A stretch of 64,000 nt of DNA from contig OZ024741.1 in the NCBI GenBank assembly GCA_964016885.1, positions 69,812,001 through 69,876,000 on the forward strand, written 5' to 3'. The stretch comes from Eledone cirrhosa (taxonomy: Eukaryota). Positions within the stretch are counted from its first letter, which is position 1, and every line of letters starts with the position of its first letter. Below the pieces are notes generated by a model, which was not told the DNA's origin, made no database searches, and worked only from the letters and a program-made list of their open reading frames with translations. The translations under genes were made by a program, and so were the position numbers. Positions 1-64,000 of this stretch are shown here, in pieces.

Positions 1-209
1 AGGGAAAGAGAATAGAGAGAGAGAGATAGAGAGAGGGAGAGAGAGAGACAGAGAGAGGAAAGAGAGAGAGAGAGAGGGACATTGGGTGTTGTGGAAACAG
101 GAGCCAACACGTCTTTAACTGACGTGCACACTAATAGTAATAATATAAAAAAGGTCTATACTACCTTCATTAGCTGTGTATTTGTTTATATACAAATAAG
201 ATCACTCAC

Positions 210-294
210 TCCTTTCTGTCCACGGCTTATCCTCACTAGCACTAAACTGACAACCATTTCAGGGCAGCTGTTAAATATCTCCACAGCTGTTCTA
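210..294 (-). CDS. Candidate exon G (85 nt)
   Basis: cctttcacttgttcctag|T..GGA|gtgagt; RTAVEIFNSCPEMVVSLVLVRISRGQKG. Confidence 0.3.
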
Positions 295-429
295 CTAGGA
301 ACAAGTGAAAGGCATCACTGAACGATGCTGGAACATAATTTTCTCTTCGTGTTTGGATCATTTCAACACTTCAGCTAAACACGAAGAAACGAGTTTAACC
401 ACACTATATGCACCACTGTGTTTACGCAG

Positions 430-884
430 ACACACACACACTGACACTGACACACACACACACATACATACACACACACATACATACACACACATACATA
501 CATACACTGACACACACACACATAGATACATACATACACACATATATACACACACACACACTCACGCACACACACACACACACACTAACACACACACACA
601 TACATACACACATACATACACACATACATACACACATACATACACACATACATACACACATACATACACTGATACTGACACACACACATATAGATACATA
701 CATACACACATATATACACACACACACACGCACTCACGCACATACACACACACACACTAACACACACACATACATACATAGCCCTCTCAGATTTACTTGC
801 AAACTCTGACTGTCTGTCAGACTACCCCCCCCCCATTAAACCCACACACATACGTGCATAGGAACCCAAGACGCAGATTTGTAT

Positions 885-956
<72 letters not shown>

Positions 957-1260
957 TCACGCACACACACACGCACACACAGTCTTCACACATGCGTACA
1001 TATGTATCCACAACGCATATATGCATAAACACGTTTGCACACATACACACGCATGCTTGCACACGAATCCACAATGCATATTTCTATAAATGCGTTTGAA
1101 CACACACACACACATAAACACGCACACTTACATAATATATACACACACGCGTGTACACACGAATCCACAACTTATATTTACATAAGTGCGTTCTCACACA
1201 CACATGCATATACACATATACACAAACACACACATACTCACATATACACACACATACATA
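430..1260. repeat. (CA)n/(CATA)n microsatellite region
   Basis: Direct inspection. Confidence 0.95.
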
Positions 1261-2039
1261 TATTATATTTTATTTTGGCAGTATCGGTAGAGGGTCGGGC
1301 GCCATGCTTTGCCGCATAGTTACTTCCCTTTGCGATCTGAGGTCGAATCCCGCCGAGGTTGACTTTGACTTTCATCTTTGCGGGGTCGATAAAATAAAGT
1401 ACCAGTAATGTACTGACCTTGTGCCAAAAGTAGAAACAATTATATTTTATTAACCATAAGAAGAAAATAGGAGGAGGGGCAGCTGTAAGAATTTGCCAGG
1501 TTTCTCACATACAGTGGAACCTCGGTTCACGAATGCCTCTCATCACGAATAAATCTGTACAAATTTTCCGAACATAAAACGTCTCGATTGATGAACGGTG
1601 TCTCGAGTAACGAATACACAAGCCCACAACAACGGTTGTGGTTGTAGTGGTGGAGGAGATGGTGGTTGCGGTTGTGGTGGAGAATAAATAATGTGTTTAC
1701 TATGGGATTTGAGTAGAGAAACGTGTTTCATTCATTTTGAGCGAAGTCATTTTGGGCGAAGTCAATTTTAGCGAAGTCATTTTCAGCGTAATATATACAA
1801 TCGTACATTGTGGAGCGTTTTAGCAGGCTTCAGTAAGAATGTCGAGAAGAGATAAACAAATTCTTAGGGGGAAAATTGCCACGATAATATTCTCATCTAA
1901 GTTTGAGGTATGTTAATTAAGGAGCATTTGAATAGCACATGACTCATCACCTTCGCCATAACTAATAAACTCACTGATACAGGTGCAAGTATGACATTTT
2001 GGCAAGATTGTGGCCTGGTAAAATGTTTAGGCTAATCAT

Positions 2040-2370
2040 CTTCAGCCCTGGAAATTCCGTTGCTAGACATAAGCCTTCCCCGAGTTGTGCCATCTTTGCC
2101 GACCCTGAACTATTCGTGTCCAAAATTATTCAATTTTCTCGAGGTCGTCCCGCCACCTGGTCTTCTGGTGGCCTCGGTTTCTTGTGTGACCTCGTGGGAT
2201 TGAGAAGGTGACGAGGCTGGTCCATCTGTTGTCAGTCATTATGGCAATGTGTCCCACTCACTTCCATTTTGCTTTACTAATGATTTCTAGGATGTCGTGA
2301 ACTTTTGATTTTTCTCGGATCTATTCAGCGGTTTTTCGATCTCGCCATGTGATGTTAAACATGCACCACC
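2040..2370 (-). mobile_element. Degraded RTE (BovB-like) 3' end
   Basis: Minus translation IREKSKVHDILEIISKAKWK*VGHIA..DNRWT..RNRGHQKTRWRDDL. Confidence 0.7.
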
Positions 2371-2532
2371 GTGGTGGAGTGGGAATGATAACTGAAGATG
2401 ATGTAGGACATTTTAACAGAACCTGTTCCATCACCTTCGTTATAACTAATAAATTCACTGATACTTGAGCAGGTGTGACATTTTGGCAGGGTTTCAGCCA
2501 CTGTACTTTCTTCTTTAATATTTTAAATTTCC

Positions 2533-3370
2533 TAAAGGGCGGTGGATTGGAAGTATCGGTAGAGCGTCGGACAACATGCTTTGTGGCATATAGTTACGGC
2601 CCTTTATTTTAAGTTTTAAAGGGGTGGTGGATTGGAAGTATCGGTAGAGCGTCGGACAACATGCTTTGTGGCATATAGTTACGGCCCTTTATTTTAAGTT
2701 TTAAAGGGGTGGTGGATTGGAAGTATCGGTAGAGCGTCGGACAACATGCTTTGTGGCATATAGTTACGGCCCTTTATTTTAAGTTTTAAAGGGCTGGTGG
2801 GTTGGAAGTATCGGTAGAGCGTCGGACAACATGCTTTGTGGCATATAGTTACGGCCCTTTATTTTAAGTTTTAAAGGGGTGGTGGATTGGAAGTATCGGT
2901 AGAGCGTCGGACAACATGCTTTGTGGCATATAGTTACGGCCCTTTATTTTAAGTTTTAAAGGGGTGGTGGATTGGAAGTATCGGTAGAGCGTCGGACAAC
3001 ATGCTTTGTGGCATATAGTTACGGCCCTTTATTTTAAGTTTTAAAGGGGTGGTGGATTGGAAGTATCGGTAGAGCGTCGGACAACATGCTTTGTGGCATA
3101 TAGTTACGGCCCTTTATTTTAAGTTTTAAAGGGCTGGTGGGTTGGAAGTATCGGTAGAGCGTCGGACAACATGCTTTGTGGCATATAGTTACGGCCCTTT
3201 ATTTTAAGTTTTAAAGGGGTGGTGGATTGGATGTATCGGTAGAGCATTGGACAACATGCTTTGCGGAATATAGTTACAGCCCTTTATTTTAAGTTTTAAA
3301 GGGGTGGTGGATTGGAAGTATCGGTAGAGCATCGGACAACATGCTTTGCGGCATGTAGTTACAGCCCTGT
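2533..3370 (+). repeat. 85-bp tandem array (10 units) of the SINE family 1 head
   Basis: GGTGGATTGGAAGTATCGG recurs at 2541, 2626 ... 3306; the last unit continues into a full SINE. Confidence 0.95.
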
Positions 3371-3556
3371 ATGGTCTAAGTTCAAATCCCGTCGAGGTTA
3401 GCTTTGCCTTTCATCCTTACGGGATCAATAAAATAAAGTACCAGTAATCCACTGGGGTCAATTTAATCAACTTCTTTCCTCCCACCAGGCCTTGGGCCAA
3501 AATCAGAAACCATTATTTTATGGTTCCTCTGAATTGCCTCACAATCGAATTTGAAC

Positions 3557-3860
3557 GCGCGTGGTGTAGTGGGTAGGGTGTTTGACTCACGATCGTAAGG
3601 TCTGTTCGATTCCCGGCGGCGCGTCGTGTCCTTGAGCAAGACACTCTATTTCACGTTGCTCCCGTTCATTCAGCTAACAAAAAAATATTAGTTGTACCTG
3701 TAATTCAGAGAGCTAGCCTTTTCACATTCTGTGTTACGCTGAATCTCCCTGAGAACTATGTTAGACTTACACGTCTCTGTGGGATACTCACCCATTTGGA
3801 CACTAATTTTACAGGACAACTGGAACACTTGTAAGAAACGGTGGAGGTCGAACAACAATC
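3557..3860 (+). mobile_element. tRNA-derived SINE family 2 (relatives near 6903-6980, 29400-29550, 57923-58015, 62757-62840)
   Basis: TGGTGTAGTGG A box, GTTCGATTC B box, core TGTCCTTGAGCAAGACACT..TTTCAC. Confidence 0.8.
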
Positions 3861-3947
3861 AAATATATACCAGTATTAGTTGGGAATTAGGAGCTGAAGC
3901 TCTATATATACTTCAGAGTATATTTTTACAAGTGATGTTGGAATTCG

Positions 3948-5960
3948 GAGTATGGTAGCATGGTAGTATGTTAGTATAGTAGTATGGTAGTATGGTAGTA
4001 TGGTAGTATGGTAGTATGGTAGTATGGTTGTTTGCTGGTATGGTAGTATGGTAGTATGACAGTATAGTAGTATGATAGTATGGTAGTATGACAGTATAGT
4101 AGTATGATAGTATGGTAGTATGGTTGTTTGGTGGTATGGTAGTATGGTAGTAAGGTAGTATGGTAGTATGGTAATATGTTAGTATAGTAGTATGGTAGTA
4201 TGGTAGTATGGTAGTATAGTAGTATGGTACTATGGTAGTATAGTAGTATGGTAGTATAGTAGTATGGCAGTATGACAGTATGGTAGTATGACAGTATGGT
4301 AGTATGGTAGTATTGTAGTATGGTGGAATGGTAGTATGGTAGTATGGTAGTATGGTAGTATGGTAGTATTGTAGTATGGTGGAATGGTAGTATGGTAGTA
4401 TGCTAGTATGGTAGTATGGTAGTATAGTGGTATATTGGTATGACAGTATGGTGGAATGGTATGGTAGTATGGTAGTATGACAGTATGGTAGTATGACAGT
4501 ATGGTAGTATGGTAGTATGGTAGTATGACAGTATAGTAGTATGGTAGTATGGTAGTATGGTAGTATGACAGTATGATAGTATGGTAGTATGGTAGTATGA
4601 CAGTATAGTAGTATGGTAGTATGGTAGTATGACAGTATGGTAGTATGGTAGTATGGTAGTATGACAGTATTGTAGTATAGTGGTATGGTAGTATGACAGT
4701 ATTGTAGTATAGTGGTATGGTAGTATGACAGTATGGTAGTATGGTAGTATGGTGGTATTGTTATATGGTAGTATGGTAGTATGGTAGTATGACAGTATGG
4801 TAGCATGGTAGTATGGTGGTATGGTAGTATGGTAGTATGGTAGTATGGTAGTATGGCAGTATGGTAGTATGGTAGTATGGTAGTATGGTAGTATGGTAGT
4901 ATGACGGTATGCTAGTATGGAAGTATGGTAGTTTGCTAGTATGGTAGTATGGTAGTATGGTAGTATGGTAGTATGACAGCATGGTGGTATGGTAGTATGG
5001 TAGTATGACAGTATGACAGTATGCTAGTATGGAAGTATGGTAGTATGACAGTATGGTGGTATGGTAGCATGACAGTATGACAGTATGGTAGTATGGTAGT
5101 ATGGAAGTATGGTAGTATGACAGTATGGTGGTATGGTAGTATGGTAGTATGACAGTATGACAGTATGGTAGTATGGTAGTATGGAAGTATGGTAGTATGA
5201 CAGTATGGTGGTATGGTAGTATGGTAGTATGACAGTATGACAGTATGCTAGTATGGAAGTATGGTAGTATGACAGTATGGTGGTATGGTAGTATGGTAGT
5301 ATGACAGTATGACAGTATGCTAGTATGGAAGTATGATAGTATGACAGTATGGTGGTATGGTAGTATGACAGTATGGTGGTATGGTAGTATGGTAGTATGA
5401 CAGTATGGTAGTATGGTAGTATGGAAGTATGGTAGTATGACAGCATGGTGGTATGGTAGTATGGTAGTATGACAGTATGACAGTATGCTAGTATGGAAGT
5501 ATGGTAGTATGACAGTATGGTGGTATGGTAGTATGGTAGCATGACAGTATGACAGTATGGTAGTATGGTAGTATGGAAGTATGGTAGTATGACAGTATGG
5601 TAGTATGGTAGTATGGTAGCATGACAGTATGACAGTATGGTAGTATGGTAGTATGGAAGTATGGTAGTATGACAGTATGGTAGTATGGTAGTATGGTAGC
5701 ATGACAGTATGACAGTATGGTAGTATGGTAGTATGGAAGTATGGTAGTATGACAGTATGGTGGTATGGTAGTATGGTAGTATGACAGTATGACAGTATGC
5801 TAGTATGGAAGTATGATAGTATGACAGTATGGTGGTATGGTAATATGGCAGTATGGTGGTATGGTAGTATGGTAGTATGGTAGTATGACAGTATGACAGT
5901 ATGCTAGTATGGAAGTATGATAGTATGACAGTATGGAAGTATGGTAGTATGACAGTATGG
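3948..5960. repeat. 8-bp satellite (AGTATGGT)n with variants, ~2 kb
   Basis: Direct inspection; source of the YYHTTILP ORFs. Confidence 0.97.
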
Positions 5961-6017
5961 CAACATTTCCATGGACTGAGATTTTGCAGTAGCATAAGAA
6001 ACGTTAGGCTGTGATAT

Positions 6018-6130
6018 GAAAGAAGAAGAAGAAGAAGAAGAAGAAGAAGAAGAAGAAGAAGAAGAAGAAGAAGAAGAAGAAGAAGAAGAAGAAGAAGAAG
6101 AAGAAGAAGAAGAAGAAGAAGAAGAAGAAG
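6018..6130. repeat. (GAA)n microsatellite
   Basis: Pure tract. Confidence 0.98.
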
Positions 6131-7059
6131 GGACTAACACACTACTCCGTGACTTATTGTTGTTTCTTAGGAATCTCCAGTAAAAAAAACCAAACATTTT
6201 TACGGATTTTATACGTAATAAAATTCCTTGCATCTCGACCAATAATCTCTCTCTGTCTCTTACACACACTGTCACCCCTCTCTCTCTCTCTCTCTCATAT
6301 ATATATCTAAACCGTTTAACACTATTAGTAGTAAATCGGATATGTTGTTGGAAAATATAGGACCATTCTATGAACACAGACACGTTTGCACATACCCCCC
6401 CCCCCCCCCACATACATATATCCAGTCAGATTATTGATACAGTTTCGGCAATATATATATATATACCCGAGGTTAGCGAACATCGTTGTATTTTCCTTAT
6501 TTAAATAAGAACTTAGCAGGCGCCGTCACAAGTAAGGAGAAACCTTCCCTTTGCATACTAGTTCTTCAACCGAAAGTAAAGAGTCTATTTTATCTCATCT
6601 ATTTTCAGAGTCTTCGTGAGGAAGAATTTTACAAAGGCGAAACAAAACGGGGTATTAGAGATGAGTGGTAGGGGTGGTAGCTTAAGCTCTTCCCCAAATT
6701 TAAGGGGGCTGCGAGATCTTTTGTGAGTGAGGGCGTATGATATTTACAAGCTTTCCGAACCCCAGATCTATATGTTGGCTGTACTCCATTCCCCTTCCAT
6801 ACCCCTTATAAGTCTTGTTTGCCGCCCATGGAAAAGGTGTCACAGCTCCTACCTTACCTTTATTATCCCATAAATTACACAATCTGTTTGTTCCTATCAC
6901 ACACGGTCTTGTGGTTAAAAATGTCGCTTCGAAACCACGTGATTGTGAGTTGGATCCGTCGCTGCTTGGAACACTCAGTATCTTGTTTAATGTCTTGTTA
7001 AAAATTGGATACATAAAAACAAATCCAAACAACGAGTAAAGTAACAAATATATATATGT

Positions 7060-7965
7060 TTTCATATATATCTGATTCCATATATATATGATTTCATATA
7101 TATATATATACACACACACGCACACACACACACATATATATATATGATTCCATATATATATGATTCCATATATATATATGATTTCATATATATATGATTT
7201 CATATATATATGATTTCATATATATATGGAATCATATATATATGGAATCATATATATATGGCATCATATATATATGGAATCATATATATATGGAATCATA
7301 TATATATGATTCCATATATATATGATGCCATATATATATGATTCCATATATATATGATTCCATATATATATGATTCCATATATATATGGAATCATATATA
7401 TATGATTCCATATATATATGGAATCATATATATATGATTCCATATATATATGATTCCATATATATATGATTCCATATATATATGGAATCATATATATATG
7501 ATTCCATATATATATGATTCCATATATATATGGAATCATATATATATATGATTCCATATATATATGGAATCATATATATATGATTCCATATATATATGGA
7601 ATCATATATATATGATTCCATATATATATGATTCTATATATATATGATTCCATATATATATGATTCCATATATATATGATTCCATATATATATGATTCCA
7701 TATATATATGGAATCATATATATATGATTCCATATATATATGGAATCATATATATATGATTCCATATATATATGATTCCATATATATATGATTCCATATA
7801 TATATGGAATCATATATATATATGATTCCATATATATATGGAATCATATATATATGATTCCATATATATATGGAATCATATATATATGATTCCATATATA
7901 TATGATTCCATATATATATGATTCCATATATATATGATTCCATATATATATGATTCCATATATAA
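7060..7965. repeat. ~16-bp (TA)n-GATTCC satellite with units in both orientations
   Basis: TGATTCCA and its reverse complement TGGAATCA interleaved between TA runs. Confidence 0.95.
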
Positions 7966-9142
7966 ATATGAAATTTGAAACGTTGAAATCCAAACACAAC
8001 GTTAGAAAATCGTGTAAAATACTGACAGGGATAGAAAACAAGTGGTCAGTACTCATTACAAACTATTTTTTAAATTCTGGCCAAGCGCCAAATGGCAGTT
8101 GACATTTTCCGTCCAAGTTAGGAACTATATATAATAGCCTTAGTGGCTAGAACCGGAAGTAAGCAAATATTTCTGTCTCTAAGAGTATTTTACCCGATGT
8201 TCTAACGCTATAATCATTGTAGTGATTCCTTGTTTGGCATTGTACCTAAAGTAGAAACAATTTTTAGTATTATTCCTATATAGGGCGGTGGATTGGCAAT
8301 ATCGGTAGAGGGTCGGACACCATGCTTTGCAGCAAGGAGTTATGACCCTTTGTGGTCTGAGTTCAAATCCCGCCGAGGTTAACTTTGCCTTTCATCCTTA
8401 CGGGGCCGATAAAATAAAGTACCAGTAATGTCCTGGGATAATTGCTGGCCTTGTGCCAAAAGCAGAAACAATTATTATTCCTAGATTCTAGGGTTACCTT
8501 ATCTTTCCAGTGCCCTTTCCTTATTGGTTTGAAGAAGATTTAGGTACTATTTCTAGCATGCCAGTTGAGCACATAAGTGCTTCCTCATTAGCTTGGTTTC
8601 TCTCAACTGATTTAGTAGCTGCTGTAGTTGTTGTTGTGGGATTGGCAGTATCGGTAGAAGGACGGACGCCATACTTTGCAGCATAGAGTTACGCCCCTTT
8701 ATAGTCTGAGTTGAAATCCCGCCGAGGTTCACTTTGCCTTTCATCCTTACGAGGTCGATAAAATAAAGTACCAGTAATGTCCTGGGATAATTGCTGGCCC
8801 TGTGCCAATAGTAGAAACAATTATTATTATTTGTTCACGCTTTTTTTTATCACCAATACGAGACTAAGAAATAAAATTAAAACATGATCATACTAACATA
8901 TTTAGAAATAATAGAAAATCAGTGTAGTAAAAACCAAAGCACGAGTATATTGAAACAAATTATTGGAGGTGCTTAAGCTCCCAATGCCCCTTATCGTCGG
9001 AATATTTGTAAATTGTACGATAAATAAATATGATAAATAAATATAAAATGAATAGAAATAAAAGAATAAATAAAGGGGTTAGAAGCAACCACCAAGGTGA
9101 GATCAAGGAAACCAATGATTCTGATTCCATGATGTTACTTAC

Positions 9143-9219
9143 ATGTACACACAAATTGCTGCAATTGATTGTTTCCTATTTCCTGGCAAAGTAGACTGAT
9201 TGATTTAATTTCTCGATAC
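9143..9219 (-). CDS. Candidate exon F (77 nt, phase 2-1)
   Basis: ctgacatag|G..CAT|gtaagt; only open frame (R)YREIKSISLLCQEIGNNQLQQFVCT, phase-compatible with exon E. Confidence 0.45.
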
Positions 9220-10691
9220 CTATGTCAGTTTTTAAAGCAAAGAAGGTGCAAATATGGTAACGAATTGGTTAAAACAAAATCAAATTTGACAGGCCGTAAA
9301 TGTTCACTCGAATCGCCTACTGTTACAAAAATCTACAACCAATTAAAAAGCCTGTTTTTACAATAGTGAATGCAGTATGGACAGAATAGTTGAGAAGTTG
9401 GTTAGCACGGCATCTGTGGTAAATGTCATTTACCAAAGCCACGGTTTAACCAAGTTAACTACTATCTATACATCAATACACATTTACTAATACTGATTTC
9501 TACTTTAGACACAACGCCAGCAAATTTGGAGGAAAGGTAAAGTTGATTAAATCAACCCCAATACATGACTGGTACTTTATTTTACCAATCTCGGAAGGAT
9601 GAAAGGCAAAGTTAACCTCAGCGAGATTTGAACCCAGAACGTAAAGGACCATAACTCTATGCTGCAAAGCACGGTGTCCGACGCTCTACTGATACTGCCA
9701 ATCCACCACCACCTAATAATAATTGTTTCTACTTCAGGCAGAAGGCCAACAATTTTGGGGGAGGGGAAAGTCGATTAAATCGACCCCAGTGCATGACTGG
9801 TACTTTATTTTATCGACCCCGAATGAAAGGCAAAGCTAACCTTGGCGGGATTTGTGCTCAGAACGTAAAGGGCCGTAACTCTCCGCTGCAAAGCAGGGTG
9901 TCCGGCGCTCTACCGATTCTGCCTACTAATAATAAGAGTACATTGTCTCACCGACTTGAAGAAATTCTGATCAACAGTCTCTTTCCACACTCACTCCAAA
10001 TTCAGTCGACATTCAATCCACACTCACTTCACACACACACTCCCAACTCACTTCACAGTCACTCGACTTTCACTCCACACACACACTCTAAACTCACTTC
10101 ACAGTCACTCGACATTTACACCACACTAACTCCAAACTCACTCGACATTCACTCTACACTCACTCAATACTCACTCGACATTCACTCCACACTCACTCCA
10201 CTCTCACTCTACACCCATTCGACATTCACTCTACACTCACTCAATACTCACTCCACTCTGACTCGACCGTCACTCCAAACTCACTCGAGTGTCACTCGAC
10301 ATTCACTCTTTAACCCCCGTGCTGTATCACAATAGATTATGTATATATTTAGCAAATAATACATTTTTGAAAATATTTATTTGCATAAAGTGCGGACTTG
10401 CCGGGCTGGTATTAGATTGGCAGAGTCATTAGAGCATAGGGTAACATGCTTTGTGGCATGGAGTTATGGCCCTTAATGTTCTGAGTCTAAATTCTGCCGA
10501 GGTTAGTTCTGGCTTTCATCCTTACGGGGTCGATAAAATAACGAACTGGGGTCGATTTAATTGATTTTTCCCTCCTCCAAAATTGCTGGCCTTGTGCCTA
10601 AATGATAAACTATTAATTAGAAATACCACTAGCACAGCGTGATTCAGGATAGAGATGTTTATGAAAAAATATACAATATGTTTATATATAA

Positions 10692-11463
10692 CTAGCAGTA
10701 AAGCCCGGCGTTGCTCGGGGTCGCTCAGTAGCTGTGTTAAAGTTACAATGTTAAGTTTCTTTATTGGCTTAAAAACTGTAGTGTCTACTGTGCAGACTTG
10801 CATGTGGTGTTTTTGATTAATATTCCCCCAACCAACAATATGCCTTATGAAGTTAAGAAAACATAACGATAACCCGAATGTTATAACAAAAGAGGATGCT
10901 GGGGATAAAAACTGCACTGGTTATTTATTAACAAAGATCGAAAATGTAAACACTGCAACGCAGAGAAAAACATTAGCGTAACCAAATTATCAGTTATGTC
11001 TGTCTGCACGCCTATATCACCTCTCTGCACGACTATCTCTGCACGCCTGAAATATTTGCTTGTTTTACGTAGTCTTTAAATAGACTTGTTTTCAAGTAAA
11101 AATATTGTTTTAAAATGCTTTTAAATGGAAATGAAGCAAAACGGAAGCTTAGTGTTCGAATGTTCGTGTATTGTGTTAATGTCATTTTAAACGCTGAGAA
11201 AGCCAGCGTAATTTTTTACGCAAGACGCTCAATGTAAACAGAACAAAGGGAAATAACTGATAACTTACGCTCAAAAATCGATACATTATATTCGATTTCG
11301 TCACATAGGGCGGGTCAATTTGAAATTTTTTTTTTCCGATGTCTTCGCTAGGGCTCAATGTACAAGTATAGCAATTTCGGTGCAATTCCGTGAGAGATTC
11401 TAAGAGGAGATGTGTGCCAAAAATCGATAGACAGACAGACAACCACAGTTTTATATATATAGA
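10692..11463 (-). mobile_element. Non-autonomous Helitron (~770 bp)
   Basis: Minus strand starts A|TCTATATATATAAAA..(TGTC)n and ends with hairpin CCCGAGCAACGCCGGG then CTAG|T; no TSD. Confidence 0.85.
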
Positions 11464-11674
11464 TATACCTACATAAGTCACGTTGTAAAAAATACATTGC
11501 GTCTGCATCTTGAGCGGTCAATTGGTTTCCCCGCTCGCGTTATTGAAACAAATCGCGTATGTTCAAGACCCTTATATGAAAGTATACAAGCAGAAAAAAG
11601 AGAATGTTAGCAGTAAGGGATAGAGTAATGCGGCATCGTGCAGAACAGGACGTTAAGAATTTAAGAACTTCTTG

Positions 11675-11707
<33 letters not shown>

Positions 11708-11927
11708 CCGACCGCGTATGTTAAAACCGCACTGTTTAAAACTACGCAAGATGTTTTGCATTACACTATCTTCTCTTTAAGTTTTATGTACTGGGCGTTA
11801 ATTAAATTGACTACACCTCTCCAGTATATATGTGTTTGCCTGTGTTTAGAAATTAAAACAGGCCTTCTTAAAATAGAAAAACCACACTCACGACATTTGC
11901 TCTCTGCTATGACGGATTATACGAAAT

Positions 11928-12013
11928 ATACAGGGTGGTGGCCCCCAAAATGTATACACATATTTATTAGAATGCTGTTGAAGTATGTATACATTTTTTT
12001 GGAACACCCTGTA
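11928..12013. mobile_element. Tiny mariner-like MITE
   Basis: TACAGGGTG..AAAATGTATAC / GTATACATTTT..CACCCTGTA. Confidence 0.7.
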
Positions 12014-12444
12014 TATATTGTTCGGTTGGTGGCCACGCCCAAACATTTAGTAGTAGTATTACGTATGTATTTTCCAGTTTTAGAATAGTCGACGTTGTAT
12101 ACGAGATAATACGTATATTCTTAGTCGGTTAAGATTAAGCCAGTGTTTTAATCTATGGTCTGACGAACGTATGGCTGTCAGGAGTTAAAATATTCCTTTG
12201 GGAAACGCGTTAGTCCAGGTTCAATCCCACAACACGGCATCATGGATATGTGCTTTTTAACAAAGCTTTAAGTAGATTAATATCTTGTGAGTGGAAATGT
12301 GGTTCGGTAAACGGAAATTATGCGGAACACTGCTTCATACATACATACATACATATATACATATATGCATACATACATATATACATGCATGCACACACAC
12401 ACGCACACACACACACACACACACAATTATATATATATATATAT

Positions 12445-12640
12445 ATAAATGGCTTCTACAGGACTAGAACTGTTTCATTCGGGAGAAATCATCAGGAAGC
12501 CCTAATGATTTCTCCCGAATGAAACAGTTCTGGTCCTGTAGAAGCCATTTCTATATTAAATATTTATACTCTACTATGTATTGACTACCTTACTTACTGT
12601 GGTTACCCGCGATTGAACCCAGGATAAACATAGCTATAAT
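12445..12640. mobile_element. Small fold-back insert with hammerhead 12451-12501(-) and mutated mirror copy; relative at 14680-14792
   Basis: Minus ggcttc-CTGATGA-tttc[tccc]gaat-GAAA-cag[ttctagtc]ctg-TA-gaagcc; the plus copy has CTAATGA. Confidence 0.8.
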
Positions 12641-12657
12641 CTATATATCTATATATC

Positions 12658-12736
<79 letters not shown>

Positions 12737-12741
12737 GTTTA

Positions 12742-12790
<49 letters not shown>

Positions 12791-12795
12791 GTTTA

Positions 12796-12868
<73 letters not shown>

Positions 12869-13226
12869 TTCTTTATTTATATATATATATAAATAAAGAA
12901 AGAAAGATATCTATATATATATATCTATATATATATATATATATATATGTCTAAACCCATGCTAGCGTGGAAGATAGACGTTAAACGATGATGATGATGA
13001 TGATGATGATATATATATATTTGGCAGTAGCACTAAGATAGCGTTAGGCATAATAGGGGTGTGTATACGAAGTCGTATACTATATGTTTATGTAAAATAA
13101 ACATATGGGAGCCTTGTTATCATAGAAAAAAAAATTCCTTACGAAAAAAATATTTTTCTCTCTTTTGTTCTGTGAATACGTTACAGAATGTCAGTAGCAG
13201 TCGAGAATGCCAGACAACACCGACTT

Positions 13227-13288
<62 letters not shown>

Positions 13289-13942
13289 ACATATATATAT
13301 GTAAAAGGTAAACAGAAATAACAACACAATCGGTACAGTATATGGAAGGAATATATTAGTTTAACACTTGAAAAAGCAGGAAGAGGGTCTTAACGTTTCG
13401 GACGCTAGTCCTTCACCAGAATAAAGAATGGGAAATTAGAAAGATTGAGGGACGAGCATAATCGGAAAAAAGTCCATTCATGTTTTCATATCTTGGAAAA
13501 CTGTTGATGCTGTCATTTCGTGTATTTACTATGAATTACCTCATTCAGGGCCCAATGGACTTCATAACTAGCACAAGGCCCCATTTTCCTAAATCCAGCA
13601 CTGATGCGAAAATATATTCGCCACAATGCTATAATGATATGTGATGACTACAGATAATAGTAGAAAAAAAATAGACGGATAAAAGTGGTCAGACACACCA
13701 ACGTTGAATTGAACCTAGCACCTATCGTATGTTAAGCGAGAGCGTTTAACCATTACGCCAAGGAGTCCGTGATTGTAAATTTTTCTATTTTTAGGGGATT
13801 TTAACACGTAGCTAGTGTAAACAAGGCTGGTTGCCTTTTGAAGTATTAGGAAATTTAAAAGCTTTGAAATTTCTCAAGTCTAATACTGATCGATATCTTT
13901 TTATCGAACCGCTAAGTTATGGGACAGGCAAATATTAAAGAT

Positions 13943-13984
<42 letters not shown>

Positions 13985-13987
<3 letters not shown>

Positions 13988-14567
13988 GTATTAAGGATAC
14001 TATTTATGGTTATGTATATACTAAAACTTTTATAGTTATTTAAATTCAAAAATTAAAATCATATTAAAACAAAATTAAAGTTAAAATACAACATTATGCA
14101 GTTTACGTAGATAATGCAAGAGGATAGTTTGTTAGTCAGTTGTAGTAGTTATTGCATGCAATAGTTACACGTGGGGCATGCACGTGTGTCTTATTTATAA
14201 GATTTATAATCATATATAAATAAGACACACGTGCATGCCCCACGTGTAACTATTGCATGCACTAACTACTACAACTGACTAACAAACTATCTTCTTGCAT
14301 TATCTACGTAAACTGCCAATGTTGTATTTTAACTTTAATTTTGTTTTAATATGATTTTAATTTTTGAATTTAAATTGCCATGCAAAAATAATATAATGGA
14401 TGTCACCCCACTGTGCATCAATATATACATATGTATCTGTATGTCTCTTGTGTTAGAAAGGAGGTCATGTATGTAAACAAACATTGAAAAATTGCTCCGA
14501 AGAATCCAAACCTCGGTTTGGATGAAACAATTGTAAGCTAATAAATGGTTTGAACAGAACTTTGATT

Positions 14568-14575
<8 letters not shown>
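13985..14575. mobile_element. Fold-back element related to 22346-24177 (160-bp arms) with hammerhead 14494-14538(+)
   Basis: Arms 14038-14198 / 14215-14375; gct-CCGAAGA-atccaaac[ctcg]gtttggat-GAAA-caattg-TA-agc. Confidence 0.85.
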
Positions 14576-14656
<81 letters not shown>

Positions 14657-14867
14657 CATACACCCCACTATATAACAAATTTAATATAGAAATGTCTTCT
14701 ACAGGACTAGAATTGTTTCTTTCGAAGGAAATCATCAGGAAAGCCCTACTAATGTATTGAGTACTTTACTTACTGTGGTTACCCTCGATTGGAGATGACA
14801 CACACACACACACACACACACATACATACACACACACACGCCCCCCCCCACACACACGCACGCACAT

Positions 14868-14913
<46 letters not shown>

Positions 14914-15653
14914 ATATATATACGACGAGCCTCTACACAGTTTCCGTCTACCAAATTCCATTCACAAATCATTATTGGTCAACCGGTCAACCGGAAATAT
15001 AAGAGAAAAAACACCACACTTGTCCATGGGACTGAACCCGAAACCAATGTGATTGTAAAACGAACTCCTTAACCACAAGGCCATGCCCACGCCTCTATTT
15101 GTTTATTTATTTATATATTTATTTATTCTACTTTTGCCGGAAGACAAGGCATTTTGGGGGCTGTGCCCTCAACACACTTTGTACCCATCTCATTGCAGTT
15201 TCAGTATCAAAAGCTAGATTTAATTAACTATTGCATGGTTGCACCAAGACATTCTGACACATTGAATTAAGATGGCGGCTTTTCACTTACTGTTATTTCT
15301 AATATGTTCCAAAATTTATTTGTTATATTTTTTATTTTAATTTTGTTTTATTTTTATTTATTTTTTACAAGCTTTGGCTTTGCTGTTGTTGTTTTAGCTT
15401 TCATTTTTAATAGTTCTTTCTTTATTTCGTTTTGTACTTACATTCTTTCTTTATTTCTCTCTTTCTTTCGTGCTTTCTTTCTTTTTTTTTTTGGCGTCGA
15501 GATCCTGGCGGCTCATTTTTTTTATTTTCCATTTTCCAGAAGCGTCCTTAACGCTACAATAGGCTAGCTGCACTCCAGCACACAAACATATGGTCAATTG
15601 CAATACTAGTCTAATTAGTGGCGGAATAATAATAATAATAATAATAATAGTGG

Positions 15654-15688
<35 letters not shown>

Positions 15689-16469
15689 TAGTTATTTTTG
15701 TAGGTGGTCGTAAGGGTGTGGATAGCCAGATAGCCAAATAGCCCTGTAGTAATAACATACATACATATATATATATACATACATACATGGTGGCTGCTAA
15801 CTCATTTTCGAGTACGGCCACTACTTTATATCCATGTAGGAAAACCCCTACCGATGCGCTGAACGAGTGTGACTTTTTAGTCCAGCCAGCGACTTGAAAA
15901 CTCTGGTACAAACACTACACTTGTGACAATTATTGACACATAGTGCTGGGCCCATGGTACCATGTGATGACAAGTGCAGAGAGATCTCCAGATATAAAGC
16001 AATGCCTGTGCCGTGAAGCTTTTATAGTGAGCAAATGCACTGCACAAAGCCAGTCCCACTCTCTTAACCAAGATGATATTTACCAAAAAGAAGAACAAGT
16101 CAACATCATTGGATACCATCAGGGTTACAGGTGTTATATCAGAGTTGTCATTCTCCTAGAATTCTGCCTTGACAAAGGCTAAGGGGTCATCTCTCCCGGT
16201 GATTTTGGATGGCCATTAACTCTTAAGAGCTCCTTTGCTCTTTGACAGGTTTTGTTTTTAGTCTTGCAGGATGTCTAAAGTCACCCTCCTCACCAAGAAA
16301 CCTTGGTGGGGTTGCCAGTTTAGTCTCCAACGACGCGACCATGGGACAGGTTGTACTGGGATACATGTTGCAAGTAGCACCAACTGGTGACCTGACATAC
16401 ATACATACATACATACATACATACATACATACATACATACATGCATACATACATACATACATACATACA

Positions 16470-16500
<31 letters not shown>

Positions 16501-16501
<1 letters not shown>

Positions 16502-16730
16502 ATATTAAAGATTAGCGAAAATGAGAATATTTATGCAGAACTGATGAGAAATCTGCAGATACTCCACCTTGATTACACCTTCAGATTTATGCCTGTGATT
16601 GTTGGGGCACTGGGGTATGTTAGTAACTGCCTCAATACAAATCTTGAGAAGCTGGGCTTCACAGGAACAGAAAGAACACAACTAGTTAGGAAATTACAAG
16701 TACAATCCATTAATGGAACAGTAAAAATAT
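16501..16730 (+). mobile_element. C-terminal fragment of an R4/Dong-like (restriction-like endonuclease) non-LTR element
   Basis: IYAELMRNLQIL..FRFMPVIVGALGYV..LEKLG..LVRKLQVQSINGTVKI, adjacent to (CATA)n. Confidence 0.7.
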
Positions 16731-16731
16731 A

Positions 16732-16913
16732 TAACGAAGGAGGTGTGGTAACGAACCAGATGGACCATAACGCACCAGAGTACTCAATACTTAGGAGGGT
16801 AGTAGAGTGGGTAATAGGAAAATGTTTAACCCCGACGGCAGAGCTCACGCCTTTTCGACGGCTATTATAGTCGTGGAAACGGCTTGAGCTCTGCCGTCGG
16901 GGTTAAACATTTT

Positions 16914-16918
<5 letters not shown>
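16732..16918. mobile_element. Short fold-back family (copies also at 26003-26128, 32503-32682, 42129-42345) carrying the 3' half of a hammerhead
   Basis: Shared GAAACGGCTTGAGCTCTGCCGTCGGGG and tail TAAGTATTGAGTACTCTGGTGCGTTATGG; all abut (TA)n. Confidence 0.8.
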
Positions 16919-16974
<56 letters not shown>

Positions 16975-17112
16975 AGGAGTTGACGGACCCAGCATATTTA
17001 TCAATGCCAAGACCGGTTGTATCGCAGTGTACTCAATGGGCAATATAAGATACATTCCTAGAGTATACACATAGTTATTCGCTTCAATACAACGCACCTA
17101 AAACGGGTGCCG

Positions 17113-17149
<37 letters not shown>

Positions 17150-17155
<6 letters not shown>

Positions 17156-17397
17156 GTTGAAGTTTCCGTGGAAAAAGGAAAAGGAATGAAGAGTGCTTTA
17201 TGTAAGTAACAGAGCTAAATATTTAATGTATAATAAACAACGCAGTATAATTACCTCATTACCCGAGGTTTCCCGAACAGGACGAACACAAGAGACGTCC
17301 GCATTCGTTCATCAGATAAGGCAATATAACATGTGTTCGTCCTGTTCGGAAAAACCTCGGGTAATGAGGTAATTATACTGCGTTGTTTATTATACAT

Positions 17398-17402
<5 letters not shown>
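17150..17402. mobile_element. Small fold-back insert with hammerhead 17254-17321(-)
   Basis: Arms ~17220-17290 / 17332-17402; minus ccttat-CTGATGA-acgaa..ttcgg-GAAA-cc[tcg]gg-TA-atgagg; TA flanks. Confidence 0.8.
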
Positions 17403-17454
<52 letters not shown>

Positions 17455-17493
17455 CTACTATATATATATATATATAGTTCTACTATATATATA

Positions 17494-17829
17494 TAGTAGA
17501 ACTTCGGTTCACGAATGCCTCGCAGCACGAACAAATCGCTTCACGAACAATTTTTCCGAACATAAAACGTCCCGGTTGACGGCGATGTCATGAGTAACGA
17601 ACACGCAAGCCGGCAACAATAACTGATGACAAGCTGGGAGTATCAACGGGAAAGCACCATTTGCTATGTAGTTACTATGGTAATATCTATCTGTCTTTCA
17701 CACACAGTCTCTCTCTCACTGTATTTTTCTCTCAACATTTCGTATGGAAAACGGTTTCGGCTTACGGACATTTCAAATGACAAACGGCTTCCGGAACGAA
17801 TTAAGGTCGTGAACCGAGGTTCCACCGTC
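17494..17829. mobile_element. Tigger/pogo-like MITE (left-end fragment also at 1510-1625)
   Basis: TIR ~CAGTGGAACCTCGGTTCACGA ... TCGTGAACCGAGGTTCCACCG. Confidence 0.75.
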
Positions 17830-17856
17830 TCTCACCGCCCTTCTCTCTCTCTCTCA

Positions 17857-17962
<106 letters not shown>

Positions 17963-17994
17963 GTGTGTGTGTGTGTGTGTGTGCGTGTGTGTAA

Positions 17995-18283
17995 ATGGTA
18001 AACAAAAATAACAGTTTGTGGAAGGAATATATTAGTTTAACGCTTGAAATAAAGTAGGAAGAGGGTCTGAACGTTTCGGGCGCTAGTCCTTCATCAGAAG
18101 AAAGGATGAGAAATTAGAAAGATTGAAGAAAAATAACAGGTCCATTCATGTTGCGATCTCTTGTAAAACTGTTGATGCTGGCGTTTTGTGTATGATATAC
18201 TTTTTAGAAAAGTGAATGATGGAGTGCGTCTACCTGAAATGGAAATATAGAGCGTATATAGAGCTATACGTATATGTACGCGT

Positions 18284-18346
<63 letters not shown>

Positions 18347-18490
18347 TAACTATACGTCCGTACGAAGCTAAGAGAATATGTGTGTGTATAAGTGAGTAAA
18401 AGAGTTTGTGTGCTTGTAAGTACGAAGCTGTGAACAAAAGTATGTTAATATAAGGGTGTGTGTCTGTCTGTGTGTGTGTTTGTGTGTGTA
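17995..18490 (-). mobile_element. 3' UTR/pLTR of the Neptune-like PLE with hammerhead (18066-18101); other copies at 13300-13525, 48895-49110, 30965-31050
   Basis: Shared sequence. Minus strand tctt-CTGATGA-a-ggac[tagc]gtcc-GAAA-cg-TT-aaga is intact at 48980-49015 and has a CTGGTGA variant at 13388-13421. Confidence 0.85.
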
Positions 18491-19062
18491 TACAACTGGA
18501 GAAAAGACGAAACAATACAAACAGAACATCAGTTTCCGATTGTCAGCCATCCTTGTTGGGTACATACATCCACGGTTTCCAGTATACTTTAGATCAAAGG
18601 TTCTCAACGGGGGGCATATGCACCCCCTGGGAGGCGTTTCGGAAATCCAGGGGGGCGTTTGGGAGCAAGGCGGCATTAGGGGGGCGTTTGGAGCTTTGGA
18701 GTGCACTGGAAGGCTCTTTACTTTGGTAAGTTTTATAAGCCATATTTGTATGTCTTTGAGACAGCCAGTGTGAATGCATTTGAATGAGCATGCAGACAGC
18801 ATAACTATGGTCTGACCACAGGTGTGGAGGCGTGTTTAGACATTAACCGGCAATTGAGATCCTAACAATGGAAAAATCCACAGTCAACTGGGTCAAGGAC
18901 ACTTCAATTGCAGCCAGTTAGAATCTTGTCTTTCCTTCACCGATAACAATGTATTTCATGTCTGAAATTATTGACTCAACCGTAACGAGTTAACACTATG
19001 TAGATCTATTTTATTTCCTATTGTATAAATAATATTACAAATAAAAAAAATAAAAAAAACAC

Positions 19063-19466
19063 AGAAGCGGGTAGCACACACATCTAGGACCACATACAAC
19101 ACATAATCAGATAATACACACATCTATGACCACATACAACACATAAGCAGGTAATACACACATCTAGGACTACATGCAACACATAAGGAGGTAGCACACA
19201 CATCTAGGACCACATACAACACACAGGCAAGTAATACATACATTTAGGACCACATACAACACATAAGCAGGTAATACAAACATCTAGGACCACATACAAC
19301 ACATAATCAGGTAATACAAACATCTAGGACCACATACAACACATAATCAGGTAATACATACATCTAGGACCACATGCAATACTTAAGCAGGTAATACCTA
19401 CATCTAGGACTACCTACAACACACAAGCAGGTAATACATACATCTAGGACCAAATACAACACACAT
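19063..19466. repeat. 40-bp minisatellite (~10 copies) inside the hAT
   Basis: Unit ~ACATAAGCAGGTAATACACACATCTAGGACCACATACAAC. Confidence 0.95.
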
Positions 19467-20517
19467 TGTATCATGTGCTACGGACGACGCTAGAGCAATG
19501 GTCAGCCAACATAAGGGTTTCGTCACTCTTCTGAAGAGAGAAAATCTATCTGTATTTGTTGTTCATTGTGTCATTCATCGACAACACTTGGTTGTGAAGA
19601 AACTCAGCAAGCCACTGAGCAAGTCCTTGCAGGTGGCCCTTGATGTCATCAATTTTATCAAACGGCATTCCCTCAATGAACGAATTTTCCGGCAACTGTG
19701 CCAAGATAATGACGAAGAATTCGTCAAGTTGCTCCTTCATAATGAAGTGAGGTGGCTTTCAAAGGGCAACTGCCTTACTCACTTCTTTGAACTGTTTGAC
19801 TCTATCATTGAGTTTCTGCGAGGACGCAACACAGAACTGTACAAGAAAACCCTCGATGTGAGGAAAAACTGCGCCTACCTCACCGACATCGTCAACAAAT
19901 GCAATAGCATCATTTTGGCTTTGCAGGGGAAGAAGATCACCTTGCTTAAAGCAAGGAATGCTGTGAAAACATTCCTGGCCAAATTGGATGTCATCAAAAG
20001 GAATCTTTGTTGACGGGAATTCTATAATTTTCCTAGTGTCGCCAATGTTCAAAACATTGTAAGCGATGACCAACTCCAAATTTATACCGCTCACCTCCGT
20101 GCGCTACAAGACAACATGAGAGAACGGTTTGTCGACCTTTTGCCGATGGACATCCCAATGTGGGTAGCAGATCCCTTCACAGCTAACGTCGATGATTTGG
20201 ACGTTATATTTCAGGAAGAATTCATTGAACTTCAAGCAGATGACATGATCAAAATTAGATTTCCCAAAATAGGTGAACCCCTTTTTTGGATGCAAGAGGA
20301 AATTCAGCGTCGATTTCCACACCTACATGCAGAGGCTAAGAGATTTGCTCTGCCTTTTCCAAGCTCATACTTAGTCAAGAGGAGGTTTGGTGCTGTTTCC
20401 AGACTGCACAGTAAGGCTCGCAACCGCTACAATGTAATTACAAGTGGAGATCTTACAAAAATCCAGCTTGACGTCAAAGAGTTAGCTAGACTCAATAAAG
20501 TTCAAGGGTCCCATTGA
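19467..20517 (+). pseudogene. hAT transposase remnant (N-terminus lost, stop at 20011-20013)
   Basis: CATDDARAM, HCVIHRQHL, LLHNEVRWLSKG, AYLTDI, LPFPSSYLVKRRF (catalytic E replaced by K), QGSH end; typical of the ZBED8/SCAND3/Buster family. Confidence 0.9.
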
Positions 20518-21699
20518 AATGAGGTCAAAGTTAAAGTAAGTTGATTTATCCGAAAACTTAGATATGCTATTGTTACAAAGCAAACTAACAATTTTTTATA
20601 TTTGTAGTTGCAGTCTGACTGGACTGGAAACCATCTACTACAATTCACTTACTCATTTGTTGTATATATTTTACCATTTACTAATAAATATACCCTCCCG
20701 TGTGGTCATGAAAACCCTCTTCTGTGGTCTCTAAGCTCACAAAGCAGAGGGGACATCAAGTTAGATATCAACATTTATTCTGTCTGTTTCATTAAAGGGA
20801 AAATTGGAAAGCTTTGAAATGATATAATTGCCACTTTCTTCCAGATAAGAGCACTCTTTGGATAGACAGAGTTGCTCTTGTATAAATGTTCAAAATAGTT
20901 GGTATCGCCTGGTGGGAATATAACAAATTCAACTGGTCCTTATTCATAAAAAAGAACATTTATGTTCCATTTTTTGAAATTTATATATTTCCTTTCAAGG
21001 AATATATTTATACTCCCAGCTGCCTGCAATGGTATCTTTGGAATATTGTTAATCAATTTTTTAGTAATCTACAGATATCAAAATCAGTAGTATATTGAAA
21101 AATGGAAAAATAGGGTAGGGGGGCGTTTCGTGATTTCGAGGGACAAAAGGGGGCGTTTGGCCTAAACGGGTTGAGAACCTGTGCTTTAGATGGTAACCAC
21201 TATTTTCAAAATATACCAGAGTGACAAGGAAAAATAACCCAGTATCAACCAAGGAAACGAACAACATGACGAAGTGGGCTAGTAACGAGGCAAAATAAAC
21301 CAGTCACTGCCTGGGGACGAAAAACAAGACGAAGTATAATCGTTAGATAATACACGATAAATTACAGGAGAGGAAAGAAAATGACAGACACGTACCTGTA
21401 GCGATATAATGAAACAAAATAGAGGAAATCTCTCTTAAATGAATTACAACAGCCAAGTTTTTAGACTGAAAGCAAAAATTGCGCAACACACACACACACA
21501 TACATGCGCATATATATATATACACACACACGTACCCACACACACACACGTACACACACACGTATATATATATATATGAAAATAAAGTATTATAATCAAT
21601 AAGAAGCATTGTGAGATATGTAATAAAAGACTGATACGATTTAAAAGGCTGGTACAATGTGGTAGAAATATATAAAAGGAAAAGAATGACAAATAAGAC

Positions 21700-21985
21700 A
21701 AAACAATGTGATTGTCTAATCAATAACGCATATGTGATCTACAAGGTCACATGCAAAAAAAATATGGCTCCTAGTGCATCGGAAATGCCATCTGGATTGT
21801 GAACATAGGGATCAAGGAGCAAGTAACGACGAGATCTTCTGTTAAAACATACCTTGACATGCCGCAGCTAAGAGATTGGGGTTACCATAGAGTCGATGTA
21901 AAGAAATGTGGACAATTTAAGAATCAAAGAGGCCATTATCATCAACCAGCAAAAAACAGAGATAAATAAACAGATTGGAAATGCA
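21700..21985 (+). pseudogene. Degraded PLE GIY-YIG fragment related to the intact element
   Basis: CLINNAYVIYKVTCK..IGIKEQ..RNVDNLRIKEAIIINQ..IN aligns with AYVVYRLECDK..RIKEH..RNLGNLRIKEALII..IN. Confidence 0.75.
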
Positions 21986-22279
21986 CGAAGCAGATTGGCT
22001 ACTGTAACGATTTCACGCATAAGTATTTCAGATACGTAGACCAATTAAGGAAGAACACATCGATCGTTCGTTTTTGTCTTGAACCGCTTCCGTTTTACAT
22101 TTAAAAAGAAAGTGATAACCCTGAAATACCATTTTAAAATATACTGGGTTAAACATTACTTTGTTTTGTTTTATTTGTCATCATTTGAGCATTATATATT
22201 TCTAGCGCATTGTACCGACATTTTGAAACTTATAAGTCATATCTAAATCTGTATATATATATATATATATAGTTATGCA

Positions 22280-22345
<66 letters not shown>

Positions 22346-22357
<12 letters not shown>

Positions 22358-24174
22358 AAGAATCAAAGAGCTGTTCAAAACATTATTGTGCTTACAGCTG
22401 TTTCCTCCAAACCGAGGTTTGGATTCTTCGGAGCAATTTATTAATGCATGGACAGTTATATGACCTCCTTTTCAGCCGAGAGACATACCGATCCATATTC
22501 AAACATTGTGGGTCAACATTCATTACAGAATTTAGAGTGGCAGTACACACTTCGAGATTACATTTATATTAAGAGGTACAATCAAAAATCAAAAATACAG
22601 GTTAAAATACAACATGAAGATAAGCGGTTATATAGTGGAAATGTTATGTGTGGCACGCATGTGCGTCTTGTTTATATAGTGTGGCAGAGAGATATGTGTG
22701 GTAGAGGCACTTAGGTAGGTAAACAAGAGTGTTAGGTTGGTAGATCTGGTGGCAAATTCTTTATATGATTGATATAGTCTGTGTGTGGAGAAATGTTATA
22801 AGCATTAAAAATAGTGCAAGCATTAAAAGTGTTAAAAGTATTGGAGATGCACAGCGAAGGGCTGTCAAGTATTTCATGTACTTCGACATTTTCATGGTCA
22901 GGGGAGTGTATTTTTCGATTATATGCCCCTCACATAATCCACGACAATTCGATATTGAGCGTTTGACAATCCAGTTAGAGATCGTAGTCTGGTGTTCTTT
23001 AGTTCAATACAGGAGGCTGTTACGTTTCGAGAAACGCCATTGAATACCACCCGGAAGTGTGTGTGTGGCTAAGGGGAGTTAATGCATGCGGGGAGGTAAC
23101 TCCGGGGTTTCTATACCTAGCTATTAAAATGTGTCACAATGTAGACCCTAAATTCTATGGTGATGCGCATCCTCCAAAAAAAAAAAGGAGGATGCGCATC
23201 ACCATAGAATTTAGGGTCTACATTGTGACACATTTTAATAGCTAGGTATAGAAACCCCGGAGTTACCTCCCCGCATGCATTAACTCCCCTTAGCCACACA
23301 CACACTTCCGGGTGGTATTCAATGGCGTTTCTCGAAACGTAACAGCCTCCTGTATTGAACTAAAGAACACCAGACTACGATCTCTAACTGGATTGTCAAA
23401 CGCTCAATATCGAATTGTCGTGGATTATGTGAGGGGCATATAATCGAAAAATACACTCCCCTGACCATGAAAATGTCGAAGTACATGAAATACTTGACAG
23501 CCCTTCGCTGTGCATCTCCAATACTTTTAACACTTTTAATGCTTGCACTATTTTTAATGCTTATAACATTTCTCCACACACAGACTATATCAATCATATA
23601 AAGAATTTGCCACCAGATCTACCAACCTAACACTCTTGTTTACCTACCTAAGTGCCTCTACCACACATATCTCTCTGCCACACTATATAAACAAGACGCA
23701 CATGCGTGCCACACATAACATTTCCACTATATAACCGCTTATCTTCATGTTGTATTTTAACCTGTATTTTTGATTTTTGATTGTACCTCTTAATATAAAT
23801 GTAATCTCGAAGTGTGTACTGCCACTCTAAATTCTGTAATGAATGTTGACCCACAATGTTTGAATATGTATCGGTATGTCTCTCGGCTGAAAAGGAGGTC
23901 ATATAACTGTCCATGCATTAATAAATTGCTCCGAAGAATCCAAACCTCGGTTTGGAGGAAACAGCTGTAAGCACAATAATGTTTTGAACAGCTCTTTGAT
24001 TCTTATATTTCATATAACTGCTCTGTAAATCATCTGATGTTTTTACATTGAGCTACTTAACTTACTGGTAATAAGGTAGTAATACATTACTGCCTACCAC
24101 TATTTAGGGTGTATGTAAAATACTTATAACTGCATAAGGTTTTGTATTTACATAACCATAGATAGTATAACTAA

Positions 24175-24177
<3 letters not shown>
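22346..24177. mobile_element. Non-coding fold-back element: 830-bp inverted arms around an A11 loop, hammerhead in each arm
   Basis: Arms 22346-23175 / 23187-24016 with one mismatch seen; HHR 23928-23972(+) and 22390-22434(-); right arm runs ~160 bp further; (TA)n on both sides. Confidence 0.9.
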
Positions 24178-24259
<82 letters not shown>

Positions 24260-24263
<4 letters not shown>

Positions 24264-24787
24264 AATAAAATATAGAGTTATTAACTCATATAGATACCCT
24301 GCAATTAACAAGCTCAAAGTATAAATACTGAGCATTATAATATTAATATGTGTAGAAGTAAACACAGTAAACCCATGTCTAAAATTACTAGGGTAGATTA
24401 CACCACAAATGTTATATATCATTCAACCTGAATCATATAGCATGTTACAAGATTTCTTACAAGATTTCTCATACATACCCTATCAATAACCATTTCATCT
24501 GCCGGACAGACTAAAGATTTAATCTGTTTCGCTCTGAATGAATCGTGTTTGTAACAAGTAATCCGTAGGCATTTCGTCAGCGAGAGATAAGACTAAATAT
24601 TACACAACACCTATAACAATAAATTCACTAAAGTTTACACCTCGTGCGTTGAAAGTCATATGCAGTGCGAAATAATAGCCTATTTACACTCATTTTTATA
24701 AGCTCAACAGATAAGGAGCCGAACTACAAATAAAATATAGAGTTATTAACTCATATAGATACCCTGCAATTAACAAGCTCAAAGTAT
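24260..24787 (-). mobile_element. Non-autonomous element with 63-bp terminal direct repeats (period 465 bp) and a hammerhead-like motif (24497-24588)
   Basis: Repeats 24260-24322 / 24725-24787; minus atctctcg-CTGACGA...GAAA-cagattaaa[tc]tttagtctg-TC-cggcagat. Stem II is weak. Confidence 0.7.
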
Positions 24788-25475
24788 GCTTTGCCTGGAT
24801 ACTTAGATGAGAATAGTCTTCCCTGACGACGGAATGTTTCTCTGTATTTTCTTCGGAAAATATATTTATTCCATTCCAGAAACTAATTAGTTGGAAGTGA
24901 TATTTTAGTAAGTAAGTTAATTTTATAATTTTCTTATTTTACGTCTCTCATATTATTGTTCTGCAACCCCATGCATTGAACCACAAAGTTACTAAGACAA
25001 AACCTATATATTTGCTAGCATTGATATGCATCTGTATGTATATATATGTTACTAGATATTAATTCTTTATAATTATCTCCAAATTATTTGTCGAGCAATA
25101 TTGGCCATGACTGCTGCTATGGTAGCAGGCAAGCCGCTGTCTTATTAGCAAACCACTTTCCACTGATTGACCTCGATGTCACGTGATTGATTCTTTTTGA
25201 ATTTGCCACCGACGCAGAGGCAGTGATTTTCTCAATGGCTAGGAATTCAGTCCAGGCTTTGCTATTTTCTATCCACTGAATTATTTTTTAATAAGTTTCC
25301 AGAGTCCACGCTTTGCCTGGATACTTAGATGAGAATAGTCTTCCCTGACGACGGAATATTTCTCTGTATTTTCTTCGGAAAATATATTTATTCCATTCCA
25401 GAAACTAATTAGTTGGAAGTGATATTTTAGTAAGTAAGTTAATTTTATAATTTTCTTATTTTACGTCTCTCATAT
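24788..25475 (+). mobile_element. Retrozyme-like non-autonomous element: 166-bp direct repeats (period 522 bp), each with a hammerhead
   Basis: Repeats 24788-24953 and 25310-25475; cttcc-CTGACGA-c-ggaat..attcc-a-GAAA-ctaattag-TT-ggaag at 24818-24897 and 25340-25419. Confidence 0.85.
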
Positions 25476-25676
25476 ATCTATATCTATATATATATATATT
25501 TATCTATACTTTATAAAGTCTATGTTTATAAAGTATTTCGGCTCTGTAATATACTTGTTATTTTACATTGAGCTATTCTCATACTTGTAATTGGATAATA
25601 TTTAATATTACTCACATTTTGTGTATATATATATATATATCTGGTGGTGTCCAGCAGAAGCAGGGGGGGGGGACAA

Positions 25677-25718
25677 CCGTCTCTGCATTTCAGGCTTGAT
25701 TGGCCTTCATCAGGACGG
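25677..25718 (-). ncRNA. Degenerate minimal hammerhead (U16.1 mutated to G)
   Basis: ccgtc-CTGATGA-aggc[caatcaa]gcct-GAAA-tgca-GA-gacgg. Confidence 0.65.
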
Positions 25719-25921
25719 TCCCTCCCACCGCTTGCAACTGCTGGACTAGAAGACAGGCGAGAATATATAGTTTTCTCGTCTGTGTAAATGAGGTGATTAA
25801 TCTAATTTGCGTATGACGCTGCATAAGTTGGCTCAACTTATAATAGAATAGAAATTTCTATACATATTTGTATAAAGCTATGCTTGAAGCGAAATCTTAT
25901 TTCTAACACACACACACACAC

Positions 25922-26004
<83 letters not shown>

Positions 26005-26139
26005 TAAAATATATGACCCCGACGGCAGAGCTCAAGCCGTTTCGACTAAATTAGAATTTTTAGCCTAAGTATTGAGTACTCTGGTGCGTTATGGTCCATC
26101 TGGTTCCTTACCACAACTCCTTCGTTATATATATATATG

Positions 26140-26171
<32 letters not shown>

Positions 26172-26380
26172 TATATACATGAAACTCTGCTTCGTAGAAT
26201 CGAGACGTATCTGAGGACCTTGCGATTTTCAGAGTCAGGTTCGATCATTGCATCGATCGTGCCTCGAGCTGGTCGCCAGAGAAACGGTTGTAATATGTCT
26301 AATAAATGTTATTCGTCGCACCACTTATTCTCCGTTTCTTATGTGATATATATATATATTAAAATAACAGTCACATATAC

Positions 26381-26505
26381 CTGGTCAAGTTATTTATGGT
26401 GTCCCACTTTCTTTTTAACTTTGTGTTTACTCTGGATGAAAAGGGTAGTAACTTTTGACACCAAGTGATTTGTGACCTCCTCAGACAATTCGATACGTAT
26501 CTGAC
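26381..26505 (-). CDS. Candidate exon E (125 nt, phase 0-2)
   Basis: aatag|GTC..CAG|gtatat; VRYVSNCLRRSQITWCQKLLPFSSRVNTKLKRKWDTINNLT; weak acceptor. Confidence 0.35.
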
Positions 26506-26526
26506 CTATTGCCGCTATAACTTCGA

Positions 26527-26549
26527 TGACAACAACGACCATGATGATT

Positions 26550-26599
<50 letters not shown>

Positions 26600-27053
26600 C
26601 TTGACGATGATGATGATACTATTGTTGACGACGGTGATTGTGATGGTGATGATGATGATGATGATAACGGCAATGATGTTGATGATGATGATGATGATGA
26701 TATTGATGATGATGATGATGATGATGATGATCTTGACGATGATGATGATGATGATGATGGTGGTGATGATGATACCATTGTTGACGACGGTGATGGTGAT
26801 CGTGGTGATGATGATGACGGCAATGATGATGATGATGATAATGATGATGATACTATTGTTGACGTCGGTGATGGTGATCATGGCGATGACGACGACGACG
26901 ACGACGACGACGACGATAACGACGACTACGACGACGACGACGATAACGACGACGACGATAACGACGACGACGATAACTACGACGATAACTACGACGATAA
27001 CGACGACGACGACGACGACGACGACGATAACGACGATAACGACGACGGCGATA

Positions 27054-27084
<31 letters not shown>

Positions 27085-27610
27085 TAACGCCGACGACTAC
27101 GAAGACGCGTGTGAAAGAAAAGAAAGGGAGAAGTAAGGTAGAGAAGACCAAGTTACAATGAAAGTTACAAATATAGAAAGGCAGAAGAGAGAAAAGAAAG
27201 AAGGAAACAAATAAAGAAATACAGCGATATTGGCGGTGATGGCGGCGGTGGGGGGTGGCGACTGTAATGACAGTGATGATAGCAATAGTAACTAAATGAT
27301 GGTGATGACAGGGTGGGAGATAGGGTGGAGTGGTGGTGGCGTCGGTGGAAGTAATTATTACCAATGTTGCTGCTGTTGTTGTTGTTGTTGTTATTGCGGC
27401 TGATGATGTTGTTGTTATTGTTATTGTTGCTGTTGTTATTGTTATTGTTATTGTTGCTGTTGTTGTTGTTATTGTTATTGTTGCTGTTGTTACTGTTGTT
27501 ATTATTATCGTTGTTGTTGTTGTTGTTGTTGTGTTGCTGTTGCTGTTGCTGCTGTTGTTGTTGTTGTTGTTATTGTTGCTGTTGTTGCCGTTATTGTTGT
27601 TGTTGTTGTA
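26527..27610. repeat. (GAT/GAC)n and (GTT)n trinucleotide tracts
   Basis: 26527-27100 and 27360-27610. Confidence 0.95.
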
Positions 27611-27950
27611 GCAAGCATGTGGTAGGTTATTCTGGGAGTAACATAACAGAATAACAAAAAAAAAGTGGAAGTCCTTGGAAAAGGGTTAAACTTTTGTTGT
27701 ATGTTACAATAGACAGATGTTATTAGTGATTATATGGGTTTTATTAGGGCAAAACATTTTCGAAAAGGGAACCCTATTTTCTGTAGTGGAAAAAATGACA
27801 ACTGTGTGTATGTGTATGTGTTTGTATATGTATGTGTATGTGTGTGTATGTATATGTATGTGTGTATGTGTTTGTGTGTGTGTGAGTGTTTTGTTTTTGT
27901 TTTATTTTTCATTGTTCAACCTCCACACACACACATACACACATACACAC

Positions 27951-28021
<71 letters not shown>

Positions 28022-28196
28022 AATGACTGTAGCTCGAGTGGAATCTTCGATGGAACCTTATGCGCTGATAACCAACTAAAAAGCTACAGTTCTCACTACC
28101 TAATCTCGTTGGAATGGTCACTTCAGGACTGTATTGCGTTCTAACAACGTTATTGGCTCCACCATAAACAGGTGGATACCAGTATATATATATATA

Positions 28197-28575
28197 TCGT
28201 TGCTGTAGTGGAGTCTGTGCTGCTGTACGGGTCTGAGACTTGGACACTGACCAAGAAACTCACTCAGATGGTGGGTGGGTGCTACACGAGAATGCTGAGG
28301 ATGGCTCTGAACATTAATCAGTATACACTGAGGGTGAAGAACTCAGAGCTGTACGGGAGCCTCCCAAAAGTCAGCTCGAAAGTGACACAGAGGAGACAGT
28401 GTTCCTGTGGGAGCCCCTGCACGGACACACTGGAAGAGGAAGACCGAGGTTAACATATGTTGATGCCCTAAGGATAGCCACTGGTCTCTTGGAGACGCAG
28501 GACATGGCAGCGATAATGAGGGACAGAGACCGCAGAATACAACTCGTCCATGGATCTCTGGAATTTTACCAACCC

Positions 28576-28577
<2 letters not shown>
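28197..28577 (+). mobile_element. 3' fragment of the same RTE family, with an internal deletion
   Basis: Near-identical to 41677-42104 (AVVESVLLYGSETWTLTKKL...); TA tracts on both sides. Confidence 0.9.
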
Positions 28578-28638
<61 letters not shown>

Positions 28639-29550
28639 CGGCGACGAATAAGTTTTGCGAGGTTTTTGATATGAAATCGTGTCGAAATGGTAACATTGAG
28701 GACCGAATAAATTAAATTAACCGATATAAAAGATACAGAAGCGATTACCAACCAAACAGTGAGTGTGTACTGTTATTAATTCTGGCAATATTATTACACA
28801 AATGGTGGATTGGCAGTATCGGTAGAGAGTCGGACGCCATGCTTTCCAGCATAGTTACGTCCCTTTACGATCTGAGTTCAAATCCCGCCGAGGTTGATTT
28901 TTGCCTTTCATCCTTACGGGGTCGATAAAATAACGTACCAGTAATGCACTGGATAATTGCTGGCCTTGTGCCTAAAGTAGAAACAATTATTACACAAATA
29001 TGACCCTCCCCAAGTATACAATATATAAATATATATATATATATATATAGATTATTTATTTATGTTCAAAAGCACTCCCTAAGGTTTCAAGGACCGATAT
29101 TGACCATATCTCCAGAATGTAAGAGGGATCAAAATTGTGAGTGTATAAGATACCATTAAAAGTAATGCTTGCTAAAAACGCTAGTTTACGAAAAACGTAT
29201 TATGTCAAAGGGAAATAACAACAGGATATAAATTTAAAAAGCGCGATCGTACACGTCTTAATGTTCATATGCTACAGCAGAAGTATTGTATTATGTGGTG
29301 GAATGTAATATAGAGATGGTGATATGTATGGAGTGGAGTAGTATTGAAAGTGTATTGTATTATGTAAGTGTGGAAAGTCGTGTGCACATTTAACAAAGTT
29401 CTCAGGGAGACTCAGTGAGTCAGTGTTTGTGACAATACTGCTGGCCCTTTGAAATACAGATACAAGTAATTTTTTTATAGTTGTGTGGCTTAGAGGTGGC
29501 GAAATAAAGTGTCTTGCTCGAGGACACAATACCACTAAGCCACCAGTCTT

Positions 29551-29601
<51 letters not shown>

Positions 29602-30092
29602 TATAACCGTGAAGTTATTTGAGTAACTTAAAGGCTTAGTGTGAACTTGTCAAATCTATCAGTGGTTCTCAAACTTTTCTCTCCCTTGGGACCCTTTCGC
29701 TTACATAACTTTTCTCACGGACACCACCCAACCTGCTACAATACCCCCCCCCTCCCATAGTATTATACAGTGATTATAACAACCAAAAGAGAGGAATATT
29801 TCGATGTTTATACTTAGAGAATAATTTTTTCTACTTTTGGCACAAGGCCAGCAACTATCCCAGTGCATTACTGGTACTTTATTTTATCGACCCTGTAAGG
29901 ATGAAAGGCAAGCTTAACGTCGGCGGGATTGGAATTCAGAACGTACGAGGCCGCATGGTGTCCGATACTTCCAATCCAGCTTGAATTCATAAGGAAACAT
30001 GTTCGGGGTAAAAGCTAAGAAAGAATTAAATATACCAATATAAACAAAAATATGTTTAAAAAGAATAAGATACACGTACACACACACACACA

Positions 30093-30167
<75 letters not shown>

Positions 30168-30177
30168 ACACACACAT

Positions 30178-30208
<31 letters not shown>

Positions 30209-30616
30209 ATTGTTTCCACTTTTGGCACAAGGCCAGCAATTACCCAATGCATTACTGGTACTTTATTTTATCGTCCCCGTAAGGGCATGAAAGGCAAAGT
30301 TAACCTCGGCGGGCGGGATTTGAACTCAGATCATAAAGGGTGAGTACCCAATAGTATATATATATGTTATGTTTATAACAAAGTAGATCAGCATTTAAAC
30401 TTATCAGACAGAGCCCCAGTATTACATTTGCTGACAACCATGTTATAGAAAGACATACTTTGTCATATGTCTCCCTATTTTATTTGGTTACTGTCCCGTC
30501 TGCACAGGAAGGCATACTATCGACTTTAATGCCCTGAAACTATAAGGATTTCCAAAAGTTGACTGAAATAAGGGACTGTGTTTTTCCGTTCCATTGTCGT
30601 GGTCTTGTGCGCTCCC

Positions 30617-30905
<289 letters not shown>

Positions 30906-31053
30906 GTGTATATATACGTACATGTAAGTGTGTGTGTGTTTGTGTGCGTGTATGTGTATGCATGAGGTAAACGGAAACAACCAAGTAAACAACCAATGAA
31001 GAAATGTATTAGTTTAACGTTTGATATAGTAGAATAGTAGGCAACGAGTCTCT

Positions 31054-31117
<64 letters not shown>

Positions 31118-31121
31118 TATA

Positions 31122-31798
31122 TGAGTGCTTAGCTGCACATTCCGATTGCATTCGTTAGCTTAGCAGGAGCCAGAGCTTCGATTATGCTGTACTTCCATTT
31201 GTATTATTATCTCCTAGACTTAAAAATTAATTGATTAATTTAATTAGACAATTCTATTGATTCGTTAATTATTTATATTTGTTTAATAACGTCTGGTCGA
31301 GAGCTTTATTCGGTTTGTGGAAAGGAATTTATTCCTTTGTTCAAATTTGAATTGTGACCACCCAAAACCGGGGGTTACCTCCCTTCGGGAAAACCATGTG
31401 ACCACCAGCAGTATTTACTGCTAAAACTCACAACCGGCGCGGCTGAGAACGGAAACCTGTTGAGAAAGTGAATCCTCTGTTCGATCTTATAAAACCAATA
31501 ACTTGCATGACCCGCAAGTGGATTTTGTTGATTTCGGATTCACAGAAACCTAGCGGAGATATTGTATAATATCGACGCGATGGTCCAGGTTTGTCAAATT
31601 ATCCTGAGTCAGTTGTTTCGTTGCTTGGTCCCTGCAGCTGGCTTACTGGTCGCAATCTTCAAATTTGCAAAGCTGTCTAAACGTAATGTTATTACTCTAA
31701 GGTAAAATACCTTATTGAGTGCTTAGCTGCACATTCCGATTGCATTCGTTAGCTTAGCTGCAGCCAGAGCTTCGATTATGCTGTACTCCCAGTTGTAT
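31122..31798. mobile_element. Non-coding element with ~83-bp terminal direct repeats (period 594 bp) in (TA)n
   Basis: TGAGTGCTTAGCTGCACATTCCG... at 31122 and 31716; degenerate hammerhead-like motif on minus at 31595-31667. Confidence 0.75.
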
Positions 31799-31801
31799 AT
31801 A

Positions 31802-31875
<74 letters not shown>

Positions 31876-32062
31876 TATATATATATATACACATACAAAA
31901 CGATAACTGTTAACACACACACATGTATGTATGTATGTATTTGATAATTTTCATGTGTTATTTGGGTTTGGACACCATAGCCCACTCGTGTAAGGAGGTG
32001 TTGTTGTCCGAAGCATATATGGGCGTAGATGGTTTATCTGGATATCTACCTAACTATCTCCT

Positions 32063-32122
<60 letters not shown>

Positions 32123-33285
32123 GATAAATCTACCAAGAGTTTACGGTAGTGTCCAATCCGTATGAAGAACTCAATGTAATCCGGATATCATGGAAAGAAG
32201 AGATGCATTCAAAAATCACTTTCGGTGAAAGATAAACGGAATACAGAGTCAAGATAAAATATTTAAAAAATAATGAATAAAACAATGAAACAGTTCCTTA
32301 TATTAAACAAAAAAAGTTCATTATTTAACGATCGTTTCTAGGACATATATGTGTTAGAATTGGCATGCATATTCAACAGATCTATGTACAAAATTATACA
32401 AAATTATACAAACTATCAAATTTAATATACATACCAACACATACATATGCCGTCTTCAGAAATAATGTATATATATATATAATAATGTATATATATATAT
32501 ATATAGGAAAAAGTATGACCCCGACGGCAGAGCTCAAGCCGTTTCGACGGCTATTTCTGGACCAGAAATAACCGTCGAAACGGGGTCATACTTTTTCCTA
32601 TTTCCCACTCTACTACCCTAAGTATTGAGTACTCTGGTGCGTTATGGTCCATCTGGTTCCTTACCACAATTCCTTTGTTATATACATATATATATATATA
32701 TGGGAGGAGGAGGTTATAGTTCACTTGAAGCATTGTGTAATGAGGTATAAACGTTAGAATATGTGTAATAAGGCCAAGACAATGCAGATATGGACATAGA
32801 AAAAAGAATGCAATAGTGAAAGATATTGATGAGAATTCGTCTTTCACCTTGAATTTATTTAAATGTCCTTAATTTTCGAGATAATATCTCTTCTTCGGAG
32901 GGAAGTAAAAGTCTCAGACCAGCGTCTAAATTTCCAATGAAGCCATGCTGACCGGAAATAGTATAGAGTTCTAACTTTAATATCAAAGAATTAAAATTAG
33001 GTGGGTAAAGAGTAGTCTCCCTTTAAGAGGGGTTTGTTTATGTTTTTGTTGTGTTTTTTTAAATTTTATATGCGTGCCTGTATATGTGTGTGGGAGAAAG
33101 CATGAAGGTGTAGGTATGTGGGTGTGTGTGTGTGTGAGTGTGGGAAGATAGGTCTAATCGTAAAAGTGGGGGGTAGGTGTTATCTGGTGTTAGAACTGGT
33201 TTTGTGTGTGTATGTGTGAGGGAGAATAAGTGGAGATGTGCGCGTGCGTGTGTGTGGGGTGTGTAAAGTGGGGCTAGAGGCCCTA

Positions 33286-35417
33286 TCAGGTTATAAATTG
33301 GGTGTTGAGCTCTAGTCTATTATTGATTGGTGGATGTGTTCTATCTATAATGAGTGCTTCCTTGATTCTAAGATTGCCGAGGTTTCTTTCCTTAGTTTCT
33401 ATCCTAACTGTTATGTTTTTATCAGTGTTTTTGCATTTAACTGGGTGTTTCTTAAATGAGGAAGCGTTAGTATTGAGGTGTTCTTTTATTCTTATGTGGA
33501 GTGGTCTGGTGGTGCTACCTACGTAGAAGTTGTTGCATTTGTCACACTCTAGTCTGTAAACTACGTAAGCCTGGTGGCATAGGTCTGTGTCGTTGATGGG
33601 GCAGTTGGCTAGTCTGCAGCAGTTGTCATGTCTGGTGGAGTGTCTCTTAGCTAGCCGTCCACGCAAAGAAGGACCCGAATGGGCCAGTTGAATATCCAGA
33701 CCTTCTCGTCTGATGGCTCTGCGGATGGCTGTTGTTGTTTCTTCACTGAAGTGTGGGAGCTTCAGGAAGCAAGTGTTAGTGCCTCGGGTGTGGTGTCCTC
33801 TGTTCTTTCTGGCACGGTTTGTGGTGGATGTCGTGTATCCGTTCAGTTTGAGTACTTCCAGGAAATGTGTGGTGTGTGTGTCTCGGTCTCTGGCGTCGGT
33901 GCATTTGTTCTTGATACGTGCCAGTTCGTTCTTTATGTATCCGAACTTGGCACCGAGTGGGAGGGCCGATCTGAAATGTACGAACAGGTCCCTGCTGGCG
34001 GCTTTTTTATAGAAGCAGGTGTGGATGTTGCCTTCCTCTGTTACCCTGAGTTGGAAGTCCAGCAGGGATAGGGATCCGCGGTCATCGGGGTGTTCTATGC
34101 TGAACTTTATACTGGCGTCCATGCTGGAGAATGTTGTGTATATTTTCTCTGCCTCCTCACGGGATGATGTAAGGATGAGTATGTCATCTACATATCGGGT
34201 GAAGAAGGCATGGGAATGGCAGGTGTTGAGGGCTCGGCATTCTAGTTGGTTCATGTAAGTGATGGCCAGCAGGCCAGAGAGGCTGGATCCCATGGGTAAT
34301 CCTGTTGTCTGTCTGTATGTGTGGTGGTGGAAGGTGAAGTACGTGTTGTCGACTGTGAAGGACAAAAGTTGGTGTATGTCCGTCGGGTGGAGGCCGTAGC
34401 AGTGGATGTTCTCTGCGACCACGCAGTCCGTCAATAAATCGACAGCTGGGTGAGCGGGGACTGTAGTGTAGAGGGAGACAACGTCGAGGCTAAAAGCGTA
34501 TTTATTAAGTTTAAGTTGTTCTGGCTGGAGTTGGTGTAATCTACGTATAACTTCGTCGGAGCTACTGACATGTCCGGGGAAGGTGGAGAGTAGAGGCTTG
34601 AGGACCTGGGAGAGAAGCCAGGAAATTTTGTATAGGGGTCCTTCTATGCTAGAGACGATGGGTCTTATATGCGTCTTAGTGCTATTCTTGTGGGTCTTGA
34701 TGAGGTGGTAGAAAGTGGGCAGTCTGCTATTTCTAGTGGTGTAGTTGAGTTTAATTTTATTCGGGAGTTGTCTTCTCCTACAGATATCGAACCAAATGGA
34801 GTTGGTCTGTTTTTCGATTTGGGCTGCGGTCATGTCCGGGATCACTGTGTACAGTTCACTGTCGCTTAGGTGTTCGAAGGCTAAGTTATTGTATGTGGCT
34901 TGAGAGATGACGCAGAACTCTTTACCTTTGTCGGATGGTAAGTAAATAAGTTCTTTATTCCGTAGGTTCTTCAGGGCGAGTTGTTGTGTCCTGGAGAGGT
35001 TAGGGGCCATCTTCTTCTGTTTCCGTAAGATGTTAAATACGGAATGTTTTAGCCTCGAGAGTTTTTCTTCCAGCTCGCGGTTGGCGGGCGGTGGATAGAG
35101 TGGGCGATCTAGTTGGTATATCGGGAATCTGGGTGTGGTGGATTCCGTGGTGTTGTTGTCGAGAGTCGATATCCATTTCAGTTGGTAGGCAGTCCGACAG
35201 AAATTCGTTTCTATGTCGAGCCATAGTCTGTCGTCCAGTCTCTGTTTCAATATGAACTTGGGACCCAGGCTGAGGAGGTCTAATTCCTCTCGGGAGAGGG
35301 ATCCTGTCAAGTCTGTGACGAGGTGTTTTGCGTCAGGTGTGTTGTTGGTCGGGGTGCCGCTAGGTTCGGTGTTGGTAACGTATTGTTCGCCTCTGTTGGT
35401 GTTTAGCGTTGGGATGT
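33286..35417 (-). CDS. 5'-truncated second copy of the PLE RT/GIY-YIG ORF
   Basis: ORF 33286..35310 matches the C-terminal ~674 aa of the plus ORF; the N-terminal ~150 aa are missing. Confidence 0.9.
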
Positions 35418-35479
35418 GTCCATATCTGCATTGTCTTGGCCTTATTACACATATTCTAACGTTTATACCTCATTACACA

Positions 35480-38062
35480 ATGCTTCAAGTGAACTATAAC
35501 CTCCTCCTTTCATTACGCCTGAGCCAGGCCCAGTTCACAACTGTAAAGAAACTCTTCCAGCTATCTGAAAAGCGCGCCAAAGCCGGCTGCCAAATAAATT
35601 TCCTAAAACGATGCCTGAATAACAACATCATTCCCAAAACCATCAAAAATTTACACCTACCAACATGCTTCAAATCACCAGGCCTCAAACGATCACTCAG
35701 TTACATACAAAAATTCTGCCTAAGAAAACTCATACAACACCTACACCGCACGCTACAACATCACATACGGACTATCTCCAGCCTTGTACCACAACTCGCT
35801 GAAACCCCAGAACCTCTGTCCAAGGTCATCTCCGCCACTATAGACAGGTCATACCACCACCGCCGAGACTACGAGAAAATACGCCTAAAACAAAAATTTC
35901 TCAAACTCAGGACGGCCAACTGTCTTAACAACATCCCAACGCTAAACACCAACAGAGGCGAACAATACGTTACCAACACCGAACCTAGCGGCACCCCGAC
36001 CAACAACACACCTGACGCAAAACACCTCGTCACAGACTTGACAGGATCCCTCTCCCGAGAGGAATTAGACCTCCTCAGCCTGGGTCCCAAGTTCATATTG
36101 AAACAGAGACTGGACGACAGACTATGGCTCGACATAGAAACGAATTTCTGTCGGACTGCCTACCAACTGAAATGGATATCGACTCTCGACAACAACACCA
36201 CGGAATCCACCACACCCAGATTCCCGATATACCAACTAGATCGCCCACTCTATCCACCGCCCGCCAACCGCGAGCTGGAAGAAAAACTCTCGAGGCTAAA
36301 ACATTCCGTATTTAACATCTTACGGAAACAGAAGAAGATGGCCCCTAACCTCTCCAGGACACAACAACTCGCCCTGAAGAACCTACGGAATAAAGAACTT
36401 ATTTACTTACCATCCGACAAAGGTAAAGAGTTCTGCGTCATCTCTCAAGCCACATACAATAACCTAGCCTTCGAACACCTAAGCGACAGTGAACTGTACA
36501 CAGTGATCCCGGACATGACCGCAGCCCAAATCGAAAAACAGACCAACTCCATTTGGTTCGATATCTGTAGGAGAAGACAACTCCCGAATAAAATTAAACT
36601 CAACTACACCACTAGAAATAGCAGACTGCCCACTTTCTACCACCTCATCAAGACCCACAAGAATAGCACTAAGACGCATATAAGACCCATCGTCTCTAGC
36701 ATAGAAGGACCCCTATACAAAATTTCCTGGCTTCTCTCCCAGGTCCTCAAGCCTCTACTCTCCACCTTCCCCGGACATGTCAGTAGCTCCGACGAAGTTA
36801 TACGTAGATTACACCAACTCCAGCCAGAACAACTTAAACTTAATAAATACGCTTTTAGCCTCGACGTTGTCTCCCTCTACACTACAGTCCCCGCTCACCC
36901 AGCTGTCGATTTATTGACGGACTGCGTGGTCGCAGAGAACATCCACTGCTACGGCCTCCACCCGACGGACATACACCAACTTTTGTCCTTCACAGTCGAC
37001 AACACGTACTTCACCTTCCACCACCACACATACAGACAGACAACAGGATTACCCATGGGATCCAGCCTCTCTGGCCTGCTGGCCATCACTTACATGAACC
37101 AACTAGAATGCCGAGCCCTCAACACCTGCCATTCCCATGCCTTCTTCACCCGATATGTAGATGACATACTCATCCTTACATCATCCCGTGAGGAGGCAGA
37201 GAAAATATACACAACATTCTCCAGCATGGACGCCAGTATAAAGTTCAGCATAGAACACCCCGATGACCGCGGATCCCTATCCCTGCTGGACTTCCAACTC
37301 AGGGTAACAGAGGAAGGCAACATCCACACCTGCTTCTATAAAAAAGCCGCCAGCAGGGACCTGTTCGTACATTTCAGATCGGCCCTCCCACTCGGTGCCA
37401 AGTTCGGATACATAAAGAACGAACTGGCACGTATCAAGAACAAATGCACCGACGCCAGAGACCGAGACACACACACCACACATTTCCTGGAAGTACTCAA
37501 ACTGAACGGATACACGACATCCACCACAAACCGTGCCAGAAAGAACAGAGGACACCACACCCGAGGCACTAACACTTGCTTCCTGAAGCTCCCACACTTC
37601 AGTGAAGAAACAACAACAGCCATCCGCAGAGCCATCAGACGAGAAGGTCTGGATATTCAACTGGCCCATTCGGGTCCTTCTTTGCGTGGACGGCTAGCTA
37701 AGAGACACTCCACCAGACATGACAACTGCTGCAGACTAGCCAACTGCCCCATCAACGACACAGACCTATGCCACCAGGCTTACGTAGTTTACAGACTAGA
37801 GTGTGACAAATGCAACAACTTCTACGTAGGTAGCACCACCAGACCACTCCACATAAGAATAAAAGAACACCTCAATACTAACGCTTCCTCATTTAAGAAA
37901 CACCCAGTTAAATGCAAAAACACTGATAAAAACATAACAGTTAGGATAGAAACTAAGGAAAGAAACCTCGGCAATCTTAGAATCAAGGAAGCACTCATTA
38001 TAGATAGAACACATCCACCAATCAATAATAGACTAGAGCTCAACACCCAATTTATAACCTGA
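35480..38062 (+). CDS. PLE polyprotein: reverse transcriptase + Cys linker + GIY-YIG endonuclease (~860 aa)
   Basis: PSDKG, FYHLIKTHK..RPIVS, SLDVVSLYT, QTTGLPMGSSLS, RYVDD, LSLLDF; endonuclease VVYRLECDKC..YVGSTTRPLHIRIKEH..KEALII..IN. Residues before 35417 in the ORF track are read-through of the inverted arm; ATG 35480 is the first Met inside the element. Confidence 0.93.
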   Translation: MLQVNYNLLLSLRLSQAQFTTVKKLFQLSEKRAKAGCQINFLKRCLNNNIIPKTIKNLHLPTCFKSPGLKRSLSYIQKFCLRKLIQHLHRTLQHHIRTISSLVPQLAETPEPLSKVISATIDRSYHHRRDYEKIRLKQKFLKLRTANCLNNIPTLNTNRGEQYVTNTEPSGTPTNNTPDAKHLVTDLTGSLSREELDLLSLGPKFILKQRLDDRLWLDIETNFCRTAYQLKWISTLDNNTTESTTPRFPIYQLDRPLYPPPANRELEEKLSRLKHSVFNILRKQKKMAPNLSRTQQLALKNLRNKELIYLPSDKGKEFCVISQATYNNLAFEHLSDSELYTVIPDMTAAQIEKQTNSIWFDICRRRQLPNKIKLNYTTRNSRLPTFYHLIKTHKNSTKTHIRPIVSSIEGPLYKISWLLSQVLKPLLSTFPGHVSSSDEVIRRLHQLQPEQLKLNKYAFSLDVVSLYTTVPAHPAVDLLTDCVVAENIHCYGLHPTDIHQLLSFTVDNTYFTFHHHTYRQTTGLPMGSSLSGLLAITYMNQLECRALNTCHSHAFFTRYVDDILILTSSREEAEKIYTTFSSMDASIKFSIEHPDDRGSLSLLDFQLRVTEEGNIHTCFYKKAASRDLFVHFRSALPLGAKFGYIKNELARIKNKCTDARDRDTHTTHFLEVLKLNGYTTSTTNRARKNRGHHTRGTNTCFLKLPHFSEETTTAIRRAIRREGLDIQLAHSGPSLRGRLAKRHSTRHDNCCRLANCPINDTDLCHQAYVVYRLECDKCNNFYVGSTTRPLHIRIKEHLNTNASSFKKHPVKCKNTDKNITVRIETKERNLGNLRIKEALIIDRTHPPINNRLELNTQFIT

Positions 38063-38446
38063 TAGGGCCTCTAGCCCCACTTTACACACCCCACACACAC
38101 GCACGCGCACATCTCCACTTATTCTCCCTCACACATACACACACAAAACCAGTTCTAACACCAGATAACACCTACCCCCCACTTTTACGATTAGACCTAT
38201 CTTCCCACACTCACACACACACACACCCACATACCTACACCTTCATGCTTTCTCCCACACACATATACAGGCACGCATATAAAATTTAAAAAAACACAAC
38301 AAAAACATAAACAAACCCCTCTTAAAGGGAGACTACTCTTTACCCACCTAATTTTAATTCTTTGATATTAAAGTTAGAACTCTATACTATTTCCGGTCAG
38401 CATGGCTTCATTGGAAATTTAGACGCTGGTCTGAGACTTTTACTTC

Positions 38447-38481
38447 CCTCCGAAGAAGAGATATTATCTCGAAAATTAAGG
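38447..38481 (+). ncRNA. Minimal type I hammerhead ribozyme in the PLE 3' region (mirror copy 32867-32901, minus)
   Basis: cct-CCGAAGA-a-gagat[att]atctc-GAAA-at-TA-agg: stem I cct/agg, hairpin stem II, palindromic AATT in place of stem III; predicted cut after 38478. Core has the U4C variant. Confidence 0.75.
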
Positions 38482-38595
38482 ACATTTAAATAAATTCAAG
38501 GTGAAAGACGAATTCTCATCAATATCTTTCACTATTGCATTCTTTTTTCTATGTCCATATCTGCATTGTCTTGGCCTTATTACACATATTCTAAC

Positions 38596-38633
<38 letters not shown>

Positions 38634-38730
38634 CGATGAAATACCAATGAAGGTTGGAAGATCACTGATGAAGGACTAACTTTATTCATATGTAACCCAT
38701 TTGCAACCACGCACCACGTTTATTTTCATA

Positions 38731-38780
<50 letters not shown>

Positions 38781-38781
<1 letters not shown>

Positions 38782-41700
38782 CTACATTCTTTATATTTGT
38801 CTCAGAGACAGCTGATCCATCATCCACTGGCCTTCTCTGTGGCTCTAAGCCAGCAGAATCATAACGACCAGACTGCTCCTTGGCAGTGTAATTAGGGGCT
38901 CTAACCCTAGTGCTGTTAGATCGACTCTCCATATTTCTTTTCAATGGCTGACAATACCTTACCGGCGCCACTCGAATAAGGTAGTTATTTAACCCATAAA
39001 TGGAGCCCTAACAGGTACTACCACCCCGGGCCAGGGCAGACCTGGGAGTCATGACAACTAAGGGGTAACTCCACATTCCCCACATCTCCTGAACTCCCGA
39101 ACTGGAGCCTTGCCACTGGATGTAGTTTAATGTCATACCCAGGACAAATATAAAGAATGCAGTTTTGTCCTGCAGAAGAGCCATCAAAATGGGCACTTTG
39201 AATGTGAGGACTATTCGGACGCTGGAGAAGAGAGAGGAGTTGGGACATCTGTTCGAGGAGAGTGGTATACAGATACTTGCGATCCAAGAACACAGGATTC
39301 TACACGATGAGCCCGTGAGGAGTGTGATGATTGGGAAGAAGAGTCAGCTCATCACTACATCGGCAGTGAAGAACACAACAAATGCTGCAGTAGGAGGAGT
39401 GGGTTTTGTGTTCAGTGCAAAAACCAATCTGTTGGTGAGGGAAATAATGCCTATCTCCCCGCGAGTGTTGAGGGTGACCTTCAATGGAAACCCAAGACTG
39501 ACAGTCATCTCAGCCTATAGTCCAACCGAGGGGGACAGCGATGTGAATGCGGAAGAGTTCCATGAGGTGGTGTGTAGAGCTGTCAACACCACTCAGGCAC
39601 ACAATATCCTGCTTGTTTTGGGGGACTTCAATGCACATCTGAGTAAGGAGGGCAGTGAAGATCCTTGCTGGTACTTCCATAACAACACCAACCGAAATGG
39701 AAGACTACTGAGAGACACCCTGCTGGAGGCGAACTTGATGGCGACCAACCTAAGGTTTAGGAAGAATCTGGGGGAAGATGTGGACCTACATCTCAGATAT
39801 GCACCTGTCCAAGTCCCAGATTGATTTCATGCTGGTGAGGAAAAAGTGGCGGAATAGTGTTCTGAACACGGAACCATACTGCTATTTCAGTACACTGGGT
39901 AGTGACCACCGGCTTGTTATGAGTGAGGTCCGCGTGAGCTTAAGAAAGAGCAAGGCTCAGCCCCGGAGAACAATCTATGACTGGGGAGCTTTCAAGGAAG
40001 ATGATAAGCTACAGGAGAGGTTCACAGTGGAAGTGAGAAACAGGTTTAGTGCTCTGTGTGGAGAGTCAGAGGAGAGAGAGATTGGATGGACTGAGGAGAG
40101 TGTGACGAGGAGGTACGGGCACTTCACCAATGCAGTGGCGGAAGCAAGTGAAACCCTGGTGCCGAGGAAAAAGAATAAAGGGAAGCACGTCAGCTCTGCA
40201 AACCCAAAAGTGTGTGCAGCCAGAGAACACCTGAAAGCTGCCAGGGACCAATTCTATGCTGATCCTACGGAGGAGAGGATGGAGACTGTGGAGGTGATGA
40301 GGGAAGAGCTCTGTACCGCTTACACTGAGGTCAGAGAGGAGGCACTGATAGAGAAGATCAGAAGTGTGGAGGGAGTGGTTGACAGATCTGGATGTAAGGA
40401 GAGCTGGATGATCATCAGTGAGATCACAGGGAGGAAGAGAAGGTGTTCGAGTCAGATCCAGGGAACGGGGCCCGAGGATAGGAAGAGGAAATGGCTAGAC
40501 CATTTTAGGACCCTACTAGGAGAGCCACCCTCCACAGCCCAGAGCATTGGGGAGATCAGGCGGCTGTTTGAGGAACTGGATGTTGAGACAGAGCCCTTCA
40601 CCAGAGAGGAGCTTCAGAGAGCCAAGAAGAGGATCAAGGAGGGCAAGGCTCATGGAGAAGATGGAGTGGCATCAGAGGTGATGAAGAGGTGTGATTTTGA
40701 TGATATCATCCTGGGGTTCTGTAACGGGGCACTGGAGAAAGGAGTTGCCCCGAATCAGTGGAGGATCAGTAACATCGCCCCAGTGCCAAAGAAGGGAGAT
40801 CTCTCTAACACCAACAACTACCGGGGGATCTCACTGACGTCACTTGTGGCAAAGACCCTCAACAGGATGATTCTTAACAGGATCCAGCCTAAGATGGAGA
40901 AGAAGCTCAGGGACAACCAGAACGGCTTCAGAGAGGGTAGATCAACCACCAGTCACATCCTGATGCTGAGGAGGATATTAGAGGGAGCTAGAGCAAAGTG
41001 CCTTCCTGCGGTCATGGTTTTCATTGACTTTAGGAAGGCCTTTGATTCTGTGGACCGTTACTGCCTGATGAAGGTCTTACAGGCTTATGGAATCCCCAAG
41101 AAGATAGTGGACCTGATATCACTGCTCTACACCAACACCAAAGCCCAAGTCATTACACCTGATGGGATGACAGAGTTCATTGAGATACTGGCTGGAGTGC
41201 TCCAGGGAGATACATTGGCTCCCTACCTTTTTATCATCGTAGTGGACTATTGTATGCGCCTTGCACTGGAGAAACACCAGGACTCTGGCTTTACTGTAGC
41301 ACCGGCTCAGAGCAGGAGAGTTAAGGCGAAAAAGGTATCGGATGCTGAGTTTGCCGACGACAGTTTTGGTGACAAATACAGTGAAGGAGGCAGAGGATTT
41401 GATGCGGGAGGTTGAGACTGTGTCGATGAGTGTGGGGCTGAGAATGAATGAGACTAAAACAAAATATCTGGTAGAGAATGTTGAGAAGCCAGAGGGGATC
41501 ACTAATGTAGGCGGGAAGCCGCTGGAATTGGTTGAGGACTTCCTGTATTTGGGAGCAAAGATTGGGAATACGGAAGATGATGTGATTGAGAGGAAGAGCA
41601 AGGCCTAGGCGGCGTGCCACAGCTTGAGATCGGTGTGGAAGTCGGACCTTCGTAGAGACCTGAAAATCCGCCTCTTCATTGCTGTAGTGGAGTCTGTGCT

Positions 41701-42120
41701 GCTGTATGGGTCTGGGACTTGGACACTGACCAAGAAACTCACTCAGATGGTGGATGGGTGCTACACGAGAATGCTGAGGATGGTTCTGAACATTAATCAG
41801 TATACACTGAGGATGAAAAACTCAGAGCTGTATGGGAGCATCCCAAAAGTCAGCTCAAAAGTGACACAGAGGAGACTGAGGTTAGCTGGACATGCTCACC
41901 GACATCCAGAGTTGACATTGCACTCAGTACTCCTTTGGGAGCCCCTACATGGACACACTAGAAGTGGAAGACCAAGGTTAACGTATGTTGATGCCCTAAG
42001 GACAGACAGTGGTCTGTTGGAGATGCAGGACATGGCAGCGATAATGAGGGACAGAGACCGCTGGAGAGAACTCGTCCATCGATCTCGGGAATTTTACCCG
42101 CCTTAGATAGATAGATAGAT
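38781..42120 (+). mobile_element. Near full-length RTE-type non-LTR retrotransposon (APE + RT), inactivated
   Basis: Begins right after (TA)n, ends in (TAGA)n/(TA)n, and carries one long disrupted ORF. Confidence 0.9.
39189..42106 (+). pseudogene. RTE-type LINE ORF with frameshifts (~39775, ~41360) and an internal stop (41606-41608)
   Basis: GTLNVRT, LAIQEHR, SAYSPT, LGDFNA, QIDF, SDHRLV (APE); NYRGISL, QNGFREGRST, FIDFRKAFDS, GVLQGDTLAPYLF, EFADD, FLYLG (RT); LLYGSGTW..LRLAGH..GRPRLTY C-terminus. Confidence 0.92.
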
Positions 42121-42342
42121 ATATATATAACGAAGGAAGTGTGATAAGGAACTAGGTGCACCATAACGCACCAGAGTACTCAATACTTAGGGCAGTAGAG
42201 CGGGTAAAAAGAACATTTTCAAGACCCCGACGGCAGAGCTCAAGCCGTTTCGACGGCTATTTATGGACATAATTACATAAAACGTCCAGAAATAGCCGTC
42301 GAAATGCCTTGAGCTCTGCCGTCGGGGTCTTGAAAATTTTCC

Positions 42343-42371
<29 letters not shown>

Positions 42372-42373
<2 letters not shown>

Positions 42374-43220
42374 CTCACCTACCACCCATCACCCTACCTC
42401 TCCGGCGACATATTCTCCGTTCCTTCTGACTCCGACACTTTTTTCTTAGCCCACCTATCACTGCTTTTAAGCACGCCCGCAATCTCCGCGATCTTCTGGC
42501 ACGTGGTTCTTGCTCGTCCTCTCCTACGACTCCACCCGGCTCTCGTCCCCGCTGTAACACCTATCCTTTTATTTCCAGCCTCACCACTCTCTCATGCACC
42601 AACAGTTCATTCCGTATTCGCCACTCCTTTACCTGTACCTCTACCCACGTTGTCTATGCTCTCGAGTGTTCCCTTTGCGGGTCCTTATACATCGGACAAA
42701 CGGGACGCCGTTTGGCGGACGGTTTTGCTGAACATTTGAGGGACATACGACTCGGTATGGATACTGCCGTCATTTCCGTTCCCCAGGTCACTCCTTTGTG
42801 TCTTTTTATCACGGATCACAGACCTCACATACCAGGACTGAACAGGGTCTGATTTTCTGCATTGGGTCCTGTTTCCCTCATGGACTCAAGTCCCCTCCCA
42901 AATTTCTTTAATATTACACATATACGTTCGTGCCCCCCCCCCCCCGTCACGTTTACCCCATCCGTTATCACATACGCGCTTGTAAATTCACCCCTAGATT
43001 CCTATGGCTCTCTTATGGTCAGAAACATATACTCTTACAGCTGATACAGACCAACAAAATACGCACACATACCTCTACTTTTCCCTTCACAACTTTGTAT
43101 ACCCACACACACACTCCCCTTTATTAACATACTTTTGCTCACAGCTTCGTACTTACAAGCACACATACACTTTTTTACTTACATATACACGCACATAACC
43201 TCTTAGCTTCGTACGGACGT

Positions 43221-43264
<44 letters not shown>

Positions 43265-43510
43265 TACGCATGCGCACACGTATAGCTCTATATACAAAAC
43301 GGTTTTTTCCATTTCAGGTAGACGCGTTCCATCATCCACTTTTCTAAAAAAGTATATCATACACAAAACGCCAGCATCAACAGTTTTCCAAGAGATGTCA
43401 TCACGAATGGACCTGTTATTTTTCTCTAAAAACATTTTTTCCGATTCCACTCCGCCCGTCCCTTCAATCTTTCTAGTTCGTATTATCTATTACTCTGGTG
43501 ACGGCTCAGA
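42372..43510 (+). mobile_element. 5'-truncated Neptune-like PLE (GIY-YIG remnant + 3' UTR)
   Basis: Frame from 42451: PPITAFKHARNLRDLL..RCNT..FTCTSTHVVYALECSLCGSLYIGQTGRRLADGFAEHLRDI, later EQGLIF..PHGL. The UTR matches the reverse complement of 17995-18490. Confidence 0.85.
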
Positions 43511-44869
43511 GTACTATCAACACTGGGTCTCTCAAACTATTTTTTATGGCCTGCAGCAAAACAATTTTTGTGACTAATATTTTCCTAAAACTTGGTAATT
43601 TACCTTTGTAATTACCAATTTACCTTGGTAATTACTAATTTACCTTGGTAATTACCAATTTACCTTGGTAATTTAATATTTATAGTACAATTTATTGTAA
43701 TTTACCCATGGAATACAATAAATGAGTCATACCATGGTGGTGTAGTGTAGAGTTGGCTTAGCGTATGTAAGCTTTAGCACAGAATTTTAACGAGATAAAG
43801 AGAGAGAATGACGTCCGAATGAGTATCCTCCACTTCCAACTAACTTACCCTCCACCTCTGTGTTCCGGCCAACAGGATGGAGACGACGGTGAAGGAGACG
43901 ACGCGCTGGAACAGCTACTCCACCTCGCGGGGCATAGACCTGCAGTAGGGCTAACTCCACTCCGAGAGCAGTGAGTAGGGATGTTGTTCGGGGGCCAAGA
44001 ACGCCGGAAGTCTCCACTGGTACAAGCTCTACCACAAATCAATCCGAGAGCGGCCGACACTTAGCCGAAAGTGAAAACGGGAAAAGGGGAATTTACTAAA
44101 AGTAAAAACGAAATGAAGGAAAATTTGAAACGGAAAATTTGTCTCCCCCTACATGTTTGTACTAATTCACATATCCCTCTTACTATCATATGCGTATTCA
44201 CTTTGATGAAAAAGAAAATAAATAACATCTTATCAGCTGTATTGCAGATTAGCATTATAAATGGTGGAAATCACACCCTTACCCTCATCTACGATTGGCG
44301 CGCTGTGTCTCTCTCCTAGAGTGTAATGGTCCTTTTGAGTCGTTGAGTTTGAAACCACTGATCTACAACCGATCTTTATCTTATCTCTAAAACAAAAGTA
44401 CGAAGACAACATCAAAATAAATAAAGACACGAAAGTATAGTGGAATCCATTATTTTTTAACTCCTTTAGTGAAGAACGGAACACTTTTGAAACACCAATA
44501 GTTTCAATTCCTGCTAATAAAAATGTATAAACAAATAAAAAAAAAAAAATTAAAATGATAGCAATAAGATTGAAAAATAAAAATAAATAGACACAATGTG
44601 ATGTGGCTGGAAGGTTCTGAGAGAATATTTTCTTAGTTTCAATTGAGGGTATATAAATAAACAACTGTTGTTTCGTATACAACGAGAGAGGAGGTAGTTC
44701 ATGTCTTTTCACAAACACATACACAAAAACATACACACACATAATACGCATGCACACACATACATACACACAGACACATGCACATACAAAGTACACACAC
44801 AAATACCGTTGCACGCGCACATATATCTAAATTTATCTGTGCCTGTGTATAAATCTATGACTATATCTA

Positions 44870-44952
<83 letters not shown>

Positions 44953-45146
44953 AGAAATGTTAGCTATCGCCGTATTTTGACTAAAGAAATTAAAGAAATT
45001 ATTTAGCCTGATAGTGGGGTTAAGAACCCTCGGAGAAATGGAAAAAGATGAGTATTGACGTACAAGGGAGTCGAATCCACATCTTTGGTTATCCGGACTA
45101 CCATTTACACCAACACATCACACACACATATATATATATATATATA

Positions 45147-45403
45147 TACAGGGGCCTCGTTTGCCTTAAAAATATGAGGGAGACAAACCAACATTTGTTG
45201 ATTCTTAAAGGAGCATAAATTGCTTATGGTGCCTTACCCGGACCCTATTACATAGGTATAATTTTACGCTAATTAAATTTTATATATTCAAATGAAGTTC
45301 AGATATAAAAAAATAAGCTTAAAAAGAATTTATTATATCAAATAAACAAAAGATAAAATATAGACGTTTGAAAAAATGTGGGTGCTCCCTGTAACAAGGC
45401 CCT

Positions 45404-45407
<4 letters not shown>
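45147..45407. mobile_element. MITE in a TA tract
   Basis: TACAGGGGCCTCGTT / AACAAGGCCCTTGTA imperfect TIR. Confidence 0.55.
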
Positions 45408-45446
<39 letters not shown>

Positions 45447-45524
45447 TATTAATAATGAGTTCAAAACTCAGGCAGTCCTTTACAATGAAATAGCTCAAAG
45501 AAAGAAGTATTTCTGAGCCGTGTA

Positions 45525-45674
45525 ATACAAGTTAATATAAATTAATATATTTGATAAACACAAATACCAACATATCCGTGTTTGTATTTCCACCATTTAT
45601 AACTTAGTCTTTTACAATACAAACATGGATATGTTGGTATTTGTGTTTATCAAATATATTAATTTATATTAACT

Positions 45675-45679
<5 letters not shown>
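45525..45679. repeat. 64-bp inverted repeat (fold-back insert) ending in (TA)n
   Basis: Arms 45525-45588 / 45616-45679. Confidence 0.85.
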
Positions 45680-45767
<88 letters not shown>

Positions 45768-45867
45768 AGATATAAAAGACACAGAATCGAAAACCAATCA
45801 AACAGTGAGTGTGTTCTGTTATTATTTCTGGCAATATTATTACAACAATATGACCCTCCCCAAGTAT

Positions 45868-45956
<89 letters not shown>

Positions 45957-45997
45957 CGAAACATAAGTCAATTGCATGCACTCATAATCCTTTATTT

Positions 45998-46053
45998 ACT
46001 GCTATATATATTTCGATGATAGCCATTGAGTGGCTATGACCTCATCAGGCAGT
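45998..46053 (-). ncRNA. Minimal hammerhead ribozyme
   Basis: actgc-CTGATGA-ggtcatagcca[ctcaa]tggctatcatc-GAAA-tatata-TA-gcagt. Confidence 0.8.
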
Positions 46054-46453
46054 TAGTCAGTTCTTAGATATGCCACCTCTGTCTTTATGGTGTTGATTGT
46101 ATCAGGGCCTTGGGACATATGAGCTTGTTAGGAATAATTTAGGAATAATTTAATGGTCATTGGTCAGTTTGTAGATGCTAGTAGGGTTGGTATTTGACCT
46201 CAAAGAGGCAGATGGTGTTGTAAAGTTCAAACCATCAGGCAAGATGACAATAGTTCCATATGACTGATTTTCACCAAAAGCATTCCTGGTCAGATATATA
46301 TTCGATTGGGGTTTATAGTAATATATATATATATATATATAGTAATAATAAATGTGAAGACTAAAATCCGAAGAGGGCTCGATAAGGATTATATATATAT
46401 ATAAAGAGAGAATGGAAAACGAAAAATCAGTGATGCATCGGAACTCAATTTGT

Positions 46454-46541
46454 GTGTTACAATTGTTTCCCCGGCGAACATCTCGAGGTGCGATCCATGT
46501 GTGGATCTACCTGACTCTAGTCTCGCAGGTTCCTCGGACAC
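46454..46541 (-). ncRNA. Hammerhead with long stem II; relative at 26205-26298(+)
   Basis: gtgt-CCGAGGA-acctgcga..tcgccggg-GAAA-caattg-TA-acac; relative reads acgtat-CTGAGGA..GAAA-cggttg-TA-atatgt. Confidence 0.72.
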
Positions 46542-46881
46542 GTCTATAGATTTCGGATCATATCCTCTTTCCTATATATATATATATATATTTTTTTTTT
46601 TCGGCGGAAGCAGGGGAGTGCGTGAAGCAGACTATCAGCTTCTCTCCCTTCTTTCGCCGAAAAGAAGTAAGTGACATAGCCACTACTTAAAACAACAGAC
46701 CCTCCATCGCAACTCTACTTTTGAAAAGCAGAAGAACTGCGAAACCGGTGATGGAACCAAATAAATATATATATTTTTTTAAAAATAAGACTCCAGTTGC
46801 ATTTTCGATTTCATATTTTTTCCTTTTACTTTCACTCGTGTAGGACACCGGTTATTTTTCATTTTGCAAAAAAAACCTCAC

Positions 46882-46939
<58 letters not shown>

Positions 46940-47380
46940 TTATTATCATTATTATTGTTATCTCTGCTTATAATATAATATATATTTTCGATTAGTATAT
47001 TGAAATCTGCTCTCTATTTCTGCTTGATAGATAATCTTGTAGAGTAATCGCAAGAATAATAATACGCTCAAATTTTTATACCACATTGAGAATGTTTTCC
47101 GGTAACTTTGAATTTGCGGAGGGAATCAGTTGGATTCACATAGACATATGAATTTTTTAAAAAACTAAACATAAGATAATGAATTTTCACGCATTGTGAA
47201 TACTTGTTTCATTCAGGAATACTGATATTTACAATATAGTGTAAGTTTTATAAATACTAATACATTAAAACATAGGGTTCTCTACGCCTCAAATATGTCT
47301 GGCTATTTTTTTTTTTATTTTTTCTCTCTCTATATCTCTCTATATCTCTCTATATATCTCCCTTACATTAATACTTGAGC

Positions 47381-47415
<35 letters not shown>

Positions 47416-47764
47416 ATGCATCATTGATACACTTACTCAAAATGACCTCCCACTACCTAATTTTTCTATATCTATATTTATATATGTATCTATCTCTACT
47501 TCCTCTCTCTCTCTATATATATATATATCTCTTTCTGTCTCTTTACATGAAGCTCTTCGCTTTATCTATTTTTCCATCTCTCTATTTTGTCCCATGCATT
47601 TCTTCTTTTTCTTTTTCTTCTTTTTCTTCCTTTTCTTCGTTTTGTCTTTCTTTCTTTCCTATTTCCCTCTTTTCTCTCTCTCTTTCTTTCTCTCTGTATT
47701 TTCACTGCTAGAGTGAACGTCTTCAAATGAAGTTGATGTTTATTACGGTATGTCGAATATATTT

Positions 47765-47980
47765 ATCTATAAAACTGTTTATATTGTATTTTGTCTGATG
47801 AAGGCATAGCATATTGTTAATATGATATCCCCGAAATATATATAATGAAATAAATATGGTTTTATAAATATAGTTTTCCATTTATTTAATATTGTAAATA
47901 TACTCCAAGTATTTGTCGAGTGCTTTTATATCAGTTATAAATATTTACTAGTTGTAACCCAACAATTTTAAATATAACTT

Positions 47981-48052
<72 letters not shown>

Positions 48053-48467
48053 AAAGTTCTATTTAAAATTGTTGGGATACAACAAGTAAATATTTTTATA
48101 ACTGATATAAAGCACTCGACAATTATTTGGAGTAGATATACGATATTAATAAATGGAAACTATATTTATAAAACCATATTTATTTCATTATACATATTTC
48201 AGGGATACCAAATTAAATCATGGTATGCCTTCATCAGATAAAATACAATATATAACAGTTTTACAAATAAGCTTTGATGTACCCTTTTAAAATGCAACCA
48301 TTATTTTTGGAAGCCGTCTGGATAGGGTACGTCAAAGCTTATTTGTAAAACTGTTATATATTGTATTTTGTCTGATAAAGGTATACCATGATTTAATTTG
48401 GTATCCCTGAAATATGTATAATGAAATAAATATGGTTTTATAAATATAGTTTCCATTTATTAATATC

Positions 48468-48470
<3 letters not shown>
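47765..48470. mobile_element. Three copies (+, -, +) of an AT-rich hammerhead-bearing tail around TA tracts
   Basis: CTGATGA-aggcat..atccc-GAAA at 47791-47845(+) and 48188-48243(-); mutated CTGATAA at 48369-48422(+); fold-back centre ~48276-48332. Confidence 0.75.
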
Positions 48471-48526
<56 letters not shown>

Positions 48527-48632
48527 AAAATAAAACAAAGAGAAGAAGAACGAAAACAAGGCAGAACGAAAAACAATTAATTAAAGGAAAAACCTTAAAA
48601 AATTATTATTTTTTGAAAATAAAAATACTAAC

Positions 48633-48734
48633 TCCTGGGTCATCGACCGCTGAGATGGATTTTGGCAGTTTCGATCCCTACAAACGGTACTGCTGGTCCA
48701 ACCGGGGTTACAGGGTCTGACACAAGCCAGCACC
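48633..48734 (-). CDS. Candidate exon D (102 nt, phase 2-2)
   Basis: ttgtctcttactgtatcgacag|G..GA|gttagt; the only open frame is phase 2, matching exon C: (W)VLACVRPCNPGWTSSTVCRDRNCQNPSQRSMTQ. Confidence 0.55.
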
Positions 48735-48843
48735 CTGTCGATACAGTAAGAGACAAAGCAAAATAATAATTTATAGCAATCACACACACACACACACATA
48801 TATATCTTAATAAAATGTATGTATATATATATGTGTGTCTGTA

Positions 48844-48892
<49 letters not shown>

Positions 48893-49113
48893 GTAAAAGG
48901 TAAACAGAAATAACAACACAATCGGTACAATATATGGAAGGAATATATTAGGTTAACACTTGAAATAGTAGGAAGAGGGTCTTAACGTTTCGGACGCTAG
49001 TCCTTCATCAGAAGAAAGAATGAGAAATAGGATAAATTGAATGGACGGGCTGGGTGGAATTGGAAAAAATGACTTTAGATAAAAATAACAGGTCCATTTT
49101 TGTTGACATCTGT

Positions 49114-49206
49114 ATTTTATTAAGACTGAATAGTGATTCTTGTTACTCTGGAGTTTCGCCTGTTTATCGCAGGGTCATCAGACTCACTATTCAGCCTTAA
49201 TAAAAT
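49114..49206 (-). ncRNA. Hammerhead closed by a 23-bp extended stem I
   Basis: gt-CTGATGA-c-cctg[cgataaa]cagg-c-GAAA-ctc[ca]gag-TA-ac; flanks 49114-49136 / 49184-49206 are complementary. Confidence 0.75.
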
Positions 49207-49908
49207 GAATATTAAGACTCTACTTCGGTATTGGAGTACTCCATTCTCTCAGCCGTCGACCACATATATATATATATATATGTATGTATACACACACACA
49301 CACACACATATCAAATATATAAGAACCGCTGCTCGGAAGAATAAAAGCAAAGTTAACCTCGGTAAGATTTGAACCCAGGGTTGTAATGAAATACCACAAG
49401 GTATTTTGTTAGACAATCCACCACCATAATAACGGTCAAATTGATAATAAAAACGTTATTTATAATGTAACTCTTTAAATTCTTAATTATTTACAAAATT
49501 AAATAAAATCCACTGTCAGTGTATTTTAATAGACATGGGATCATTAAAGGGTTTAATCGAAGTATTGGTAGAGAAACAATAAATATAAAACACAAGCATA
49601 AGAGAGACAAAATTTAGACCTCCTCTCTGAGTGGAATATCACCTCCACGTTCACCACAGCGATGATCATGTCACTCCAACCACGACCACCACCATCACCA
49701 CTATCACCACAGCGATGATCATGTCACTCCAACCACGACCACCACCATCACCACTATCACTAGAACGACAATCATGTCACTCCAACCACGACCACCACCA
49801 TCACCGCCATCATCACCACCACCACAACGAAGACCACCACAGCTCCTATCAACACCACCACCACCACCACCACCAACACCATCACCACCTCAACCCATAT
49901 CATTATGG

Positions 49909-50093
49909 CTGGATTGGCAGTATCGGTAGAGGGTCGGACGCCATGCTTTCCAGCATAGTTACGTCCCTTTACGATCTGAGTTCAAATCCCGCCGAGGTTG
50001 ACTTTGCCTTTCATCCTTACGGGGTCGATAAAATAAAGTACCAGTAATGCACTGGGTATTTTGCTGGCCTTGTGCCTAAAGTAGAAACAATTA
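49909..50093 (+). mobile_element. tRNA-derived SINE family 1 (representative; other copies 1275-1440, 3306-3515, 8283-8478, 8637-8828, 10406-10615, 28804-28990 on +; 9490-9715, 9718-9925, 29825-29970, 30208-30340, 58725-58843, 59650-59862, 60955-61095, 61630-61722, 62468-62640 on -)
   Basis: A box TGGCAGTATCGG, B box GTTCAAATC, core GACTTTGCCTTTCATCCTTACGGGGTCGATAAAATAAAGTACCAG, (ATT)n tail; TSDs at several copies. Confidence 0.9.
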
Positions 50094-50229
50094 TCGCTAC
50101 CATCACCACCAACACCATCAACATTTCCACAACGAAAACCGCCACAGCAAACATCAACACCATCACAACCGTCGCCACCATCACCGCCACCATCACCACA
50201 ACGAAGACCACCACAGGCCCTATCACTAT

Positions 50230-53200
50230 CAATACCACCACCACCACCAACTCCACCACAACCACCATCACTACTACAACTACCACCATCACGACCATTA
50301 CTACCACCACTACCACCACTACCACCACTACCACCACCACTACCACTACCACTACCACCACCACGACCACTATTACCACCACTACCACCACCACTACCAC
50401 CACTACCCCCACTACTACCAGCACCACCAGCACCATCACCATCATCGCCACTACCGCCACTACCACCACCACCACCACCACCACCACCACCACCACCACC
50501 ACAACCACCATCACTACTACAACTACCACCACGACCATTACTACCACCACTACCACCACTACCACCACTACCACCACCACTACCACTACCACTACCACCA
50601 CCACGACCACTATTACCACCACTACCACCACCACTACCACCACTACCCCCACTACTACCACCACCACCAGCACCACCACCATCATCGCCACTACCGCCAC
50701 TACCACCACCACCACCACCACAACCACCATCACTACTACAACTACCACCACCACGACCACTTATACCACCACTACCACCACTACCACCACCACCACCACT
50801 TCAACCACCATCACTACTACCACTACCACCACCACGACCACTAATACCACCACTACCACCACTACCACCACCACTACCACTACCACCACCACCACCACCA
50901 CTACCACCACCACCACCACCATCACAACCACCATCACTACTACCACTACCACCACCACTACCACCACTACCACCACCACCACCACCACCACCACCACAAC
51001 CACCATCACTACTACCACTACCACCACCACGACCACTACTACCACCACTACCACCTATACCACCACCACTACCACCACAACCACCATCACTACTTCCACC
51101 ACCACCACCACTACCACCACTACCACCACCACCACCACCACCACCACCACCACCACCACCACCATCACTACTACCACCACCACGACTACCACCACTACCA
51201 CCACTACCATCACTACCACCACTGCCACCACCACCACCACCACCACCACCACAACCACCATCACTACTATCAGTACCACCACCACTACCACCACTACCAC
51301 CACCACCACCACCACCACCATCACTACCACCACTACCACCACCACCACCACCACCACCATCACTACCACCACTACCACCACCACCACCACCACCACTACT
51401 ACCACTACCACCACTACTACCACCACCACCACCACCACTACCACCACTACCACAACCACCATCACTACCACCACCACCACTACCACCACCACCACCACCA
51501 CCACCACAACCACCATCACTACCACCACTACCACCACCACCACCACCACCATCACCACCACAACCACCATCACTACCACCACCACCACCACCACCACCAC
51601 CACCACCACCACCACTACCACCACCACCACCACCACCACAACCACCATCACTACCACTACCACCACCACCACCACCACCACCACCACCACCACCACAACC
51701 ACCACCACCACTACCACCACCACCACCACCACCACCACCATCACCACCACAACCACCATCACTACCACCACCACCACCACCACCACCACCACCACCACCA
51801 CCACCACCACCACCACCACCACCACCACCACTACCACCACCACCATCACTACCACCACCACCACCACCACCACCACCACCACCACCACCACTACCACCAC
51901 CACCACCACCACCACTACTACCACTACCACCACTACCACCACCACCACCACCACCACTACCACCACTACCACCATCACCACCACCACCACCACCACCACC
52001 ACCACCACCACCACCACCACCACCACCACCACCACCACCACCACCACCACTACCACCACCACCACTACCACCACTACCACCACTACCACCACTACCACCA
52101 CTACCACCACCATCACTACTACCACTACCACCACCACCACCACCACCACTACCACCACTACCACCATCACCACCACCACCACCACCACCACCACCACCAC
52201 CACTACCACCACCACCATCACTACCACCACCACCACCACCACCACCACCACCACTACCACCACCACCACTACCACCACTACCACCACCACCACTACCACC
52301 ACTACCACCACTACCACCACTACCACCACCACCACTACCACCACTACCACCATCACCACCACCACCACCACCACCACCACCACCACCACCACCACCACCA
52401 CCACCACCACCACCATCACTACCACCACCACCACCACCACCACCATCACTACCACCACCACCACCACCACCACCACCACTACCACCACCACCACTACCAC
52501 CACTACCACCACCACCACTACCACCACTACCACCACTACCACCACTACCACCACCACCACTACCACCACTACCACCATCACCACCACCACCACCACCACC
52601 ACCACCACCACCACCACCACCACCACCACCACCACCACCACTACCACCACCACCATCACTACCACCACCACCACTACCACCACCACCACTACCACCACCA
52701 CCACTACCACCACTACCACCACTACCACCACTACCACCACCACAACCACCACCACCACCACCACCACCACTACCACCACCACCACTACCACCACTACCAC
52801 CACCACCACTACCACCACTACCACCACTACCACCACTACCACCACCACCACCACCACCACCACTACCACCACCACTACCACCACCACCACCACCACCACC
52901 ACTACCACCACTACCACCACTACCACCACCACCACCACCACCACTACCACCACCACCATCACTACCACCACCACCACCACCACCACCACCACCACCACCA
53001 CCACCACAACCACCACCACTACCACCACCACCACTACCAACACTACCACCACTACCACCACTACCACCACCACCACCACTACCACCACCACCACTACCAC
53101 CACTACCACCACTACCACCACCACCACCACCACCACTACCACCACCACCATCACTACCACCACCACCACCACCACCACCACCACCACCACCACCACCACC

Positions 53201-53538
53201 ACTACCACCACCACCACTACCACCACTACCACCACTACCACCACTACCACCACCACCATCACTACCACCACCACCACCACCACCACCACCACCACCACCA
53301 CCACAACCACCACCACTACCACCACCACCACTACCACCACTACCACCACTACCACCACTACCACCACTACCACCACCACCACCACTACCACCACCACTAC
53401 TACCACCACTACCACCACTACTACCACCACCACCACTACCACCACTACCACCACTACCACCACCACCACTACCACCACTACCACCACTACCACCACCACC
53501 ACCACCACCACCACCACCACTACCACCACCACCACCAC
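50230..53538. repeat. 3.3-kb (ACC/ACT)n trinucleotide tract
   Basis: Direct inspection; contains a ~240-bp internal duplication (50260-50740). Confidence 0.97.
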
Positions 53539-53573
53539 TGGTCGATGGAGGATGTGTTGTCCAATGATCGGAA
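53536..53573 (-). CDS. Candidate micro-exon C (38 nt, phase 0-2)
   Basis: ctcttttatatcttgttag|TTC..CAGTG|gtggtg; FRSLDNTSSIDQ(W). Confidence 0.5.
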
Positions 53574-53784
53574 CTAACAAGATATAAAAGAGACAGAGTG
53601 GAATGTGACAAACAAACATATCATATCGTTAAGAAAACACTCTCCTTCCCTTCTGCCTTTAAATCCTTCTCAAAAGCGCAAAGCTATCAACAAATGTTGC
53701 TTCTGGCTCAAATTAAATAATGGTGGAGCAGGCGGCGGTGGTGGTGGTGGTGGTGCTGGCGCTGACGGTGTTGTTGTTGTTGTG

Positions 53785-54518
53785 TGATGGTGCTGGTGGT
53801 GTTGGTAGTGTTGGTGGTGTTGGTGGTGTTGTGTGATGGTGGTGGTGATGGTAGTGGTGTTGCTGGTGGTGGTAGTGGTGGTGGTGGTGGCGGTGGTGAT
53901 GATGGTAGTGGTGGTGATAATGGTGGTGGTAATGGTGGTGATAGTGGTGGTGGGGGTGATAGTGGTGGTGGTGATGGTGGTGATAGTGGTGGTGGAGGTG
54001 ATAGTGGTGGTGGAGATGGTGGTGATAGTGGTGGTGGTGATGGTGGTGGTGGTTATGGTGGTGATGGTGGTGGTTGTGATGGTGGTGGTGGTGGTGGTGA
54101 TGGTGGTGGTGATGGTGGTGGTGGTGATGGTGGTGGTGGTGGTGATGGTGGTGGTGGTGGTGGTGGTGGTGATGGTGGTGGTGGTGGTGGTGATGGTGGT
54201 GGTGGTGGTGGTGGTGGTGATGGTGATGGTGGTGGTGGTGATGGTGGTGATGGTGGTGGTGATGGTGGTGGTGGTGGTGGTGGTGGTGGTGGTGGTGGTG
54301 ATGGTGGTGGTGGTGGTGGTGATGGTGGTGATGGTGGTGGTGATGGTGGTGGTGGTGGTGGTGGTGATGGTGGTGGTGGTGGTGGTGGTGGCGATGGTGA
54401 TGGTGATGGTGGTGGTGGTGGTGGTGATGGTGGTGGTGGTGGTGGTGGTGATGGTGGTGGTGGTGGTGGTGGTGGCGATGGTGATGGTGATGGTGGTGGT
54501 GGTGGTGGTGGTGATGGT
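53785..54518. repeat. (GGT/GAT)n tract
   Basis: Direct inspection. Confidence 0.97.
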
Positions 54519-54769
54519 ATAGGTGAACATATTTAGACGAGTTCGGTGACGGCGGTGCTGGAATGATGGAGGTGAATAGATACATATGGACAAGGGTGGT
54601 GGCGGCGATGGTAGTAGTGTCAATGAAGGTAAAGATATTTGGATGAAGGAGGTGACGGAGGGGCTGGAATGCTGGTGGTGGTTAAGATATATATATACCC
54701 ATAAACATATAAAATATATATATATTATCTATCTATCTATCTATCTATTTATATATATTTATATATATT

Positions 54770-54894
<125 letters not shown>

Positions 54895-55044
54895 ATATAT
54901 GAATATATATATATATATATATAAATGTATATATATATATATATATATAGTTATTAAAATAACAGATATATATATATATATACATATATATACATATATA
55001 TTTATTAAAATAACATATATATATATATATATATATATGTTATA

Positions 55045-55075
<31 letters not shown>

Positions 55076-55272
55076 TATCTATCTATCTATCCCTTTCTCC
55101 ATATATTTATCTATCTATCTATGTATATGGTTGAGGGAATTGGCGGCGAGTGTGGGATGGTGATGATGATGGTGGTGTTGGTAGTGTCGTTGATGGTGGG
55201 GATATTTGGACGAGGGGTGATGTAGGTGGAGTGATGGTTAGGTTCCACCGCCAGCCCACCTACACCACTCAC

Positions 55273-55305
55273 CGAACACAACAAATACTTGTCTTTGATC
55301 TTGTC
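55273..55305 (-). CDS. Candidate micro-exon B (33 nt)
   Basis: ttcctttacatttctatttag|GAC..TCG|gtgagt; DKIKDKYLLCS in phase 0. Confidence 0.55.
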
Positions 55306-55501
55306 CTAAATAGAAATGTAAAGGAAGAAAAATAAGTTCCCTTTTTTCCACCGACCCACTACTTGCCCCTTTGATCTTTTTGTCTTTCCTTTTACAAACC
55401 ATTTTTATTATTATTTTTCTCTCTTCTCCTTGAAGCATCATCTCCCTATCACTAGACCGACACATTCATTTCCCGCCTTTTCTTCTTCTTCTTCTTCTTC
55501 T

Positions 55502-55540
<39 letters not shown>

Positions 55541-55596
55541 TCTTCTAACCCTCATTCCTGATATTGCAATGGTGGTGGTTGTCGTCGTCGTCGTCG

Positions 55597-55643
<47 letters not shown>

Positions 55644-55749
55644 GCTTTATTGGTGTTGTTATTGTGGTTATAACAGTGATAGTGTTAATTTAGAAGAATG
55701 GTTATTTTTAACCCCTCCCCCCCACACACACACCACATCCCACCCTAAC

Positions 55750-55876
55750 TATCATCATCACCACCACCACCACCATCACCATCACCATCATCACCACCAC
55801 CACCACCATCACCATCATCATCATCACCACCACCACCACCATCACCACCACCATCACCATCATCATCATCACCACC

Positions 55877-55910
<34 letters not shown>

Positions 55911-56325
55911 TCACCACCACCACCACCATCACCATCATCATCATCACCACCACCACCACCACCACCACCACCATCACCATCATCATCATCATCACCACCA
56001 CCACCACCACCATCACCATCATCATCATCATCATCATCATCACCATCATCACCATCACAATGACTATCATCATCATCACCATCATCACCATCATCATCGC
56101 CATCACCATCACCATCATCATCATCATCACCATCACCATCACCATCATCACCATCATCATCACCACCATCACCATCACCATCACCATCACCATCACCATC
56201 ATCATCATCATCACCATCACATCACCATCATCATCATCATCATCATCACCATCATCATCACAATCACTATCACTATCATCATCATCATCATCATCATCAC
56301 CATCACTACCACCATCATCATCACT

Positions 56326-56371
<46 letters not shown>

Positions 56372-56424
56372 CCATCACCACCATCACCATCGCTATCATC
56401 ATCACCATCACCATCACCATCACT

Positions 56425-56456
<32 letters not shown>

Positions 56457-56505
56457 CACCATCACCACCATCACCATCGCTATCATCATCACCATCACCA
56501 TCACT

Positions 56506-56536
<31 letters not shown>

Positions 56537-56545
56537 CCATCATAG
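55750..56545. repeat. (CAT/CAC)n tract
   Basis: Direct inspection. Confidence 0.97.
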
Positions 56546-57137
56546 TCATCAGTACCACGAACGCCAGTGTTTATTTATGTATTGTTCAATTCCTTTAGCC
56601 AAACTTTCTTTACAGGTTCTCACAGGTCCCTGGGTCTTCTTGAATGCCCTCCCTCTTACCAGTCTCTCCTACTCTACTTTACACCATATTCCGTCCAATA
56701 AACGTCACCCGAGGGTTAAACCAACTAGCAACCATTGCCCCTGCCCCCACTCTACTACTTTTATCCCGTTTCAATATTTACTTAAACCAAACCCTCCAGA
56801 CATGTAAGCTTAGCACAGACATTATATTCATCCGCAGCATTTCTATCGTTATTATTGTCCTCACCTGGATTAGAACTCTGCACAAATCGTATATCCGACA
56901 CCCCCCCCCCCTTCACTTTACCGCCGCGTATTTAATCTCCCATCTTTCATCTCCAAAAATCCAACACATCAACCACTATATGTTTTTTCTTTTTATTTCC
57001 GAGGTGTTCTTATCTGGCTAGTCACTTGATATGAAACCGTGTGTTGAAACTAAAGCAATTTTACATGGATTGACTGAAAGGTTCAGAGGCTGAATTCACA
57101 CACACACATACATGGACAAACATATATAAGTTGTGTA

Positions 57138-57329
57138 TACAGTGAAATTCCGTTATAACGAAATTCACGGGGTATTAAAATAATTCGATATAACGAAAAA
57201 TTCTTTATAACGAGATCGACCGAAACAAATTGAGCTTTTGCTTGTTATTACCTCGGTGATTGAACAAAATTTCGTTATACTGACAAATTCGTTATAATGG
57301 TATTCGTTATAACGGAATTTTACCTGTAT
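57138..57329. mobile_element. Tc1/pogo-type MITE with TA TSD
   Basis: TA-CAGTGAAATTCCGTTATAACGAA ... TTCGTTATAACGGAATTTTACCTG-TA; internal GTTATAAC repeats. Confidence 0.8.
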
Positions 57330-58474
57330 ATATTATGTAATTTTTGATACCTACAGATATATGTTGTTGGATTCGCCGGAAATCGAACTCACAACCTTAC
57401 GATCGTGACCCGAACTCAATAACCACTAAGCCATGTGCCTTCATCCTTACATATTTACATACATGCATGCATACATACATACATACATACATACATACAT
57501 ACATACATACATACAATAACACACATGCATACACCCACCCACCCACCCCACACACACATATATATATACACACACATATATACGGTTGAAAAGTTCACAG
57601 GCTGACAAAGTATTCTCATGGAATATCTAAATTAGGTTTATTTTCCAACATAATCCGTGGAAAGAAACAAGGCAGTTATTAATAAGAGGAGTTGAAATTA
57701 ATGTATGCAAGATTTCACAGCTCTAGCAGCCGACCCTCATACACGGTTAAAGAGTTATTTTTGCTATATAGAAACACATGTAAACTGTTAAATTCAGTTA
57801 AGGTTTATCATTTGATTTTTGGTGCCAAATGTTTTGTCGCAGTGATCAGAACGACCTGATCACTGAAACAGTTCATCTTCAACTTTATCTTGTTTGTACA
57901 GATTTTGTATATGTTATGAAGATGCGTGGCTGAGTGGTTAGAGAGTTGGATTCGCAATCGTAAGGTTGCGTGTTCAATTCTCGGACCGGGTGGTGCGTTG
58001 TTTCCTTGAGCAAGTCTCAGCAATGGAAAGACCAATAGGAACAAAAGTTTCTTTGGTCCGATTTGACGGGGTCCACCCCACTCGAATGGGGTTTGGGATC
58101 TTATTGACCGATCAGTGTTTTACAGAGTTAAGTTGTTACACAGTTGTTATCTTCTTAAGGCAAAATGTAACAGTGTCCCGTATAGTTTTATTAGCTTTGT
58201 TACCCCCGCCCCCGAATTTCAGAGTTGTATTTGTTTTGCAAGTGACTTGATCTGAGATCATGTTTTGAAACTAAAGCAATTTACACTGTAAAAAAGTCAT
58301 TTTACCCACTAAAAATCACACAAAAACTGTTAAATTCACTTTATATTTTGGCGTCGAAATTTGTGTCGCTCTGTTTGTGACCTGGTCACTGACGTAGTGC
58401 GACTGCAACTCTATCTTATTTGTATAGATACTTTATAAGATGCAGTATTTTATAGAGTAAAGTTGTTGCACAGT

Positions 58475-58931
58475 TACGAGAGTCAGCTGAAAGATACTCT
58501 CATGGAATGACCAAATGAGGTTTATTTTCCAATATAGTCCCCGAAAAGAAGCAATGCAGTTATTGATAAGAAGAGTTGAAATTAGTACATGCAAGATTCC
58601 ACAGCTCTAGCTTAACTTCTTCATAGGTTGACCGAGATACTCTCATGGAATGACCAAATGAGGTTTATTTTTCAACATCGTCCCCGGAAAGAAACAATAC
58701 AGTTATTAATAAGAAGAGTTGAAATTAATTGTTTCTACTTTTGGCACAAGGCCAGCAAATACCCAGTGCATTACTGGTACTTTATTTTATCGACCCCCGT
58801 AAGGATGAAAGGTGAAGTTAACCTCGGCGGGATTTGAACTCAGAAGAGTTGAAATTAATGCATGCAATATGTTACAACTCTAACATCAATCCTTCCTAGT
58901 CAGCCTATGAACTTTTCGGTGGACTCTCGTA
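58475..58931. mobile_element. Mariner-type MITE with a nested SINE (18-bp TSD AGAAGAGTTGAAATTAAT)
   Basis: TACGAGAGTC..GAAA / TTTC..GACTCTCGTA; TSD at 58712-58729 and 58842-58859. Confidence 0.75.
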
Positions 58932-59999
58932 TTATCTTGTTTAGGCAACATGCAATAGCGTCCCTGAAAGTTTTCATAGATTTCATGAAGCTTTCGATAT
59001 TTCGGAGTTATACTTTTCTAGCTAGTAACTTTAGATGTTGAATCGTTTTAGCCATACAACAAACACAAAAATTGCTAAATTTATTTTACATTTAATTATA
59101 TGTAGGTATCATAATTTTCGTCGCACTGCTTGTGACCTGGCCAAGGGCACAGTTCCATTGGAACTGATTTGAAACTTAGTAACTGGCCAGATTTTATCGG
59201 CTTTGGGGTTTGATATTTTTAATCATTACTTGTCGATAATATTTTTAGATTTATTTTCTTCCTTTTTTCTAAAATCAATTTTTACATAAAAAATACGATG
59301 GCGAATTAGCAAAGTTATAGGGGCATCGAGTTTGATATCATACAGTATTTGTTTCGAATCTCTGTGCATTGGGTTCAAATATCGCCGTTGTTAACTTTGC
59401 TATTCAACCACATTTTCTGTTATTCTAAATATTACACGGTTATTAAAAAATGTAGGACTCAGGAAATAACTTAAATGCAGTTGCTTGCTTTAAACAGCTT
59501 AGAAAATTGGGTAAGAGATTCCTTACACTAAGAGACGGAAAAAAAAGCGGGCGGCAGTTGCTACGAAGAATCGAACCTCATAACTTTCAGATACCGGTTA
59601 ACTGCTCTAACCATTGAGTTAAACGGGACCTGACAACAATCATCGTCTACATTGGTTTCTGATTTAGGCACAAGTCCAAACAATAGAGGGGGGGGGGGGT
59701 AGATTAAATCGACCCCAGTGCATTACTAGTACTTTATCGACCACGTAAGGATGAAAGGCAAAGCTAACCTCGGCAAGATTCGAACTCAGATCGTAAAGTG
59801 ATGTAATTCTATGCAATAAAGCATGTTGTCCGACGCTCTAGCAATACTGCCAATCCACCGCGCTAATCATCGTCGTCTAAATTAGAAAGCTAAATCAAAC
59901 AGTTTTGAATGTAAAGTTCAAACTTTCGAAGCATTTCGAAAGTTCGAACTTTAAATATACATTTTACATTCATATTTCACTTTAGCACTCTCACTTCAC

Positions 60000-60167
60000 C
60001 TGCTGCTCACAATGATTTCGACACTTTCTGACAACACCGCGCTCTCCAGTGGTGACGAGTAGCAATGCTGATTCTAAGGAACGTCCAAATTGTGTTGGTT
60101 CATACTGTAGCATATGACAGACTAGGGGAAGTATCAAGTACTCCTTACAGTTGGTAATCAAAAAGAG
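60000..60167 (-). CDS. Candidate host exon A (168 nt, phase 0-0), unidentified protein
   Basis: ttacttgtctcactag|CTC...CAG|gtgaag; only one frame open: LFLITNCKEYLILPLVCHMLQYEPTQFGRSLESALLLVTTGERGVVRKCRNHCEQQ. Confidence 0.6.
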
Positions 60168-60277
60168 CTAGTGAGACAAGTAATAAAAAAACTAAAGATA
60201 AAAATAAAAAAAGAGAAAAGGGGGAAAAATAAAATAAAAATAAAATTTCAAATATTGAAGGCCAATCGGAAGCAGAT

Positions 60278-60460
60278 TATGCATAACACATTATGTGCCA
60301 TGTACAACATTCTTGTGTAGCAGCCATCAATTCTCTTTTCTAGTTGCTTTGTCATAATCCATGCTTCTGATCCACACAACAGAATAGACTCTACTGTTAC
60401 AATACAAAACCTTTCTTTAAACCTTCTGTTCATCCGTGATGTCCATATTCTCTTCAACTT
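60278..60460 (-). mobile_element. Old RTE-type LINE fragment
   Basis: VESILLCGSEAWIMTKQLEKRIDGCYTRML is homologous to the 41624-42106 segment. Confidence 0.75.
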
Positions 60461-61823
60461 GTGTCGCAGTCGAAACTCATTATATCGGAAATTCTTTTAT
60501 TTCGTGATTATTTCATTAATAATTCGGCAAGCTACAGGGAAGGCTCTATTTCACCGAAGAAACTAGGAAAATGCAGAAATATATTCGGAGTTGTCTAGAG
60601 TATTTGCAAGAAAAATAAAATAAAATACATTCTCTCCAGTGCAAACTTTATTTCTAGTTTATTTAAATGCTTCGTTTATTAAATATGCCATCAACCATTT
60701 ATCTAATCATATTGTGTTTCCTGTAAATTACTTGAACTATATTTTCCAGATGACTGAATTATTACCAAATATAATCAATATAATTTATTATCCCTCCACC
60801 AATCCATCCATGGGCCCTGAACTTGTGATGAAGCCATTGAGGTACCCTTGGGACATATAGACTTGGCGGAGGCCTTCCTTCTCCAGGACTGAACACAGCC
60901 GTTCCCTTCCAGAGAAAGAGAAAGTAGGTTAAAGGAAGAATCAAACAGTTCTAGACTGGTACTCTATTTACCGACCTTGAAAAGATGGAAGGCAAAGTTG
61001 ACCTTGGTGTGGCTTGAACTCAAAGTGCAGAGAGCCAGAACGAATAACGCGAAGCATTCTATCTGACGTTCTAACAACTCTGCCAATTCGCCTCGTTATT
61101 TATCATGTTTTAAATGAAACTCAATCACTCATTTCCATTTACATGATATATGTTGGTGAGCAGCTGTCACTGACTTTGCCAGACGTTTGAGAGTACATGG
61201 TACAATGACAGCAAGTCAAACGACCATATTCTCTTCCTTTACATTCACCGACATTTTTCAAGGTAAATCAGGACATTATTTCAAGCGCCATTTACCTCTA
61301 ATCTTATGCAATTAATCACATGTTACTTTTATATGATTTTCGCATTCATTTATTTGTCAATTTATTTTTTTAATATTAATTTATGATATTATTTTGAAAC
61401 TCCAGTATATGCTGGAAGTTGATGTGATACTGTAATGTCGTTACTGCTATTGGTTGTTGTGGTTCTCCAGTCTCCAAATTTGTGTCAAATGTATAAAAAA
61501 ATTCCACACATGGCTACAGTTTCCATGACATATATGCAACTTAATTTAGTGAGTTTCATGTTTGAAATTTTTGCATTAAAAAAAATAATAATTAGAATTT
61601 AAAATGTAGTCGCCTTAATGCAAAGGATTATAATTGTTTCTACTTTTGGCACAAGGCCATCAATTACCCAGTACATTACTGGTACTTTATTTTATCGACC
61701 CCCGTAAGGATGAAAGGCAAAAGGATTATAATAATAGTCAATTACCATAAACAATAATCGAGAAAATCATGTAAAGCCCCTCTGGAGAAGGAAAATAGTG
61801 GACAGAGGTACCTGGGGCGCAGA

Positions 61824-61996
61824 GAGTGCCGGATTTACCATTGTGCTTCGGTGGTGCACAGGGCCCCGTTGTCCGGGGGGGGGGGGGGGCATCCTTCTGG
61901 CAAAAAAAAAAAAAAAATCTACGTCCTTCAGAGCCAAAGTAAGGGTCCTCATAAATTAACTAGCACAGGGGCCCATTTGTTCTAAATCCGGCACTA
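61824..61996. mobile_element. Small TIR element (hAT-like MITE)
   Basis: AGTGCCGGATTTA / TAAATCCGGCACT; right-end relative at 13545-13603. Confidence 0.65.
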
Positions 61997-62840
61997 GGGG
62001 AGAAATCGAACGTTGCATCAATCAGGCGACGAACTAGTTCGTTAACCGTTACGATAAGGAGTCCCATGACAGTAATTACCACCTTTTAAAAGATTTGAAG
62101 CGTGTAGTTAGAAGTGTAAACAAATGGTTGGCTTAAGAAGTAATAGGACAATTTGAAATTTAAAATGTAGTCGTTCCAATACAAATGAATATAGTAATAG
62201 TTAAATCACTATAAATAAAAAATGGAAAAAAAAAGGGACAGAGATGGTTGAGAGAAATTACAAATTTTCTCAATGCTTCTTACTTAAGTCAAGTGGATGT
62301 TTACACTCCTTGTTACAGAGCATGTAGAATAATATTAATAGCAATATCAGTAATGGGTGAGATAGCACTGGAAAAGTTAATACTGTGGTGGGAGTGGTTC
62401 AAGGATAGAGGTATAATAAACTCACAATACCGAACTGAAAAAATGCGACAGTATACGTGTCTATGAAATAATTGTTTCTACTTTAGGCACAAGGCCAGCA
62501 ATTACTCAGTTCATTACTGGTACTTTATTTTATCGACCCCGTAAGGATGAAAGGCAAAGTCAACCTCGGCGGGATTTGAACTCAGATCGTTAAGGGACGT
62601 AACTATGCTGGAAAGCATGGCGTCCGACCCTCTACCGATATCGGCACCATGTACGATAATTTTAGTATCAGGCAGTTCCGTTGATCAAACAACTGGAACA
62701 CTAATCGTGGAATCGACGGAGGTCCACTTACTTAATATCTGACGTATTAGATATTGTAGCGCAAGTCTTAGTGGAGAGGATGTTGGACTTACCATCATAA
62801 CGTTCTTGAGCAAAACACTTCATTTCATGTTGCTCCAGTA

Positions 62841-64000
62841 TCTTCTTCTTCTTCTTCTTCTTCTTCTTCTTCTTTTTTTTTTTTTCTCACTTATTCCTAG
62901 GAGGGTCATGGGGCAGAATCCTCCACACGCCTTCCAGGGGTCCTGTCAGATGCAACTGTTTCCAATTGATCCGGGTGGATCCCCTAGCGTGACCAGCCGA
63001 GCTCATGGATGTTATCCAACCATCTTGTTCGGGGTCTACCCGAGGTCGCCTGCCGGTTGGTTTTGCTTCGTAAAATCTGTTCAGCGATTCTTTCTTAAGA
63101 CATTCTGACCACATGTCCGAAGTTTCGGAGTTATGGTCTCTCAATTCGGAGAAACTACGCACTCTATGAGGTAACGTTACTCCAAACCCATTTCGTCCGC
63201 TTGTATTCGCGATCCGGCCGACTGATATTCTACCCACCAGTCTCATTACCACTGCCAGCCTGGCTGCGCATGTCAATCTTGTTCATAAAAATTATAAACA
63301 GGAGAGGTGACAGTTTGTAGTGATTACAAAGCAACAAGAAGTTCTCTAGTGATACCATACTCCTGCAGAACCTTCCACAATAAATCTCGTGGAACACAGT
63401 CATATGCTTTTCGGAGGTCTACGAAACTACAATACACCTCTTGGCAATACCCTCATGATTTCTCGAAGACCTGCCGCAGTGTGAATATTTAGTTGGTTGT
63501 GCTGCGTCCAGGATGAAAACCATATTGTTCATCAGTTAGCCTGGACTCGACAATATCCCTACACTTAGCTTATATTTTACTGGAGAGGCTTAACAATGAG
63601 ATCGCTCTTCAGTTAGAGCGATCTTTCGTGTCTCCCTTTTTGAAAATTGGGATTAGCACTCCCGATTGTCATTGCTTAAGTGCTTTCCAGAGACATAGGT
63701 CACTCGGTACACACGATTCAGCTAGAGGATACCATGTCCATTTAAGACTTTTAACATCCCAGGCCGAATGTTATTCTCCTCAGAGGCCTTGTCACATTTA
63801 AGCTCTTTAATTGTTCTGGTGATCTCAGCCTCTTAGCTGGTAGTCATCACTCCTAAATGCACCTCACGTACATCAAAAGTGCAAGACGGAGAGCCCATTT
63901 CCAAGCCAAACTTTGTAAGCCTTCTTTTCTCAGATGGTATCTTTAACCTCTTGATTGAACCAAGGGGTTCCCTTGCCACCCAGCACCTCACCAATCCGCT
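62841..64000 (-). mobile_element. Degraded RTE-clade LINE (different family) with (AAG)n/A tail, running off the window end
   Basis: Fragmented RT and C-terminal signatures on the minus strand (e.g. KPTGRRPR); 3' tail (CTT)n/T on plus at 62841-62887. Confidence 0.7.

What the first reader, a model, noticed from the sequence alone, without database searches (positions are those of the whole stretch)
24260..25475. Two unrelated ribozyme elements fused 5'-to-5' in one TA tract: hint of two-ended, two-template insertion
Seen: a minus-strand 465-bp-period unit and a plus-strand 522-bp-period unit meet with no spacer at 24787/24788, each with its 3' end in (TA)n. This is the same geometry as the homologous fold-backs but with different partners. 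Inference: both ends of a cut TA target may each prime reverse transcription on a separate RNA before the cDNAs join. That would also explain the unequal arm ends and single mismatches in the 22-24 kb and 33-38 kb palindromes.
Basis: inference. Interest (0 to 1): 0.78.

Follow-up and report, generated by a model that had tools for sequence, protein, structure and literature searches.

The report
Two retroelements primed from one cut
Two unrelated, independently mobile Penelope-type ribozyme repeats are joined head to head inside a TA repeat, likely because both ends of one DNA cut were copied from different RNAs, a rare side route of a two-ended reaction that in this genome normally appears to copy one RNA source from both ends.

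Summary
A minus-strand 465-bp-period arm (family A) meets a plus-strand 522-bp-period arm (family B) bluntly at 24787/24788, each 3' end on (TA)n. Both families have thousands of candidate copies; no other scored copy has this junction. Both look like non-autonomous Penelope-like elements (PLEs, non-LTR retrozymes), for which inverted 5' copies, TA targets and an optional 3' tail are published.

A 1.87-Mb census adds a near-strict rule: same-family head-to-head pairs have one tailed and one untailed arm (221 of 230; B plus a third family G, 53 of 53). They do not fit fold-back (0 of 46), and their arms mostly share one lineage.

Mixed-family pairs are rare (7 curated), do not follow the tail rule (4 of 7), and are modestly more frequent than sequential insertion predicts. 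Best reading for this locus: two-RNA 'dual priming' (0.55). Main rival: later insertion with target deletion (0.33). New variant of a known kind; testable in an existing in vitro PLE system.

The parts
24178..24261 (.). (TA)42 target tract, left side; shared with the tailed end of the 22-24 kb palindrome
24262..24787 (-). Family A arm, 526 nt = 1.13 units of 465; 3' end at the downstream (tailed) start site; 5'-truncated at unit position 405
24262..24335 (-). Family A 'tail' (about 74 nt) between the two recurrent 3' ends (unit positions 391 and 465)
24497..24588 (-). Hammerhead-like motif of A: core starts 24580, predicted cut after 24505, 8-bp stem I and long stem III in the family; three extra nt after CUGANGA; two stem mismatches in this copy
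   Evidence: no Rfam hit
24787..24788 (.). Blunt 5'-to-5' A/B junction, not found in another scored copy
24788..25473 (+). Family B arm, 686 nt = 1.31 units of 522; 3' end at the upstream (untailed) start site; 5'-truncated at unit position 359
24818..24897 (+). Type I hammerhead, first copy (core 24823, predicted cut after 24892, palindromic stem III)
25340..25419 (+). Type I hammerhead, second copy (core 25345, predicted cut after 25414)
25474..25499 (.). Imperfect TA tract, right side of the target
22351..24177 (.). Comparison: same-family head-to-head pair, left arm untailed, right arm with a tail of about 165 nt, 1 mismatch in 822
32702..38598 (.). Comparison: head-to-head Penelope-like element with an open 854-aa RT + GIY-YIG frame (35498-38059); left arm tailed (about 40 nt), right arm untailed; 1 mismatch in 2672. 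Not shown to mobilise A or B

Best explanation
The 1.2-kb insert is two unrelated non-autonomous Penelope-type ribozyme repeats joined 5' to 5', likely made in one event in which both ends of a cut (TA)n target primed reverse transcription, each on a different RNA ('dual priming'). Steps: (1) A PLE GIY-YIG nuclease acting in trans cuts both strands in (TA)n (inferred; two-strand cutting and extension were shown in vitro for another PLE). (2) Each 3' end primes a cDNA at one of the family's two fixed start sites (the two recurrent 3' ends are shown here; that they are RT starts is inferred from the literature). (3) The cDNAs stop at unrelated points (shown) and are end-joined (inferred). Normally both ends likely use one RNA source, one at the upstream and one at the downstream start, a twin-priming-like route that gives same-lineage arms and the one-tail rule. 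In a small percentage of events a second, unrelated RNA likely serves the other end, as here.
For: Exact blunt 5'-5' junction with both outer ends at their families' canonical 3' ends on TA. Two-ended reaction: tail complementarity B 27 of 27 and A 25 of 25 resolved pairs, B 33 of 33 and G 20 of 20, 221 of 230 across 22 de novo families, 51 of 52 in 80 evenly spaced 10-kb stretches, while single arms are of both types (B 15 untailed, 10 tailed). No fold-back geometry in 46 pairs; arm lengths uncorrelated (rho -0.23, p=0.12, n=48). Further mixed 5'-5' pairs: L008, L185, L174, L191, L089, L206. Where a young B or G 5' end meets another element, the partner is head to head in 5 of 8 cases (4 of 7 without this locus) against 0.11-0.24 expected for random landing beyond a TA tract (p 0.004-0.06). 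Both arms look young by their internal duplicates (0 of 63 and 1 of 166 differences). Literature passages: a PLE protein cuts and extends both strands, starts RT at two sites flanking the tail and is predicted to be a dimer (PMC11167929); dual priming was postulated for L1 (PMC2837659).
Against: Sequential insertion with target deletion does happen here: in L003 and L009 a B 5' end abuts the 3' end of another element with no TA left, and in L100 it lies inside another family's palindrome. Such events can mimic a mixed pair. The A arm has 4 private substitutions in 465, the B unit 0 in 522 (Fisher p=0.049), a hint that A is older, though A is more diverse and less densely sampled. In L185 the partner arm is only 92% like its nearest held relative while G is 99%. 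The excess over the null rests on 7-8 events, an assumed deletion length and incomplete arm annotation. The tail status of mixed pairs (4 of 7) cannot separate dual priming from sequential insertion, since both predict random status. No target-site duplication can be read in TA. No shared recognition motif or common helper PLE was found for A and B. A 3'-register signal seen (p=0.006) vanished in the larger set (p=0.41).
Confidence: 0.55

Rival explanations
1. Two insertions at different times: A (single, or one arm of an A/A pair) came first; B later inserted into the adjoining TA tract, and joining of its 5' end deleted the TA and any intervening arm.
For: TA tracts are reused repeatedly. 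Deletion-type mimics L003, L009, L100 and remnants in L123, L095. 38 of 175 young arms are single with the 5' end on TA. A has more private changes than B (4 of 465 against 0 of 522). Mixed pairs ignore the tail rule (4 of 7).
Against: Random landing predicts antisense (tail-first) neighbours 3-8 times more often than clean head-to-head ones; observed 3 against 5. The A internal duplicate is identical over 63 nt and this copy is among the less mutated A copies (10th-25th percentile).
Confidence: 0.33
2. Two neighbouring independent insertions were brought together later by a deletion, for example collapse of unstable palindromic arms.
For: Elements are dense (a median arm of 272 nt among 1197 annotated arms in 1.87 Mb), and the two rule-breaking untailed/untailed pairs L089 and L206 involve older families.
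Against: B here is very young (99% to its nearest copies, 0 private changes), leaving little time; the junction has no microhomology.
Confidence: 0.07
3. Self-priming (fold-back) on an antisense RNA, the published model for PLE head-to-head junctions, followed here by a template switch to a second RNA.
For: Proposed in PMC3846280 (passages). 6 of 46 pairs have 5' ends within 20 nt modulo the unit length.
Against: In 0 of 46 pairs does the untailed arm start 0-60 nt inside the tailed arm; only 2 of 46 have 5' ends within 60 nt in the same register; offsets spread over the whole unit. Each arm here begins at its own family's canonical 3' end, which a template switch does not explain.
Confidence: 0.03
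4. Assembly chimera at a repeat junction.
For: No listed contig of runs X3-X5 (one sample) bridges the junction.
Against: That sample need not be the assembled individual and contigs drop rare variants. Six comparable mixed junctions occur elsewhere. Both arms end at exact family 3' ends. Same-family opposite-strand joints appear in independent short reads.
Confidence: 0.02

Closest known systems
Penelope-like elements with an inverted 5'-truncated copy and a one-sided tail (PMC8557442, PMC3846280; passages read)
   Same: Partial tandems, head-to-head inverted copy at the 5' end, (TA)n targets, tail often at one end only, hammerhead in the repeat. The window's own RT + GIY-YIG element has the same layout.
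   Different: Published pairs are same-family, and the tail is called optional and 30-40 bp. Here tails are mostly about 30-165 nt, complementarity is near-strict and counted, fold-back geometry fails, and two unrelated families are joined. I found no mixed pair or two-ended model for PLEs in the searches run.
Non-LTR retrozymes, non-autonomous PLE derivatives (bioRxiv 10.64898/2026.07.22.740005, part 1 of 5 and passages; PMC4209133 passages)
   Same: Non-coding tandem units with a type I hammerhead per unit and a short palindromic helix III (B).
   Different: The passages seen do not treat insertion geometry, tails or mixed pairs. A has a non-canonical core junction and a long stem III. Cleavage and circular RNA were not tested here.
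L1 twin priming and dual priming (PMC2837659 passages; one L1 break extended on two different mRNAs, bioRxiv 10.1101/2024.12.14.628481 passage)
   Same: Both ends of a target break prime cDNA, and the cDNAs join 5' to 5'; one RNA (twin) or two RNAs (dual).
   Different: L1 uses an APE nuclease, a poly(A) primer site and a variable internal second site with non-overlapping arms; the route is a minority one, and dual priming was only postulated in that paper. Here the two starts are fixed, arms overlap in sequence and the two-ended form is the majority.
PAc Poseidon in vitro (PMC11167929, parts 1-2 of 4 read)
   Same: Cuts AT-rich DNA, extends both strands, two RT start sites that define the tail, predicted dimer.
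   Different: No difference in start site between strands was reported and one RNA was used; coupling of the two starts and mixed-RNA products were not reported in the parts read.

Membership tests
Non-LTR retrozyme / non-autonomous PLE | Tandem non-coding units, dispersed in many copies | tested here: met
   Periods 465 and 522; 1703 and 3550 candidates; arrays of several units
Non-LTR retrozyme / non-autonomous PLE | Type I hammerhead in each unit (family B) | tested here: met
   Core intact in 146 of 176 copies, compensatory stem II pairs, palindromic stem III; no Rfam hit
Non-LTR retrozyme / non-autonomous PLE | Type I hammerhead in each unit (family A) | tested here: inconclusive
   Core and stems I and III conserved (45 of 61 cores intact) but three extra nt after CUGANGA; the window copy has two stem mismatches and only one motif
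Non-LTR retrozyme / non-autonomous PLE | Self-cleavage, transcription, circular RNA | not tested
   Only a DNA run search was made; cleavage needs a bench assay
Penelope-like insertion signature | 5' truncation, partial tandem, inverted 5' copy | tested here: met
Penelope-like insertion signature | Two alternative 3' ends separated by a tail, downstream of the ribozyme | tested here: met
   A 391/465, B 522/120, G 244/407
Penelope-like insertion signature | Insertion in (TA)n or AT-rich target | tested here: met
Penelope-like insertion signature | Sequence link of A or B to an autonomous PLE repeat | tested here: inconclusive
   No similarity to the window's PLE; no A, B or G end follows a PLE reading frame in 1.87 Mb held; the whole genome was not searched for this
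Dual priming (two RNAs, one break) | Each arm begins at its own RNA's priming site and the arms join 5' to 5' | tested here: met
Dual priming (two RNAs, one break) | Both arms inserted in one event (one target duplication, no half alleles) | not testable with these tools
   A duplication cannot be read in TA; short-read contigs and RAD reads did not resolve the locus; ages equivocal
Self-priming fold-back model for PLE palindromes | Second arm copied from the first: 5' ends close, one arm nested in the other | tested here: not met
   0 of 46 nested within 60 nt; offsets spread over the unit

The most novel reading that the evidence does not exclude
Penelope-type insertion is a double-ended reaction of a protein dimer: one active site starts at the upstream and the other at the downstream start of one RNA, with the 'tail' the RNA held between them. 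This explains inverted copies and one-sided tails without self-priming. Mixed-family 5'-5' pairs such as this one are its two-RNA by-product, a direct genomic record of the dual priming that was only postulated for L1.
Probability: 0.45. Interest if true: 0.78.

Novelty: new variant of a known kind. Interest (0 to 1): 0.62.

Why it matters
How PLEs, the retroelements closest to telomerase, make their tandem and inverted insertions is stated to be unresolved (PMC8557442), and the published explanation for head-to-head junctions is self-priming (PMC3846280). This genome offers thousands of young insertions in which three countable signatures (one tail per pair, unrelated truncation points, shared lineage of the arms) point to two-ended priming, and mixed pairs give a marker for two-RNA events. 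Both can be tested in an existing in vitro system. If true, the same route would fuse unrelated RNAs into new chimeric repeats and create DNA palindromes at microsatellites genome-wide.

Tried and rejected
Rfam at gathering and E-value thresholds: no hammerhead match. MFE folding of the motifs was not better than shuffles (z 0.19 to -1.31), so structure rests on covariation. Two short genome queries returned nothing because their words were too common; a pattern search gave no answer. A first reference for family H contained a TA tract and was redone. A signal that arms match best in the 3'-anchored register was not reproduced (104 of 6376 against 112 of 6107, p=0.41) and is dropped. Exact junction microhomology was resolved for only 8 of 54 pairs: inconclusive. 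I first expected mixed pairs to obey the one-tail rule; 3 of 7 do not (L089, L206, probably L191), so that test does not favour co-insertion. Of 26 coverage-clean mixed candidates among 210 segments scored, 5 were kept; L174 and L191 were added; L171, L196 and L054 are unsure; the rest were dropped as nested insertions, residual TA, palindrome remnants, unassigned or non-PLE repeats (six were set aside from earlier annotation without reprinting). Reads: neither junction nor empty allele could be resolved; runs X1 and X2 held small shares and carry no weight. Two look-ups of earlier findings were empty.

Full report
Observation. A minus-strand arm with period 465 (24262-24787, family A) and a plus-strand arm with period 522 (24788-25473, family B) meet with no overlap or spacer. 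The left 3' end lies on (TA)42, the right on an imperfect TA stretch. A and B share no similarity. B carries two type I hammerheads with a palindromic stem III; across 176 copies the core is intact in 146 and stem II shows compensatory pairs, matching the PLE-type motif described in PMC4209133 (passages). A carries a hammerhead-like variant with three extra nucleotides after CUGANGA, and this copy has mismatches in stems I and II. Rfam recognises neither.

The halves are independent mobile families. In the 3.0-Gb genome the whole 1.2 kb gave 3550 candidates and A alone 1703. Among the 40 scored in each search only this locus covers both halves or spans the junction. These searches favour young and long copies, so all samples below except the 80 evenly spaced 10-kb stretches carry that bias.

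Census. I merged 320 loci and the window into 279 regions, 1.87 Mb. Of 175 young B and G arms (G is a third family, 593-bp period), 116 are in same-family head-to-head pairs, 38 have their 5' end on TA, 20 meet something else and 1 is at an edge. Each family has two recurrent 3' ends separated by a tail (A about 74-82 nt, B 120, G 163). Pairs combine one of each: B 27 of 27 and A 25 of 25 resolved (7 and 9 unresolved), B 33 of 33 and G 20 of 20 in the larger set (4 unresolved). Without using my references, 155 of 227 palindromes between TA tracts were asymmetric, 12 symmetric and 60 neither; 221 of 230 same-family segments in 22 families were tailed/untailed, 51 of 52 in the unbiased stretches. 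After manual relabelling the figure is 232 of 251; most exceptions involve internal TA runs or one tandem family and were not each verified. Single arms are of either type. The window's 22-24 kb palindrome and its 33-38 kb element, which has an open RT plus GIY-YIG frame, follow the rule.

What is known. Inverted 5'-truncated copies, (TA)n targets and a tail often at one end only are published PLE features, with the mechanism called undefined (PMC8557442, passages). Head-to-head junctions were explained by self-priming on antisense RNA (PMC3846280, passages). A purified PLE protein cuts and extends both strands, starts at two sites flanking the tail and is predicted to be a dimer (PMC11167929, parts 1-2 of 4). 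Tandem hammerhead repeats are argued to be non-autonomous PLE derivatives (bioRxiv 10.64898/2026.07.22.740005, part 1 of 5 and passages). For L1, twin priming uses one RNA and dual priming with two RNAs was postulated (PMC2837659, passages); one L1 break extended on two mRNAs is described in bioRxiv 10.1101/2024.12.14.628481 (passage). Eight searches (listings only, apart from the papers named) showed no report of mixed-family PLE pairs or a counted one-tail rule. Subscription papers, including older PLE reviews, are not searchable here and no supplements were read, so such a model may exist in print.

Mechanism of same-family pairs. Fold-back predicts nested arms with close 5' ends. In 0 of 46 clean pairs does the untailed arm start 0-60 nt inside the tailed arm, 2 of 46 have 5' ends within 60 nt in one register, offsets span the unit, and arm lengths are uncorrelated. 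So each arm most likely began at its own target end. Two RNAs drawn at random predict arms as unlike as separate loci. At lineage-diagnostic sites discordance is 0.13 between arms, 0.085 between tandem units and 0.41 between loci for B, and 0.078, 0.014 and 0.34 for G; pairs with two or more fixed differences are 1 of 18 (null 57%) and 0 of 6 (null 66%). The usual event therefore uses one source. One RNA primed twice is the simplest reading and explains the tail rule; two RNAs from one locus or later gene conversion are not excluded.

Mixed pairs. From 600 two-ended segments, 210 were scored for coverage and 26 looked clean. Curation kept this locus, L008 (B/G), L185, L089 and L206; L174 and L191 were added after genome searches. 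Four of seven are tailed/untailed, this locus included; L089 and L206 are both untailed and L191 probably both tailed. That differs from same-family pairs (p=0.003), as expected both for uncoupled two-RNA priming and for sequential insertion. Sequential events occur (L003, L009, L100). Orientation discriminates better: landing at random beyond a TA tract gives a head-to-head neighbour in 0.11-0.24 of element contacts, while young B and G arms show 5 of 8, or 4 of 7 without this locus (p 0.004-0.06). The numbers are small and the null is rough. Age at this locus is equivocal: internal duplicates differ at 0 of 63 and 1 of 166 sites, private changes are 4 of 465 for A and 0 of 522 for B. Reads neither confirmed the junction nor showed a half allele.

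Verdict. A real feature built from known kinds of elements. Shown: geometry, independence of the halves, the tail rule, failure of fold-back geometry, shared lineage of same-family arms, several mixed pairs. Inferred: two-strand cutting by a PLE in trans, RT starts at the two ends, end-joining, and one event for this locus (0.55, against 0.33 for sequential insertion). New variant of a known kind; interest 0.62, because it turns an open question about PLE transposition into specific predictions for an existing assay.

Noticed in passing
window 35498-38059 (+), inverted partial copy 33286-35469 (-): Open 854-aa Penelope-like frame (RVT_1 and GIY-YIG) with a cysteine linker before the nuclease; a 94% relative lies in L089. 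Clade not determined; my motif scan found no hammerhead in it.
   Followed up: partly
window 26003-26125, 32506-32685, 42130-42342, 28638-29028, 48050-48468: Further small TA-bounded two-ended elements of other families, each with one tailed and one untailed end.
   Followed up: partly
window 48881-49263: A hammerhead-bearing minus arm joined to a partly self-inverted second repeat; possible mixed pair or deletion remnant.
   Followed up: partly
window 21580-22230: Two diverged inverted repeat ends around a short piece that reads like the end of a GIY-YIG domain (seen by eye, not scanned).
   Followed up: no
L054:1991-2175 and other A copies: Many family A copies carry a 185-nt insert in the tail region that is itself a common dispersed repeat; the window copy lacks it.
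   Followed up: partly
L126:3108-3950: A young B arm is joined head to head to what appears to be the 3' untranslated region of another coding PLE (relative in L271); its start site is undefined, so it was not counted.
   Followed up: partly
window 24447 and 25194 (run X3): One contig joins an A position to a B position with one letter between (table 5c): possibly another A/B junction in that sample; orientation not given.
   Followed up: no
L005: The one same-family B pair whose arms differ at two lineage sites: a candidate two-RNA event within a family.
   Followed up: partly
window 39126-42106 and 19435-20517: Broken frames that look like a LINE endonuclease plus RT, and like a DNA transposase (recognised from memory, not scanned).
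   Followed up: no
end classes 20/49, 36/93, 27/100, 47/114, 83/87 (e.g. L194:3932-4159, L190:1510-2126): Fixed-length repeats flanked by TA on both sides with two different constant ends; a different kind of TA-targeting element.
   Followed up: no

What the first reader, a model, noticed from the sequence alone, without database searches (positions are those of the whole stretch)
32702..38602. Intact, very young PLE as a 5.9-kb fold-back whose two arms end at different 3' positions
Seen: 2672-bp arms, 513-bp spacer and an uninterrupted ORF. I noticed one difference between arms (synonymous TTA/CTA, 34884 vs 36464). The left arm runs ~41 nt further than the right, and both run past the 3' UTR back into the element's own 5' sequence (the left reaches the start codons MLQVNYNLL). 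The plus copy starts 74 nt downstream of the equivalent predicted ribozyme cut site. Inference: the template was a more-than-unit-length (tandem or circular) RNA trimmed by the hammerhead, and this is a candidate active driver element.
Basis: partly seen in the sequence, partly recalled or inferred. Interest (0 to 1): 0.8.

Follow-up and report, generated by a model that had tools for sequence, protein, structure and literature searches.

The report
Young Penelope retroelement, twin-armed insertion
This is a real, intact, very young copy of a Penelope-like jumping gene in the head-to-head shape already known for these elements; across the genome nearly every such insertion pairs one short-ended with one long-ended arm copied from the same template sequence, which suggests the enzyme likely copies its RNA from both ends of the cut at once.

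Summary
Observation confirmed: 2672-bp arms with one synonymous difference, a 513-bp spacer, an intact 860-aa RT + GIY-YIG ORF, and ends 40 nt apart. It is an EN+ Penelope-like element (PLE) with a Nematis-like linker, inserted in (TA)n. The shape (inverted 5'-truncated arm, 'tail' on one end) is published PLE architecture, and this scan met it before on other genomes. The family-level numbers are what add something. Of 120 two-armed insertions resolved, 118 pair one short end with one long end. Arm lengths are independent, yet arms and tandem units share minor alleles (188/198; 49/49; between loci 13%). 15 of 16 over-unit arms run through the likely transcription start, one arm reaching 2.7 units. 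Ten arms begin exactly at the predicted hammerhead cut (three control positions: 5, ≤1, ≤2). Best reading: twin priming at two RT start sites on a more-than-unit, possibly circular RNA; the circle was proposed in 2014. This copy lacks the upstream pLTR, so it is a weak driver candidate. No read spans the locus.

The parts
35480..38062 (+). Intact PLE ORF, 860 aa: N-terminal domain, GxKF (36080), DKG (36413), RT YVDD (37154), short Cys linker (37727), GIY-YIG endonuclease with CCHH (37787-38030)
   Evidence: (RVT_1 7e-16; GIY-YIG 3e-5)
35417..38602 (+). Plus arm: one 3135-nt unit plus 51 nt of terminal redundancy; ends at the 'short' end (AACGTTTATA|TA)
32705..35417 (-). Minus arm: 5'-truncated copy (unit 515->3186->91/92) ending at the 'long' end, i.e. 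carrying the 40-nt tail
32705..32745 (-). 40-nt 'tail' (unit 52-91), present on this arm only, including the first 9 codons
   Evidence: family rule
35417..35417 (.). Head-to-head junction of the arms, 1-nt overlap
   Evidence: family junctions: 51 overlaps, 4 blunt, 36 with inserted or other bases of 91
38399..38602 (+). 3' pLTR. Starts at the likely transcription start (TCA+1GC, A = 38399, unit 2983), inferred from the peak of 5' ends
38447..38481 (+). Minimal type-I hammerhead motif: CCU / CCGAAGA / A / GAGAU-AUU-AUCUC / GAAA-AU-UA|AGG; predicted cut 38478/38479
   Evidence: CUGAAGA in 25 and CCGAAGA in 156 of 197 copies; no Rfam hit
32867..32901 (-). Mirror copy of the hammerhead motif in the minus arm
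32679..32704 (.). Left (TA)n target tract plus extra bases (TCC+C read on the minus strand)
38599..38632 (.). Right (TA)n target tract; its first TATA is shared with the element's short end

Best explanation
This is a very young, intact Penelope-like retrotransposon inserted in a TA microsatellite as two head-to-head arms, likely made by two reverse-transcription reactions primed from the two ends of the cut target. Steps: (1) Shown: the family ends at two fixed points 40 nt apart, unit 47-51 (TATA shared with the target) and unit 91 (no homology; 0-4 extra bases). (2) Inferred from the lizard PLE biochemistry: the GIY-YIG domain cuts both strands in (TA)n, and RT starts internally at these two sites. 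(3) Shown: one arm uses each site in 118 of 120 insertions. Inferred: two RT centres, probably a protein dimer, occupy the two sites of one RNA. (4) Shown: the arms stop independently (0 to 2.7 units) and are joined by short overlaps or insertions; single-arm copies look like the limit where one arm is tiny. (5) Shown: arms and tandem units carry the same template alleles, and long arms pass the likely transcription start. Inferred: the template for long copies is more than unit length, most simply a hammerhead-cut, re-ligated circle, or else a tandem transcript. Short solo-pLTR arms would come from linear RNA starting at 2983 or cut at 3063.
For: End rule: of 80 loci anchored on a short end, 58 had a resolved partner and all 58 were long. 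Of 40 anchored on a long end, 27 had a resolved partner and all 27 were short. Top-hit set 16/16, two neighbouring events 2/2, and 15 of 17 in loci brought in by 5'-end patterns. Independent extension: in 91 pairs the short arm holds >15 nt absent from the long arm in 37, the reverse in 34, 20 are within 15 nt; for 34 pairs with both arms >300 nt, rho = -0.06. One template: minor allele agree/disagree is 188/10 for inverted arms, 49/0 for tandem units, 5643/36980 between loci. Over-unit: 15 of 16 arms reaching the second 2983 pass it; L171+L143 arm 1027->3186->3186->51. Hammerhead: 10 true 5' ends at 9 loci at unit 3063, against 5 arms at 3 loci at 3058, 1 hit at 3083, 2 hits at 3090. Raw reads of a separate study show the short end followed by TA (57 reads). 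PMC11167929: both strands cut and extended, two internal RT starts equal the tail, AF2 dimer predicted.
Against: Two exceptions: L183/L184 is short-short (older copy, duplicated flank) and L215/L216 is long-long. 22 of 80 and 13 of 40 anchored loci were single-armed or unresolved. PMC11167929 found no strand difference in start site, no need for the hammerhead in vitro, and no RNA-seq reads ending at the cut. The U4C core (CCGAAGA) of the youngest copies is untested for cleavage. The 3063 excess rests on 9 loci and three control positions; the 3083 and 3090 hits were not fetched, and several junctions are ambiguous by 1-3 nt. First-pass versus second-pass stopping at 2981-2991 (22/79 vs 1/16) is not significant (p = 0.11), and the over-unit set is biased to long copies. 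Shared alleles could come from two RNAs of one source locus or from later gene conversion. No read spans the window's junction.
Confidence: 0.7

Rival explanations
1. Self-priming or snap-back: one cDNA is made from the long end, folds back and copies itself until the TATA at unit 47-51 anneals to the target (related to the self-priming model of PMC3846280).
For: It would also give one long and one short end. Perfect palindromes occur at some junctions (L072, L087, L098, L138). 20 of 91 pairs end within 15 nt; among long pairs 3 of 34 do, against 0.6 expected (p = 0.02).
Against: It requires the short arm to lie within the long arm. This fails in 37 of 91 pairs, including this window. Single arms with only the short end, TA on both sides, are common (e.g. 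L064, L067, L073, L074, L084, L140, L151). It can explain only a minority.
Confidence: 0.12
2. Same twin priming, but all over-unit copies come from linear read-through transcripts of tandem master loci, or from end-to-end template jumping across the pLTR; no circle, and the hammerhead is incidental.
For: Tandem arrays exist (L032 about 2 units, L143 2.7 units). PMC11167929 proposes multi-copy mRNA and shows the hammerhead is dispensable in vitro. The main 5' peak is at the likely transcription start, not at the cut.
Against: Linear copying with heavy 5' truncation can only shorten arrays. Tandem units show 0 of 16 differences at shared polymorphic sites and 49/0 allele concordance. The excess of ends at 3063 suggests cleavage does occur. 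None of this excludes template jumping or young, homogeneous masters. This rival replaces step 5 only.
Confidence: 0.4
3. This particular 5.9-kb palindrome is an assembly or long-read fold-back artefact.
For: No contig or read crosses the 35417 junction in the runs laid (X1, X2, X3, X14 at the junction; X1, X4, X5, X13 over the whole locus).
Against: The arms are not nested, differ at one base, have different unique flanks and obey the family end rule. More than 100 other loci show the same build with distinct junctions. Contigs drop rare variants and RAD-seq is sparse, so a blank proves nothing.
Confidence: 0.03

Closest known systems
Canonical EN+ PLE insertion unit: pLTR, adjacent inverted 5'-truncated copy, 30-40-bp tail at one end (PMC8557442; PMC3846280)
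   Same: Partial tandems, head-to-head inverted arm, 40-nt tail on one arm reaching into the first codons, hammerhead in the pLTR, microsatellite target.
   Different: Those papers call the tail 'optional' or 'often at one end'. Here it is counted as near-strict complementarity (118/120), with tests of arm independence and shared template.
PAc (Poseidon, Anolis carolinensis) in vitro mechanism (PMC11167929)
   Same: Two internal RT start sites define the tail; AT-rich target; both strands extended; predicted dimer.
   Different: Different clade (no Cys linker in Penelope/Poseidon). PAc's starts are 111-118 nt into the ORF region with the hammerhead over the start codon; here the ends flank the ATG (-12 and +28) and the hammerhead lies about 140 nt upstream. 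One end here has 4-nt target homology. They saw no ends at the cut; here there is a small excess.
Nematis clade of PLEs
   Same: C-terminal GIY-YIG with CCHH; short Cys linker directly before the EN; GxKF, DKG and xKTHK/RPI motifs resembling the three Nematis rows in the supplement of PMC8557442.
   Different: The second Cys of CxxC is missing (C-x4-C-x8-C) in this protein and its 35-40% identical relatives. No named Nematis sequence was in my tree.
Hammerhead-circle model for PLEs (PMC4209133) and non-LTR retrozymes (PMC7761336; bioRxiv 10.64898/2026.07.22.740005)
   Same: Minimal type-I hammerhead with an unpaired A before stem II; proposed circular template for more-than-unit reverse transcription.
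   Different: This element is autonomous and 3.1 kb. The model was a proposal without in vivo evidence; the genomic counts here bear on it but do not show a circle.

Membership tests
EN+ Penelope-like elements | Single ORF with RT and C-terminal GIY-YIG endonuclease | tested here: met
   profile matches telomerase RT among PDB hits
EN+ Penelope-like elements | GxKF, DKG and CCHH motifs | tested here: met
   LGPKF, SDKG, CDKC..EH..H
EN+ Penelope-like elements | pLTR / partial tandem / inverted 5'-truncated copy / 30-40-nt tail | tested here: met
EN+ Penelope-like elements | Minimal hammerhead motif in the pLTR | tested here: met
   Motif matches the description in PMC4209133; CUGAAGA in 25 and CCGAAGA in 156 of 197 copies. 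Rfam gives no hit. Activity not tested.
Nematis clade | Reduced Cys linker directly upstream of the GIY-YIG | tested here: met
   CCRLANCPINDTDLC; shared across the clade that holds the protein
Nematis clade | Complete CX2-5CxxC motif | tested here: not met
   The second Cys of CxxC is absent; it is present in P0073 of the same clade
Nematis clade | RT groups with named Nematis elements | tested here: inconclusive
   31-row short-linker clade, support 100/100, apart from linker-less and long-linker rows (76 of 116 usable homolog rows). No named reference in the tree; comparison with named Nematis by eye only. Filed as Nematis-like, not as a member.
Penelope/Poseidon clade | No Cys linker between RT and EN | tested here: not met
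   Linker present; linker-less insect homologs are 24-27% identical and form a separate clade
Hydra clade | DKT instead of DKG, no CCHH, no GxKF | tested here: not met
   DKG, CCHH and GxKF all present
Naiad/Chlamys | N-terminal EN | tested here: not met
   EN is C-terminal
Neptune clade | Long Zn-finger linker; RT grouping | tested here: inconclusive
   The linker here is short and nine long-linker rows branch apart; calling those rows Neptune-like is my recalled label
Circular-RNA-templated retroelement | Circular RNA joined at the hammerhead cut | not testable with these tools
   No RNA run listed

The most novel reading that the evidence does not exclude
This family records the unsolved PLE integration mechanism in its genomic copies. 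A protein dimer primes both target ends at two fixed sites 40 nt apart on one RNA, which is a hammerhead-cut circle for long copies. That single process would produce the tail, the inverted arm and the tandems, and the pile-up of 5' ends at unit 3063 would be in vivo evidence that a minimal PLE hammerhead cleaves.
Probability: 0.3. Interest if true: 0.72.

Novelty: new member of a known kind. Interest (0 to 1): 0.45.

Why it matters
How PLEs build their tandem and inverted insertions, and what their hammerheads do, are stated open questions (PMC8557442, PMC7761336). A young family with about 1000 pLTR copies, intact ORFs and sharply defined ends turns them into counts and gives direct predictions: strand-complementary start sites, one RNA per insertion, and a circular junction at a named base. 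The single locus by itself is ordinary.

Tried and rejected
Rfam: no hammerhead hit; only TA-repeat miRNA noise. Folding the hammerhead region gave the expected stems but z = -0.2, so folding energy is no evidence; the start-site regions were also unremarkable. A second ribozyme at the GUC before unit 2983 was considered and rejected: no core around it (alignment). A cap-derived G before A2983: 6 of 21 hits have G, only 3 cleanly untemplated; a weak hint only. 'Trimmed 74 nt from the cut' rejected. My early note of '100 of 100 mixed' was corrected when two exceptions appeared. No RNA holder listed. Reads and contigs did not span the locus; inconclusive. The single-chain structure job had not finished and was not used. 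One control pattern included the templated base and served only as a copy count. L170 was fetched short (601 nt) but held its whole arm. PMC5785218 was not held. Literature searches for twin priming or strict end pairing in PLEs found no paper stating it; subscription papers (e.g. Arkhipova 2006, recalled) were not searchable. No earlier notes on this genome.

Full report
Coordinates. 'Unit' positions count from window 35417 = 1; the repeating unit is 3135 nt, so 3136-3186 equal 1-51.

1. Observation. The inverted repeat is as described: arms 32746-35417 and 35931-38602, 2672 nt, 513 nt apart, with one synonymous difference at 34884/36464. The plus arm is one unit plus 51 nt and carries an intact 860-aa ORF (35480-38062) with RVT_1 and GIY-YIG hits. 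The minus arm runs from unit 515 round to 91/92. Both ends sit in TA tracts and the arms overlap by 1 nt. Neither arm is contained in the other, which argues against a fold-back chimera. No contig or read crossing this junction was found, so the locus itself rests on the assembly.

2. Identity. [quoted passage not shown] The nearest protein is 56% identical over 69% of the query, and the full-length relatives are 30-40% identical and unnamed. In a tree of 76 of 116 usable RT cores it lies in a 31-row clade (100/100) whose scorable rows all have 3-4 Cys before the EN, apart from linker-less Penelope/Poseidon-type rows. By eye it resembles the Nematis rows in the supplement of PMC8557442 but lacks the second Cys of CxxC, so I call it Nematis-like. 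Against an older intact copy there are 31 synonymous and 14 non-synonymous codon differences; against the two closest copies 0 and 3-6. That pattern fits selection between source lineages and unselected change in fresh copies.

3. Family. The genome (G000, 3.0 Gb) holds 324 exact short-end junctions, 650 forward-strand long-end matches (the pattern also catches older subfamilies, and reverse counts are inflated by multiple matches per site) and 1001 copies of a pLTR 25-mer. 18 of 20 ORF-bearing segments fetched are intact (biased to top hits). Ends fall at unit 47-51 (TATA shared with the target) or 91 plus 0-4 bases (none 49, T 22, C 16, TT 7, others 9 of 103). A few other ends occur (L181, L188, L210, L214).

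4. One end of each kind. I took 80 consecutive listed short ends not already held and 40 long ends not already paired with an exact short end. Short-anchored: 58 had a resolved head-to-head partner (47 of 25 nt or more, 9 tiny arms of 11-14 nt, 2 resolved with neighbouring stretches), all long; 22 were single or unresolved. Long-anchored: 27 resolved, all short; 13 single or unresolved. The top-hit set gave 16 of 16 (L039 ends in a gap, six were single-armed), and two neighbouring events were also mixed. Loci fetched for other reasons gave 15 mixed and two exceptions, short-short L183/184 and long-long L215/216. Total 118 of 120. Single-armed copies use either end, so independent choice would give about half same-type partners.

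5. Two extensions, one template. In 91 pairs the short arm holds more than 15 nt missing from the long arm in 37, the reverse holds in 34, and 20 end together. Lengths are uncorrelated when both exceed 300 nt (rho -0.06, n = 34); over 71 pairs of all lengths rho is 0.53, driven by short pLTR pairs. Junctions are overlaps in 51, blunt in 4 and gaps in 36. At 62 polymorphic columns, parts of one insertion agree on minor alleles 188/198 (inverted) and 49/49 (tandem), against 5643/42623 between loci (segments of 94% identity or more, simple-repeat tract excluded). One RNA molecule, two RNAs of one locus, and later conversion cannot be separated here.

6. 5' ends. Among 124 young arms, 22 start at 2981-2991. 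All 21 genome-wide hits starting exactly at A2983 are true junctions. The site reads TCA+1GC (Inr-like, motif recalled), so it is the likely transcription start, giving a 244-nt pLTR. At the predicted hammerhead cut (3063), 16 hits resolve to 10 true 5' ends at 9 loci, 4 substitutions, 1 deletion and 1 junction duplication. Controls: 3058, 9 hits with 5 ends at 3 loci; 3083, 1 hit; 3090, 2 hits. Poisson P is 0.004 against a mean of 3 loci. This is a modest excess and concerns about 1% of pLTR copies. Of 28 over-unit arms, 21 pass 3063, and 15 of the 16 that reach 2991 pass the start region; the longest is 2.7 units. A monomeric linear transcript primed at its 3' pLTR could not be copied past 2983, so long copies need a circle, a tandem transcript or template jumping. 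The window's own 5' end (3136) is one of many scattered ends.

7. Driver? The window's ORF has 63 nt of element sequence upstream and lacks the 5' pLTR. One allele shared by its two arms was seen in no other sampled locus. It is better read as a recent product than as the source; expression is unknown.

8. What is known. PMC3846280 (passages): tail optionally at the 3' end of one inverted pLTR; self-priming proposed. PMC8557442 (passages, sections 11-12, supplement passages): inverted 5'-truncated copy, tail often at one end, clade features. PMC11167929 (parts 1-2 of 4 of the text): two internal starts equal the tail, both strands extended, predicted dimer, hammerhead dispensable in vitro. PMC4209133 (part 1 and passages): minimal hammerheads, and the proposal of a circular template for more-than-unit copying. 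PMC7761336 (passages) and bioRxiv 10.64898/2026.07.22.740005 (part 1 and passages; supplements closed): hammerhead role in PLEs unresolved. Earlier unchecked notes of this scan describe the same architecture in other genomes; one reports folds beside, not at, the cut. My searches found no statement of strict end pairing or twin priming for PLEs, within a library that lacks most subscription papers.

9. Verdict. A real, ordinary member of a known class at the level of the locus. The family offers unusually clean evidence on an open mechanism. Confidence: genuine young PLE 0.95; twin priming at two sites 0.7; circle as template for long copies about 0.5; all parts of the novel case together 0.3. 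Interest 0.45.

Noticed in passing
window 22346-24016 (arms 22346-23175 / 23187-24016): A second young fold-back: 830-nt arms with one difference and an A11 centre. The left arm abuts a TA tract; on the right about 160 nt lie before the next TA tract. No match to this PLE; family unknown.
   Followed up: partly
window 32150-32505: The left flank is itself a young high-copy repeat ending in a TA tract (40 scored places at 96-99%), and some copies show head-to-head pairs.
   Followed up: partly
window 32500-32690: Small palindromic element with relatives at 16728-16936, 25983-26148 and 42107-42363; very deep in the laid runs, with many internal deletion variants.
   Followed up: no
window 48970-49020 (minus strand) and 38650-38680: A canonical CUGAUGA hammerhead motif of another family at 49011, and a truncated CTGATGAAGGAC core in the right flank of the PLE. 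Several TA-targeting elements appear nested in the same tracts.
   Followed up: no
window 21680-21976 and 42634-42738: Decayed GIY-YIG fragments of other PLE families (tblastn).
   Followed up: no
window 39189-41415: LINE-type element with an endonuclease-like ORF and an RT ORF split by a frame change.
   Followed up: partly
L059, L076, L089, L141, L147, L148, L155, L156, L169: Tiny long-end arms of 11-14 nt, many stopping near unit 80; easy to miss as 'single' insertions.
   Followed up: partly
hammerhead core, unit 3034-3040: The youngest subfamily carries CCGAAGA where some older copies have the canonical CUGAAGA (156 vs 25 of 197); the effect on cleavage is unknown.
   Followed up: partly
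run X1 at window 35499: Three contigs continue from the long end into a run of A instead of TA; run type not on record.
   Followed up: no
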